Source: Trichosphaerium sp. ATCC 40318
Lineage: Eukaryota; Protista; Tubulinea
Length of the DNA: 64,000 nucleotides
Direction: 5' to 3'
Assembly: GCA_038496445.1 (NCBI GenBank)
Contig: JALMLS010000064.1
Coordinates: 1-64,000 of the forward strand
Shown piece by piece: positions 1 through 64,000 of the stretch. Each line of letters starts with the position of its first letter. The stretch's first letter is position 1. Made by a program: the position numbers and the translations under genes. The notes under the pieces were generated by a model. The model was given only the letters and a program-made list of their open reading frames with translations. It was not told the origin of the DNA and did no database searches.

Positions 1-1267
1 ACATTGTTAATTACATAGATGATAGTCGTACTTTTATTTTCTCTATCAGTTGATGCAGTTACTAAAAATGTGACATACCTCCCATTCAACTGTACTATTC
101 TTTTTATCGTACTTTTTTCTTCTTTTTACTAACACTTTTTTTCTTTTGTTTAGATACTTCTGATTCGATTCGTTCTGACTTTGCAATTGGTAATGACCAT
201 TGTATTGTATCATCTTTTGTACAAGATGCAAGTGACCAAATTATTAAACTCTCAGCAATCAAAAACGGGATAGCTGTACTTAACAAATATTTCATTCTAT
301 TCAAGCAACTAAAACCATTTTTCTTTAGTACCTTTACGAGCATACTCTTGTCAACATTACAAGTGGTAGTACTAACTTCATTTCTATGGCATACGATGAA
401 ATCTCAGAGCTATTTGCTGTTGTTTATACAGTACAAACAGACACTGAAAAACGAGTGAAAACAATTATGTTTGAACTAGCTTGTGAAGAGAATCCAACCG
501 TGAATGTCATTGGCATAGTTGATTATAATACAACAACAGCAGATCCTGCTATCATATCCACACCATCTTCAACAAATTCTTTTCTCGTGTCATGGCAATT
601 AAATCAGAGTTTTTATGCAGCTTCATTGTCCGATTCGAATCAAGTCACCTCAAGTGTTCTTCCTGCGCTTCCTTTTGTTAATCACTTTTCCCTTCAAATG
701 ACATGGATAGATTTATCAAACGCAACTATTGGAGGTTGTGGTTCAGCTGGAGTACGTAACAATAGCACCTAGCCTAAAAATCTCAGATTGTTGAAACGCT
801 GTTTCTTTGCTTATTGTTTATTTATTCCCTTTGTAGATTGTAGTGAAAAGTGACAGGTCCCTTCCTATGAATTGCAACTCTACTCTTTTATTTTTAAACG
901 CTAATCCAGATTTCAACTTTATTGAATGTCCTGCTACAGCTCCACCAACGACAAGCCCGCCGACAACTGCCATGCCAACCATGACAACAGTACCAACAAC
1001 TAGTGCTCCAGCAAACCCTACTACAAGCATGCCAACCGCAACTCCAACAACTAGCTCGCCAACTACTGCTACGCCAACTGTGCCAACAGTACCAACAACT
1101 AGTGCTCCGACTACTGTTGCGCCACCAACGGCACCTGTTGCAACCTAGCGCCAACTGAGACACCCACAAGTACTACTACTGACAGTCCAACTGTACGCTC
1201 AGGAACTACTCAAACACTATGGAACTTTGCAGTGTTTGTGTGCTCTTTTGTAATCTTTGCTGTATAA
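1..1267 (+). CDS. 5'-truncated cell-surface glycoprotein with Pro/Thr-rich stalk and hydrophobic (GPI-signal-like) C-terminus; apparent -1 frameshift at ~1145
   Basis: Spliced exons ~329-751 and ~837-1148 (GGA|GTACGT...TTGTAG|ATT). PTT-rich stalk. The frame shifted at ACC(C)TAGCG continues LAPTETPTS...RSGTTQTLWNFAVFVCSFVIFAV-TAA(1267). Confidence 0.65.
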
Positions 1268-1665
1268 CTACAAGCTTGGAAATAAAAGGTCTCAAAACGT
1301 ATAATGCGCATCTTTTAAAAAACCAAAAAAACTCAGTTTTACAAAAAAGAGCTACCGTTAAATATTAGCATAGAAAGGTTCTTTTTGTATATGGCAGCAA
1401 ATTCGCTTGGTCCAGACCGACTAACATAGTGCCAAAATCACAAGTATCCTGAAACTTGTCTTATTCCGGAAATATTCGTATTTTGTTACGTATTGGTCTT
1501 TGTACCCACGTTTTGCTACTTTCCAAAATACCTCAAAGTCGTTTACACGTGTTATACACATAGAAGCAATTTAGAGTCTTATTAAGTGACCATGAGAATA
1601 ACACTGACAAAAACGTTCGCCTTTTTTGTGTAGCTGAAAAAAAAGTCACAGCCCATTCAATAGCC

Positions 1666-2664
1666 ATGCAACAAGTACTAATCGCGCTACTACTGCTTTC
1701 ATGTGCTATACTAGCTAAAAGCGAGTTTATTGAAGCGTTACCAAGGTACTTATTAATTTCATGTCGTTGCTGACGTGTGAGACAAAAGGTTAACGTGGTC
1801 AAACCACTCTGCGCTTGATCCTACAGCATGGCCATGTTCTATTGATAAAGTAGATAATATTGGAATACAGACATTCCTAACAACCTACAAAGAAAAGCTA
1901 CCGGTGATAATAACCGGCTCATCGAATAATTCGCAGTTTGTACAGTCATGTCAAAGAAATAACCTTATTGAGCGCTATGGTGACGCTACAGTAAGACTAT
2001 CAACAGCGAATAGCTATTCGTACGAAAAAAGAGACGAAAAGCTACGTACATACGTAGAAGAGATGATGTTCCCTCAAAACGTACCAAATGAGTTACAAAT
2101 ACGCTGTTATTAATCAAACAACGTTTAGCTGGACACTCCAGGAGATAAAACGTACTACCACTTTGGTGACAACAACCACAAAGAGTTTGAAGACTTGTTC
2201 AATGAATACGTCCTACCCAAGTATCTTGATAAGGATAAACCCTATGCTATTAGTTTCGGCTTAGCAGGAGATGGTTCTGGCGTACCATTTCATTTTCATG
2301 GTGCAGTATGGGCCGGTAAGTCGTCATTGACATTTTTTTTTTCAAATTGTTTTTTTACTTCGTTAACGGTTTCACTTTTAGAGGTAGTTCATGGATACAA
2401 GCTTTGGTTGCTTTATCCACCTTCGCCTAAACCTGTTTTTGAACCTAATGAAACAACACTCAAGTGGATACAAACACGTTATAGGCACATGTCAGGTGCT
2501 GAAAAACCGATAGGTAGAGCTCGTAAATATTTTTAGTTCGTGTCATTCTAAACAAGATTGTAGTTTGTGTGTTGCCACCTGGAGAGTTATTGTACATACC
2601 CAATGGTTGGTATCATGCTACACTAAACATGGGAGAGTCTGTCTTCATCTCAGTATTTGTTTAA
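1666..2664 (+). CDS. JMJD8: JmjC-domain protein JMJD8 (signal peptide + JmjC), 5 exons
   Basis: Signal peptide MQQVLIALLLLSCAILA. Motifs VRLSTANSYSY, HFGDNN, SFGLAGDGSGVPFHFHG, WLLYPP and GELLYIPNGWYHATLN..SVFISVF match JMJD8 as I recall it. Confidence 0.92.
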
Positions 2665-3062
2665 CCTCAAGAACAGCAAAACAAAAGAAAACAGAGTTTT
2701 CTTTACCTTGGCCACACAACACGAGTAATAGAAATTAGCATGGATTGAAACCTGTCACAAACATAGCAAGTACAGAAAGAATCCACAAACCCGCAAAAAC
2801 GAATAAATCACACCCAGCAGCTAGAAAGCGAAATAAAAAAAAAAAGACACTCAAAAAAATATCCAAAAAGTTGTTTGCACGTGATGTGCTGTATGTAGAT
2901 AATGGTATTCCATTCTGTTAACTAAAACCGTAAATGAGCACATGAGTACTAAAGTGGTGACTGTAAAACTCGAGTATAAAGAGGTTTCCTTAACGATCTT
3001 CAAATTCTCGCTTAGCTGTAAATTGAGTTGCTCAACGCTCGTCGCAATGGATGGCTAAATAA

Positions 3063-5038
3063 ATGAGTAAACGAAAGACTACAGGCACTGGTTAGTATAG
3101 CACGATTTTGTGTTTTTAACAGCAGATTAATTTTAAACAATACTCTAGGCACTGCCAGACCGCCTAAGAAGCGAAAAACGAATGCAAAATTTGATCCAAT
3201 TGTTCTGTATGATATGTTAAGCGATCGGAACGAGCAGCTCGCTCAATGGACCTCAGACGATAGTTTTCGTTTAGAATACAGCAAAAAAGGTACATTAATT
3301 AAATTATAACAACGACACGCGCTTTCCTTACGTAAATATCCTCTAAAGCTAACGTTAGTAGTTCCTGGGTCAGCTCCTCTCTCACAATTGATTGGTGGTG
3401 CTAAAAATCTTTCGTACTACGGATTCAGTAAGATAGAAGGACGAGACGACTGGTAACGCCTTTATTTGCTTTACAGAGTCTTTGTTTTTAACAATTGTAA
3501 CATAAATTATTTCTAAGTTTGTTAAAAGGTTTCATCTGCTCGTAGAGAAGGACACAGGAAAGCGTGTATTCCGTCAGCATAACAGAGATGATATAGGTGC
3601 AAAGGTAAACGACATTTTGGAGTTTTCTTTGAAATTTAAAAAATTTTACGCCTAACACTTTTTAAACAAGATACAACGTGCAGCTATGAAACACTATGAA
3701 CCTGCTGGGTACGTTTACAATAAATACATTAAGATAAAATGCAATGACTTGTCAAAATACAAAAGTTTTCTTCTAATTTTTTTTTTGATGATGTTCACGT
3801 TTGTTACAATGTATTATTTCTTACTCGATTTTTAGCACTATAATTGAAGAAAAATATAGCGCTTATGATCCGTTACAGTATTTATCTATAACACATTCAA
3901 GTAATCTTGTCGCTGGGATGCATGTTAACGCAAACGATGGCGATGTTTTAACGCTTCGGATGAAAATAAATAACCTTGAAGGAGAACTTAATACAGTAAA
4001 GGCTAAGCTTGCCAAGAAGGAGAGTGAGGTTGATATTTGGAAAGATCAGTGTTATGCGCTACTTCGCAAAAATAATGACACAAACGGCACACAACAAGTG
4101 AGTATACAATCATGATTTGGTTCACAAAAAAATTTTCCTTTTTGTAATTTTTTTTTTTAGAACGGACTTGCAAATACTGGCGAGTCAATTGCATTACCTG
4201 ACGCGAAAGTATCCCTAGCCCCTGAAGATAATATATATGAATGCCCTATTTGTTGTGACATGACACATCTTAACGAACTTCGCGGATTTGGTTGTGGCCA
4301 TCATTGTACGTTTAAGAAAAATCAAAAAAAAAATTTGAAAACCCTCTCCACGTTTCGAAGAAAAGTAAGGCTCGCTGTTCAGGGCCTGGAGTCTTTTTGA
4401 ATTTTTTCAAATTATGCTTACACGTGCTTTTTAATAAATAGGTTGCCGATCGTGCTTGAAGACTTACATTTCAAAACAAATCGCAAATCGAGCTATTCCT
4501 ATTAGATGCCCTTTCCCTTGTGACCACGAAATTCAACAAGGTGAAATCACATGCCATATTGATCCACAACAATATAAACAATATATGGCCGCTGTACACG
4601 ACTCATTGGTTATGCGTAGCGATGACCTAGTGTACGTACAAACAAATCAAAAATTATTACCAAAGTTAGCTTACCATTTTACTAAACAGGTACTGTCCTA
4701 CTCCTGATTGCGACCAAGTTGTTCAATGGGATAAAGATCGCAACCCACGACTTCAATGCCAAAAATGTTGCAACACATGGTGCCTCCTATGCAAAGTACC
4801 TTGGCATGATGGTCTCACATGTCAAGAGTATCAAGCCTTCTCGTTTCCTCCACCATTAGATCCAGAACCACTTGATCTTAATATCGGCGATGGTGGGTTT
4901 GTTACTTGTGCTTGTGGTACTTGGTTGGAGTATACATCTGGCTGTTATGTTGTCACTTGTATTTGTGGTAGAAGAGTTTGTGGCAAGTGTGGTAAGGTTG
5001 TCGAGCCTGGAAACACTTGCTCTCATACCACGTGGTGA
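3063..5038 (+). CDS. HSF-type DNA-binding domain + coiled coil + RBR (RING1-IBR-RING2) E3 ubiquitin ligase
   Basis: Spliced ORF with all junctions GT-AG and in phase: PPKKRK NLS; LYDMLSD..QLAQWTSDDSF...NLSYYGFSKI....WFH...FRQHN...IQR; heptads LRMKINNLEGELNTVKAKL; CPICC..CGHHCCRSC..CPFPC; YCPTPDC..CQKC..WCLLCKVPWHDGLTC; CACG..SGCYVVTCICG..CGKC. Confidence 0.8.
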
Positions 5039-5242
5039 TTTTCTCGAAAAAAACGGGAATGGATGATGTAAGAGTAATATTCGGATATTTGTAAATTTTT
5101 TTTAAATAACTTGTAAAAAGAGAAATAGAAACCAATTGGTTTAAAATTATGACGTGTTTCTGTAAATGCGAAAAAATCGAAAAGTGCGCTTAATGAATTT
5201 TTTGGTTAAGTTTTTTGCTTTTTTTTGTTTTATTTGTGTACT

Positions 5243-6969
5243 ATGTCTGTGGAAGTGCAGCATAAGATAGTAGTTATTGGAGCAGGTGTAGTAGGTCTTT
5301 CGACAGCAGTTGTTTTGTCGGAATGTTCAAAACTCGACAACAGCACAATACAGATTATTGATAAGGTATTACCACCAGGAAACCAAGCTTCTGCTTTATC
5401 TTCAGGATTGGTAAGCTAATTGTTTATTTAAACACGCATTCCAACCATATACAGGTATACTACCCAGCGCTATTGAGCGAAAAACACGGGCGAAGCACAA
5501 TTGAACGGTTTAAGCAATTATCCACCAACAGCGAAGAAACAGGTACAAGCACATTAAACTAACGACATTATGTGTTCGAATGGTAACCATTTTTAGGCGT
5601 TGTAATTACACCATCCGTCATTTTGCGCCGAACAGACGAAGGAGGCGTTATAACAAAGCCAGCTGACTTTACTGCTGAAACATTAACCAAACTCCAAGAA
5701 CTCGATCCAAGCTTTCGAAAAGCAACTACAGAGGAGCTCAAAGGTGCGTCACATCAAGGTAAACATTCTAAGGGCATAACAAGTTCCATAGGAGCACCTA
5801 ATGGCATGTTTGGACCTCAGCCCGTAATTGCAATGCCAACGTACTTGCAGTATTTAAAAAACAAATTGGATAGTCACAAACGCGTCAGCTTTGAGCAAGC
5901 CAACATATCAAGCCTACGAGAAGTGTTTCAAAAAACAAATGCGTCAGTTATTATAAATGCGGCTGGAATTGGTGCTGGAACACTTACAGGAGAATCTGTA
6001 ACTTCATTAAGTACGTTTGAAGCAAAAAGGGATGATTCTCGGATGTTAATCCCTTTTTAATGATTTTCGGGGTTTTTGTTCTTGTTAGCGATGACGTGTA
6101 GTTATACTGGCGAACCGTAAAGCGGTTTTTTGACAAAAACGGCATTAATTTCCCACAATTGATTTCGCTGATTTACCTCTATTCGCGTTTAACTATTCGC
6201 TTAGGTAGCCATATGATGCTTTTAAAGCATACTGGTAAAACACTCGCACGAGATAATTATGTATCGTACTACGACGAAACTAACCCTTCTGGTAACACCT
6301 ACTACTTTCCACGTCAAGATGGGTGCATTTTAGGCAAGTTAATACTAAATTTATTGAAATCGTGATTTATACTGTCGATTCCGAAGGAATAGTCCAATAC
6401 ACAATTTTATAACGTATTTACGGAGCTTTTTTTCTGTTTTGTTCCAAAAAAAAACCGATCGGTTGAAAAGTTTTTTTGCGATTGTGCCTTTGTTTAACGT
6501 CTTTTAAATAGGCGGTACAGACACTACAGCTATTGGTAATAATGTTGATGATACAGTTATAACTAATATACTCGCTCGTGTTGATTTAATGTTACCAGAG
6601 TTGAGCTTAAAAGACGCACAGATAGAACGTACTTGGGTACACATTCGATACCCAACTTCTAACTTTTTTTTTTTCCTTTCTTATTTTCTTGTAATTAATC
6701 TGTTTAAAGGTTGGTTCACGCCCTATACGTGCTAGTGGTGTTAGATTAGAAGTAGAAGAAACAAATGAAGGACCTGTAGTACACAACTATGGCCACGGTA
6801 CTGATATTTTTCTAAAATACAAAAACCTGTTTTTTTGGGTTTTTTTTTTTTCAAACAAAAAAATTATCATCCCTCAATAAAGTAAACTAGCAGGCTTGGG
6901 CATAACAACATCTTGGACTCTGCAGAAACAGCTGTAGAGCTTGTTATAAAACGATTGAACTATTTTTAA
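5243..6969 (+). CDS. DAO: D-amino acid oxidase family FAD oxidoreductase; apparent -1 frameshift at ~6916
   Basis: VVIGAGVVGLSTA, INAAGIGA, YYFPRQDGCILGGT, WVGSRPIR..GVRLE, VVHNYGHAGLGITTSW. The expected SAETAVELV follows in the shifted frame. Confidence 0.85.
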
Positions 6970-6981
6970 CATTTTTGTCAG

Positions 6982-7620
6982 GTACGAGCCTACAACATGG
7001 GCTAAAGCCTTTATTGCTCTTGAGTTCCGCGAGGATATGACGAACAATATCAGTGAGTCCAACAATCGAGATCTGAAGCGTTGCTTAAAGGCAACACAGA
7101 CACAGAAATCTCGTTTGGACATTCTTGCCAATCAATTGGAATGTTTGTTGAAGAAAAAAAAAATAGTTGTATTTTCATGGCATGTGTTTAAAAACAGTTT
7201 TAAATGTGATCTCGTTCTTGTTACAGTATAGTAATTTTGTAAAACACACATTCTCCGTAGCCTGGGATAAATACCCCTTAGTCAAACAGTTGTGAGCAAA
7301 TTTTTTTTCTTTTGACTTACAAAAAGATTATCGGTAATCAGTCTTCCAATCGATAATCCGGGTCGAATACGTGGGATCATGGCTTTATTTTTTGGAAAGG
7401 ACAATCTATATAGTGTACGTAGAGACGGTTGTGATGCCTTTCGAAGTGAACTACAAAACAGGGTATGCACTTCCAATTTAGGTTAAAATACATTTATGTA
7501 CAGAAAAGTAAGTGTAAATTTCTTAGTCAAAATGCGAGTTACAAACGCCTACAACTTGCTAGACGGTTGATTGTATCCATTGAAGAAGCTCAAAAAGTTA
7601 GAAATAAGAAAGATGACTGA
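6982..7620 (+). CDS. possible coding exons of unknown function (extension of DAO or separate gene/relic)
   Basis: Open exon-like segments flanked by TCAG acceptor and GT donors (YEPTTWAKAFIALEFREDMTNN...). I could not build a consistent gene model. Confidence 0.3.
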
Positions 7621-7773
7621 CAGAGAAAGAAATTCTCACGAAGTATCTCAGTACTACTCAAAAAAATATCGGAAACTAGCGCAATTTTCTTACTAAAAAG
7701 AACAAATTATAATAACGATTCTACATTAAGTCACCCTCCGGAAAAAGCCAAAGAACTTTCACCAAAACAACCA

Positions 7774-8283
7774 ATGCAACGCTTTATCATCCTTGCCGCT
7801 GTTCTATCTGTAGCCATTGCGCTCACCGCTACCAGTTGCGACTTTAAATGCGCTCGCAAGCACGTAACATGCCAGAAAGCCGATATCGCTCCAGGAGTAT
7901 GCTCTAACCAACAAGAACACTGTGTAAAGCAGTGCAACAATGGTCTTCCATCTACAAACGATAAACTCAACATGCTCATTAAATCCCAAGACGACCCAGA
8001 CAAAGACTTGCTTTGCGTAATACCTTGTGTATTCGAAGGTTTAATTTGTGAGCAAGCATTCAGCAGCAACAGTTCAATCTGCCGGAGAGCTTGGGGTGCA
8101 TGTATTAAGTTCATGGGATGCGGAAGCGCTGTCCCAACAGTAGCACCTGTAGAACGCATTGCTGAAGGCAACCCAAAATGCAAGCATGCTTGCCTTTTGC
8201 TAAAAGAGAAATGTATCAACCTTGGCTACAAACCAGAAGTCTGTAACGCAGTAAAACAAACCTGTGATGAACAGTGTCTTTAA
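7774..8283 (+). CDS. secreted Cys-rich protein with three C-x3-C-x6-C-x9/10-C-x6-C-x3/5-C modules
   Basis: Intronless 169-aa ORF with signal peptide MQRFIILAAVLSVAIA, 18 Cys in three modules, and AATAAA just after the stop. Confidence 0.85.
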   Translation: MQRFIILAAVLSVAIALTATSCDFKCARKHVTCQKADIAPGVCSNQQEHCVKQCNNGLPSTNDKLNMLIKSQDDPDKDLLCVIPCVFEGLICEQAFSSNSSICRRAWGACIKFMGCGSAVPTVAPVERIAEGNPKCKHACLLLKEKCINLGYKPEVCNAVKQTCDEQCL

Positions 8284-8639
8284 ATAAATCACTGTCATAC
8301 CCTCATAAAGCATTTTGTTGCATTCTGTTGCGCACGTGCCGGTTCGGCACTGATGAAACCTTGAGAAAATTGTAGTAAAAGACAAGTTATTTGATTGTAT
8401 TTGTTTCTTGGTTTTTTAGCCGTTAACTGCTCACAACTTACGCGATTTGCGACTACAGTCCTTGATGCCCACTTATATATATTCGTCCCTTATTGTATGT
8501 TGCACTTCACGGAAATATACCAGCAACGTTAAAAGAATATCTGGTTTTTTTTTCTATGAAAAAATAGTGTGTAACACGTTTTAGCATTGCTTTTTCTTTA
8601 TGGTTAAGCTTGTTTCATAAATAAGATAAACATACAGCA

Positions 8640-9346
8640 ATGACAGATCATCAAGAATTAGCTAGGGCGTTTGGTATGACAATAGATTGGGTAGACGGCG
8701 GTTTATTTCCTGATTACCAAGATAGAGACGGTACGTACCACCTTACTCGTTTGATGTGCATGTAATTACAAAATAAGGCTAACCATGTTTTTTACAGGCG
8801 ATATTGTGACGAGGGATAAATTAGAACATGCTTCACAAGTTGTTTTGAGCATTTTAAGCAACGAAGATCAAATAATGGCAGCTTTTGTCGCTGTGGCAAA
8901 TGAAAGGCCTAGAAAGAAGAGGAGGAGGAATAATAGAAGGAAAAGAGATAGAGATAGACACACTCAACCAGTACGTATCATAATCACGTGAAGAGAAAGC
9001 AATCTTTTACTGACATCTTTGAAAAACATTCATTGAAAATACTTACCTTTTTTTTTAGATTACAGTCACTGTAGACTTTGCACGTGCGAGGAAAAAAGTA
9101 TCACGTGTCAGATTACAACGTGTTAGACGTGGTCGCACAAATTATAATGGTGACCGTATCGAGGTGTTCGGAGAGAGTGACGAAAGAACGATTTGGATCA
9201 GAGAAATAGAGATGAATGACGAGGACCTTGTAGGCACATTACTGCATGAGGCTATACATTTCATTGGAAGATTTAATGGTAGAGAAATGAGTGAAAGAAG
9301 AGAACATCGCGTTATGCAATTACTCGGGGAAGACTGTGAGCTCTAA
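8640..9346 (+). CDS. small basic zincin-like metallopeptidase (HExxH), 3 exons
   Basis: Spliced ORF MTDHQELARAF...; basic tract RPRKKRRRNNRRKRDRDR; IWIREIEM..EDLVGTLLHEAIHF...REHRVM. Confidence 0.75.
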
Positions 9347-9936
9347 TACAGACAAGAAAACAAAACAAGCGAAGATATCCAATTGTGAATAAAACCAACA
9401 CCTTATTTATTAAAAAGTGACGATTAGTTTTGTCTATTTTTTTTTATAGTTTGCACGCTTTTCACCTTGATATCAAGGTTCTGTGTTAAGTCTTCTTTCT
9501 AAGATATTTTTTGGTCCTAGTTGGGTATTGTGGATACTATACTGGATTGACATAATCGTAGCAATTAACTTCATTCAAAAAAAAGTCACATTAGCACTGT
9601 CTATCTATCTCTTAACTTGAAGTGTCACATGACTATTCCTTAAACAAACAAAGACCTTAGAACATTATTTGTTTGGCTTGAAGGTTTAAACACTTCTATG
9701 GAAGCAGTTACAACTTTGACAAGTGTCAGAAAGTTGAGCTTTTTTTTCCAGCTTGGAAGTTCACCAACCTTTAAAACTCTTTATCTAATCACAAACTAGA
9801 ACACTGCATATTGAAAATAGGGGTTTGAAGCAGCAGTCAACAATAAAAAAAAGCTACAAGAGAAAACAAACAACACAAATCAAAAGGGAACTCTTAACTT
9901 AATTCTTCTTTTCTTTTTTTTTTTGTATTATTTATG

Positions 9937-12900
9937 CTACAATATAAACTTTATTTTACCTCTACCTATGGTACCCTTCCCCAAAAAGTTCTTTGAGGCA
10001 CGTCTGTCACCTGAAGGCTTTTTATAAGAATCCCATGCAGAATTAGTTCGTTTATGTCTTTTTTGCTTTTGTGTCTGAGGTGATGGTTCAGGTGCAAGTT
10101 CAGCTTCTGAAACTGACTCTTCTTCGTCCTCAATATAATCCTCGTTTTTACGAACTTTTACAATATATACAGGCAATATAAGAGAGTCTACAGAAACAGT
10201 AAGTCGCATGTCAAGTGTAGCTTCAAGAAGAAAAAAACGCGACAAAAAAATGTATCCCATTTGGGCTTCGTATTTTGTTCTTTAGTCTCGTGGTCACCAC
10301 GAAGAGCTTTTGTACTGTTTTTGAAATTTTGAAAAACATGACAAGAGCAAAACAACTCTCATCACATGGATGGAGAGTGAAAGGCGGTTAAGTCAACGTA
10401 CAATCGAACATCACAATTTCGTTTGGAAGTGATTGTTTTGCCCATTTTGCTGGAAGTCCTTCTTCGTTTACTACAGCATAATGTGATTGGTATCCAGCCT
10501 TTACATCAGCGCCAACCAGAGATTGTTTACCCTGTGGATCTTCTACAGCAGGATATACATTACCTGGAGCAGCATACTAAAAAAAAACCTGTGTTAGTTT
10601 GTCGCTTCATTTCTCAAACTAGCCGTCTTTTATAAAGCTTATAAGCTTTGTTTAGATAACGTAGTATGTGGGAAGTACGCATAACTAATTTCTTGGTATT
10701 TTTGTGTAGCTGGTTTGGAAAGAGCAAAAAAAAAGAAAAATCTAATTTTTTTTGGTTGATAGGTGACTTGACAGTCACTTTTGTCAACATGTAGGTTGAC
10801 AAAGTGAAATAAAGTTACTTACACATATAACCATAGTATTGCAGTCACCTTCTGGAATATTTCTCTGGGCATAATTGGCAGAGGTAGTCAAGTAAACGCC
10901 TTCTCCATATGAACCTAAATAAAAAATTTCAGTATTTTGTATTGATCATCTGGTACCACCGGAAGAATCAGGTATATCAAATCCCGATTGAGCTATCTCT
11001 ATAGCCATATCATAAGAGCAACAATGAACAGCAGGAAATATAGGTATATCGTATTGACCAATATATTTGTTCCAATCCGTATTTTTTACAAGATTATCAT
11101 AATTCTCCATTACTTGTTTACGACGTTCAATTATATCTGTTGGTTCTTGTTCATTTGTTTTCCAAGTATCTAATTTAAAGAATTTTGGGAAACATCTATG
11201 ACTTGTTGCCAAGTTTTGTTTCTGGAATTGAAAAAAAAGTAAGTAAACACGTGTTTTTTTTAAAAGTTTGGTTAGGGTGTTGTACCGCTTGTTCAAACTC
11301 TTTTAGTAAGTGTTCGTTATAAATTGCCTCAGCCGATACTATTTCTAAACCTCTACCGCCCATGTTCTTTAGGAGACCATTTAACCTCTTGAGTTCGTAA
11401 GGTTGTTGAACCTTTATGTCCAAGTCAGGTTTTTTTGGTTCACGATGAGTAGTATGTTTTTATTTGTACCTCTTCGTCTCTTTTCACGTGACAAGTTTTA
11501 TACTCATTAGTAGAATGACCAACAACCCTCCATAGTCCATATGTGAGGAAGTTATCTGAGAATTTCCTAAATGACGTATTTGATTAGGAACTTAACTAGT
11601 TTTAGTTCGGTTTTCGTTCTCGCACCATGGGAACAGTGAACTTCCTAGAGACCACCATGGAGAACCCTTTTTAGGCTCACACTTTGCTTGTAGGGTCGTA
11701 ACATATCTGGCATAATCTAAAAGAAAGAATAAGCTTTCAAAACGAGATAATGTTGATGCTTTTTAAACAGTACGTACTTGCTTTGAGCTTGGTTGTCTTT
11801 TCAAGTATTTTTTTATGTTCGTGTTCAGGAACAAGCATTCTCTCCAAGTCCTCTTTGCGTAGATCAAGAAATTGCAAACCACTAATACCATTAGACAAGC
11901 CAACATCAAAAAAAAAGCTCAAGCACGTGCTGCGCATGCATTGTTTTTCGGAAAAACTGGAAAAACTTTATTTCCAAAAATCTGTGAATAAATGTTTTTT
12001 CATCGTACGTAATATTGTTGCTTTGAAAAATCTTTGCAGCATTAGGAGATATTGGTGAAACAACGCTAAAAACATCTTTAACACGCATAAAAGGAGGAGC
12101 AAGCTTCTTCCTCTTAATCTTCTTAACAGCAACTTCAACTTCAAGCTCAATACCTCTGAACGTCTTAAGAACGCCCTTACCAACATCACGTTCCCATGAA
12201 GCATATACAGTACCCAATTTAGGTAAGTAAAGAGCACCAAAACCGTGTTGAAGGTTTGAAGCCCATTGACCTGAATACTTGATGCCATCGGAGTATTCAA
12301 AGAATCCTTGACCATGTTTGAGATCTTTAACCCATTCTCCAACATATCTAGCACCGACTAGAAGCGTCATTGTACCATATCCATGCTTTTTATCTTGTTT
12401 CCATTTACCAACATATGTACAACCATTTGCTACTTTCAGTGTACCCTCTCCTTCACGCTTACCCATGACATAATCTCCTTTATACTCAGCGCCGTCAGGC
12501 CAAGTGAAGAGACCTTTACCATTGTACTTTCCTTGATTCCATTGTCCAGTATACACAGACCCATCGGCGAAACAGAATGTTCCCAAGCCGTGCCTTTTAT
12601 CATGTTGGTACTGACCAACATACGAAGCACCTCTACTTCCAGTATAAGATCCTTCTCCATGTCGTTTACCATCAAGCCATTCTCCCAAGTAGGTTCCTCT
12701 TTGAGCGTACGCCGCTGTACCTACGCCATTAGGTTTACCATTCTTTATCTGACCTTTGTATACCCACCACCGGTACTTGATCGTTCCGCCTCTGTTTTAA
12801 AAAATCACGTGTAAGTTCACGTGATTAAATAGGAAAAATGTACTTACGTTGCGCCTTGGAATTTCCAAACTCGTTTTGATTTTCGAAGTCTTTCTTTTTG

Positions 12901-15900
12901 TGCTATAACTAGTCTTGATGACTTCTGAAGTACATTCTTCTTTTTCTTTATTGTAGATGCTCTTGTCATTGTCTTTGTTATTCTGTTGTTAACGCGGCGT
13001 TCCATTGAAAGTCTATAGACCTCTCTTTGAGCCTTAAACACTGGTGAGAAGGAGAATTACTACAAACCAAATGCTTTGGCTTGTTTTCTACTAGTTGTTA
13101 CCTTTACTTCATCTACCTTGCTCTTCTTCTCTTCACCCTCAGGTCTAGGTACAGCTGCGCTTTCAAATCGTTTTCTTTCCTGTTCTTCTTGAGCCTGACG
13201 TGTTTGTTAAAAAAACAATCAAAATTTTTTAAACGAAAATGTTGTGCCTTGCGAGCTTGTTCTTTTTGTCTTTCTTGTTCTTCTCTTTCTTTTTGTTCTT
13301 GTTCTCTCCGCCGTCTCTCTTCTTCTACTCTCGCTTTTTCAGCTTCTGCCCGTTGTTTTTCTTTGGCTTTTCTTCGTTGACGCTCAGCTTCCTCTCTTCG
13401 TTGTTTCTCTTCTAGTTCTCGCTTTCTAAGAATATCTTGCCTTCGTTTTTCTTGCCTTTCCTGAAGATACATTAACGTCGGTTAAACTGTGGTTGAAATA
13501 GTACCTGAACTAGATATTCACATAACCTAACGGCAACGTATCTTCTACATAGACTCTGAAGATATACAGAAGCGTGGTGTCGAGCAACGGCCGATTTTAC
13601 TCTTTTTCTACATAGAAAACCTCTCACAACTTTTTGGATCTTGATGGCATATGGCTCCATGCACTCTGCACGAAGCTCTTCAAGTACTTCCAGCTGTTGA
13701 GTAAAAATTAGTACATAAAGAATATTTACTTAGAGTGTTGATAGTACCGCTTCATGGCGAAGAAAAGCCTTTGTTTTACCAATCTGACAATCCTTTTTTT
13801 TCAAACCAGCAGCTTTCATTATCTTTCTGCAAGTCCTCTTTATATCCCTAGATTTACGACTTGCAACAATACCAAACCTTTGGTAAAAGATTTAGTACGA
13901 AATACGAAAATTAGAATAATACCTGTGCGTGAAGACATCGAAATCCAAACGTATTGGATATCCTGATTGTCTTATTTTTATTGTTTCTAAAACACCAGAA
14001 CAACTTAGTTGCTCAAGCACTTGTCCACCATGAAAAACATTTGGTGCTCTGTAACGATTAGGTTTAATACACCTACGAGTATATTTAGATCACATTCTTT
14101 CACGTCAGCGAAAATTACCTGATCCAATGAGGATCTGTCTCATTAACAGTTTCCATCAAATCATCGAGTTGAAACTAGAAACATACATTAAACAAAGAAG
14201 ATATTGTCAAATATCTAAGTACCTTAAACTGTGTTCCTACTGTAATTGGTTTGCCACGTATGACTTCAGCGGTCTTTATAAGGTTTTTAATATAAGGATC
14301 AGTGCTATGTCTTGTCATGGTGACAATGTCTGGCTTTAAGGCGTCTTTGTTTTTATCCAAAAAGCCTTTTGCATTGTACATTACCTTAAAAGCCAGTTAA
14401 GATAACAGGTTTGCTGGGTTGAAGTCGGTTGAATTTGGTACATACACGTTCAGCATAGTGAGATATTCCAAAGTTACCATTAGATATCTTTGGAGAAAGG
14501 AAAGAGTCATGAGATTCATGTTGACCTTTAATCTTATTCAAAAAAGAAGTATCTGTTCCTTTTGGAAAAGTGCACTCCTCGTTAAGTAGTTCTAGTACAC
14601 TTGCATGCTAACGTGAACAGTAAGTAATTAAGACAGAAGAGGCTCTATTAGGATTTTCACAAACGTACACCATGAGCAATGAGATCAAGTGTTTTTTGGT
14701 TGTCATCAAAGGGAATTGCTTGAAAATTTATGCCTTCTTTTTGACATGCTTCAAGTTCCCATTTGAAGTTATGTCGATTGTAATGTTGCTGGAAGGTCTC
14801 ATTCGCGAAATTAATACAAAATTGCTCAAAACTGTTGGCCTAAAGAAGAAATCTTAGAGTCAGACATGGTCACGTCAACACAAAAAAAAAGTTGGTTGAT
14901 GCAACTTACCTTGAAATTCTCGAAACCAAAAATATCCAAGAGCCCAATAAATAACTGACTATTTGTATTATTTATAGTGTTATTAATCTTTACTACTATC
15001 CAGTCGAATAAATTACTGTACAAAGCTTTTGAAAGGACATCTCTGACATCAACAGCCTAAACAAGCTTAATTTTTAAATCAGATTTCTTCATACTTGTGA
15101 GGCCGAGTACGGCACTATATACACTTCTTTTGCGATAATATTACGTCTTGTGAGCAAAATAGATTGAAGCTCTGTTGGATCTACACACAGTAGCTTCGCA
15201 ACAATAAATACAATCTCAGGATTTTCTACTTGAGCCTAAACAAAGAACTTGTTAAGTGTTGTTTCCAACGCATTTTTTTTTCGTACTTCCTCCTTCTCTG
15301 AAGACCCGATATTTAGATTACCCAGATGAAGGATAGCGGATAATACCCTGAAAATAAAATCCCTCTCCTCTTTTCCAATATTAATACGAGCCATAGCAGA
15401 GATGACTTGCTTCAGTTCTTTCTATTCGAGAAAAAAAAAATGAGCAAAAAAAGTCACGTGATTTATGGACAAAGTACTTCTTCATTGCGTCCTTGAATCA
15501 TCACACATCCACTACCGTTAAGGTACCGATAGTCTCCGACTCTTTTAAGGTTATATCGCATCCTTTGCTGCACGTAAGACAAAAGAATAAAGAAAAAAAA
15601 GATCTACTCACTTAAATTCAGCATCAGTTGAAGCCAACATCATATAAAAAATATGATAATTACGCTCGCCATGACCTTGATTGATAACACGTGTCTAGAA
15701 GATATGGGTAAAAACAAAAAAAAACTCACAAAACAAAAAGAAAAAGTTTTTCAGCCAATCCTTCGTGTGACTGTCCCCTCCACGTGCCTACCTTTTCCAG
15801 CAAGTAATTATCAATCCTTGCACCTACCAAGCCGCCCTGTCTATCAAATTGTAGTCGTATAAACTTCCCCTACAATAAAAAAAATTGTCAACACTTTTTT

Positions 15901-16945
15901 TGGGTATTTAATCATTTTCACTCACAAAGCGACTGGAGTTATCGTTTTTAGCAGTCTTCGCATTACCTAAAATAGGGTTAATATATGTACATAAATATGG
16001 GCCTTACCAAACGCTTCGAGTATTGGGTTTGTGCCTTGGATTTGGGCGCATATTTTGTTTCCTTTTGAATCAGAACTGCCAACGAACGACAAGTACTTCA
16101 TAGCGATTTTTGCTGTTTCGGTCTACATTGAACAACTTAGAACCCATTACCGCGCTCTCTTTATAGTCTATCATTACCTTTCCCGCGCCAGACTCTCCAC
16201 TAATCAAAATAGCTTGCGACTTGGTATCTAAATAATCTTAGCAGTGACATTGTCGAAAACGGTGCGAACCTCTTAGTAAGTTAACGTAGCACCTATCCGC
16301 TAAAGCAAAAATGTGTGGCTTCTCTTCTCCATGTGACTTATTTCTATAACTACAAATACAAGTTAAAACGCATTAAAACTAACCTATAAGGCGGTATACG
16401 CACGTTTTCATTGTTTTGTCATCGTACAATGGTAATTGTTTAAAAGGATTAACAGCAATTACAATACGCCCTGTGTATGTCTACAAAACGACGCTTTGAA
16501 TAAGATTTTCACGTGATATGACGGTTCAGCGCACGTATATAATATCCTTTAAATATCTCTGTCTTATATTGTGTAATACAGTAGATGCATGAAGTTCTGA
16601 GAGGTACAGCATATCCTCTACGTCTCTAAGCACTGATTTGTCCAAAATTTTTCTAACATGAGCTTTTTGTACTTCTATTTTTTTCTATTCGTTTTAATCT
16701 CTTTGTTAGGGGTACACGTGATCAGTATAGTGGTATACTGCGTACTTACCTTGGTTCTCCAAGCTTGCACCTCAAATAGCTCAAAGGTGAGTAGATTTTC
16801 TACTCTACCCACCTCCCATCCTTCTTCCGCATGTCTAAAAAAAACAGGCGAGCCCTAAACCGGTTTTGGTTTTGCCGGGTTATTATGGTTTCTTTTGGGT
16901 ACGTACTGGCGTGAACTCCAGGGAAATAGATTCCCTATATGACAT
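9937..16945 (-). CDS. unconventional myosin: SH3-like N-terminus, motor, 2 IQ, ER/K single alpha-helix, ~8-9 MORN repeats, SAM domain, PARP-like ADP-ribosyltransferase domain, charged tail (a last exon may extend to ~9473)
   Basis: ATG at 16945. Motor motifs [47 protein letters not shown] and [15 protein letters not shown] YxGxWxxxKxHGxG. [41 protein letters not shown] / [14 protein letters not shown] / [17 protein letters not shown]. Tail junctions traced in phase; the one at ~13040-13090 is ambiguous. Confidence 0.85.
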
Positions 16946-17239
16946 GACCAGAATTCTGCCTAGTTTTGAACAACTGAACTTCGGTTAAGGCAATTAAATG
17001 CGATTTTGTGTTTCACGAAATTCTATTTTCAGGAGTCTTTCTATTCACACCAAAAGGTTTGAGAGGGTTTAAACGTGTTCAAAGTGATGTTCTGTAATCA
17101 CGTGATATTTTAATTATGGTATGAGCAAGCTAAGTAATCGAAGCATTTTTTTTTGGTGTCAACAAAAAGTCGTAATATTTGTGCACCACAAAAAGCATTT
17201 AATACTTTTCGACTTTTCTCACCATCTTTACACCGAATC

Positions 17240-17521
17240 ATGAAAGTCTTTGCTGTTTTCGCTCTATTGATAGCTATTGTGAGCTGTAGATCGCTTTTGT
17301 GCCCTGCAAACTCTTGCCCAACTCAAGATACATGCTGCCCACTCCCACAAGGTACAATACAACCCAACAGCGCTAGTTAATTAAATGTAGGCGGTTACGC
17401 ATGTTGTGGCTTTGCTCATGCAGTTTGTTGCTCTGATGGAACACACTGTTGCCCTGCAGGCTTCAGATGCGACCACGATTCTTGTGTAGCTCTTAAACCA
17501 GCTTTGTTATCTCAGAATTGA
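17240..17521 (+). CDS. GRN: secreted single-domain granulin
   Basis: Signal peptide, then [18 protein letters not shown]|[31 protein letters not shown], the 12-Cys granulin pattern with four CC pairs. One intron. Confidence 0.9.
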
Positions 17522-17920
17522 ATAAAACTGCAGCTAGCAGCCAAATCGTTTACCTCACTAATATCAGATGAAGAACTACAGTCCTTGGAAGAAGAAATAT
17601 AACAACTCATTTTTTGTGAGTATCGAAAAAGAATGTTGCTTTCAAATTAAGACAAACATGTTTTGGCTTAAAATGCTGACTGTAACTTTGATAAATGTAT
17701 TGCTTTTTTCGTCATTAAAACAAGTGACTGTCTCAAAAAACCTTCAAATTGTATGCGACTGGACCCATATTAGAGCTTGGTGAGTATGTATTCAACTGTC
17801 ATGACAATAGTATTATTTGCGTAGACTTCAGTGAATCTTACTGCCCTTGATGATGAACATATACCTCATCAAAGGCGTTTGTTCTTAAGGGAGCATACAA
17901 GATAGTGTTTAATAGTTTTT

Positions 17921-20181
17921 TCAATAACCACCTGAATCAGTAAAACAATTATGATGTTTTCTTGCCGGAAGTTTAAGGCCAATATTAGGTATTAACTCTT
18001 GTTCAACCAATTCTGGAATACTAGCAAATATTTTATGCTTGTCATCCTTAAATCTATCAAAAAACAGATGAGTACAATATGTTTGAATAAAAACAATAAT
18101 GAAGACAGATGTCTGTACCGTATGTAGTATCCTTTACCATACTGTCCCCAAATCCTATAATGATATATTCTGTCTTTTTCTTTCATAACAGACAAAATAA
18201 ATGGGCACCCGGGCCTTGGTGTGAGGTGAGTAAATAGCAACATGATATGAGAGAAAAAAAGAAAGAACAAAAGGTTACCTTGTTGTTGACAATCTAATAA
18301 GGAATGTACCAGGTTGTGTCCATTGCAGTCTGTACTGGGTAGTTTCTCTATCAATAAATCCATGAAAATACCTGTGGCATAACTGTCAAAACCCAGCAAT
18401 TTGATATTGATAATTTCACAATGAAGCAAAACTTACTCCTGTTGATGTAACTGTTGAATAGTTACGATAACATCTCTGCAGTATTTCTTTGACATAAAAG
18501 GTCCAAACCAATGCAAGGCAGCATTGAAGGTTTCCATTGTGACAAAAGGTGTTTTTTTACAAGTAATACGAACATGACGATTGCCTGAGTTAATGATAGA
18601 AGCAAGAGTTGGTACTTGTACTGTTAAACCTAATTCATGTTATTCCTCATAAAGAATAGATGGTCATACACATATAGTCTTCAAGACAATCAAATGATAA
18701 TCCATCTTCAACTTCAAACTCAGTGAGACCAAGCTCACGTGATAGCAAGTCAGCAAAATTGTGTTGAGAATGTGTTGTTGCTTGCCATTCCGTTTGGAAT
18801 AACACTGGATCCTCAACACCAAGTACTTCATTGTCAAGACAAAAGTATTTGCACCAGAAAGATCTCCCAGCTTCATCTTCAATAACACTTTCAACAATAG
18901 CATCACTCAGCTTTTCTACTACACAACTGAAGGAAGGTCGATATTTATGTTGGTGGTGCCAACATAATTGAATCAAGTCTTTCATCAAAGGTGATGTGTC
19001 ATCTGGTATGTCAGGCCTGTCCACATGGATGGATCTAGAACTGTGAGTAAGAAGGTTAACATTGACAAAAGATCGAGAGCTCAGTACTTTTTGTGGTGAT
19101 CCAAAAAGGATTGGGGAGGTGATTTGCCACTGATTAACTGCCAAAGTATAAAACCAAAGCTATAAACATCCCTCATTTCGTCCGTCTCTTTGGTTAGGAC
19201 AACCTCAGCTATCCAAGGCTTAATTTCTACTATACTGTTTGATGCTTACCTTCTTTTGCACTCTCATCGCCCCTAATCATTGTATTAAATGTCTCATGTC
19301 CATAGTTTGCTATTTTCACATTTCCGTCATTACCAACCTAGGCTGGTCCGTTAGATGAGCTTCACAGTTTGAGATAAAAAGGTTGTTTGATTTCACATAC
19401 AAGAATGTTTGAAATCTTTAGGTTCCTGTGTCCCATCTTATATCTATTATGAAGCCATTTCATACCAATGGCTGTATCTCTAGCTGTTTGTAATCGAAGC
19501 TTTAGAGGAATGCAATCAAACTTCTACCAATGATTCAGAAATGTGGGCATAAAAAAATGTGTAAAAAAATCTAAAAATACCTCATCAATTAATGTCTGAA
19601 CACTAGTGTAGCACAACTCGGAAATGATCTTTATTGTTCCATCATTGATGCTTGTACCAAATGTGTTGACGATATTTGGATGATTAATTTGCCTGCAATC
19701 AAGATGAGCACGTGAGATTCAAAAAAAAAATCGAAGTTTGAATAGTACGTAAGGAATGTCACTTTCTTGTGGAACGCTTCAACCCTGTTGTGATGTAGCT
19801 TTACGTTGTACTCTTTTACAGCCACTGGTGTGTTCTTAATCTTGCCTACAAAGATATAAGCCTCGAATATACTAATAAACGGCCAAATACCTTTGTACAC
19901 TTTCGCATGTGCGCCAGAACCTATTAATTCGGTCTTGTCATAGATTATGTCGTTATCTTGTATTTCTGTACGTTTATCTTCCTAAAACCCCTTCAGCGGC
20001 TCACCGTTGTAAGGGTAGGTCGTTTTCGCCTTTTAATTTGCATTTCCGTACATTTACACTCTCGGTTTTGCTTTCCGCCATAAATACACGCTGCTGACTT
20101 GTACTCGTTAAAAATGGAAAAACATTTAAGGCATGGTTTAGTAGCAATCGAACTTTTATTGTAAATCACGTGCGCAACCAT
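17921..20181 (-). CDS. SHK-type TKL (pseudo)kinase with C-terminal SH2 domain and N-terminal Cys cluster
   Basis: IGSGAHAKVYKG..VAVK, HPNIV, GHRNLKISNIL, KIANYG, DVYSFG, RPDIP..LIQLCW..RPSF. SH2 YFHGFIDRE..GTFLIRLS..CPFILS..HYRI. Ends DSGGY-stop. Confidence 0.85.
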
Positions 20182-20639
20182 GGAAGCTTCATTTTTATAC
20201 TTTGTTGATAGTGTATTGTGTAAGCGTCAGCAATGAGGACTGATAGCTAAAAGAAAAGTTTAAAATTATGAGATTTAGTCGCCAAAGTCCTACAAAACAG
20301 CCAATTACGTACCATTTCTTAGTACAACAAAAGGGTTTTAAGTGATCGTAGGACCTAGAAAACTCAAAATTTTATGCTCTTATCCAAAAAATGTGACCTA
20401 TTTTAAATGAAACCCGACATTTCTCAGCCTATCCTATGCAATTGAGTTAAATACCTAGCCGTAAAAGTAAATTTCTTAGTAGACAAATAGTTCTACTGAT
20501 TGTCTTGTCCTATAAAAATACTCTAAAATACATCTTGAGTATAAAATCACCTATACTTTTGAATACTGGCACTTTAATTGTCATGAGTTCTCGCCTTATC
20601 CTTTTTGCTTAATTGAGAACTAATGTTGTTTTACGTATT

Positions 20640-21480
20640 TAAAACGTCCGCCGACAAAGCTGTCAACAAATGTCTGAAAAAAAGAATTTTGAATAATTCT
20701 CTCCTTGTCTTACTTCTTACGCAACTTGCTCATTTTTTGTTGTTCCGGTAAAAAACGTCTGTACAGTTCAACAACAATTGAAAAAGAGTTTGAATATTCT
20801 CTCAAGGTCACAGGTACTACTCTTTTGTCTTCAAGGTCACACTTACTTGCAACCTAAAAAAAACAATGTGAAATATTGCTTGTTATGACTGCTGGATTTA
20901 CCAGTATCATTGGCGCCCAATAACTTCTCTTATTGCGTAAAACCCTATTTCTTATGTGATCCAACCATTCTAAGCTTTGGTAGCTTTGTATAGAGTAAAC
21001 GAGAACAAATATTTCACTACAGTGGTCAAGAACAACATTTACAGGTTGAAGTCTAAAAATGGAAATGAGAATTGTACAAGACTTTTTTGTGTACGGCCAT
21101 CCATAACTAGACGACTCATATATGTCCAAACAAGCATAAAAATCTCTCTTTTTTTTTGACTTGAACATTCATTGCATATATTTCTGACAGTGTTAGAGTA
21201 CAATACAAAAACTGCAAAAGCACAAAAAAAAAAAAGCGAAAAGAAAACGTGATCGTACCATTAGCAGGAACCAATCTGTTACATACCTTGCGATTATAGA
21301 ACTCTATTATACCCAAGTGTTTAAGTACAGTAGACCAGATATGAACTATAAAACAAAAGCAAAAAAAAGTTCTTCCCGCCTTTGCTCGAAAGCGAATGTC
21401 ATGTTTCTTTGGACTAACTTTGGTTTGCAACAGTCTCAAAGCGCCAATATACCAGTTTTGGATTATTGCTTTGCAAGAAC
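20640..21480 (-). CDS. divergent Ras/Rap-like G-domain (probable pseudo-GTPase or relic); boundaries uncertain
   Basis: Segments ACLDIYES, EIFVLVYSIQSYQSLEWLDHIRNRVLRNK...APMIL|VASKCDLEDKRVV resemble Ras beta3 to G4. G1 and G3 are not recognisable and the 5' end is unresolved. Confidence 0.5.
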
Positions 21481-22069
21481 ATGAAATTGCAACTTTAGTG
21501 TACGGTAATTCGCCTTGGGCTCAAAGTGACTTTATTGAAAAGGAAGGCAACACCTACATGGTGCAAACTGAACAAGGTAAAAAGGTGCAAGTTTTCAGTC
21601 ATTGCATCCATGTGTGTAGCAAAAGAAAAGTTGTTTAGGTAATTTCTACATTACAATTAGTTGACATTACGTAAGTTACAAAACGACGCAACTTATCCAA
21701 TAAAGAAGACCTATTAGGACTGGTTCTTTTCCACTACTATCGCTAAATCCTAAGCTAGCGAGAGTTTCAAATACTCAATAACCACCAGATGATCAAAGCG
21801 AAACTTGTGCTGGTTCAGTGCACGTGGATGTCCCTAACAGTAACTATACTGTATCATGTTGTTGCTATAAAACACCATAACAAATGGTATCAGGTAATCA
21901 TAAATACACAAGAGGAGACAACGTACTAGCAGAAAAATTACATTCCAAACTAAACTGGCAAGAAAAGTTTCCGTTTTTACACTTTTTGACTTGCTGTACA
22001 ACCCGCATTCAGAATTCCCGATAACCACTTAAACAACCGTTCGTATAATCCAAAAAAACAACATTTGTG

Positions 22070-23777
22070 ATGTTGGATAACGTTGCTGTATCCGTAGAAG
22101 TACGTTGTTGAATTCGTGAACAAAACAATACTAGTTATACGTGTCAGTACCCTTACACGCAGTTTAGACCTTTGGCATCGTATTTGCGATACTTTTTGCC
22201 GGGTTTTGTGCTTTCTTCATTTCTAAAAAGCCAAAGTCTTCAATATCGGTTTCATACGCTTCTACGCCTTTAAACAAATCGATTGTTGACGATTGCACCC
22301 TTTTAAGTGGAGTATACGAACCATGCCCTTGGATGATACACCCCGTTTTCCATAGTGCAGCAGGAGTAGTTATACGTTACCCACCACCACAATACGAAAC
22401 GTACGGGATCTGAACCGAAACCACAAGACATGAAGACCCGAAAACGATTTTCTGTCAAAAAAAACTAACAAGTTTCTTGCTTTAGATTCGTTGCTAGAGG
22501 TCCTACAGGGCAGACTTTCGGTTGTGACTATGTATCTGTGCAGAACAAACCTAAAGGCATTGTCGTTATACTCACGGGTGTCACTGGGCATAGGTATGCT
22601 TGTATTTTGCATTTACAATGATAAGGGATTGTGTTGATTGGTTGTAGTGGATGTGGTTACATTTCCCAAGTTGCTGCTGAAGTGGCAAAACATGACAAGA
22701 TACCTATTGTTGTAAACTACCCTGGTATGAAGCCTGATAGCACTGTAGAATCGGTAAGTGATGGTGTCAAGTATCGTTACTGTTTGTTTACAATAGTTTC
22801 TTTAGAAACCTTATTCTATGCGTCAGCATGACTTACCGCCAATCCTGGAGCAAGTTCAAAATAAGTTCGGACCAGATCTTGATATATTTTTACTTGGGTT
22901 CTCAATGGGTGGTAGTGTATGGATGTACGCGAAAAGCATGAATAGAAGATAACGTTAAAACCCTGTTTAGGCGATTCCTTCAATCTGAGAATGTTCCAAG
23001 TTATGTCAAAGGAGCTTTCATTGTATCTTGCCCATGGTACGTTTTTTTTAAAGCCAAGAAACGAAGACTTTAACACATTTTTAGGAACCTTAAAAAGACA
23101 TATGGATACCTCCTAGGGAGTGCTGCAAGGCGTTTTCTTATAGAAAAGCACTTTTTAGGTAGGTTTAAAGATTTTTATCAAAGGTACTAAGAAAAAAATA
23201 AGAAAGCAATCCCACCTTTTATTAACAACTTTCAGATTCAAAGATTTGTTCCATAACGAAACTGAGTTGGACCATGATGCTATTGTTAATGTACAAAAAT
23301 ACTCTTCTATAATGCACTAACACTTCTATTTAATAATAGGCCAAAACATGTGCTGAATTTCACGTGCACTGTACTGGACCTGTCAATAAGATTCGGATAA
23401 CAGAAACAGATCAAGATGAGTTTTTTAATATGTGGAGCAGTCATCAAGCTATACATAACGTTAAGATTCCTACATTAGTTTGTACAAGCGAAGATGACCC
23501 AATAGTACGGCGTTCTTTATTTTATATTGTTGTTAGTGGTCACTAAGTTGTTTTTGCAGGTACCTACTTTTTGTGTTCCTTTCGAAGAGTTGGAACAAAA
23601 CCCAAATATAATTTCAATTAAAACAAAACTTGGTGGCCACGCAGGTACTATTCTTGATAGGCGTTTTATGTTTCATTAATTCTTGGTTTAGCATGGTTAG
23701 AAGGTTGGATACCTTTTGGTGTATCTTGGGTAGATCGTGTTGCTGTACAGTACTTTAACACGCTTGCATCAAAGTAG
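22070..23777 (+). CDS. ABHD1/2/3 (YheT)-like alpha/beta hydrolase with N-terminal TM segment
   Basis: TFGIVFAILFAGFCAFF; VVILTGVTG.SGCGY; nucleophile LGFSMGG; IPTLVCTSEDDPIVP; TKLGGHAAWLEG; SWVDR. Confidence 0.88.
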
Positions 23778-24025
23778 TTGTAAGAGATTGTTGTAAATAC
23801 AGAAATCAAATGCACATGTGCGGCATGCCTTTCTAATAAAATAGTATCACAGTAAGAGGCAGCAATTGAATCTACTTAAACAGGGAACTGTCTATCGGCA
23901 ATTCATGACCGAACTTCTTCTAAAATTGAGCTCAATTTACCATTGTTGACTGATTTGACAAATAACGGAAAATGTAGTTGATATTTTAATCAACACGTGC
24001 ATCAACGCAAGCACTAGCAGTTATA

Positions 24026-25765
24026 ATGACTGAAGAAAAACCGAAAAAGCCAATGAAGCGATGGTTAGACCAGTTAACAGACCACATACTACACCTCGTT
24101 CAAATTGACGTTGACTTCGATCTAGTAAATATTTTTATGCCAACGAAAACAACTTATTTACGCATGTATCTACTAGGATATGACGTCTTTAGACTCTAGC
24201 CAGTGTTTTTTGCACACTTACAAAAAAACAGACTTATGGAGCTACCTCAAGAAGTTTGGCATCATAGAGACTCTAAAAAAGCAAGGTATAATCAAAAAAA
24301 CCATTTGTACAATTCTTAGCTTTCTTTCATTTTTAACCTCACGTGTTTTGCTAAAATTACTTTTTTAGGTTTCAAATCGTTGGAACTCAAAACAGATACT
24401 TCTGACCATTTTGTTCATCAGTTGATTATCACTGATAAGGTATGTTGAATGTCAGCGTCAATTGTTGTCGATGCAACTCTATGAGTGATTGTTATGTACT
24501 AACACAAGCACAGAACCTTGTTCCGAAGCCAAATTATCCGGCTCATAATTTTTTGATACAATGCTTTGCAAGAAGGTACACTCTTTACTCTTCGTAATGA
24601 CTGAAAGCATAAGAGTTTGAAAGCTCGGACATGCGCACTAACATTTACCCGTGTAATTTATTTTGTCCGGACGTGGGATGGTAAATTTCAAGTTCCCTTT
24701 TTTTTTTTGGTAGCCTTTTGTTTTGCAAAGTGTAGTTTATTTTACCTGTTTCTAATTCAAGAAAGGAGATTGTACAATGTTCGAGACTTCAAAGTAAGCT
24801 CATTTTAGTAATTATATGCCAATAATGTTTAATATAGGGCCAGGATAGTGTAGATAAAGACACTGCAACTGTTATATCTGAGGGGCTAAATTTTGACATG
24901 GAGTTGACTGTTGTACGCCAGTAGCATCTTCAATATTAATTACATTCAAACCAAATTGTGTTAATAAAACCCTACTAGATTGAGTGGCTTTGCATGCAAA
25001 ATCCTACAAAAGAGTTCACAAAGGAAAGGCCTAAATTGCCCGGACAAAATTATCCTGGATTAGGTAACTTGCTATACCAAAATCATGGCTCATTCTAACG
25101 TTGATGTAGGCGTAGGAAGGAAGGTCCATAACATGCAAGTATATCTTGCAACATTAAAGCGTACATATGGCTTGAATTTAATTGTCTGTAGTACTAACTA
25201 TTCAAACAGAACGTGATGGTTTATTAAATGTGCCAGAGCACTTTCACTTGGCACTTTTTTACTTCCACAAAGTACATCATAATTTCTCAAGACTACTATT
25301 ACCCTCATAATCTAAACTTTAGGGGTACAAATTCGTTAACCCTGAGTATCAAGGATTTTTCATGTCACTCCTGTGTACGATTTAAAGATTTTACACCCAC
25401 GAACTTTTTTTTTCCTAAGTTAAATTGTAGATGATTTAAAGGCTGATCTTCTTGAATATGGACTTGCAAGTACGCTCTTTTAATAATACCATGAACTGAA
25501 TTAATATCATGCCTAAGCTGTATCGTGGGCTATGAGATATTTGGCTGTAAAGGATGATAAAGGTGTTAAAGTGAAATGGCTTCCTCAAGAACAAATTCAC
25601 CCTATTAGTTCACGTACTAAAACATACTTTGAAAGCGATGCATACAAGAATTGTGTGAACAAACATATCCACAGAGGAGTGTATAAGATAGATTGGTCAG
25701 ACGCTGCCGATGCAAAGAAGTATAGTGTTCATGCACCTTCAAAAATGAAGCTTCTAATAAATTAA
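24026..25765 (+). CDS. conserved hypothetical protein resembling the domain found C-terminal to some bacterial HDAC-family deacetylases; possibly GNAT-like
   Basis: Spliced motifs IEWLCMQNP..FTKERPKLPGQNYPGLGVG, RDGLLNVPEHFHLALFY, GYKFVNPEYQGFF, VSWAM, KWLPQEQ..PIS..YFES..Y. Family assignment is from memory. Confidence 0.65.
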
Positions 25766-26123
25766 AAAATAAACACTTCTTTTCAACAAGTATGCGTTGT
25801 CATACTGTCCCCTGTTGAGACACCAGTGCACGTACATAAATCTATGATACATTAGTACTATACCTACGGTTGAGATCGAGATATTGTTTCTTTTCAGCTT
25901 GGTTTTAAGCTAAATCCGGATCCATTTATTTGGGATCGACAAAATGATGATATCTCATTCTCAAGTCCCTTAATTTAAACTTGGTGTTTACACAACGATT
26001 TATGTACCTTACTACATGACCTACAGTGACTATTAGGAGGTAGCTAATTATACAGCCAGATTTATTTATTTTTGTACGCTTACTCGCGTAGACTATCATT
26101 AGATATCGTGTACTAGTTCCAAA

Positions 26124-29100
26124 ATGCATCAAATCCGCTTATTATGTATTTTCCTTGCGTTTTATGGACTATCAAAGGCTTTCCCAGGTTAGACGAAAGA
26201 TTTCTAAACACAAACACAAATCTCGAGTTCTTTGTTTAACAATCGTTTTTAGTCGAAGGAGAAATGGTTCGGTGCATTGGAACTACAGTACCGCCTCCTG
26301 CTACAAATATTTTTTCTCCAGTAGATGTAACGATAAATAATACGCTTATCGAGATAGTACAAGGTTCATTTCGGACTGTAGACTTAACAACAACAAAAAC
26401 AATAATTCATTACTTTTCCCCAGCTACAACTGTAGCTTTAAGCGCTTTGTACACTCAATTAACGTTTACAAACTACAGACCTAGACGTACGCTAGTATTT
26501 TAATCGAAAACTCGACTGCAACTCCTTTTTTCGGCGCCAGTTGGTTTTTTTTTTATGGATTCCGCGTTAAAGACTGTTCCTGACTGACCTTAGTATCAAC
26601 AATTGGTCTTTCAACTTTTCCACCAGCTATCGCATCACAGATAACACTCAATTTTACTGGAGTCAATAGAATGCTGTACGTACATTGCAAAACAACAATT
26701 AATGTACTTGACACAATTTTGGGTCCACACAGTTGTTCTAATTTAGTCTAATCAACAAAAACATAATTTTAACTTTTTCGCAGAATATTCATACCGAGCA
26801 TGAATTTACAGTTAGGAGACGACTTTACCCTTGAAGTAAACTTTGGAGATCAAGCACCTACTCCTCCGCCTACTTTGCCACCTACAGAAGCCCCAGCACT
26901 AAACCCTGCAATACGTAAGCTTAGCAACACAGAAAACTGTTCTTTGAAACAGATCGGGTTTGCAACTCGCTTTTTTTTACAAGTAACGTTTGCACATTTG
27001 GTATAGTTTTGTAACATTGTATCTTGTAGCTGAGGGAACACCTGTGACTATTAAGTTAGCTTTCTCTGTTATCCCTAATGATAACCTTTTTGCTGTTGGA
27101 CCAACGACTGTATCAAGAACAGAGATAGAAGGCCAATATATAAACGGATGCCTTAACATTAGAACGGATTTAACGGAGACTAAATTAGTAATTCTAGCCT
27201 CTTGTTTCGACGGGTCTATCTCTACAGTTGGTTTTATATTCACACAAGACTTTGATAACTTTGATCCAGTCGGTAAGCTCAAACAAATGACAAAAACCAA
27301 AACCCTTTCGGTGCTAGCACTAACCTTGTTTTAGGTTGGACAAAAATACTTGATACGTACGACTTTACAGTCACCATATCAAATCCAGAAGTAAACAAAA
27401 TTGTGTACGTTAGACTGATGGATACACTATTACCTATCCATTATTTAAGGAGTAACCTTTTGTTGAATGGATCAACGTGTTATTAACTCAAGTGTTTAGA
27501 GTAGAATTTCCTGCAAATAGCTGGAATGATGGCGATGATTTCATCATCGAATTACTGTTCCCACCTGCAACTACCTTACCTCCAACAATTCCAACTACAA
27601 TAGCACCAACTACAATGGCACCTACTACAATAGCACCAACGACAGAAGCACCAACTACAATAGCACCAACTACAGAAGCACCTACTACAGAATCGCCAAC
27701 AACCATGCCACCTACAACACAACCACCTACAACTATGGCTCCAATAACCACCTTGCCTCCAACTACTGCCTTCCCAACTACAATAGCACCAACAATGGCA
27801 CCTACCCCTTCTTACTCCGTAGTTGGGACTGACTTTACAACGATTTGCGAAGGATGTTACAAAGACATGTTTGCAGGCCAGTTCAACTACTGTAATGGTT
27901 TCTATGCTGGTTCAACAATAACCACGTGTGAATGGACAGGTGGTCCAGGATTTTGCACTTTCCCTCCTAATAGAAGTATAACTCAATCAGAATGTCAAGC
28001 ACTATGTGACGCTGATACTCGTTGCCGATATTACAAGATCTACTTTGATAGTATATGTAACCTGATCTTTATGGAGCAATGCAACTTAGTTTTTGATGGC
28101 ACTGCTGGCAATATATTTGCTAAAATTATACCACCAACAACACTCCCACCCACTACACTCTCGCCTACAAACGCACCTACTACATCCGCGCCTACAGCCT
28201 CTACACTACAACCTACATCGGTTCCACCAACGATGATTCCAACAGCCGCACCTGTGGAAGAAATTATAGTGGGTACGTCTGATTAGGTTGAACCTAATTG
28301 CACACTAACTTTTTCTACTCAGCTGAAGGAACACCTGTAACCATTTCGATGCGTGTCAGTCCTACTGGTGTTGCCAACTTTTTTACACCTTCGAGTGTTA
28401 CTATTAGCAACACTGAGGTAGAAGGAGAGTATGTTGGTGGTCCTGGAACATTTACACTGGATTTGCTTACAGATAGAGTTGTACTTACGTACAGCGTTTC
28501 TGGAGGAAATCTTCGTGTCGCTGATCATTACTTTAAAGCAAGCTTTGAAGACTACAGGCCATTTGGTACTCTATCAACTAAACAATCACCTACTAATTAT
28601 TCTAATGTAGCATCAAAACTCGGAGACAACACATTCCCGTCGTCTGTATTTTTAACATTCCCATCATCAAAGGAATTACAGTATGTGGCATATAGCCTAG
28701 GCTGCATTTTTCTTCAAAGTTGGCCTCGAATTAATTAACACTTTTCTAGGCTCTTTGTTCCAAGTGCTGTCTACCCAGATGGAGTAGTATATAGTGTAGA
28801 AGTAATGCTTGTAACGCCACCACCTACACCTGTGCCAACAGTGGCACCAACAGCTCCACCAACACTCGCTGTAGTGTCTTTTCCAAAAGTAAACAACTTT
28901 ACCTTTTTGTTGCCTCAAACCAGACTAACTTCTTTGTAGATTCTTCCTCGATTCGAGTGTGTTGAAGATAACAACGATGGGACTTTTACAGCGTACTTGG
29001 GTTGGACGACTGATGTACGTCATATCAATACATAGTAATAACTTTGAGTAATGGCTAATAATACACTAGGAAACCGAACTAACTGTACCTTTGGGTTCGG

Positions 29101-29914
29101 ATAACTTTGTATCTCCTACACCTAGTGTAGATCCTCCAACAATGTTTAACGGATCATCACCTTTCTACCCTAGTACTGAATTATACGCAATGGTTTACAG
29201 CGGAGGATTGGCAACATGGACTTTAGGAGTAAGCACACTCTACCTAGATATCAACCTTTAGCCTATGTCGTCTAATATTAAACCTAGAGTGGTGTCGTTG
29301 CGTTTGAATCTGGGGATTTCAATACAACATGCAGGAATCTAGGTAAGAAAGAACACGTGTTAGATCTAACTGGTTTTTAAGATATCAAACTTGGTATTAA
29401 AATATCAGATCCTTTTCCTGCACCTGAGTCTGTAGTAAACAGGACAGCTCAAGCTGTACTTGATGAACTAATGACCAACAATACAAGGGTCAATATATCT
29501 CAGAAACCAACTGAAGGATCAAAACGTCAAGCGAGTACAACTGTTGTACTCACGTTCTCAAACGCACCAGATGGTTTGTCACAAATGCAACACTAACATT
29601 CTGCATTTCTAACTACTATGTAGCTCCTGATACTGAACCTCTAATCGCTGAGGTAATTACAGCCTATTTGGATAATCCAATCGCTGTTGAAAGAACAGAA
29701 ACAACAATCACTGCAAACGGACAAGTGCTTACAGTATGTTTTTGGTTTGGGTGTTTTTTTTGTGAATACTTATTGTCATTTTTAGAGTCCACTTGGAGCT
29801 CTAGCACCAACTTTGGAAACGGAAACAACACTACGTGTAGCACAGATAAGTAGTAGTGCTAAGTTAGCCAAACAAGTTTTTATAGCAATTGTACTTGCTT
29901 TCCTTTGTTTATAG
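26124..29914 (+). CDS. large secreted/GPI-anchored mucin-like protein with three repeated beta-rich domains, a Cys-rich (PAN/apple-like) module and PT-rich linkers
   Basis: Signal peptide [19 protein letters not shown]; repeated EG(T/E)xV..N(I/L/F)F..TI..TE(I/V)EG units; [16 protein letters not shown]; [20 protein letters not shown]; ends [24 protein letters not shown]. Confidence 0.75.
27563..27810 (+). repeat. coding 15-nt tandem repeat (PTTxA pentapeptide)
   Basis: Units such as CCAACTACAATAGCA and CCTACTACAGAA translate as [15 protein letters not shown]. Confidence 0.85.
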
Positions 29915-30224
29915 TAAACAAGTCAAGATTATTATTACACAAGAGATGTACTTATTAGTAAATCCAAATAGTGGTGAAACGTAAAAAGCCACCCCAAAGA
30001 GCCATATGTAAATAAACAGCAAGTTGGTTTGTTTTCGTTTTTTTGTAAATCACGTGGGTTTTAAACACCACCAAGGGCCCTTTCAACCTATGTTTGTTCA
30101 AAATTGCTTGCTCTGCAAGTTCAGCAAGAATTGGAAAAACACACTGCGAGAGTGGGACTTGTGTTGACACACTGCGCAGAAATTTAAAAAAAAAAATAGC
30201 TACAAACACGTTCTTGGCTATAAC

Positions 30225-33031
30225 ATGGCGAGTAGAGATAAGGATAAGCTGGCACGCACTGTCTTGGCGTGGGCAACCGAATTGGGCTATGAAACACCAA
30301 AAGGAAGTTACCCGCCAAAACGCGATTTGACAGTACGTGATGTTAAAAGGCTATGCACGGATGATTTAGCTGGAGTATGGACGTATTTATCACGCTATGT
30401 ACTGCCTGAGCCGTAAGCGTTATTATAATTCCCAAAACACATCACTAACGCTGATTTAGCGTCGTAGAAGAAATACGTGACAACCTTAAGCTGTATCCTT
30501 CTTAAAACAAAAAAAATCGTTTAAAACCTGATTGACATATTTCTACTTAACACTAAAGATACCAAATACGCAGACGCGCCAAATTGGAACAAACCAAAAT
30601 TTCAAATTTAAAAAAACGCCGAGATGCGCTTAAAGCAAAGATACAAAGGGCAGATGATGATATACAGACACTAAGGAATGATATTAACCATACAAAGAGT
30701 CAAGTAGTAGACAAGGGTACACAGAATCCTTGAAATGAAAAAAAACAAAAAAAAAACAAAAAAAAATTTGCTGACAAAGAAACGTAGGATACGCCGTTAA
30801 ACGTGTTACGAATGATATCCAAGATCATGGACGTCAACGTATACTATCTGAGGCGTACTATAACCAAGTAGAACAGAGTGCTAACGTCTTGGGCGCCTAT
30901 GCAGACGATTTGGCTAAAATGTCTTCTGTGCCATCAAGTGACACTCATAAAATTGTTGATCAGGTACGACGCTCAGACACATCTTGTTGTATCCTAGTAG
31001 TACTTGCTTTTATGTGTTTATATCATCTAGAAAGCTATAGTTGATGCATGCACATCTTTGACACGGTTGATAGAAGAGTACCATGCATTATGCACAACAA
31101 GCAGTGACGGTAAGTTTTTTCTTTTGTTCTTATTCAAAAAAAAAAATCACATGCTGAGCCCTCGCTCTCTTGCTCATGGTTATTAATATAGGTGATAATA
31201 CAGTTGAGAATAAAAAGAAGGACATTGTACAACAAATGACCGCCATCTCAAAGGTTCGTCATTGACGTTTTGTTGTGCGATCCACTTTCTAACTTTTTTT
31301 TTTCGATGTAGAGAATCAACATGCCTCCTTCTGATGTTTTGGCCTACCTTGCAGAAATTACATCGTCTTCACTTTCTATGTTCGAGAAGGACGCTCAAGA
31401 GGGCGACAAACAACTTGATGACAAAAACACGTACGTTTATAATCACGTGGTTTAAACCAAACGTTTTGGTGTTCACTTTTATCTGTTTAAAGGTTGTCAC
31501 AAGTTTTGGAGGCTGATAGCGCCAAGTCTATGGATGTACTCTCTGCGCAATCTATAGAACCTCTGCAAACAGTGGAAGAGCTTATTTCTGCACAACATGC
31601 GCGTCACGTACAACGGCATTTGGAGACAGCCAAGATCAACGCTGAGACACAAACCTTAATGCAAAAATTCGATGATCTCATTGCACAAACACAAGGCGCT
31701 CCTAATACACCTGGTATCGTACCAGCTCACAGAGCTCTAGTTAGGTACAGTGTATTACAAATATTATAAACAATTGTTAGTATTAACACGTGACTTTTAA
31801 GGGAAGTACTCGATGTTCAATTGCGTGCTGAAGCAGAAGAGGTTAGTTTAAAAAATTCATCTTGGAGTTTGCTGGTTTTGCTTATATATTAAATAGGCTG
31901 CGTTCAAGGCATCTCAACAAGCTCTTAAACGTTACAGCAATCTTCCTGAACAAAATAAAGAGAAACTAGCTTTCTTACAACATAAACTGACTGAAATCGA
32001 AGCATTGAACTCAGCTAATGTACGAACCCAACTTACTTTACTCTTTATCAACTAGTACTAGTACTGAAATGTTTTGTTTTTTAATTCTAGGACGCTCTTC
32101 GTATTCGTTTATCACTCTTATCACAACAGAACGACCGTGCGACAAAGTCATTGATAGCAAAACAGAACGCTGCAAAGACATTTGTACAACAGCATATGAG
32201 ACCTCTTACCGACCAATTGAAGGATGGTTTTGAGCCTCTTCATGAGGCATTGAATGTTGCTAGTGATACCATAAAACAAGGGTCATTGGACAATGATCAT
32301 AAGGCCAAAAGAGAACAGTACGAGTCTAGCTTTAACAAAACAAAGAATCATCCCCGTTTGATAATTTATTGGGTTTTTTTAGGCTTCGTCTTGATGAGAG
32401 TACAGCGAGACAATTATATGATGCCACTGAGTTTCCATCTTGGAAATCCCAATGGGATTTCTTAAAGCACGTGAACGACATTAAGCGAAACAGTAAGCAC
32501 ATCAAAAATTTGTTGTTGGGGTTTTTTTTCTTTGAAACTTGTTTGTATTAATCATTGCGTTAGTTGCCTCCATGACATCGACATGTAAACTTGCAGATGA
32601 TGAACGCGAGGATATGAAACAGGGTAATGCTGGTACTTGGTTAGAGGTACGCACCTGACTATCTGTTTTGTGATTTTCTAAGTTAACTTCTTTCAATAGA
32701 CCTCTAACATTACAATGCTCGAAAAACAAGTTGTGGCTCTTGAGAATGCTCAGAACTCTGCATGGCTATCAAGCCTTAAAAAATCTCTTATGGAAGCTAC
32801 ACGTGCTTTAAAGTATTGTACTACACTTGAAGAACTCTGTGACGACTGGTAAGCGCTCTTTGTGACTTTTTTTCCATTTTTTTTACCTCATGTGGTTTTT
32901 TTGTTCGTACTCATTTTTTGTACAAAAGGTGGAATCAGCCAGCGCAACATCATGTTCAATGGGTTAAAGTAGATGATAAATCGTTCGGACAGTGGTTGAG
33001 TGAATGGAAGAAGTTATGTCATAACTTGTAG
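30225..33031 (+). CDS. HAUS5: augmin complex subunit HAUS5
   Basis: N-terminus LAWATELGY..VKRLC..LAGVWTYLSRYV..VEEIRDNLKLY and C-terminus WWNQPAQ..VDDKSFGQWLSEW match the HAUS5 end motifs; coiled-coil middle. Confidence 0.85.
30493..30558 (+). other. U12-type (minor spliceosome) GT-AG intron, phase 2, 66 nt
   Basis: Donor GTATCCTT; branch-site-like TTCTACTTAAC at 30541-30551, ending 7 nt before the end of the AG; no polypyrimidine tract. Splicing gives IRDNLKLYQ. Confidence 0.8.
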
Positions 33032-33486
33032 TATAGTACTATCACGAGTTAACCTGTCAAATTGTAGCAACAAAAAATAAAATTGTTTAAAGTAGAAAAA
33101 TTCCATACTATCGCGGTAGTCAAATAGTTTTATGAATTTGGGACATATCACACCTATGAGTACTCTTGAACTCGCGCCAAAACAAAAACTGATGGACTGT
33201 AGCCACAACTACTTTCCACATGTGCTCAACGACTGTTGGCTTCTTTAGTTGAACAAATATGAAGCAAAACAGATTCTGCACCATTCGATCTGTTGATCGA
33301 ATTCCTACTCATCAATATGACATTTTAAAAGTGCTGTTTTTAGGTGTTTGATAGTGTGTTATTAACAATAATTTGTACTCTTTGAACAAGCCAACTCAAT
33401 CAACCATTTGTTTCTGTAGCTATTCAGAAAAAAAGTCTTTTACATTCAAAACCTCACATCTATACAACAGCAGCAACTGATAAACT

Positions 33487-34171
33487 ATGACGCAGCCACC
33501 TGCAAAAAAGGTACATGCACTTACACTTAATAATAGCTAACTGGCGAAAAAGATACTAGCTACTCATCATAGTCAGCCACTGTCAATTCTTGAACTGCCT
33601 GTGGAGTTACATCTTATTTTGACGGAAAAAGATCCAATAGTGTATAAAAATTGGACAGCGTTATCAAAGTTTACCGTGATAACTACAAGGTTTGACGCAA
33701 ATCTTCAAAAACATGGAAAATGGAAACGGTTTAAAAACAACTCAATCAAAATCCAAGAATCTTGGGAACAAGGAGTAAAATACGGAGATAAAAAAGTGGC
33801 ACGAAAATGGCCTATTGAAAATGCGTTATAATTATGCCAATGGCCTTCGGGAAGGAGAGTATAAGGAGTGGCACGCCAATGGACAACTGGCATTGTATTG
33901 GAATTACGCTCATGAGCAAAGACTACACGGACGTTGTCAGACGTGGCATGAAAATGGTGCCATGGCCTCACAGGGCACATATGTTAATGGCAGCCCCGAA
34001 GAAGAACATCTAGAGTGGGACGAGTACGGAAATAGCCTTGATATATCATGTTAAAAGGGTGGTAAGCTTCATGGTAAGTGCATAAAGTGGTGCGAAGACG
34101 GGGAACAACACGTTCGTTTCTGTGAAAATGGTCTCATTGCAGAGATACAAGTTATTAAAAGTGACACTTGA
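33487..34171 (+). pseudogene. F-box-like + MORN-variant (YwqK-like) repeat protein with a frameshift and an in-frame stop
   Basis: MTQPPAKK|..ILELPVELHLIL; repeats GEYKEWHANGQL and GRCQTWHENGAM; frameshift at ~33790-33797; TAA at 34052-34054 inside C*KGGKLHGKCIKW. Confidence 0.7.
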
Positions 34172-34291
34172 AACACTCTTAAACGTTTCAACTACTATCA
34201 TTGTCATAACGTAAGTAACTTACTGGGTAAGTTAAATAAACTATAAGCCACTTAGTGGCGAACAAAACAATTATCTGAACTAAGTTGTCAA

Positions 34292-34323
34292 GTTTGTTTG
34301 TTTGTTTGTTTATTGTTTATTGT
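34292..34323. repeat. (GTTT)n microsatellite, read as an (AAAC)n tail on the minus strand
   Basis: gtttgtttgtttgtttgtttattgtttattgt. Confidence 0.8.
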
Positions 34324-34886
34324 CTGGGTTGACTTTCAGGGCGCAGATAAGGCCACTATAGAAAAGACGCCACCACCCGAGATGGCTACTAAGCGCCCAT
34401 TCTCTTTGTGTTACTAAACAAACATGCTCGTACTTACGAGATGTTGTAGACGCTACCCAGTCTGTAAAGGTGAGGCTATGTCTCATATGTTAATTTTTCT
34501 TAATTATATTAACGATGCAGGATTCTATGCACAAGTATGAGGCGTGCGACATATTACCTAGGGAGTACTTAGACATTAATAAAAAAACAAAACTTGAAGA
34601 TCCAATCACAACTCTTTTAATCTATAGCCTTAAAATAAAGTCACTCTTTACCATGCACTTAAGTTTACAAGATACTCCATGTCTTTGTCTAGATAATGAG
34701 TTATTGTTGTTTGATAATTATTATGGCACAAATCTGTCAACTAAATACTTAGACGTCATTTTCAGGAATAACTAGAGATGGAAGAAGGTCAAGAGAAGGC
34801 GAGGTGACGGGCAGGAGACTAATGAGTGAGGGGTGTAGATTGGTAGATAGGGGCGGAGTAGACTATGTAAATGGTGTCGCAGGTTT

Positions 34887-35018
34887 TTATGCCAGGGGCT
34901 TTTCCTGCAAGGGGGTTTTTCTATAATTTGTCTTTTTCAATTTTAATATGATAGGCTCTAGGTGTGGGCATAACGTCACTAACAGCTCAGGTGGAAGACC
35001 GGTTAAATTGGACGCCAT
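34887..35018 (-). pseudogene. truncated F-box-like ORF
   Basis: MASNLTGLPPELLVTLCPHLEP followed by unrelated sequence and a stop after 43 aa. Confidence 0.45.
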
Positions 35019-35377
35019 GTTTACAGTGTTAGTTACCAGCACGTGACTTTGTACAATTCTGTGAACTTTTTTTAAGTCAAAACTTGTTTACTATGGCCTT
35101 ACGAATATTTTTAACGCATGTTCAAGAAAGCGTCATTGTATAGCACAATATGATCTTTTCGGGGCTCTAGTGGTATGCTCAAAATTACACCATGACAACT
35201 CTACAACTTCACTACAATAAAGTTAATCTAGAATGGCAATATTCCAATGCCCAATTGGTTGTAGACAACAAGCCCAAAGTTGCTGCCGAAAAACTTGAGC
35301 ACTTGTTATTTTTGGTGAGTTTTATTATTTACAGTTCGATTTCATTTCGGTTTTGTTTTTACACACGTGTTCAGTAT

Positions 35378-37399
35378 TTAACATTTTTGAAGTCTCGTTA
35401 TTGTCCCTTTGAAGCTTTCTGATGACGACGAAGACTCAGGATCAGCAACAGTTTTTGATGACAACTTGGTGCTCGTGATTGGCGTTGTTGTTTCAGAGTG
35501 GCTATCATCGTCATCACTATCACTTGAGCTATCGCTAGCGCTGTCAGAACGAGTTGGAATGCCACTATCCGCGTTTGTAGAATCATCATCGTCGACACTA
35601 ACATTCTCGAGCATCTTGCTCTTCTCCTCTGTCTTCGGCGCAAAGTAATCACCCAAAAGCAATAAAGGTCCCGTCATACCCGTTGAAACTACAGCTAGAG
35701 ATACTAGAGCAACAACACCGCCATCGCCTATCAACCCAATCTCGGTGCCTTTCAAGCTGATAATAAGTACCAACAAACCCCGACAATTCAACAAAGCTGC
35801 TGTCTTGAAGGCCGTGTACCACTTGAAACCACTTAAACGAACGATAAAAGTAAGTGACAGCTTACTCAATACACCAAATAGAATAATGACAACGATACCA
35901 GGGAGGTGTGATGCCTTTAATAGTCGAAAATTTGTCTTGAGTCCACTGAAAGCCAAAAATATAGGTAAAAGGTACAACATTGTAAATCGCTTCACGATTG
36001 CAAGAGTCACTCTAATGTTACCTCTAAATGGTGGGAAAAGTACGCCGAATATAAATGGACCAAGTAGGTAAGTAAAGCCGAGGTAATTAGAGGCTACACC
36101 GGCAAGTGTTGCACTCACTGTTATGAATACAATAACGTCTGTGTAATTCTCCATTTTCGACGCCTCAAACTTTTCAATTTTGATCAAGTACTTCCAAACA
36201 TGATGTGCAATAAAGCTGAAAACGCCAATACCTAAAAACCCGAAGTATAAGTAAAAAGTAACAAACTACGCAAAACAAACTGAGATTTTTTTGAAAAGAA
36301 CGATTCAGACAAAAACACGTGATAGATTGACAGCTTACCGATCACACCCAAAAGACGTAAAGGAAGTATCCATAGAGGGTCTCCTTTATGTACAACATCA
36401 GCTATACCGAGCAAGCCAAACATTACTCTGTCAATAGGCGTAAGTGACACAACAGCTTTATTCAACCGGTAAAAAGAAATGAACGTACAAGGTGACCAAA
36501 GCAGACGCGCTAATAACAGTCCTTCCAAACTCAGTGTTCGTCTTCTTTTGCTCTTGAAGGATTGCTGCAGCCACTGGTAAAGCTGAAGTTGCCAACGCAG
36601 ATGCTAGTATAAACATAAAGGCGATAGTATTTCCTCCAGAGGCTGTAGTTCAAAGTGAGGTCATATTACATTGAATGGAAAAAAAACTTGTTTTATCACA
36701 AAAGTTGGTTGTACCTATAAACCCTAAACTATCTGATCGCGATAGCCAGTATCCAATAGGTGCACCACCTATCCCTGGTATTAAAGAAGCAGCTAATCCT
36801 ATCCCAATTATTTTCAACCATTTGCCACTCATGGTCTTGTAGCTAAAGTTCACGCCGATCTAATGTAAAAAATTAGTTTCATTCAATAACAACTTACACG
36901 TCTGTTGTCAACACGACATTTTTAACCAGAGCTTTAAAATAAATATTAATAGCACCATCGAGTAACCAGTTACGCTATAAACACGAGAACGGAGGAACCA
37001 GCGGAAGCAAAACAGAAAAAGAAAAAAAAATTGGTGATTTTTATCCAAAAAATAAAAACTGAAATTGTGGCCACTTACAAGCAAAGAATAAAGTATAAGA
37101 CCTATAGTCCCGAAAACAGAAATAGTATCAACGTTTTTAGGTGGAAATAGGTCGTTGAAAAGGTCTACACCAAAAGTTGAAGGACCAAGAAGTAAACCTG
37201 CTAGAATTTCACCAATTACGCGTGGCTGACGTATAACGCGCTCAAACACCCAACCGCATGTTCTTGCGGCAAGCCAAATAACGGCAATGTTCAACACAAC
37301 GTGAGGCAAAAAATCTAGAGGACCATCGTCCGCTGTATCACAGGCTAAATCTGTTGCATTTAACGTAGAATTGAGAGTTGATGGAACTGTGATGTTCAT
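35378..37399 (-). CDS. CPA2-family cation/H+ antiporter (KHA1/CHX-like) with acidic Ser-rich tail
   Basis: RQPRVIGEILAGLLLGPS, SAFPVAAAIL, LLGPFIFG, LLPIFLAFSGLKTNF, ALLNCRGLLVLII; multiple TM segments. Confidence 0.9.
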
Positions 37400-37818
37400 T
37401 TAAACTACAGCACGTTAGTTTATTGTAGGCAAGCTCTGTAGAACAGTATCTAGTATGCGACAAGAGATTATAAAAGTTGTGGCGTTATTACCACACGGTT
37501 TTAGACGACATAACGAAATCATGGGGTACTAGCTTAATAATAACACTGGCGCGTACCTAGGATGTGTAAAGTGTACACTAGTTAACTAACAATGGTACTA
37601 GGTACTTCGTTGGTGTGTATTATGAAATAATGTCAAATTTCTGACAAAATGGCGAGCAATGACGAATAGCCTTTATTTTTTACTTCCGAATACGATATTG
37701 TAAGCACCACTGACAATGTTTCGAAGACAAACTTGTCGCTTAGGACGTTTTCATTGTTTTAAACAGTATTTCAACTAAAACGATTGTAGTTGTATGTAAA
37801 CGGTTTTATTTTACATAA

Positions 37819-39724
37819 TTAGGCGGATACAGATGAATCTGTGCCTACGGCACCTTCTCTAAATGCGTTTACCTCAGCTGCTTCCTAAACAAAAGCAATT
37901 AATCATTTGATTACTACCCAACAAAAACAAAACCAACACATACAATTTCATCGTATCTTGCTGTTCCATCACGTTGCACTTCAAGATATTTTGCGGCTCT
38001 AAAAAACACGGAGAATTAGCAACAAAAAAAAAACAGCTATGATCGTATTACCTGTATTTTTCTCTCTGTTTAGATAGATACAATAGGATCAAGTCAGTTA
38101 CGATAGTTGCAATACCAAGTAAAGCAATACCAGAACCTACACAGACGACAAGTCAGCTTGTAGCTCATTGTAAGACAATTATGTACCAAAGGCAAGTGTC
38201 AATTGTACAATGTCAAATTTGTGTCCTTCACCTTGAAGAACAACAATAATACGAGCACCAAATAATTTGTACAAATCCCTTAATATACAAATAAGCTTTC
38301 GTAAAACAGCACAAAGGACGTTATAATTACCTGTAATCTTTGAGGGTACCAGCTTCATCTTTCTTATATCTGTTGACATGACGGAAATTGAATCCTACTG
38401 ACTCACTACAATTCATGAGTTATTGTACAAACAGCTAACGGTCAAGTACCCAGCTTTTGGATTATCTAGTCTAACAAAAGAGAACTTTGGCAAACACTAC
38501 ATTGTAGAAGTTAATACGATATGCTGGCAGCAATGCTTAACTGACCTTATCTTTGCTCTGATCAAAGTTGCATGTCCAGTCCAAGAATACACCCAGGACA
38601 CCTCCATCTTGCTTAATATCGTCGAAAGTAAATCCAGATTCTTCTATCATATCCTTTAAGGAGAAAATATTGTATCCAAGCTCAACTTTATCGGCATTGT
38701 TCCTAGAAAAATGGTAAGCACTAAACAAAAACACATTTATTTTTTGACTGTCCATACCTCTCTATATTGTACGCAGTATATTTAACTGTACTACGAATGA
38801 ATACTGTAAAGTCCTCAACGCCATTCAAGAAGTTAGTGACGACATCTGGTTCTCCTTCTAGAGGACACCAAGTGTTAAGCTAAAATGACACATTTAGATA
38901 TTTGGTTTCTTAAACAAGTTGTACATTGCAATGTCCTGTTCCATTAACGATATTGGCGCAGAACCCTGGACTAGCAATAACACCATTGCTAGTAGACTTG
39001 AATGGTACACAGTCAGCGTTTGTTTTACATGTCTCTGACCTATGATCACCAGGACAAACAGACTGAGATTGTCCCTGTCTCAGCCAGAAATTTGTTGTTA
39101 AAAAAACAGCATTCGCTTCTTTTGGCGGGTACACTACAACAACAATTAATTATTGTGTAACACATTACTGACAATGTGTACCGACATCTTGGGCATCCCA
39201 TACATTGATACCTGGAGTAAAAAGAGTGAGAAGCTTCAAATGAAGTTGTTTGGTTGGTAACCTTTTAAAGGTGCTAATTCAGGGTTTGTGATATTAATCC
39301 AAGCGTTTCCCTTCACTTTGAGCTGAGTATGGCCAATAATAGGACTGGATCCTTGGTAGCCTACATTTTTTGCGTTAACAGTACCCGCTAAAATTTGGAG
39401 TATAGGAGTTAACAACGCAAGCATGCGTTGTCGAAAAGACTGCAACCGTTTTTTGACGTCTCAATGACAGAAAGCTTATTAACGTACCTTTTTGCCATAC
39501 GATAGTATAGCCGATAACGTAACTGATAATCAGAAGCTATAGTTGGGTTAAAACTCGAAAAACAACTACTGTTTGCCCGACCTGTATTAATCTGTGTAAA
39601 ATACCAAATCTAACGCTCTCTATACAGTTTGTTATGTTGTTGCAACTCAGTAACAAAAACAATGTGTACCGACAGCTACTAGCTTGAAAGTCTGGTAGTA
39701 GAATAAAGGCTTTATATACTGCAT
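37819..39724 (-). CDS. P2X: P2X receptor (ATP-gated cation channel)
   Basis: N-terminal YQTFK (YxTxK); TM1 RFGILHRLIQ..YVIGYTIVWQKGYQ; LKVKG; WDAQDVVYP; WCPLE; WTCNFD; FNFR; RDLYKLFGAR; TM2 GSGIALLGIATIVTD; C-terminal YRAAK. The start codon is the simplest ATG option. Confidence 0.93.
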
Positions 39725-39872
39725 TGCACAAAACTAACGAACCTTCGGCGTCAACATTAAGTGAGGTATTCGCATACCTTTAAGGCACTTTCTAAATCAC
39801 CAAAGCCACTACTTTGCGCCTCTACAATGAAACGATAGTAATATAAGACCGAAATTCTTTCTATTAAACAAT

Positions 39873-42304
39873 ATGTTTCGTTATGTATCCATACGATCTC
39901 TATCACGTAGCAATCGCTCACGGAACAATAATCTAAACGGTACCGTTCATTTTGTATTAAAATGTGTTTACATAGCTTGAATTACCCCATAAACGTTATT
40001 TAATACCTCCAAAGGGGTTAACTACACTAAAAAAAGATCACACCGTGTCACCTTGCGCAAATACACAACAAACGACGATCAGTATTCAGAACACCAACGC
40101 GTGCGCTCTCTACTTTAATATTGTAACATCCCAGCTCAATACATGCAGGCCCACCTTAGGTACATTAAGAAAATTGAGAGAGACCTGTCAATCACAAAAC
40201 TACACCACTGGTATGGATACAAGACGTCTGACATACGCAATAAAGAACTCGCAAACAAGTAAATTACAACACAAAATGAGTAATACCCTCACTAACGCAA
40301 TTCAGGTATGGTGGCTTGTCTGGTGTTTTAACTGCAGTGTATCCCGATCACCCTTTAGACGTATGGAGATTCGAGTACGTTTTTTTTTTTTGACACGTTT
40401 TTTACGAGTTTGTTTTTATTTTTGTTGTAACGTTTTATTTTTAGTGATGATTTTGTTGAACAGTATTACAAGGAGCATAAAAATGGCTATGCTTTTCTGA
40501 CTGATATGGAAGAATTGCTAGGTATACAGTATTTTCAAATGGAAGACTGGTACAAATATACAATTGAGGACGTTGAGAAATTTGGACCAGGAGCTAAAAG
40601 AGCATTGAAAGCGTACTAACAAAAAAAAAAAAATTGTCACGTTTTTTTGAGCTTACACCTGTTGGTTAGTATGGGCTCTTCAATTTTTGAGATTCTGATA
40701 AAGTATAAGAAAGATAATGACAATAAACTTGCATATGACTGGAAGGAATGGAAATGGCACCTAGAGTACGTCAACACTGCTTTTGTTGAAGCCAACTTTT
40801 TTTTGTAAACAACGAATCTCAAAAACTGATGATTTTGTTACACAGAAATAAAAAGTGGTGGACAGCTAAAAATAAACGTAAAGTCATTGACGAGTATTGG
40901 AAAGACCATATGAAGTCATCAAATAAAAAAGAAGATTGGTACAAAATCAGGAAACAACATTTGATTAAATACTCAAGTCCATTACTATTCAATACCACGT
41001 GCGTAACTATCATACAAAACATCCAATTAAAAACGCCTTGTTAGGACAAAAACAGTAGGTAAGTTATTGATACAACTCTACCCAGAGAAGAACTTGGATG
41101 TTACTTGCTTCGAGTACGCTATAAACAAATCCCTTGTTGATTTTTTTTGCTAAGTTTCTTTTTCTTCGAAAAATAGGGATTTTGGAGTACCTACCAATAT
41201 CAAACATATTGTTGTTGATGCCGCTCAATTGCTAAGTACCTTTTGTACTCTACAACGCATTCCTGTAAATATATGTGAGCTGATGACACTCAAAATGATA
41301 AAGCAGTATGTACAACTGGCAAATAAGCAAGACTATTCTTTTGCAAAGGTTACAATAATAATACCAGAGGACAAAGAATGGCGTACTTACAGGTATGTGA
41401 AAGAAACTTTAGTACCCTTTGTATATTGTTTTACGTAAATCAGAGCGTACAAGACAAAACACCAACGCAGAAACAGTTGTAAACAAAAAGTTCTGGAAAT
41501 TTAAAAAAAAAATGTTAACTGTTCTGTTAGATACTTAAATATACCTGGTGTTGAGTTTCATATCATTGGTTCTAATCATATGGATATATCAGAGTACATT
41601 AAAAATAATTCATACTCGAAAATGTTACTCGTAGAAAAGTACGAAATAGACAACTCAACTTTATATTTTTTTTGACTAATCATCTTGGTTCCAAAAGTGA
41701 GATTAAAACAGACACAGACCAAGAAAAAAAGCATAAATCTATGGCTACGGATACATTTGTTAGAATTATGACAGAACAAACAGATGATAACAATAAAGGA
41801 GCAAAAGAAAAAGAAGAAGAAGACGGAGAAGAAAAAGAAGAAGAAGAAAAAGTAGTAAATATGAACTGCAAAGTATTCAAATTCTTTGCTGCTGCATTCT
41901 GTGATGTTTTATCAACAACATATGCTTTATTCCCAGATATGGCTTCACACTTTAAGAAGATATTTAAAATAGAACAACAGACTGATACACCAGAAAAACT
42001 AAGAAAAGCGTTGACTAATCATATTAGGCTTTATTTCTTTCTTGAAGATAGATTCCTTCCTTATCATGTACACACTTTACGTCAAGCTGATTCAGAGCAG
42101 AGACAGCATATACAGTTGTATTTGGAATATGCTGGTACAAGTACCATACTAGAACTCAAAGAACACCTTGAGAGAGCAGCAGGTCTTCTTCAAAGCAAAA
42201 TGCCTAATCCTGTTCAGAAAAATCAAGAAAATGATCGGCTCAATAGCATCAAACAACAACATGCAAAAAGCAAGCAAGAAAGATGGATATCTCCATCGTA
42301 TTAA
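39873..42304 (+). CDS. putative mitochondrion-targeted helical-repeat protein (DWY...YP..W.F repeats) with degenerate NYN/PIN-like domain
   Basis: Acid-free, R/S-rich N-terminus MFRYVSIRSLSRSNRSRNNNLNG; three repeats (LHHWY..YGGLSGVLTAVYPDHPLDVWRF; MEDWY..WKEWKW; KEDWY..LYPEKNLDVTCF); then HIVVDAAQLL..VTIIIP..GVEFHII. Confidence 0.6.
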
Positions 42305-42553
42305 TTGGTTTGAACAATAATAAAAAAAAAGTGTACAACAAAATAAAAATGATAACAAAGTTAAGCAAAAAAAAGCTTGGTTCTTCATCAGTTTTTCTAT
42401 TGAGTACTATCTTCTATAACATGCCTTAACCCTAGCAGACTTAGACACATTCCTTATTTTAACGGGAGGCGTGCCAAGAACGCAACAGCTGTATGACCTA
42501 AGTTGTTATTCGCCAATGTACTAATTGTTCTCGAGCTACAGCTACTACCAAAA

Positions 42554-43135
42554 ATGTCTATGATTTTAAAAGAACCTCACGCGAAGCGCCCCTTTACATG
42601 CGCACGAAAAGAGTCTGTTTCCGTAGAAAAGAATGAATGCGAAAAGCGCAGGCACAATTCAATGAAACTTGTTATATTGCAAGCTGCTGATTTCTGTTCA
42701 GCGGGGGATGTCTGCTTCTGGAACTACCTCTTGAAATGCAACACGCTATTATGAACTGCGGAAAGGCTGCATTTATACCTTGGCCTCTATTGTGTTTTCA
42801 AACTGCTGTGACATCTCGGTTCAATAACAAGTTGGAAAAACACGGCCTCTTCAAATCTTACTTTAGAAAAAGTGGTTTCGAGATCAAAGCATGGATCTTG
42901 TATAAAAATGGACGATGGATATCGGAATTCAAACGATGGGGTGGAATGGATAGCAATCCCTCAGATGGAGAATACAAGTACTGGGACGGTGACACCAACT
43001 TACAAACACATTATTTTCAAACCGGAGAAAACCGACACAACTTGCTATCTAAAGAAAGCTAACCGCCAAATTGCGTTATCTCCAACCGAACAAACGCGTG
43101 GAGAGGAGAAAACAGAACTTTCGAGGTGTTGTTGA
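42554..43135 (+). pseudogene. second F-box-like + MORN-variant paralogue, degenerate
   Basis: With a GC-AG intron at 42652-42701 it reads EPHAKRP..LLELPLEMQHAI..W..TSRFNNKLEKHGLFK, which aligns with 33487-34171 (ILELPVELHLIL..W..TTRFDANLQKHGKWK). Frameshift near 43056 (KE / ANRQIAL versus KEWHANGQLAL). Confidence 0.55.
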
Positions 43136-43329
43136 CAGGATTTACAACAGTGCAACATTATCATAAATACAATCAATACACGTTTTTTTTGTTATTTGAA
43201 CTTAGTTAGTTATTTTATCCACAAGCCAACACTAAATAAATAGACAGCGGTTTTTTTTACAAGTTACAGACACTTTATTTTTTCCATTTTTTTTTTTGAA
43301 CTAAAGGTACAGTTTTTAATCATGTACAA

Positions 43330-46300
43330 TTAATGGAAGCCGTAAAAGTCTCCAGACGGAGCTGTCGACATGTGTGGTGGAACACCGCCAGGTGGCATTG
43401 TGTTAACAGCTGGGTTTGTCATCATACCAGGATGAACAACACCAGGAGGAGGATTAGTCATCATACCAGGGTGAACACCAGGTACCATCATGCCTGCGAA
43501 CCATAAAGTCAGAAAAAGAATGACACAAGAAAAAGAACTTGTTTTATAACGTACCAGGTCCAGGGGCAGAGTTGTAGATTGCTGGGCCACCGGCAACGTT
43601 AGCAGGTCCTGCGTTTGGAGCACCTTCCTCAGCAGCAACTGGAGGAGCAGTCTTCTTTTCAAGGTCATCAAGACGTGTCGAGTAATTGCGGAATATCTGT
43701 ATCATAAATGGGAAGATGTACTCAGTCATCTTGTAACGCCAAGCAAGCTCAAGGACGACATCTGGACGAATAAAGTCGAAGCAAGTGTACAAACTGGCCG
43801 CAAAGGCGTGAGGGTTGTTGTTCTCGCAGAAAAATCTGAGCAAGTTTTCTACCACTTCAGGATTGCCTGAGGTAGCAGCGGCCTTGATAGCATCATCGTA
43901 CAAAGAGTCATCCTTGGACAATTCCACGGCTTGGTCCCATCGTCCGTTTTTCTACACAAGCATAGGTAAGCACTGTGAACCAAAAAACGAGGGCGAATAA
44001 AACAAGAATAAAATAGTTTTGTTGCGCATAAGATCTCATAATCTGTATACTGTCATTTTTGACCAGATCCGTCAAACAGGACTTCACTGGTCTCCAGAGT
44101 TGGTCATTTGTCATCATTTGCGATGAAAAAACGGAAATGCAAGGAAAGAATAAAAAGAGATCATTTACCTGGTAAAGCAATGAAGCAATACGTCTGAATT
44201 CAACCAATTCGTGTTTCTCGAGTTTACGGGCAAGGCCAAGAGCGTCAAAAGCGTCAAATTCTTCAATAGCGGTCTTGAGGTCTTCAAAATTTTCTTCTTC
44301 AATCCACAACTCCATCAATGCCTCGTTAACAGGCTTGGTGTTTTTCTAGCAAAAGGGGTCAACATAACTTGGCAAAAAAAGATTCGTGATATTCGTACCT
44401 CTTGAACAGATTTGAGGTAAGCTTTGATCAAAGGCAAGTGAGAAAGGCGGCGAGCGACATTCACAACTCTAGCAGAGTCTACACGTCCCTTGAGCGTCAA
44501 TAAGAGTTCAGAAACAAGTCCTGGGTGCTCTCTAAACATTAAACGTTAGAAACTAATTCATTGTTTCAAAAACAGTGATTTGTAAACGTACTTGATGTAA
44601 AAGTCGATTGCGCGGTACAATAATTCGTTGTTTTTGACTTGTTGTACGCTCTCACGGAACTCTGTTGGTGTCCAGGCATCTACAGAGTGTGCAATCATGA
44701 CGCGAATAGCGCGATCGAACTCCTTATCAGCGGTGTACAAGTAAGCCAACTCGCTCCATTGCAAGTTCTTTTCGCAGACCAAGCACACTTTACCAATACT
44801 GATACGGCCGTGGTAGCGTTTCAAGTGATCTAAGAGTCGCTCTGGTTTATACTGAGAGTACAATACGGCAAGGGCAGTGAAAATTCCTTTGTGTGCGTTT
44901 GTGAGGTTAACACCATCTTCCATGACCTTCAACAATTGATCAAAGAAACCGCGGTGTTCGTAGTAACTAAACGAGAAGAAAGTAAGCAAACAGCATAATG
45001 GATGGTTAAGTGTAGAGATAAAACGTACCGAATGAGTTCTTGAAGCTCGTCACCGTGGACAATAATGTGCAAAGCACATACACCAGCCAAACGGAATTCT
45101 TCGCCGTCAACACAAGCTTTGTTGACTTCTTTCCATGATACGATATTGTTGGCTTTGCGTGCAGCATCAACAGCCTGTTGGTAGTCTCCAAGTTTTACCA
45201 AGGTAGCAGCCATACGGCCAAAGTTGTTAATGTTGTTGTAGAGCTTTTTGGCGGCTTCATACATGCCGTCGTTGAAACATACGTCACCAACTTTTTGGAT
45301 CTAAAGAATACAATGTTAACAACCAACTGAATAAAATTCCATAAAAAGTTTGTTTCGTACTTGAGCACAATTTGGACCTGTGATGAACTCTTCCATATCA
45401 GCTAGTTGATCAGTCTTTGCGTATGCGAAGACAAGTTCAGACTCAATACGTGGCTCGCGGACTTTAGTACGGCACATTTTGAGGAAAGGAATCAATTCCT
45501 TGTAAAGGTCTTGTTCTTTGGCCTTTTGTACTACTTCCTGGTAGAACTCGTGATCTTCAGAGCGACGGAAAGCATCTGTACAAATACGTTAGCCTTGCCA
45601 TACCATATCACCAAAAGTGATGTCCGTACCGATAGCTTCAGCAACCTTTCCTTGGTCGAGTTGAGCCTTGGCGAGCTTACTCCATACGTCATTCTCACCA
45701 ATCTCCTCGGCGAATTCAATAGCGCGGTCGAGGTCGTTCAAGTGTTCAACAAGAACTTGAATAGCAGAAGTGTTGTGCTTGTTGTTCTTGTAGATGGTGA
45801 ATCCCTCCTCGTAAAACTCAGCACCAATAGCAATATTAGCAATATCAGGTGCATCGTAGTTATCCAAACGGTTAATGTATTGCATTACGCGATCACGTTT
45901 GTTGGCCTAAAAAAAAGGAAGAAGTAAGTTTCAACTTGTCTTTAAAAATTTGGGAAGCATGTTTAAAGATGAAGAGACATACCTTGATAGCTGTCAAAAT
46001 GAGCAAGTTTTGCAAGTTACGGTTGTTGCTGAATTGGGAGTTATCCAAAACAATCTTTTCCAAGAGTTCGATCAACTCATTTGGAAGCTTGGCAACCATA
46101 AAAGCTTTGACAGTTGTTGATACTTGTTCTGGGTTATCTGACTCAGGGAGAGCGGTTTGTACGACTTGGTTGACAACATGTTCTCTGTTCTCGTTGTCCT
46201 CTTTCAATACGAAAGCCCACAATTCGGCATCTTGACGCTCAACCAAATATCTTGCTTGGTTCTTGAATGAAGCAAACTTGTTTGTAACTTCAACAAGCTC

Positions 46301-49300
46301 GTAATCGCATAGACCACGTTTGTAAGCAACGAAAGCCAAGTGAGGGTCACGGTTTTCACAATATTTACCGACAACCTTGCTATCATAGAACTAAAACAAA
46401 CAGTAAGAAATACACCAAAAGTAGTTGCCAGAAGAAAAAAAAAAGCAAAAAGAAAGTTGTGCAGTGAGCATACCTGATTCTCTGTCAAGAACTTCTCTGG
46501 GTTGTTGTGTTGATCGATGTAAATCTTGGCGATAGCGTTGTGAAGGGATGGTTCTCTGCTACCTTCAGCAAAGCGTGCTTCGAGCCATGGTTGAAGAATC
46601 TTGAGACGGTTTCTCTTCTCAACAGCTTCAACGAGTTTATCGACTGGGCACAAGTTGCCAACAGCGTCAATAAGTGTTTTGATGTACTCTTCGCTGCAAT
46701 CAACGTCAATCAAGGCACCAACAACAAGAGGTGTATTAACAGGATTGATGCTCTTGACGTAGGCTTCGATGTATTTCTCCATACCGCCATCGTACAAGTA
46801 TCGTGTCAAGTCTTCAACAAAGTTATACTTGTCACAGACAATGACAAGAGGAAGTTGATTTGTAAGGCGAGCTTCCTAAAAGACTACGGTAAGTACATCT
46901 TGTCTATAAAACAGTACAAAATAAGCAAGCAAGGCAGTACCTTTAGGAAATCCTTTACGCGCTCAGGATCGTAGTGTGTGCTCTCGCGAACAATACGCTC
47001 GATTTCCTTGTCTTGAGGAGGTGTAAAGCGAGCGGCAGCTTGAATATACTAAAGAAGAGTGAGTAACTTTCTACATCCATTTCTTTGGAGGACATACCTT
47101 GAAGTGAACTTCTGGGTTCTCGGAAGTACTGACAATAGCTTGACAGAAGTAAAAAATGCCATCCCAGCTTTGGAACTCTTCGAAGAGCTTAATGAGACGC
47201 TCCTCTCCAATTTGTTCACAGTATTTAGCTGCGATTTTGACTACAGTTTGCAAGTTTTGTTGAGGGTTATTGCTCAACATCTCTCTCAAACAGTCGTAGC
47301 TGTCATCTGCAGATTGTGTAGTCAATTGACCAAAGAAGTTGATCAAAAACTATTCAAAAACAGCGTAAGTAACAAGCGCAAGCAATAAACACAAAAGAAA
47401 ACAAATCGGTTCGTACGTCAGTGCTGATTTGGGAAGCGTTTCTCAAGACACGTTTGACATCAGTCAATTCATCGTATTGTTCCAAGGCCTAAACATAAAA
47501 AGGTCAACTCAAAGGGCATGGTTTTTAATCAAGAGGTTTGAGCTAAAACGTACACGTTGGTGTAAGCCTACTTGCTCGCAAAGAGCGGCGATGGCCTTGT
47601 TGTCAAAGTGGGTGAACATCTCGTTACCCAAAATAGCATCAGCAACAGCAACACCTTGAGGGCGATGGTTCAAGTTGATTGTCAACAATTTTGTTTGTAA
47701 AGCGCCTTCTTCTGGCTTGTTCTTGCTCAAGATATCAAGGAGGAAAGATGTGCACTCTTGAATCATGCCACGGCTCATAAAAGCATCAGCGACAACATCA
47801 GGATCTACCAAAGCACCACCCTGTACAAAAATAGTGAGATCAAAAGCAAAAAACCGTAGAAAACCCAAGCAGTTAATCGTGCGTTAGACACCGCATACGT
47901 ACCTCAGCAGTGCACACCATCTTGGCAAAGTTTACGGAAGCTTGTGGGTTGCTGCTAATAACAGCTTGCAACAATTGCATCCAGTTTGGTGTGTAGTTTT
48001 TGGACTGGGCGTAAACGACGAGTTTAGGGAACTGTCCAGTCTCAGCGAAGATCTGTACGACTTTTTCTTTTGCGTCAGCGCGGTAGTAAATAGATAGAGC
48101 CATGCGAATATCAACAGCACGAGCAATATCACCCAACTCTTCGCTGCATTCCAACTAAAACGGGTCGTTCAGTAAACCATCAAATGGGTAATAAAACTTC
48201 AAAAAAAACAAAGCGAGATTATTTACCTTATCTTCTTTGAGCCATTTTTCTAAGAGATCTTTGCGGCCTTGTTGTAAAACAGGTCTGGCGAGTTCAAGAG
48301 ACTCAATCTTGTTCAATTTACCATGCTCCAAAAGAGTACCAAAGTATTGTAACAATGGAGATGGTTTACCGTGTTCAGCAGGAATAGATTGGAAAGTTTT
48401 GATTGTGTTCATGTTACGAATCAAGTTCTGCAAGAAAAACGATGTAAGTACAAAAGGCAGTAAGGGAAAATAGCGTTATTATTATACGTACACCAGGCGA
48501 TTTTGCAGCTACTCTAGCAGCGCCAGGCCAATCTCTGGATTGCAATCTTTGTTGGAATTCTTGCTTGAACAAGTTGTCGGCACCAGGCAAGTTAGCTCTA
48601 GCAGCGATTGAACGAGCCAATGTAGTGTCATTCAAAGTGGACAAAATGTATCGAATAATATTGTTTTCATCAAGAGATACAGACAAAACCTAAGCAACAT
48701 TCGTTAATACCCGACACGAAATGTAATTACTTGAAAGCTTTGTTTTTCAAAAAAAAGCGAAATAATTGTTTTCGCATCAAAAAATAGCACGTACTTGTCC
48801 AGTGCGGCTAACACCCATAACACCGTTATTTTTAGTGTCGGGTACAGTGACGAATATTGTTTGTTCGCTGATACGACGCATGTAAATCAAAGAACCGTGC
48901 TCAACGTCAAAAATGTGTAGGAAACCGAATTTGGTAATCATGTATACGACACCATACTTCTCAGACACTTGCATGGACACTGGAAAATCGTCCGGAGAAT
49001 CCTGAGGGAACAATATATTTTGCGCCTTCTTTTGGTATACAGGCGTTCCAGAACCAACCTCTGTGATAAACAACTATACATTTTGGAGTGAGTACCCAAG
49101 TTTTTAAGAAGGAAAAAAAACATATTTTTCGGGACGTTCGAGTTGTAAGAAACAGAAATTCCAAACGTTTTCAAGTAAATCAACGCTAAAATTCGTACCT
49201 TTGATTGCGCTGGGCTTCTAGATGCAAAACAAAACAAGCTAATAGAGTTACCAGCAACGTTAAAGCGAGTGAACGAAGCGGCGTGTCCACCTTCGAGCAA

Positions 49301-50205
49301 TTGACTAAATCCACGCTCAGCTGAAAACAACTGAATGTTACCGGCAATTCTTCCTTCCTACATTAAGATGTTAGGGAACTGTATTGCCATTTTTCTCCGT
49401 GTGGTTTTTTTTTTTTCTTCCAACTTACTTTTTGTGTAATACCAACCAAACAAGTCCATTTTTTATCGTGACTAGCGTGGTAATTTATAATTTGATGGTC
49501 TGCAAGTTGAGGCAAGCGCTCAAATACCTTGACAGGTGGGGACGATTCATCTAGGCGCACTTTAGCAATACGAAACGGTGATTGAAAGGAATTTTTTGCG
49601 ACGTGGTTCGCTTGTAACGGTTATGACATACCCAAAGTCCAGTGGTAAACGTTCTTGGTCGTAACTAAAGCCACGCAAGTTTCGTCAACCCACTTCCAAA
49701 ATACAACTTGTTCCGTCATCTGTTGGCCCTTTACCTTTTTACGTTCTTTCAAATTGAAGATTTGTAGTGTTTGGCCCGCTACATAAACGATCAGTCAATG
49801 ATCGCTGAGCGACAGCAAAAAAACAAATAATTTGCAATGGAAAGGTAGTCGCCAGGTTCTCTAATGTGGCAAAAGCGACTCCAAGAAATTTGGGAGTGTT
49901 AAAAGCGCTAAGAACCTTTCAAAGCCAAGATGTGTTGTGAAGGGTGCATAATGGCAGAATCAGCTTTGATTGGGTGTTTTGTAGGTGTGGCAGGATTCTC
50001 CATGTCTACAATAACAACGGTAGCCGTTTGGCCCGCCTGTTCCCTGATGCAGATGAAGCGGTCAGACTGAACAGTGAGCGTTGCGAACGCAATTGAAGCA
50101 GGCTGAATGCCCACTGACGTGAGCTATTTTTTTTAGTTAGCTAACGCAAGCAACTACAGTGCGTACGTCAAGTAACTGCTGGAAACGAATTGGCAATTGG
50201 GCCAT
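43330..50205 (-). CDS. CLTC: clathrin heavy chain
   Basis: [94 protein letters not shown]; Pro/Met/Gly-rich tail; about 20 introns. Confidence 0.98.
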
Positions 50206-50826
50206 ATTTAATCCACCAGTGTTAACGTCCTGAGCTATTTATGTGGAGCCTGAAGTTAAGTTTAAAAAAAATCTTCGTGGATTGGACTCTTGTTGACCCA
50301 TGATTCCCACTGAGTTTGATTCTGTTGGTCACAACAGTGCGTTTAAGGTAAAGAAACAACTTTCAATCTGTCAGCTACCGATTTTGACATTTTGCAACGT
50401 TGCAATGTAGTTAACACTACATTTAATTGTATTGTTTGCGAAGGGTATCGTTTGGAGCTCAAAAAGTTGGGGTGTTAAGCGGTACGCCGATAAGTCTGAT
50501 TACTTCATTTATCAGCATTTCTCAAGCCTCACAGAGCTTGTGAATATAGGATTTGATGTGCAAGAGCCAGTTATGCAGCTTGGAACTTCATACAACGCCA
50601 TGAAAACGTAAATGGTACGCATCTTTGCAAAAGCAGGAAATTTTGACAAACGCGCTTTTCCTTTATGATGTATAAACTCTGTGCCATTTTTGACAAAATG
50701 TGACAAACCAAACACTTGCTGAGGATAAAAAAAAAGAAGAAAACTTTTTGTTTTTTCTGCAGAATGAACAAAATTATTTACTTGAAACTAGGCTTTCCGG
50801 CGTTCTGTGATTCTCAAAACAGTCAA

Positions 50827-51667
50827 ATGGGTTGTGTTGCTGACAAAGATGAAGCCGAAGGCGAAATAGTCATCCCTCCAGCTGTACCTACGCCCATTGG
50901 CGGAGACGGCGCTGGTGATACTAAGTTATCTGTCGATAACGGTCTAGACTCACCTGACTTTGTCTACAAAGGTACGTTGTTTGATTGTAAGTTGTACCTT
51001 TGCAAATAAAGTAAATAATCTTCGTGTTCCTTCCGTTGTACTTGCCATGTAAATTGAATACCTTCTGAGTCTAATGAATAGTTGTACTGCTTGGGGACGC
51101 AAATGTTGGTAAAACCAACATCCTAGCGCGTTGGACCGCCGGCGAGTTTAATTTGGAGACCAAACCAACGATTGGTGTCGGTTTCGGTGTAAGAAAGATC
51201 CACGTGGGCGACAAATCAATAGTCGTACAATGCTGGGACACTGTACGTCCTTATTTGCGGCTATAGCACTCATTGTAGCGTAGGCGGGACAAGAGCGCTA
51301 TAGATCGATAATTCAGGCGTATTACAGAGGTGCATACGGTGCGCTTCTAGTTTACGATATCACAGATTCAAAGTCATTTGAAAAGTGCAACTCGTGGCTC
51401 ACTGAGCTCAAAACACAATGCATGAATGATATCTACGTTGTACTCGTTGGTAATAAGGTATGGCGACTACTTGCAATAAAATAGTAACTTTGTGTCAAGA
51501 ACGATCTGCAACACCTACGAGAAGTACCTACGAGTAGAGCACAGCAGTTCGCAGAGAAGCAAGGATTGGATTTTCTGGAAACGTCAGCCCTTGAAGGTGT
51601 TGGTATCGAAGAGGTGTTTGACAAAGTAATAGCTGGTGTAGCTTCCCGGTTTGCTGACGTAAAATAA
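50827..51667 (+). CDS. Rab11-like GTPase with N-terminal MGC extension and no C-terminal Cys
   Basis: 4 exons: [69 protein letters not shown]; ends SRFADVK-TAA, with AATAAA overlapping the stop. Confidence 0.92.
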
Positions 51668-51876
51668 ACGTGTTCTAGTCACTTTCGTTCCTTCTAGAGA
51701 TTTTGAATTGTCTTTTTTACTTCAATCCTTCCAGTATCTAACGCTTGTATGCGACAGTACTAGCTCTGAAGGAGCCTAAAGTGAAACGCCAAACTTTTGT
51801 GGAAAAAAATCTCAGCTGAGAAAACAAACTATTTCATTAATTCGTATCTCTATACCTTCTTGAAGTCTCCCTACGC

Positions 51877-52907
51877 ATGAGGTACATTTCAGAGGAACCT
51901 GCACGCTAACAGTGTTGTTTGCAGCTATCAACAATTGGACTCTAATGTTTTTACGTTTGGAGACGTAAAAGTGTCTCTCGAGTACATAAAAGGTGCGCTC
52001 GCACATTATCATTTTAGTGTTAATCGCAGCTACAGAGTTAGCACCGATAGACGCCGTATCGTTTATCGATGGCGATGACGTAACCGGATTGAAGCTTTGG
52101 CATGGCGTAAGCGTTTTATTGAAGAGCCGTGTTCACTATATTGTAGGCTGAATATCTCGCTTCGTACATGCTGAAGAACACTAAAAGATTCGCAAATAAG
52201 AGAGTTTTAGACTTGGGTACGTTGCTGAACAGCAACCCCTTCTATCCTTACCTGTCTGACATGACTCCTAGGTTGCGGGATTGGCCTTACAGGTGCGTCT
52301 TAAAAGCAATTGTGGCTTCATTTGACGTGTCAATCTAAAGGAATTGTCGCTTCGCATGTTTGCGATCAGGTCGTTCTTACAGATGCATCTGAGGAATGTC
52401 TTGAGATATGTCGGCGTAACGTAACCGCTAATGTATCAGAGAAAGAACAAGAGAGTACGCATAGCTTATAACAAAGACCAAAGTTGGTCTTGTGTTAAAA
52501 AAGTGTGTAACACACTATTATCAGAAAAGATCATCGTAGAGACTCTGTTTTGGGGTAGAGGCTTAGCGCCTTTCAGGGCTACACATGGTTTGTTTGACAT
52601 TATTATAAGCGCTGATACTATATATCTTTGCGAAAGTGTCTTGCCATTGTTGGCTACCGCCAAAATAATGTTACGACCAGAAGGTGAATTTATTCTATCC
52701 TACGTTATACGAGCTGAATCTTTAGAAGAGGTGATTGTACAGGTACTTTACAATTCTTACTACACGAAATTTCTAGTCTTGATGTTAGTCTGAAAACGTT
52801 GTTAGGGCGTTAAAGATCTGGGAATGAAGATAAGACTAAAGAAAACCGTGATTGGTAGAGATGACGCTGAGGTTGAGTTTGTAACAATAACACACAACAA
52901 TGGATAA
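51877..52907 (+). CDS. Methyltransf_16 (METTL21/23-like) protein lysine methyltransferase
   Basis: TGLKLWHGAEYLA, VLDLGCGIGLTGIVA, VVLTD, LFWG, FDIIISADTIY. Confidence 0.9.
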
Positions 52908-53093
52908 ATTCAAAATAAAAAAAAATAGCACATTTATGTCGCCATAAAATATCACGTGATACACGTGAAGCAGCCGTTAAAAAATGCATTCCACTTTTTT
53001 TTTTTGGCCGTTCCTGTTTTTTTTCCATTTCATTTTGTTCCGTTTCTGTGAACTTTTTATATTGTTGTATGTAAACAATACAACTCAAGCGTC

Positions 53094-55084
53094 ATGTCAT
53101 CGCCTGCTGTAAACAATATAAACTTCTTAATCAACTTATCGAGTGTTGTAAAGAGTGCTGCATTCAAAGACTTTGTGTGGAAACGTGGTGGTGTCAAAGC
53201 GCAGAAACCATGGAAATATAGGTATATGGTGATATCTCAACGTAAATTATACTACTACAAGAGTGATAAGGTGAGTTATCTCTTGTTTTGAATTTTACTG
53301 TTTTTGTCGATGGTACAATAGAATTCTATTGGCGTAATAGTACTGTACTGATATTAAATAGGACTCTCAACCGTTTGGCGTTATAGATTTAGCAAGCTAC
53401 GATAAGCTTGAGTATCAGTCGTATCCAAAGAAGAAATTCGCTCGTTATAGCTTCTTACTGCATAAGTACGTTAACTTTGATGCTGTGTACACCTTTTTAC
53501 TTCCTTATTTAGTTGCGATGGCTCTTCTCGTCCGTACATATTCGCAGCATCGAGCGAGGAAGCAAGAAAACGTTGGGAGACTGAAATTTGTAAGTGTTTT
53601 GTACCAGACACTAAACCTTTATCAGTACGCTTCAAACTATACCTATTCCCGTTGTAATGCGAAACTAGCAATCGCTAGAAGAAGAAGCCTCGCTTTCCGT
53701 TTCAAGTAACGGACCTGCCACAACAATAACTAACACTGACGCACCACAGAAGCAAGCGAAAGAGAAGGTACGTGATGATCGTGTAAACAACCAGCTCATT
53801 CTTTTTTTTTCAGAAGAAACAGCTTCGTGCGTCAAGCATGAACGATAAAACAACCACAAAAAAGACTGAAGACCCTCAAAAGCGCTTTACTGTGAATGAT
53901 CATACACTTGAAGACAGTGATGAAGAGAAATCAACGATCCAACCAAAAAAGAAAGAGAAAGCAAACGATAAAGAAAATAACAGTACGGAAGCGGTTAGTG
54001 ATGAAGAGGAAGTATCAACGGATAATAAAAAAATAGGTTTGAGTGGCGGGTGTTTATTGTTAGTACTAACCCCTCACAGATCTAAAAGCGCCAATGGATG
54101 AAGACAGTGATGCGTCTACAGTAGAAGAGGACGTGTCCAAAGATAGTGCTGAACCTGAAGCGCAGACAGGCGAAGAACCGAAATCACAGCGTTCAAATAA
54201 ATCAGCTGAAGAGAAAGCCACAGACAGCGCTGAGGATGCCAATGACGCTGACGGCGCAAACGACACCAGTGATGCTGCAGACGACGCCAATGATGGTGAC
54301 GAAGGAGGCGAAGGAGATAAAGGCGATGAAATTGCTGTAGCGTCGCGTCCGTCAATAGAGTCTGGATCTGGTTCTATCGCCAATTCAGAAATGGAATCGC
54401 GTCCGTCCATGGACTCTGACTCTACAACAACACCTCGAACAGAAAAGAAAAAAAAAGCTGGAAAGAAAAAGAAAGTGGTAAAGAAAAAATCATCTGTAGA
54501 TCTCGAATCTCAGCCAAAATCACTTGAAAAACAAGTCAAGGAAAGAAAGACACCAAGGAATTCTCCAAAGAAGAAAAGACGTGAAAAAAATTCGCCTAGA
54601 AAGTCTCCCAGCAAACGCAAAAGAGACAAGAAAAAGAATGACACAAAGGATGGCACTACAGAGGTAGAATCTCCATCAACTTCCTTGAGTTTACCTATAA
54701 CACCTACAAAACCGTTCGTGCCTATATTGGCAAGCAGCGATTCGTCTGATAAGATTATTGTCGACGAAGAGTATGCTCCAATTCCAGGTTAGTCGTTGGA
54801 TATTGTTTTCCAATAATCTAAGTTTGTTTTTAGCCAAGAAGCCTAAGCAACAGAACGGCTCGACCAGCGAAAACGGTGATAGTACAAAAAAAGATAATAA
54901 TAGTACTTCGGAATCAAGTCGTAGTAGTTGGATATCAGGTAAAAGAGGAAAACGTAAAACAATATGTACAGCTTTGGCTGTTGATAAAAAAAATATGACA
55001 GACTTGGAACTATTTGAAAGCGGAAACTTTGATGATATGTCCAGTGTAGAAGAGACTCCTTCAATAAACAAGAGTAAGGAATGA
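53094..55084 (+). CDS. PH-domain protein with long acidic/basic low-complexity C-terminal region
   Basis: FVWKRGG..KPWKYRYMVI..LYYYKSDK|DSQPFGVIDL..YIFAASSEEARKRW; D/E- and K-rich tail. Confidence 0.85.
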
Positions 55085-55638
55085 ATTATAGTCACATTGT
55101 AAATCAGTTTTGTTATTCAAATACGCAAACTCGTATTGAACTTGCGACGGCGGAAGTAACTGAGTATCAGTAAACAACAAGAGGTGGAAGTCATTGAAAT
55201 TTCACAGGAATTTCGAGATGAAAAATCGACGGTACTCAAATTACAGTAGGCAAAACAATAAACATTTGTACAGTAAACTCTCACTTATTGTTGTTATTAA
55301 TTCTCGTATTTGTTGTTACCACTGCTGCATAAGAACTCACATACTGACAAGGTAAATTCTGCGTAACCACGACTGGTTTATGAGAGTACTATTTAGAATC
55401 AAGAGGCAATACTAGAGATAGTCGTCACCCATTCCTGGCTGGAGATTGCTACAAATACTATTACAAGTCTGAGTTCTCTACTATTTTAACTCTTCTGTTT
55501 TTTTTAGCTTGTGAAACCAACTACAAAACTTAATAGTTTAACCGGCATAGCCATTATTTCTCATTTGTATTTTAACTCAAACATACACAGCTGTAAAGTC
55601 ATCAATAGTATTTCAAATAACATTGTTTAGTTACAGTG

Positions 55639-57400
55639 TTAGAAGTTTATAAAGTATGCACTGTTTAGTGCTTTGATTCCCTTCTCGGTTACGGCTGTGT
55701 TATTTATATGAATTGTGTGAACACTTACAAGTGCTTGTATTCCTTCATCTGTCACTGAAGTAGAATCAAGATAAATCTCATGAACACCAGCCAGCACTTT
55801 GATACCTTCATCAGTAACTGCAGTGTATCTAAGATGAATGGTATGAACACCTGCCAACGCTTTGATGCCATCATCAGTAACTGAAGTGCTATCCAGATAA
55901 ATGGCGTGAACTCCCGCCAATTCTTTGATGCCATCATCAGTAACTAAAGTTCCATCCAGATATATAGTATGAACTCCTGCTAAAGCTTTAATACCTTCAT
56001 CTGTAACTGAACTACCAATAAGATTGATAGTATGAACTCCGCTAAGTGCTTTGATTCCCATGTCAGTAACGAAAGTTCTAACAAGATTTATACTGTGAAC
56101 TCCTGCCAATGATTTGATTCCCTCATCAGTTGTTGATGTTTCAAACAGAAAAATGGTATGAACTCCAGCCAATGATTTAATGCCTTTAGCTGTGACTGAA
56201 GTGCCATTTAGATGAATGGTGTGAACACCTACCAGCGCTTGTATACCTTTATCAGTTACTGAGGTACCTTTCAGATGAATGGTGTGTACGCCTGCTAATG
56301 ATTTGATTCCTTCATCAGTCACCGAAGTGTTATCAAGATGGATTGTGTGCACTCCCTTTAAAGGCTTTATGCCTTCGTTAGTTATGTAAGTTTCATTGAG
56401 GTGAATGGTATGAACTCCTGCCAAGCATTTGATATCATCATCAGTCACTGAAGTGTCATCAAGGCCAATAGTATGGACGTTTTTCAATGCCCTTAGGCTT
56501 TCACCAGTGACTGATGTGCCACGTAGATGAATAGTATGAACTCCTGACAGAGCTTCTATACCTTTATCAGTTATGAAAGTGCCTTCTAGATAAATGGTGT
56601 GAACTCCAGCAAGTGCCTTGACACCCTTATCAGTTATTGAGGTATGGTTGAGATTGATAGTATGAACTCCAGCAAGTGCTTGTATACCTTCATCAGTGAC
56701 GGGAGTGTAATCAAGATTAATGGTATGAACGCCTGCCAATGCTTGTATTCCTTCATTTGTCAAGAAAAGTGCGCATGTAAGGCTAACAGTGTGTACTCCA
56801 GCTAAAGCTTTGATACCCTCGTCAGTTATGGAATAGGTGTAAGTGAGGTGGATTGTGTGCACTCCAGCTAAGGCTTTGAGGCCCTCATCAGTCACTGAAG
56901 TTGTGTCAAGATTAATGGTATGAACGCCAGCCAATGTTTTGACACCTTCGTCTGATACTGAAGTCCCACCAAGATGAATGTTACGTACTCCAGAGAGCAA
57001 CTTCACAATCTTATCAATATCTTCAACTCTAGCAACACAAACATGTGTATGTCTGAGTACTCCCGGATAGTTGCTGATTGTTTTTGCCGATTCAAAGTCT
57101 GATATTCTGATGCGATTGTACCCAACAATATTGTGAATGAGCGAAGAAAAACGAGAACAACTTATAGCTGCTGAAACCCTACAGGTATTTATCTGACATA
57201 AAATATGCGCCAATATCTCATTTGGTAGGTTTAGGAGGTTTAACGTATCACTAAGAACACGTGTTAAAAAGAGAATCAAAACAACTTTAAATAAAATGAA
57301 ACAAATATGAGTTTGGAGTAAGTGTCTTTTAAGCAAAATGTTTTGCTAATGTTATAAAACAATAACTAGTGTAGCCGTACTTCTTTGTAGATTCACTCAT
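55639..57400 (-). CDS. F-box + 21 tandem ~21-aa leucine-rich repeats
   Basis: Exon 1 MSESTKN, intron 57380-57251, then LLNLPNEILAHIL (F-box) and 21 copies of VHTIxLxxTSVTDEGIKALAG. Confidence 0.92.
55660..56985 (-). repeat. 63-nt (two 66-nt) coding tandem repeat array, 21 units
   Basis: Periodic gtatgaactcc / atcagt motifs on the + strand, matching the LRR units. Confidence 0.9.
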
Positions 57401-57628
57401 TAACTACAAATTAAACCTTGACTCTCACTCTTTGTAGACTGTTGAAGACTGGGTATGGATTTGAAGATTTGACAGGCCTTGGACTTAGCTGTTTTACATT
57501 TGGGCAGTACACATGAGGAAAACAACAAGGAAATCAACGAGAAAACTCGTGGTAACAAAAAAATAGAATTTATTTGTTGTTGGGTGAGCCAAATAATTGG
57601 ACAGCATTTTACCTGAGCGGAGTGACTT

Positions 57629-59938
57629 TTAGTTTGTATTCATGATATCTTTTTTTGAATTGGATTTGAGTTCTCTTTGTTTGGCGAGTTCTTTCCTCTT
57701 TAGGCTCATATTATGTGTTGCATTCTTCAATTTCTTCATCATGGAAGTTACACCATGTTCAATAACATCATTGAAAGCAGTGCAAGCTGCATCCTCAGTT
57801 CTAGATATACGTCAACAAAGCATGAAGTCAAAGTGACAACGTTAAAGAAGTGATCGTTACCTGGTAAGGAATAGACCATAGGCCAAGCAACCATCTATTT
57901 GCTCCGGTGTGAATACATTTCTGAAGACCGAATTACATAGGTAAGATATCCATCCGTTGTTCCGTCTTAAAATAAGGAAGCCCTGACAGCATCTGCTTTG
58001 TAATTAATCGTAACAACATACAGTTTTGGGTTGTACCTGACTTTGAATTCCTGCCACTTCCCTCTTCCCTCCAGAGTAGATTTCAACTTTGTTGGAATAG
58101 CCATAGAAGGTGCATCCACTATTGCATTCGTAAGGATACCAAGCTAGTGCATCATGTGTAAAGACGTACCTCCAAAGGTCTTGAGATTGAAGGCGTGTTT
58201 GAAATCAAGGTGGAAGAACGTATAGTCATCTTTCACCATTAGGTTATCCTTATGCCTATCACGAAGACCCAATAAGAATCCACCAACGAAACCGCCTATG
58301 AACAGTTTAATAAAAACCAAAAAATCTTTGTTGGGCTAACCAGCGGCAGTTGTAAGGAATATATCCATGTCAGCATCAGATGACTTCTCTAGGAGGGACC
58401 AATCGTATTCTCTGATTGGCACTGAGTTTTCTACGAGTTGCATAAAACCTATGTTGATGCCTGCTGGTGTTACTCTACGGGATACATTAGACCCAAGCTT
58501 TACACTACAACACATACTTGAAGGTCTGTATCTTAATCTCTGCTTCAATACCAGAGTCTTTCCACAGTTCGTTAAATACTGAAAACATATACTCCACGCC
58601 AAGATCCGGTTTGAGTTCATCGTCTTTAAAGACAATACGTTTTAAGCCTTTTGGCCCTTTCAGTTCCTATTCAATGACATGCTGTTAGCTACGAGGTATC
58701 ATTTAGTGCAATGTAAACAATACCATTAGACACGGCGCATGTCCTGATGAGAAGACCTTTGTTACATTAATGTTCGTGATTGAATTCTTTGGTTTGTAGA
58801 CTGGATCTAGGATTTTTACATCCCATGAATCATTAGCCTGTGATAAGAAGTGAATACGATAATTTAATACGATGAACTACCTTTGGCTTGATTGTAGCAC
58901 GTTGCGCGAAAAAGTCGTGTGTAGCAGTAATCTTCTTGTCTGCCCATAATGATTCTCTTTGGAGTTTTGGTTAGTTTGATAACCACTTTCTCTAGTGTGC
59001 AAACACGCACTGTTTATATTCAGGGCACATGTAACAATCAGCCTTGAATAACCAAAATCCCGTGTACCTGATGATTTAATTAGTATGAAATATCCCAAAA
59101 GTCACGTGGCTCACCTGACTGCTTTGCTAGCTTTGATGCGTTGTAACAATGCCGGTATGATATTCGGCATTTGTAACAGCACAGGCAAATGCAATTTGAG
59201 TTGATGCACCTTGAAGTAGAATGAGACGAAGTAGTCGGTTGTAAAAAAACATTGTGTCATACAGATAATCCTTTGACGTCGTTTTGAGACAAGGCTCCAT
59301 TCACAATCTTGTAGTACAACGAGAAGTTAGGCACAGATGGCACTGAAGGCATGACTGAGTCCTCTTCATCATCGTCTTCGGGTGTTGATGGCGTGTTCTC
59401 GTTGCCCTCTACCCAAGGAAGCTTTTCAGACGCGTCTTCTAGCAGTGATCGTATGTATGCATTTTGAATGATGGCTCTTGTTTCTACACCCGTTTTCGCC
59501 TTGTTTGCCAAGGACTAAAGCAGTTAGTACTAAGCAATTAACCGTCCAGTACGATGAATATGCGGTCGACTGCATCGTTTACGCATGCTTGATCTGTTTT
59601 ACCTAAAAATAGTATTATATAAGCCCCCGTGCGTTGGTATCATGCCTGTTGATTTTGCTAGCACTTCGGCTCGTATTGAAGATGTATTTATAACGTCCGC
59701 TATGAACGTTTTAGCTACAGACGCTGCAAGGAAGCCAGTTCCATCCTGAGTGAGCTGTTAGCACAATAGTTTTAATTAAGATTCGTACTGGATCATAGTG
59801 CTCTAAAACGACCTGCAAACCTCTCACATTCTTAGAAGCGGTCTATATATGTTAAAAACGGTACTAGTAAGACCAGCGCACCAAAAAAGGAGTATCTTTG
59901 TATTGTCGTAATAGACTTGCGCCTGGAGTGTTGCCCAT
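57629..59938 (-). CDS. PI3K/PI4K-family lipid kinase with myristoylation-type MG start and N-terminal EF-hand-like domain
   Basis: MGNTPGAS..YDPDGTGFL; truncated helical domain LHLPVLLQ..LLQR..FWLFKAD; VFSSGHAP, IVFKDDELKPD, GFMQLV, LGLRDRHKDNLM, FHLDFKH. Confidence 0.82.
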
Positions 59939-60109
59939 TGCTACTTTTGTTGATTCTGACAAGCCGTTGTGACAACGAATACAGTTGACTTTCAACGAAA
60001 CGATAATAAAATATTATTCGCTAAACTCAATTTTCTGTGGATATTTTTATTGAACACTTTTCAAGACACCCATTTTGGGTGAACGAGTAAACCTATCGAC
60101 TGGATAGCT

Positions 60110-62034
60110 CTAAGTTTGCCAAGGCTATTCGGGATTAGTATTTATTGTTAGAAATGGTTTATGGTGGTTACCTTGGCTTTAGGGGTGAGATTTCCTTTGA
60201 GGTCCAATGGCTGGTTAGGATTTGGTGGTGCGTCGTTAATGTCTGTTCGAACATTAGGCGGTGTTTCACCTCGTTGTATCATGTCAGCCAATTCAGCGTA
60301 GCTGAGTTGTTTGTGTTGTGGTTGCTGTGGTTTGGTATCCTTGATTTCATCCTGTTTTGGCTGAGGTGTTGTTTCAATTGTGTCTTTTTCTTCTTTTTCA
60401 TCCTTGACCTCCTTCTTTTCTTCTTTGGTTTCAGTTGTATTGTCGATATCCAATTGCGCACTTGAAGGATTAGATACTTGCAAGCTTGACTCTTGTTGCC
60501 TTTGTGATGATTAGTCAACGTTAAAAAACCTATCATCCGAGGATGATCGCACCATGCTGGGATGGACGGTGCTTGGTATCCTCTAACCCAAGGCATTGTT
60601 GCAGCCGTCGATGGAGGATAAGCTGTTTGTTTTTTAGGCACAGGTTGAGGGCTACAAAAGAAGTATTAACACAAGTCAAGTCATTGAATTTAAAGAGGTT
60701 TACCTGGTATAACCGCCTTGCAATTCATTGTTAATATCATTCAAACCTGATTTTAAGTTTTGATATGTTTGTCTCATTTCGCCATCAGGTCCAAAGTCCA
60801 TGCGATTAGATTCCGTACGAGGAAGTAATGCTCGTATTTTATCAACTTGATTACGAAGATCTGACAACTGTATTGAAGGTAAGGGATAATTGAAATGGCT
60901 TTTTTTGAAACATTTTGTTTTTAATACCTTGGCAGCTTCATGGCGTTTTTGCACTTCTGCAATGTTCAATTGTTTTGTCACTGCTTGTTCCTCACGTTCA
61001 ACGAACTCTTGAACTACGTTCATGGCTTCTTTAACATCTGTACATTGTTCTGTCATCTTCTCATGTACGAGATTCACCTTGCTCTCAAGATCTTCAAGTT
61101 TTTTTTGTTTTGGTGATTTCTACATTGGACTGTCAAACAAAACAATGGTTATGTGATCATGGATTGGTAGTACCGTTTTCCAAAACCAAGGTATCAAATA
61201 TTTCTGCAAAGATTCGGCGTTAGTTCACGTTTGGTAAAAAATAACAAAAAATGATAGTGTATTGAGGACGCACAACTATGAAATGGAAGAGTCCACTACC
61301 CAACACGCCAAACAGAGAAGCAAAAATGATGACACCACGCCAATTTGGTTGTGCTACAATAACTCTAGGAGGTAGTGCAGGCCTTGGTACCATCATTGCG
61401 CCAGGAGCCATTTGTGTGGTGGCAGGTACAAATTCTGACCATTCGGCTGTTAGAAAGTGTCATAGCTTGTTAAAAGAGAAATCTAGTTGCGTACGTGGTT
61501 GAACGTTTGCGATACCAGCTCTGTTCAGAGCCTCATTTAATTCAGTGTCTGTTAAACCTTTGTGTTTTAAAAATTGTTTTCTCTTCTCTATGGGTTCATT
61601 GCGAACCTGTGGAGTGTCAATGACTGATGGAGGCGAGTGTTGCGTGCCTTTGGATGATTTAAAAATTGTACAGCGTTTGTGATCATTGATTCGCGCATTG
61701 GTTGCGCTTGTTGAGGAACTGTGGATGCTGGTACTGATATCTGCGGTGGTAGCTGTGTTGGTACAGGGGTTGACACCTAGTTGTAGAATTGACACGTTAA
61801 CTCTAATAATGGAAGCGCTTGCGTAAGTGTTGGCGTATTACAATACCTGTACAGTTGATGGCTGTGCTTGTTGGCGTAAAGCTTCTCTACGCTGCATGAC
61901 GGCTGCTCTTCTGCTCTCTTTGTCCGTATCTACCTGTAAAACGTTAATTGAGGAAAACATCAATGGACATGTACAGTGTCAGGCACAATTGCTGGGCTTG
62001 CACCAGCGCTGGCATTCGCTGTTGCAGTTTGCAT
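60110..62034 (-). CDS. PEX14: peroxin PEX14
   Basis: MRESMITNAVQFLNHPK|VRNEPIEKRKQFLKHKGLTDTELNEAL; TM WRGVIIFASLFGVLG; coiled coil; C-terminal SYAELADMIQRGETPPNVR.DIND.PPNP..KAKPW. Confidence 0.95.
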
Positions 62035-62105
62035 AGTTGGGAAAGTGTTGAATACCTAAACGAAGTCAAGTGTACAAGTCAACACAAGTACATTGCTACT
62101 ACAAA

Positions 62106-62354
62106 ATGCAACGACGGTCTGAGCGTGTCATAGAATTAATCGCACATACTATGAGCGATATAGCAGCTTTACGCGCGATTTGTTGCACTTGTAAGATGTT
62201 ACATAAAAGGATTGGACCAATCGCCACCAGGAAGCATGAATTAAGCTCCAGCCCACAGCGTAGACCTTCTACTGCATTTTTCGTCAGTGTTTTTGTTGTA
62301 TTGCTGTCGTTTTATCTAGCAACGGCTGCTCTTTGGCGATCTTGTGGGAAATGA
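62106..62354 (+). CDS. small F-box-like protein with C-terminal TM (tail-anchored?)
   Basis: SERVIELIAHTMSDIAALRAICCTCKMLH resembles an F-box lacking the LP; hydrophobic AFFVSVFVVLLSFYLATAALW. Confidence 0.4.
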   Translation: MQRRSERVIELIAHTMSDIAALRAICCTCKMLHKRIGPIATRKHELSSSPQRRPSTAFFVSVFVVLLSFYLATAALWRSCGK

Positions 62355-62641
62355 TATCAAACGCTTTGAAAAAGTCACGTGGTCATTGTGTCAACAAGAG
62401 TAACTAAAAGAATGCAAGCGGAACGGCGCAACACCAAGCCAAATGCAACTACAAAATAGTGTGTACTGCAAACTCTATCTGGAAGCTACAATGAATCGAT
62501 AGCTACGGCGCAACATAAAAAAGAGAAAGGTGAAGTGAAAGCTTGAATAAAATAGTTTATTTGATCTATACAATACTTGGTAATCTCATTCACATGCAAT
62601 CGGGCAGCCCCATTTGATTGTACTTCTGAGTGCGTTTCACA

Positions 62642-64000
62642 CTACTCCTGTGTAGTTACAACGAGCTTGAGCAAGTCGGGACGTGCTGTTTTTGTGGTGA
62701 GTATACTATGCGTCTTAGTGGTTGATCCAAAACACGTACAGTAGTGACCGGATATGTCCAAATTGTGTCTTTCTTCAATGACTGTTGCTCTATCCAAGGT
62801 GTGGTAAAGAATACCTTCCTCACCGATCTAAATACCAAAGTCAACACGTGGGCATGTTAGATATGAAGACTTGCAAGAGGACCAGCAACAACGCCACCTT
62901 TAGGATCAACAATCACCTAACTAAAGTAAGCAGCTGACCTTAACTTTTGCCAGTAACCGAGCCGCCATCTTGCATAAACTTAGAAGCATCCTAAATATTG
63001 ACGATTGTTAACTTGGTATGTGCAAGGATAATACCTGTTTTCCCTTTTCTTGTATGGCTGCTTTCAGAGGAAAATCCGCGTCGTCTAGGAATAATTAGCC
63101 ATCCCAGCTTAACATTTCTTTGTTTACCTAAGTGATCAAAAGCAGTCCATGACATTAGCCCGCATGCCTACAAATTAAGGATGGTAATGTGGACGTTTAG
63201 GCCTACTCTAATGCCATACCGAAATAACCCAAGTCCTACCTTCCAGTGCTATAAATCTGGTTATATCTTGAGTCAGTTTTTTACTCCCAGGCCTACTTTT
63301 ATAAAAACGTGACTGCATAACCATCAACGTACCACACTGCAACATGTATCATCTCACCTTGTTGGCGTAATGCAGTACGTGCAAGTGGTAACCTTATACA
63401 CCTTTAGAACCCAAACACGCATCGATACTTTTCATACCAATTCTCCCAACAATTCAATCCTCCAATAGGTCCAGCAGGAGATGGATAAACTACTAATCCT
63501 TTACCATCTCCATCAGCCTTTAGAGTACACGATAAGTTACGTTAACCCAATTTGACGTACCCATGTGAGACGTTCTTCAAACGTCGGTTTTATCTTTCTA
63601 TGACGGCCTAGTATCTGTCCATTGCTACCAATGACCAGCAAGGTGCAGTAAATCGACGTAGACGAAGTTTCTTTTTCAGCAATGCCTCCCATGAGCATTA
63701 CACCAAGCTCCCTTTTACAACAATAAAATGAAGAACAAGATGTACTCCAACGCACTTTGCAACAGCTCTCAACAATTAGGTAAGCGTTTAAAAGTCAGCC
63801 TAGCAACTACTGTGTACCTCATTTCATTGACAATGTCACCGTCCAAAGTCACTGCCTCTTCCCAATATTTTCTATACGCGGCTGAACATATTTCTGTGTT
63901 AGATTGTAAAGCAAAGAGAACAAAATGTACTCTTCTGGTCTTTGTTATTAAACTTTGCGCCATCTGTGAGGCTTATCCACTGTGGATACCCTAAAAGTGA
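62642..64000 (-). CDS. nitrilase (CN-hydrolase branch 1), 5' end outside the window
   Basis: GYPQW, IYCTL, HRKIKPTFEERLTWADGDG, GGLNCWENWLPLAR, HVAVWPG, DISGHYSRPD. Confidence 0.93.

What the first reader, a model, noticed from the sequence alone, without database searches (positions are those of the whole stretch)
3063..5038. Heat-shock-factor-type DNA-binding domain fused to an RBR E3 ligase
Seen: one in-phase spliced ORF with an SV40-like NLS (PPKKRK), an HSF-like winged helix, a heptad region, then RING1-IBR-RING2. The HSF recognition helix SFVRQLN is replaced by IGGAKNLS. RING2 keeps the catalytic Cys but reads GCYVVTC instead of GCNHMTC. Established: HSFs have a DBD followed by an HR-A/B oligomerisation coil, and RBR ligases use the RING2 Cys. 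Inference: a chromatin-targeted ligase, or a decoy that co-oligomerises with and ubiquitinates true HSFs.
Basis: partly seen in the sequence, partly recalled or inferred. Interest (0 to 1): 0.72.

Follow-up and report, generated by a model that had tools for sequence, protein, structure and literature searches.

The report
Coiled-coil RBR ligase, HSF-like head
This is a real, transcribed amoeba gene for a nuclear-tagged RBR-type ubiquitin ligase whose extra N-terminal domain resembles a heat-shock-factor DNA-binding domain only weakly, so the eye-catching "HSF fused to a ligase" reading is plausible but not proven.

Summary
Window 3063-5038 (+) is one 9-exon gene with GT..AG introns. A single polyadenylated mRNA of 1,465 nt carries the whole 439-aa ORF. 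The protein has a bipartite/SV40-like NLS (3-19), a roughly 95-aa orphan domain (24-115), 5.5 heptads of coiled coil (162-200) and a complete RING1-IBR-RING2 module (231-437).

The RBR part is solid. Pfam IBR scores 3.5e-14, and the module aligns end to end with many RBR ligases at 90-113 bits. All zinc ligands and the catalytic Cys (C409) are present.

The HSF assignment is not established:
- PF00447 is the only Pfam family hit, but at 14 bits (E 0.05-0.09) against a cutoff of 22.
- hhalign gives P = 0.022.
- My own HSF profiles beat all but 1-2 per 1,000-2,000 shuffles.
- AlphaFold fails without an alignment. With an HSF alignment it reaches only pLDDT 60 and TM 0.46-0.49 to HSF structures.
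- The DNA-reading Arg aligns with Lys71.
- No relative of this domain was found.

Coiled coils also precede RING1 in amoebozoan RBR relatives, so the coil is not evidence of HSF ancestry. The "GCYVVTC" RING2 lies within the family's natural variation.

Two first-reader notes report the same fusion on other pieces of this genome; these are unchecked.

Verdict: a new variant of a known kind, of moderate interest.

The parts
3033..5147 (+). Transcription unit (mRNA, 8 introns removed, poly(A) added near 5147)
   Evidence: L001/L002 transcript contigs have a 30-nt 5'UTR, a 1,320-nt CDS, a ~105-nt 3'UTR and an A-tail. X1 record 1 spans to 5080 with all joints. Neighbouring genes have their own contigs, ending at 2758 and starting at 5233/5248.
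3063..5038 (+). CDS, 9 exons, 439 aa (= P0001)
   Evidence: Gene model, corrected by the joints. Identical to P0001. 11 variant sites across runs are all synonymous.
3069..3177 (+). Basic N-terminus / NLS-like motif, residues 3-19 (KRK-x10-KKRK, includes PPKKRK); spans intron 1
   Evidence: Read directly from the sequence. Not tested experimentally.
3190..3679 (+). Orphan N-terminal domain, residues 24-115, weakly HSF-type winged-helix-like; spans introns 2-4
   Evidence: Only Pfam hit is PF00447 at 13.8-14.5 bits, E 0.05-0.09, below the cutoff of 22. hhalign P = 0.022. Own profiles: 2/2000 and 1/1000 shuffles reach the real score. Colinear MAFFT alignment. No relatives found.
3382..3426 (+). 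Putative recognition-helix equivalent SQLIGGAKNLSYYGF (64-78). Lys71 (3403-3405) sits where HSFs have the guanine-reading Arg.
   Evidence: Alignments. Role of the Arg from PMC8379338.
3945..4061 (+). Coiled-coil heptads V162-L200 (AlphaFold helix 159-213)
   Evidence: Heptad register. pLDDT is 86-89 for residues 171-200 and 57-70 in the flanking blocks.
4242..4521 (+). RING1 (C240, C243, C257, H259, C262, C265, C283, C287); spans intron 7
   Evidence: Aligned to the HOIL-1/RBCK1 RING1-IBR at 9.3e-10. Weak Pfam RING hits. Cys/His map.
4694..4822 (+). IBR (C326, C331, C347, C350, C355, C358, H363, C368)
   Evidence: Pfam IBR 3.5e-14 on the whole protein, 1.7e-15 on residues 225-439. Alignment.
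4907..5026 (+). RING2/Rcat (C397, C399, C414, C416 | C421, C424, C434, H436) with catalytic Cys409 (4943-4945) in GCYVVTC
   Evidence: Second IBR-model stretch. Alignment with 39 RBR relatives puts C409 in the invariant catalytic column.

Best explanation
The locus encodes one expressed protein: a nuclear-targeted, coiled-coil (probably oligomeric) RBR-type E3 ubiquitin ligase. Its catalytic module should work like other RBRs. RING1 docks an E2~ubiquitin, ubiquitin passes to Cys409 of RING2 as a thioester, and then goes to a substrate. In front of the coil sits a lineage-restricted ~95-residue domain that most likely provides targeting. Its best, but unproven, assignment is a strongly diverged HSF-type winged helix whose guanine-reading Arg has become Lys. 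If it binds DNA at all, it probably does not read canonical nGAAn elements. Shown here: the gene structure, the single mRNA, the complete RBR module and purifying selection on the middle and C-terminal parts. Inferred: nuclear localisation, oligomerisation, catalytic competence, and targeting by the N-terminal domain. Weakly supported: HSF ancestry.
For: Single spliced polyadenylated mRNA. P0001 is identical to the model. The RBR module is supported by Pfam IBR at 3.5e-14 with two stretches. Residues 231-437 align as one block to many RBRs at 88-113 bits. The closest solved structure by sequence is the HOIL-1 RING1-IBR at 9.3e-10. All Zn ligands and the catalytic Cys are conserved. 11 of 11 variant sites between window and transcripts are synonymous. 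The coil has a heptad register and a helix with pLDDT 86-89 over residues 171-200. HSF-likeness: PF00447 is the only Pfam hit for the domain and is stable over four boundary choices at about 14 bits. The anchors are colinear: F24, LYxML, W43, SF49, VP58, L73-YGF78-K80, F101-x2-H104, I113-x-R115. Empirical p is about 1e-3 against shuffles for two home-made HSF profiles. The top Foldseek hits of the alignment-guided model are HSF1/HSF2/Skn7 DBDs.
Against: The HSF score is below Pfam's gathering threshold, and the hit is lost when the query is longer. hhalign probability is 2%. A PDB sequence search gives only chance hits. ESM-Atlas feature neighbours are at chance level. AlphaFold without an alignment gives pLDDT 25-49 for the domain. 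Even with an HSF alignment, which biases the result towards HSF, it gives only pLDDT 59.6 and TM 0.46-0.49, with no helix where HSF alpha2 should be. No homologue of the domain was found, so there is no family profile. No variant sites fall in the N-terminal domain, so selection on it is not shown. RING2 lacks the His two residues after the catalytic Cys, which many RBRs have.
Confidence: 0.55

Rival explanations
1. The RBR ligase reading is as above, but the N-terminal domain is an unrelated orphan domain, either a new fold or another small alpha/beta module. Under this reading its likeness to HSF is chance plus selection by eye, and targeting is through protein-protein contacts rather than DNA.
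For: Every formal test is sub-threshold: Pfam 14 bits vs 22, hhalign probability 2%, no PDB sequence hit, and chance-level ESM features. The AlphaFold model is poor even with an HSF alignment. The HSF alpha2 region is Pro/Gly-rich (KKVPGSAPLSQLIGG) and the core Phe of 'SFVRQL' is Gly. The coil that made the architecture look HSF-like also occurs in RBR relatives lacking this domain.
Against: HSF is the only family that scores at all among 24,736 Pfam models, and it does so in register over about 65 residues. Hallmark positions (W of beta1, SF of beta2, L-x2-YGF-x-K) are kept in order and with HSF-like spacing. Only 1-2 per 1,000-2,000 shuffles reach the real score.
Confidence: 0.35
2. The protein co-oligomerises through its heptads with genuine HSFs and ubiquitinates them, tuning the heat-shock response.
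For: A heptad region follows an HSF-like domain, as in HSFs. HSF trimerisation through HR-A/B is established (PMC8379338).
Against: The coil has about 39 heptad residues, far shorter than a two-part HR-A/B. It gives no hit to any HSF-related family. Coiled coils precede RING1 in Clydonella and Clastostelium RBR relatives, and in 16 of 84 RBR neighbours by a crude test. That points to an RBR-family trait. No HSE enrichment was seen in the window.
Confidence: 0.05
3. The RBR module is catalytically impaired (a pseudo-ligase or scaffold). RING2 has a C-x-C first zinc pair, lacks the Cys-x-His motif, and the IBR-RING2 linker is proline-rich.
For: GCYVVTC appears in place of GC[ND]HM, and the linker is FSFPPPLDPEPLDL. 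Pfam RING models hit RING1 only weakly.
Against: The catalytic Cys and all eight RING2 zinc ligands are kept. The C-x-C pair and non-His variants (CNQI, CSKL, CECV, CPQI, CNSV) recur in relatives. Cys codons and the RING2 His codon carry only synonymous variants, which indicates constraint.
Confidence: 0.1

Closest known systems
RBR (RING-between-RING) E3 ligases, especially small protist RBRs with a C-terminal compact RING2 (Clydonella sp. P0018, Clastostelium recurvatum P0057, Lapot gusevi P0012). Closest solved by sequence: the HOIL-1/RBCK1 RING1-IBR.
   Same: Complete RING1-IBR-RING2 at the C-terminus. The catalytic Cys is in the conserved column. It shares the C-x-C first zinc pair, the 'TC.CG' second pair and the '...G(D/N).C(A/S)H..(Y/W)' ending. 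A coiled coil lies directly upstream of RING1 in the amoebozoan relatives.
   Different: Identity is only 36-45% in IBR-RING2, and no orthologue exists outside its own 50% cluster. The relatives have no NLS and no HSF-like head. It has Tyr-Val-Val after the catalytic Cys and a Pro-rich IBR-RING2 linker.
Heat-shock factor family (HSF1/HSF2/Skn7 DNA-binding domain, Pfam PF00447)
   Same: The order is N-terminal winged-helix-like domain, linker, then heptad coil. Colinear anchor residues include W (beta1), SF (beta2) and L-x2-YGF-x-K (end of the recognition helix/beta3). HSF DBDs are the best Foldseek hits for the alignment-guided model.
   Different: It scores below the family threshold. The conserved Arg that reads the G of nGAAn (PMC8379338) is Lys71. 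'SF' of SFVRQLN is 'GG'. The alpha2 region is shorter by 4-5 residues and Pro/Gly-rich. The coil is short. An RBR ligase stands where HSFs have regulatory and activation domains.
E3 ligases with built-in nucleic-acid-related modules, such as plant RSL1-like RBRs carrying an RNase H-like RVT_3 domain (P0003, Bidens hawaiensis). From general knowledge: UHRF1 (SRA domain + RING).
   Same: The concept is a ubiquitin ligase joined in one chain to a nucleic-acid-related domain. P0003 shows RVT_3 plus RBR modules.
   Different: The domain families and lineages differ. DNA binding by the domain described here is unproven.

Membership tests
RBR E3 ubiquitin ligases | RING1 with C3HC4 cross-brace ligands | tested here: met
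   C240, C243, C257, H259, C262, C265, C283 and C287 are present. They align residue for residue with the HOIL-1 RING1. Weak zf-RING_2/zf-C3HC4 hits. Cys/His map.
RBR E3 ubiquitin ligases | IBR domain between the RINGs | tested here: met
   PF01485 at 3.5e-14, 53 bits, against a cutoff of 24.3.
RBR E3 ubiquitin ligases | RING2/Rcat with two zinc sites and the conserved catalytic Cys | tested here: met
   The IBR model gives a second stretch. The alignment with 39 relatives places C409 in the catalytic column, with ligands C397/C399/C414/C416 and C421/C424/C434/H436. The whole module aligns as one block at 88-113 bits.
RBR E3 ubiquitin ligases | His two residues after the catalytic Cys (C-x-H). 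This is common but not universal. | tested here: not met
   The tract is C409-Y-V-V. Relatives also show CNQI, CSKL, CECV, CPQI and CNSV, so this is not a defining feature of the neighbourhood.
RBR E3 ubiquitin ligases | E2~Ub transthiolation to RING2 Cys and substrate ubiquitination | not testable with these tools
   Needs a biochemical assay.
HSF-type DNA-binding domain (PF00447) | Scores at or above the Pfam gathering threshold | tested here: not met
   13.8-14.5 bits against a cutoff of 22, E 0.05-0.09 on tight domain boundaries. No hit is reported for longer queries or the whole protein.
HSF-type DNA-binding domain (PF00447) | Recognition helix SFVRQLNxYGF with the guanine-reading Arg | tested here: not met
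   The aligned tract is GGAKNLSYYGF. L, Y, G and F are kept, and Arg is replaced by Lys71. Role of the Arg from PMC8379338.
HSF-type DNA-binding domain (PF00447) | Winged helix-turn-helix fold superposable on HSF DBD structures | tested here: inconclusive
   The single-sequence AlphaFold model has pLDDT 25-49. The HSF-alignment-guided model has pLDDT 59.6. Its best Foldseek hits are HSF2/HSF1, but at E 0.015-0.07 and TM 0.41-0.49, and that model is biased by its alignment.
HSF-type DNA-binding domain (PF00447) | Profile-level homology to HSF DBDs | tested here: inconclusive
   hhalign P = 0.022, probability 2%. Own HMM: 5.7 bits, 2/2000 shuffles as good. Profile Smith-Waterman: z = 5.0, 1/1000 shuffles as good.
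Heat-shock transcription factors (whole-protein family) | HR-A/B trimerisation coil after the DBD | tested here: inconclusive
   One continuous array of 5.5 heptads. It is shorter than HR-A/B, and similar coils precede RING1 in RBR relatives without an HSF-like domain.
Heat-shock transcription factors (whole-protein family) | Binding to nGAAn repeats | not testable with these tools
   Needs EMSA, DAP-seq or similar. There is no HSE enrichment in the window (15 found against 23.7 expected), which says little.

The most novel reading that the evidence does not exclude
The head is a genuine, fast-evolving descendant of an HSF DNA-binding domain that still binds DNA with altered specificity (Lys for the guanine-reading Arg). 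The coil would make it multivalent. The protein would then be a sequence-directed, chromatin-resident RBR ubiquitin ligase, a domain combination found in none of the 150 nearest RBR relatives searched here. It may belong to a lineage-specific radiation of divergent HSF-like domains in this amoeba.
Probability: 0.25. Interest if true: 0.72.

Novelty: new variant of a known kind. Interest (0 to 1): 0.45.

Why it matters
RBR ligases are normally aimed at substrates by protein- or ubiquitin-binding accessory domains. A DNA-reading head on an RBR would be a direct way to write ubiquitin marks at defined genomic sites. It would also show HSF-type domains being reused outside transcription factors. 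Even on the cautious reading, the gene gives a compact 439-aa RBR that is expressed and under selection. It has an unusual RING2 (C-x-C zinc pair, no Cys-x-His) and an orphan targeting domain. That makes it useful for asking which RING2 features are really needed for catalysis. The work also shows that the apparent 'HSF DBD + HR-A/B' logic is partly an illusion, because coil-RBR is already an amoebozoan architecture.

Tried and rejected
- Pfam on single exons gave nothing for the HSF-like pieces.
- My first acceptor choice for intron 2 (3359) was wrong. Transcripts use 3362.
- Word-index protein searches for the N-terminal domain returned only the protein itself. They were run as region 1-135, as a stand-alone 135-aa query, and as region 15-130 at E <= 10.
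- A metagenome scan with peptide patterns from the domain confirmed no relative. A viral-contig scan matched nothing.
- ESM-Atlas feature search gave chance-level scores of 0.76-0.79.
- A PDB sequence search of the domain gave only chance lipase hits.
- Single-sequence AlphaFold was unusable for the domain.
- The N-terminal and middle regions were run with phmmer against the 150 nearest RBR proteins, with no hits. A regex for the YGF motif in those proteins found only P0001.
- The HSE pattern in the window was not enriched, and none lies in this gene's promoter.
- Literature searches for an HSF-RBR fusion found nothing relevant.
- A search of earlier findings by sequence was blank.
- The HSF profile I built came from metagenome loci selected by the exact motif FVRQLNMYGF. 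It is biased in the recognition helix and is less sensitive than Pfam's model.
- I rejected using the alignment-guided AlphaFold model as proof of fold, because its alignment consists of HSFs.

Full report
**Gene model and transcription**

The region reads as a eukaryotic gene with short introns. I assembled nine in-phase exons with canonical GT..AG introns of 58-136 nt. Public transcript contigs laid on window 2400-5500 show every one of the eight joints.

One 1,392-nt contig (run X1) runs from the 5'UTR to 5080 with all introns removed. Contigs from two further studies (X3, X5) carry the same joints.

The only correction concerns intron 2, which has a NAGNAG acceptor. The transcripts use the distal AG, so exon 3 starts at 3362 and the product is 439 aa.

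An exhaustive HMMER search with the last exon returned a 439-aa database protein, P0001, identical to this model. It is encoded on two JGI transcript contigs (L001/L002). These have a 30-nt 5'UTR, the complete 1,320-nt CDS, a ~105-nt 3'UTR and an A-tail.

The neighbouring genes have their own contigs, ending at 2758 and starting at 5233/5248.

All 11 variant sites between the window and the various transcripts are synonymous. They lie at codon 143 and beyond. This shows constraint on the middle and RBR parts but says nothing about the head.

**The RBR half**

Pfam finds IBR at 3.5e-14 with two stretches, which is the usual pattern of IBR plus RING2. Residues 231-437 align as one block with dozens of RBR ligases at 88-113 bits.

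The nearest solved sequence is the HOIL-1/RBCK1 RING1-IBR at 9.3e-10, followed by ARIH2.

The Cys/His map and a 40-sequence alignment give these assignments:
- RING1: C240, C243, C257, H259, C262, C265, C283, C287
- IBR: C326, C331, C347, C350, C355, C358, H363, C368
- RING2: C397, C399, C414, C416 | C421, C424, C434, H436
- Catalytic Cys409 sits in the invariant column.

In the nearest relatives, however, this tract is variable (CNQI, CSKL, CECV, CPQI, CNSV, CDHM and others). The unusual C-x-C first zinc pair and the C-terminal '...G.xC.H..' ending are shared with a subgroup. That subgroup includes proteins from the amoebozoans Clydonella sp. and Clastostelium recurvatum and from the rhizarian Lapot gusevi.

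Membership in the RBR family is therefore met on all sequence criteria. Catalysis itself is inferred.

**The N-terminal half**

Residues 3-19 form a bipartite/SV40-like basic motif, read directly from the sequence. Residues 162-200 form an unbroken a/d heptad array. AlphaFold models this region as a helix, 159-213, even without an alignment, with pLDDT 86-89 over residues 171-200.

The crux is residues 24-115. Evidence in favour of an HSF-type domain:
- PF00447 (HSF_DNA-bind) is the only Pfam family that scores.
- The hit is in register (protein 29-93 against profile 5-70) and reproducible over four boundary choices.
- MAFFT, hhalign and my own profile Smith-Waterman all give the same colinear alignment. 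Its anchors are F24, L29-Y-x-M-L, W43, S48-F49, V57-P58, L73-x2-Y76-G-F78-x-K80, F101-x2-H104 and I113-x-R115.
- Against shuffled versions of the domain, two home-made HSF profiles are beaten by only 2/2000 and 1/1000 shuffles.

Evidence against:
- The Pfam score is 14 bits against a gathering threshold of 22 (E 0.05-0.09), and the hit disappears for longer queries.
- hhalign gives P = 0.022 and a probability of 2%.
- phmmer against PDB finds only chance hits.
- The ESM-Atlas neighbours are at chance level.
- Single-sequence AlphaFold gives pLDDT 25-49 for the domain.
- Feeding AlphaFold an alignment made of HSF DBDs biases it towards the HSF fold. Even then the model reaches only pLDDT 59.6 and lacks a helix at the alpha2 position. 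It matches HSF2/HSF1/Skn7 structures at Foldseek E 0.015-0.07 and TM 0.41-0.49.

In the shared alignment, the conserved Arg that makes the bidentate contact to the guanine of nGAAn (PMC8379338) is Lys71. The 'SF' before it is 'GG'.

I rate HSF ancestry at roughly 55-60%. It is the best and only candidate, and it is not demonstrated.

**No relatives of the head**

Three word-index searches returned only the protein itself. The same was true of a metagenome pattern scan, a viral scan and phmmer against the 150 nearest RBR proteins.

None of those 150 carries the YGF-type motif. In the exhaustive search only one 50%-identity cluster reached E < 1e-30, and the next hit is 37% identical.

So in the available data the gene has no orthologue outside its own species complex.

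A caveat applies. The head itself has therefore been searched only by the word index, which is blind to distant relatives.

**The coil reconsidered**

However, the amoebozoan RBR relatives P0018 and P0057, and the rhizarian P0012, also have a coiled coil immediately before RING1 and no HSF-like head. A crude heptad test finds coil-like windows upstream of RING1 in 16 of 84 neighbours.

The simplest history is an NLS-plus-head module added to a pre-existing coil-RBR ligase. This removes the architectural argument for HSF ancestry and leaves the decoy hypothesis without specific support.

**Mechanism and verdict**

Most likely this is a nuclear, oligomeric RBR ligase. It would accept ubiquitin from an E2 on Cys409 and be directed by its head and coil.

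If the head is an HSF-type winged helix, the Arg-to-Lys change predicts altered or weakened DNA reading rather than canonical HSE binding.

Two first-reader notes (s1-397257, s1-390732) report the same fusion on other pieces of this genome. Others mention divergent HSF-like genes. All are unchecked, but they point to where a family alignment could be obtained.

According to another agent's note the genome belongs to an amoeba. The RBR neighbours are consistent with that, though I did not verify the organism.

Overall this is a new variant of a known kind, of moderate interest. It would rise to high interest only if DNA binding is shown.

Noticed in passing
window 55639-57336 (-): An intronless 565-aa ORF with an F-box-like motif and LRR_6 repeats (Pfam). 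Its nearest ESM-Atlas clusters (0.94-0.96) are almost all from Nucleocytoviricota. It may be a giant-virus-related gene sitting in an intron-rich amoeba genome.
   Followed up: partly
window 3357-3361: Intron 2 of the gene has a NAGNAG tandem acceptor (TTAGTAG). All transcript contigs use the distal AG. Use of the proximal AG would add one Val.
   Followed up: yes
window 3047-3058: A three-codon upstream ORF (ATG GAT GGC TAA) lies inside the 30-nt 5'UTR, 4 nt before the main ATG.
   Followed up: no
window 5243-5409 and onward (+): The downstream gene starts with a DAO-type FAD-oxidoreductase Rossmann N-terminus (Pfam DAO 3.3e-06, just under cutoff for this 55-aa exon). It has its own spliced transcript contigs, with intron 5410-5453.
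   Followed up: partly
window 2195-2758 (+): The upstream gene ends in a cupin/JmjC-looking tail (judged by eye: HFHG......YIPNGWYHATLN). It has a 50-nt intron at 2511-2560 confirmed by a transcript contig. Pfam gave no hit on the one exon tested.
   Followed up: partly
P0018, P0057, P0012 (database proteins): A small 'coiled coil + RBR with compact C-terminal RING2 (C-x-C first zinc pair)' architecture recurs in Clydonella, Clastostelium and Lapot transcriptomes. It may be an undescribed RBR subfamily of amoeboid protists.
   Followed up: partly
window 843-1148 (+) and 7774-8283 (+): A Pro/Thr-rich mucin-like ORF and a 169-aa Cys-rich ORF with a signal-peptide-like start appear in the ORF lists. 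The Cys-rich one has no Pfam hit.
   Followed up: no

Follow-up and report, generated by a model that had tools for sequence, protein, structure and literature searches.

A candidate orphan myosin with MORN repeats and a divergent PARP-type tail domain in Trichosphaerium sp. ATCC 40318

Myosins and PARP proteins closest to the locus

Enzyme-bearing myosins are represented by class III, which carries a kinase, class IX, which carries a RhoGAP domain, and class XVII, which carries a chitin synthase. Each of these, like the gene model described here, joins a myosin motor and its neck to a domain with a catalytic or signalling role, placing that activity on actin. The present gene differs in that its additional domain is of the PARP type and C-terminal, that MORN repeats occur on the same chain, and that Pfam finds none of the tail domains defining these three classes in its tail exons. 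ER/K single alpha-helices are known from myosin classes VI and X and from Dictyostelium MyoM; these resemble our gene, in composition only, through a long E/R/K-rich stretch placed right after the IQ neck. Class III myosins are reported to work with MORN-repeat partner proteins (PMC4379085). Orphan myosins of Monosiga brevicollis, which carry SAM or SH2 tails, are lineage-restricted and resemble our gene in having tail domains unusual for myosins, SAM among those of Monosiga, and the work describing them does not mention MORN or PARP domains (Odronitz and Kollmar 2007, PMC2375034). Three large myosin surveys contain no mention of MORN or PARP tails, in agreement with the original prediction that no described myosin class is known to have an ADP-ribosyltransferase (ART) tail.

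Among PARP proteins, tankyrases share with this gene the placement of a SAM or SAM-like region upstream of a PARP-fold domain with a His-Tyr-Glu triad, and tankyrase 2 catalytic domains are among its best fold matches (10-12% identity in the structural alignment). However, about 130 residues separate the weakly supported SAM-like region from the ART domain here and, unlike in tankyrase, ankyrin repeats gave no Pfam match anywhere in the gene. MORN-PARP proteins of dinoflagellates (P0099 with some 30 related clusters) have the same tail order, MORN followed by PARP. In sequence they match the ART domain better than any other proteins found, and the three triad residues are aligned. In contrast to our gene they are without a motor, IQ motifs, ER/K stretch or SAM-like part; their ART identity is about 22%, and they keep the glycine following the triad His together with other positions that have changed in P0001, the protein encoded by the tail transcript described below. 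The MORN-PARP fusions of the two lineages probably arose independently. MORN-less relatives of the P0099 family are named Parp12, Tiparp and similar in Symbiodinium records. Domains of the PARP12, PARP10, PARP14 and PARP15 type are the best structural matches at 12-16% identity; in these human proteins a hydrophobic residue replaces the triad Glu, whereas the Glu is retained here.

From the motor to the MORN repeats

The locus was analysed within a window of 64,000 nucleotides from contig JALMLS010000064.1, in which the coding segments were found on the minus strand between 16945 and 9937, the interval of the original prediction. An unconstrained splice-site dynamic programme over-spliced the gene or missed real exons, and an anchored run was used instead, in which the programme was tied to hand-chosen segments verified by Pfam. 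The features of the model as far as the MORN repeats are:

9937-16945, minus strand: whole gene model, 33 exons and 1,620 codons, stop codon at 9939-9937
16917-16945, minus strand: tentative exon 1, with an ATG at 16945 and a weak donor, GTTCAC
16750-16834, minus strand: exon 2, an N-terminal extension ahead of the motor, its open frame running from a good acceptor to a GTAAGT donor
13757-16621, minus strand: myosin motor domain, about 19 exons, matched by pieces of Pfam Myosin_head
16120-16198, minus strand: P-loop (GESGAGKT), split by an intron, intact
15926-15946, minus strand: switch I, intact
15125-15127, minus strand: Glu of the TEDS site, model residue 373, 16 residues ahead of DVLSK (15041-15027)
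14919-14936, minus strand: switch II (DIFGFE), intact
13505-13693, minus strand: neck exon with two IQ motifs (two Pfam IQ stretches, E 2.9e-10)
13102-13460, minus strand: ER/K-rich stretch, recognised by composition, in two exons around a modelled intron (13234-13188)
13033-13101, minus strand: modelled 69-nt intron containing an in-frame TAG, with a GTAACA donor, an AAG acceptor and the frame kept
12848-13032, minus strand: basic linker exon, leading from the ER/K stretch into the MORN repeats, with an open frame and a GTAAGT donor
12131-12790, minus strand: eight MORN repeats (Pfam MORN) inside a 783-nt exon, 12791-12009

In this anchor-guided model the introns are GT-AG throughout and no internal stop interrupts the 33-exon frame. 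The parts of the gene lie on a single strand with gaps of 38-97 nt between them, and the modelled introns resemble seven transcript-confirmed introns of the tail in size and donors. No upstream ATG other than that at 16945 has a frame leading into exon 2, and the start is tentative; exon 2 has no Pfam match. Upstream of the myosin lies a kinase gene, with about 1 kb of ORF-poor DNA between the two; a class III-like N-terminal kinase on this myosin is unproven. An Rfam scan of the window gave no match, and tblastn with the tail and MORN proteins as queries found no second copy in it. A giant-virus origin of the myosin was considered and rejected because of its spliceosomal introns and the cellular genes beside it. 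Human DNA was rejected as well, given introns of 38-97 nt and the lack of any human protein among the matches to the tail.

The motor and neck are those originally predicted. Pfam scans of the motor and tail DNA were run exon by exon, and the Myosin_head (PF00063) pieces, taken in exon order, cover profile positions 1-679, of which about 180-193 were read by eye and 534-581 are modelled only; several motor exons individually exceed the Myosin_head cut-off. The P-loop and both switches are intact, the predicted Glu stands 16 residues before DVLSK, and the two IQ motifs were recovered. The best PDB matches of the motor come from several myosin classes at comparable scores; taken singly, motor exons score much the same against classes XI, II, V, X, XV and VII and favour no class with a solved structure. 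None of the class-typical myosin tails (MyTH4-FERM, DIL, kinase, RhoGAP, chitin synthase, coiled coil and others) was found by Pfam in the tail exons and P0001, where the only signals are IQ, MORN and a sub-threshold PARP match. The predicted ER/K helix of about 80 residues corresponds to a stretch with 66% E+R+K in its richest 80 residues; judged from composition, some 100 residues probably form a single stiff alpha-helix. The MORN prediction (eight to nine repeats) was borne out by eight PF02493 stretches (E 2.1e-41, 137.8 bits), and the MORN frame is 36-40% identical to other MORN proteins. A protein search with this frame returned generic MORN proteins, at no more than 40% identity among the best matches; none of them came from the same species.

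The passage from the ER/K stretch into the MORN exon is the point at which a single gene might instead be two. Under this alternative, the TAG near 13060 would be the stop codon of a short myosin comprising motor, IQ motifs and ER/K stretch, and a same-strand MORN-SAM-PARP gene would begin at a Met of the linker exon, which does carry in-frame Met codons. This exon has no Pfam match and is absent from the JGI contigs scanned. JGI contigs, scanned with the linker exon and with the MORN frame as queries, yielded no transcript across the motor-to-MORN or MORN-to-SAM junctions, and the protein search with the MORN frame found no record across either; the sole transcript found is of the tail alone, and free-standing MORN-PARP and MORN-SAM-RING proteins occur elsewhere. 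Against two genes, mere tens of bases lie between the TAG and the next open frame, therefore leaving no room for a 3' end and a promoter. Furthermore, the TAG sits inside a modelled intron of gene-typical size with a good donor, GTAACA, ahead of it, and in the sequence as read by eye no AATAAA-like signal was seen after the TAG near 13060, whereas one follows the stop at 9937. We regard two genes as unlikely. As no transcript bridges the passage from motor to MORN repeats or from these to the SAM-like region, the one-gene fusion is a model.

The transcribed tail

Downstream of the MORN repeats the gene model is joined by transcript evidence, and the following features are distinguished:

11778-12100, minus strand: SAM-like region with weak matches, made up of the end of the MORN exon and exon 11917-11778 around a modelled intron (12008-11918)
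9911-11848, minus strand: stretch covered by the JGI transcript contig L001 (sample 3300016894), which confirms seven introns
11412-11716, minus strand: linker from the SAM-like region to the ART domain, two exons, transcribed and spliced, of low model confidence
10144-11354, minus strand: divergent PARP-type ADP-ribosyltransferase domain, encoded by five exons and corresponding to P0001 residues 106-320, from Pfam, hhalign and Foldseek
11024-11026, minus strand: triad His (P0001 H194), in an invariant PARP column, the next residue being Cys
10892-10894, minus strand: triad Tyr (P0001 Y224), in an invariant PARP column
10418-10420, minus strand: triad Glu (P0001 E300), in an invariant PARP column
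9940-10143, minus strand: C-terminal tail, predicted to be disordered, in which acidic runs give way to basic ones

L001, a JGI transcript contig of 1,195 nt that encodes P0001, matches the tail DNA at about 99% and confirms splicing from the SAM-like exon through the stop codon, with GT-AG introns at 11777-11717, 11625-11567, 11469-11412, 11285-11222, 10956-10915, 10822-10577 and 10401-10188. The modelled tail and P0001 agree in 388/388 residues; the tail is expressed and spliced as modelled. Transcript support covers the tail only, from 11848 downstream, so that of the chain originally spliced by hand the tail is confirmed by L001, while the links from motor to ER/K stretch, MORN repeats and SAM-like region rest on the splice model.

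These observations bear on whether the locus is intact. A decaying or chimeric locus, whether a pseudogene or an assembly join that mimics one gene, might account for the weak exon 1, the orthologues that were not found and the lack of a database protein for the motor part. Such a locus is very improbable, given 33 open exons with their catalytic motifs intact, a tail that is expressed, correctly spliced and identical to the transcript-derived protein, and a base composition that has no break along the gene except at the purine-rich ER/K coding stretch.

The SAM domain of the original prediction is weakly supported. No Pfam match was obtained on either exon of this region, the exons being scanned singly, and the second exon has three PDB matches, all to the SHIP2 SAM, at a weak E of 0.023-0.07 from a domain that is split by an intron and whose exons were searched singly. 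A comparison with the SAM of P0021 is similarly weak (BLASTP E 0.03). The similarity to SAM sequences thus named gives weak support to a SAM identity for the region between MORN repeats and ART domain, which lies within L001 from 11848 onward.

A divergent PARP-type domain and its possible roles

Profile comparison and structural modelling assign the last domain to a divergent PARP-type ART. Searched singly, the ART exons gave nothing useful in Pfam or PDB sequence searches, and the PARP signal arises only with the transcript-derived P0001, which matches Pfam PARP (PF00644) at a significant E of 1.5e-5 with 25.1 bits, slightly under the gathering cut-off of 26.7, and has no match in NCBIfam. 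The ART domain of P0001 aligns with P0099 at BLASTP E 1e-4 and about 20-22% identity, and hhalign gives E 3.4e-4 over 185 columns at a probability of 38%. Both methods produce the same His/Tyr/Glu pairing, and the three residues occupy alignment columns that show no variation among 50 PARP proteins (in an alignment of 51 sequences), in line with the H-Y-E triad of the original prediction. An alignment-guided AlphaFold2 model of the domain reaches a core pLDDT of 85-95, and in the structure search that had been set beforehand as a refuting test its Foldseek matches in the PDB are PARP catalytic domains, including PARP12, TNKS2 and PARP10 (E about 1e-7, target-normalised TM-score 0.55-0.66). The input alignment held PARP proteins only, and the fold model is therefore not independent evidence; AlphaFold2 run on P0001 as a single sequence yielded no usable fold (pLDDT 33).

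The original prediction called this domain apparently catalytic, of which the triad is in place. The backbone of the Gly after the PARP His binds nicotinamide, and this Gly, invariant in 30 comparison proteins, is Cys in P0001; several more positions that do not vary in that family differ here or lie within a 4-residue deletion. Of the P0099-family invariants, only H, G, Y, C, G, E and P are retained in the catalytic domain of P0001, with 10 columns shared overall. Because of these changes catalysis is not secure, and we consider it plausible.

The fusion could be real and the PARP-like domain a non-catalytic pseudo-PARP, binding or scaffolding NAD+, ADP-ribose or protein in the manner of TASOR or ZC3HAV1. 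Both pseudo-PARPs (6tl1 and 2x5y, respectively) are among the best Foldseek matches, the Pfam score is below its cut-off, the invariant Gly and other family positions are lost, and no relatives were found that might show purifying selection on the triad. On the other hand, TASOR and ZC3HAV1 are without the His-Tyr-Glu triad, which in P0001 is complete despite only some 20% identity to the nearest relatives, a survival that is hard to explain without selection on an NAD+ site. A pseudo-PARP is a minority reading that we regard as rather doubtful.

HMMER with the His-bearing exon against 1.84 billion representatives returned only P0001 itself and P0002, a six-repeat protein that was taken for a repeat-inflated chance match, and a word-based search with P0001 found no relatives of 213-679 residues. 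The combination of myosin, MORN repeats and PARP-like tail is probably a real and new orphan myosin architecture, and the originally proposed domain order, partly supported as detailed above, is the one that fits the DNA best. That a single gene encodes an unconventional orphan myosin some 1,620 residues long, comprising motor, IQ motifs, ER/K stretch, linker, MORN repeats, SAM-like region and an ART domain that keeps its triad, we judge to have about an even chance.

If all parts belong to one transcript, the motor would carry or anchor the tail on actin, with light chains expected on the two IQ motifs. By analogy with other MORN proteins, the repeats may dock the protein on a membrane or a partner protein; the SAM-like part may allow self-association, and the ART domain could use NAD+ to modify nearby targets or itself. 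The originally suggested action at phagosomes or on pathogens is speculative. We tentatively propose, as a possibility somewhat short of even, that the gene founds a new myosin class in which the motor, with its own enzyme as cargo, positions an active His-Tyr-Glu ART through MORN repeats at membrane-actin interfaces, placing ADP-ribose on cytoskeletal or membrane-proximal targets.

For now the value of the finding is limited, as this is an orphan gene whose fusion is half modelled and whose activity is inferred. For PARP biology, it offers a very divergent domain that has kept its triad while the Gly beside the His has changed. Few myosins combine motor and enzyme in one polypeptide, and every one of these has given rise to a field of study; ADP-ribosylation of the actin system is known chiefly from bacterial toxins that attack it. 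If the reading is true, it adds a domain combination not found in the three large myosin surveys, and a motor-borne ADP-ribosyltransferase would represent an endogenous and spatially directed use of ADP-ribosylation.

Motor, neck and splicing of the gene

On the minus strand from 16945 to 9937, the stop-free segments read as the pieces listed in the original prediction; the region is an intron-rich gene of eukaryotic type. In Pfam scans run exon by exon, successive segments match positions 1 to 679 of the Myosin_head profile in the correct order, with profile positions ~180-193 and 534-581 covered by by-eye reading or modelling only, and the exon after the motor carries two IQ motifs (E 2.9e-10). 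A motif check on the splice model found the P-loop, switch I and switch II all intact, and the TEDS rule is satisfied by an acidic residue, since a glutamate occupies the position 16 residues before the DVLSK motif. Downstream of the neck, glutamate, arginine and lysine make up 66% of the richest 80-residue stretch. The motor with its motifs, the two IQ motifs and the composition of an ER/K segment of about 80 residues were found as predicted. Among solved myosins, classes XI, II, V, X, XV and VII match the motor exons with about equal scores, and at single-exon resolution no affinity to any one class can be seen. In a window with a GC content of about 38%, the plus strand at 12001-14000 shows strongly negative GC skew (-0.20) and AT skew (-0.16), consistent with a purine-rich stretch encoding the ER/K and basic segments on the minus strand.

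Splicing of the tail is documented by a transcript. Among 1.84 billion representative proteins, the sole real match to the exon bearing the histidine of the ADP-ribosyltransferase (ART) triad is P0001, a protein of 388 residues (100% identical) encoded by a single 1,195-nt contig, L001, from JGI sample 3300016894. This contig aligns to 11848-9911 at ~99% identity as exon blocks, with seven GT-AG introns of 42-246 nt spliced out, so this part of the tail, which begins midway through the SAM-like exon and runs to the stop codon, is expressed and is spliced as had been guessed. The 5' limit of L001 is 11848, and the MORN and motor links lie outside its span. Neither the basic linker exon nor the MORN reading frame, scanned against JGI contigs, returned a contig bridging the junctions, and the MORN frame searched against proteins likewise gave no record from the same species.

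The whole gene was modelled with a dynamic programme in which the seven confirmed introns weight the splice sites and Pfam-verified segments serve as anchors of our choosing; without anchors the result was unstable. The anchored programme threaded 33 exons from an ATG at 16945 to a stop at 9939-9937, giving 1,620 codons with no internal stops and a tail identical to P0001 at 388/388 positions. Every intron is GT-AG, and the 25 unconfirmed ones (38-97 nt) have donors resembling those confirmed. The start codon is tentative because exon 1 requires a weak donor. Joined exons served only to check that the frame is continuous, that the tail agrees with P0001 and where the motifs lie; tail searches used P0001, a database protein.

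Intron features of the gene
9937-16945 (-): very short, regular introns; donors mostly GTAC, GTAA or GTGC, acceptors TAG or CAG
13101-13033 (-): modelled 69-nt intron containing an in-frame TAG behind a GTAACA donor

One gene or two, and the neighbouring loci

The in-frame TAG had been feared to terminate the motor transcript, and in the splice model this does not happen, the TAG being removed with its intron. We consider it likely that motor through ART tail form a single gene, because all parts share one strand, the open frame that follows the TAG begins just tens of bases beyond it, the introns required are of usual size and form for this genome, and reading by eye showed no polyadenylation-like signal past the TAG, in contrast to the A-rich, AATAAA-like stretch located after the real stop. 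Two separate genes, one for the motor part and one for the MORN-to-ART part, would agree with the failure to find a transcript spanning the junction and with the stand-alone MORN-PARP and MORN-SAM-RING proteins known elsewhere; the 3' end of the one and the promoter of the other would then have to fit into that short gap. 

Other loci in the window
18650-19981 (-): protein-kinase exons (Pfam PK_Tyr_Ser-Thr pieces), just upstream of the myosin on the same strand
about 18079-18220 (-): stretch following the kinase exons (order kinase, then SH2-like), whose PDB matches are SH2 domains only, at weak E-values (0.085-1.3)
8625-9343 (+): convergent neighbour, open segments ending near 9343, HExxH-like motif, no Pfam match
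7621-8280 (+): Cys-rich open frame of 220 residues, no Pfam match, overlapped on the opposite strand by an open frame of 164 residues
46204-46809 (-): clathrin heavy-chain repeat, other cellular gene
36908-37399 (-): Na+/H+ exchanger piece, other cellular gene
55639-57336 (-): LRR_6-rich, unusually long intron-free frame of 565 residues, other cellular gene

The kinase/SH2-like stretch is probably a gene separate from the myosin, because about 1 kb of ORF-poor DNA intervenes before the myosin start. Across the 64 kb, no Rfam family reaches its gathering score.

MORN repeats, SAM-like region and ART domain

Where 8-9 MORN repeats had been counted, Pfam finds eight within a single 783-nt exon (E 2.1e-41). 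For the predicted SAM domain, neither exon of the region, each searched singly, has a Pfam match, and a modelled intron separates the two putative halves. With the second exon alone as query, all three PDB matches are to the SHIP2 SAM domain (weak, E 0.023-0.07) and cover its C-terminal half, and by BLASTP the same stretch aligns with P0021, a MORN-SAM-RING protein, in its Pfam-verified SAM (E 0.03, also weak). These matches are mutually consistent and weakly suggest a SAM-like region.

Single ART exons gave zero matches in Pfam and sequence searches. P0001 matches Pfam PARP (PF00644) over residues 200-318 with E 1.5e-5 and 25.1 bits, just under the cut-off of 26.7 bits, and has no match among PDB sequences. 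The MORN search led to P0099, a MORN-plus-PARP protein with a clear PARP domain (76 bits), which aligns to P0001 with E 1e-4, pairing His with His, Tyr with Tyr and Glu with Glu; a profile of 30 members of its family matches P0001 residues 106-320 with E 3.4e-4 and a probability of 38%. Invariant columns of a 51-sequence alignment hold P0001 H194, G222, Y224, C247, G252, E300 and P311. Full membership in the P0099 family is opposed by a Cys in place of the invariant Gly after the His, and by further family-invariant positions that are altered or fall inside a four-residue deletion after the Tyr. We read the last domain as a genuine PARP-fold domain that has diverged very far. Of the apparently catalytic character claimed for it, the His-Tyr-Glu triad stands: that all three residues survive at ~20% identity speaks for a working NAD+ site, which in view of the Gly-to-Cys change is a candidate site.

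AlphaFold2 gave a pLDDT of 33 for P0001 without an alignment and a mean of 63 with the 51-sequence alignment, core strands and helices reaching 85-95. Foldseek matched this predicted fold to PARP12, tankyrase 2, the TASOR pseudo-PARP, PARP10, ZC3HAV1, PARP15 and PARP14 (E about 1e-7, TM-score 0.55-0.66 per target), and, in the viral library, to giant-virus and phage proteins with PARP domains. As the input alignment contained PARP proteins only, these matches indicate compatibility with the fold and are not independent proof.

Two further observations concern the same sequence. P0001 W45, T78 and D84 (residues 45-84, window about 11700-11480, minus strand) also lie in invariant columns, in a region that precedes the catalytic core and has low model confidence; they may mark an N-terminal extension conserved in this PARP subfamily, or the alignment may have paired them by accident. 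The His-bearing exon also matches P0002, a 907-residue protein of six near-identical repeats, with E 4e-10 through six short stretches, which looks like chance inflated by the repeats.

Relation to known myosins and proposed mechanism

Enzymatic domains are known in myosins of classes III, IX and XVII. According to PMC4379085, class III myosins bind separate MORN proteins, and orphan myosins with SAM tails have been reported from Monosiga (PMC2375034). In a text search, the terms MORN, PARP and ADP-ribos are absent from the main texts of three large myosin surveys (PMC3942036, PMC5583752, PMC2375034), and MORN and PARP also from the supplements to two of them. No tail relatives were found in the protein collections searched. 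We do not regard the contig as human, given introns of 38-97 nt, a GC content near 38% and the lack of any human protein among the tail's matches. The P0099 family is large, comes mostly from dinoflagellate transcriptomes and genomes (a Durinskia record included) and combines MORN with PARP in proteins of about 350-590 residues (P0099, P0123-P0154); among its relatives without MORN are Symbiodinium records annotated as Parp12 or Tiparp. Its domain order matches that of the tail, although the sequences are only distantly related. We regard the gene as encoding an unconventional myosin whose tail is new, not as categorically new.

Domain order and intact motifs were observed directly, and from them we infer the functional steps; the role at phagosomes or against pathogens that had been suggested finds no support in the data. 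The motor would engage actin and move along it, with the IQ neck and ER/K helix serving as a long lever or spacer. The basic linker together with the MORN repeats would attach the protein to a membrane or partner. The SAM-like part may allow self-association, and the ART domain, with NAD+ as its substrate, would modify targets close by or the protein itself.
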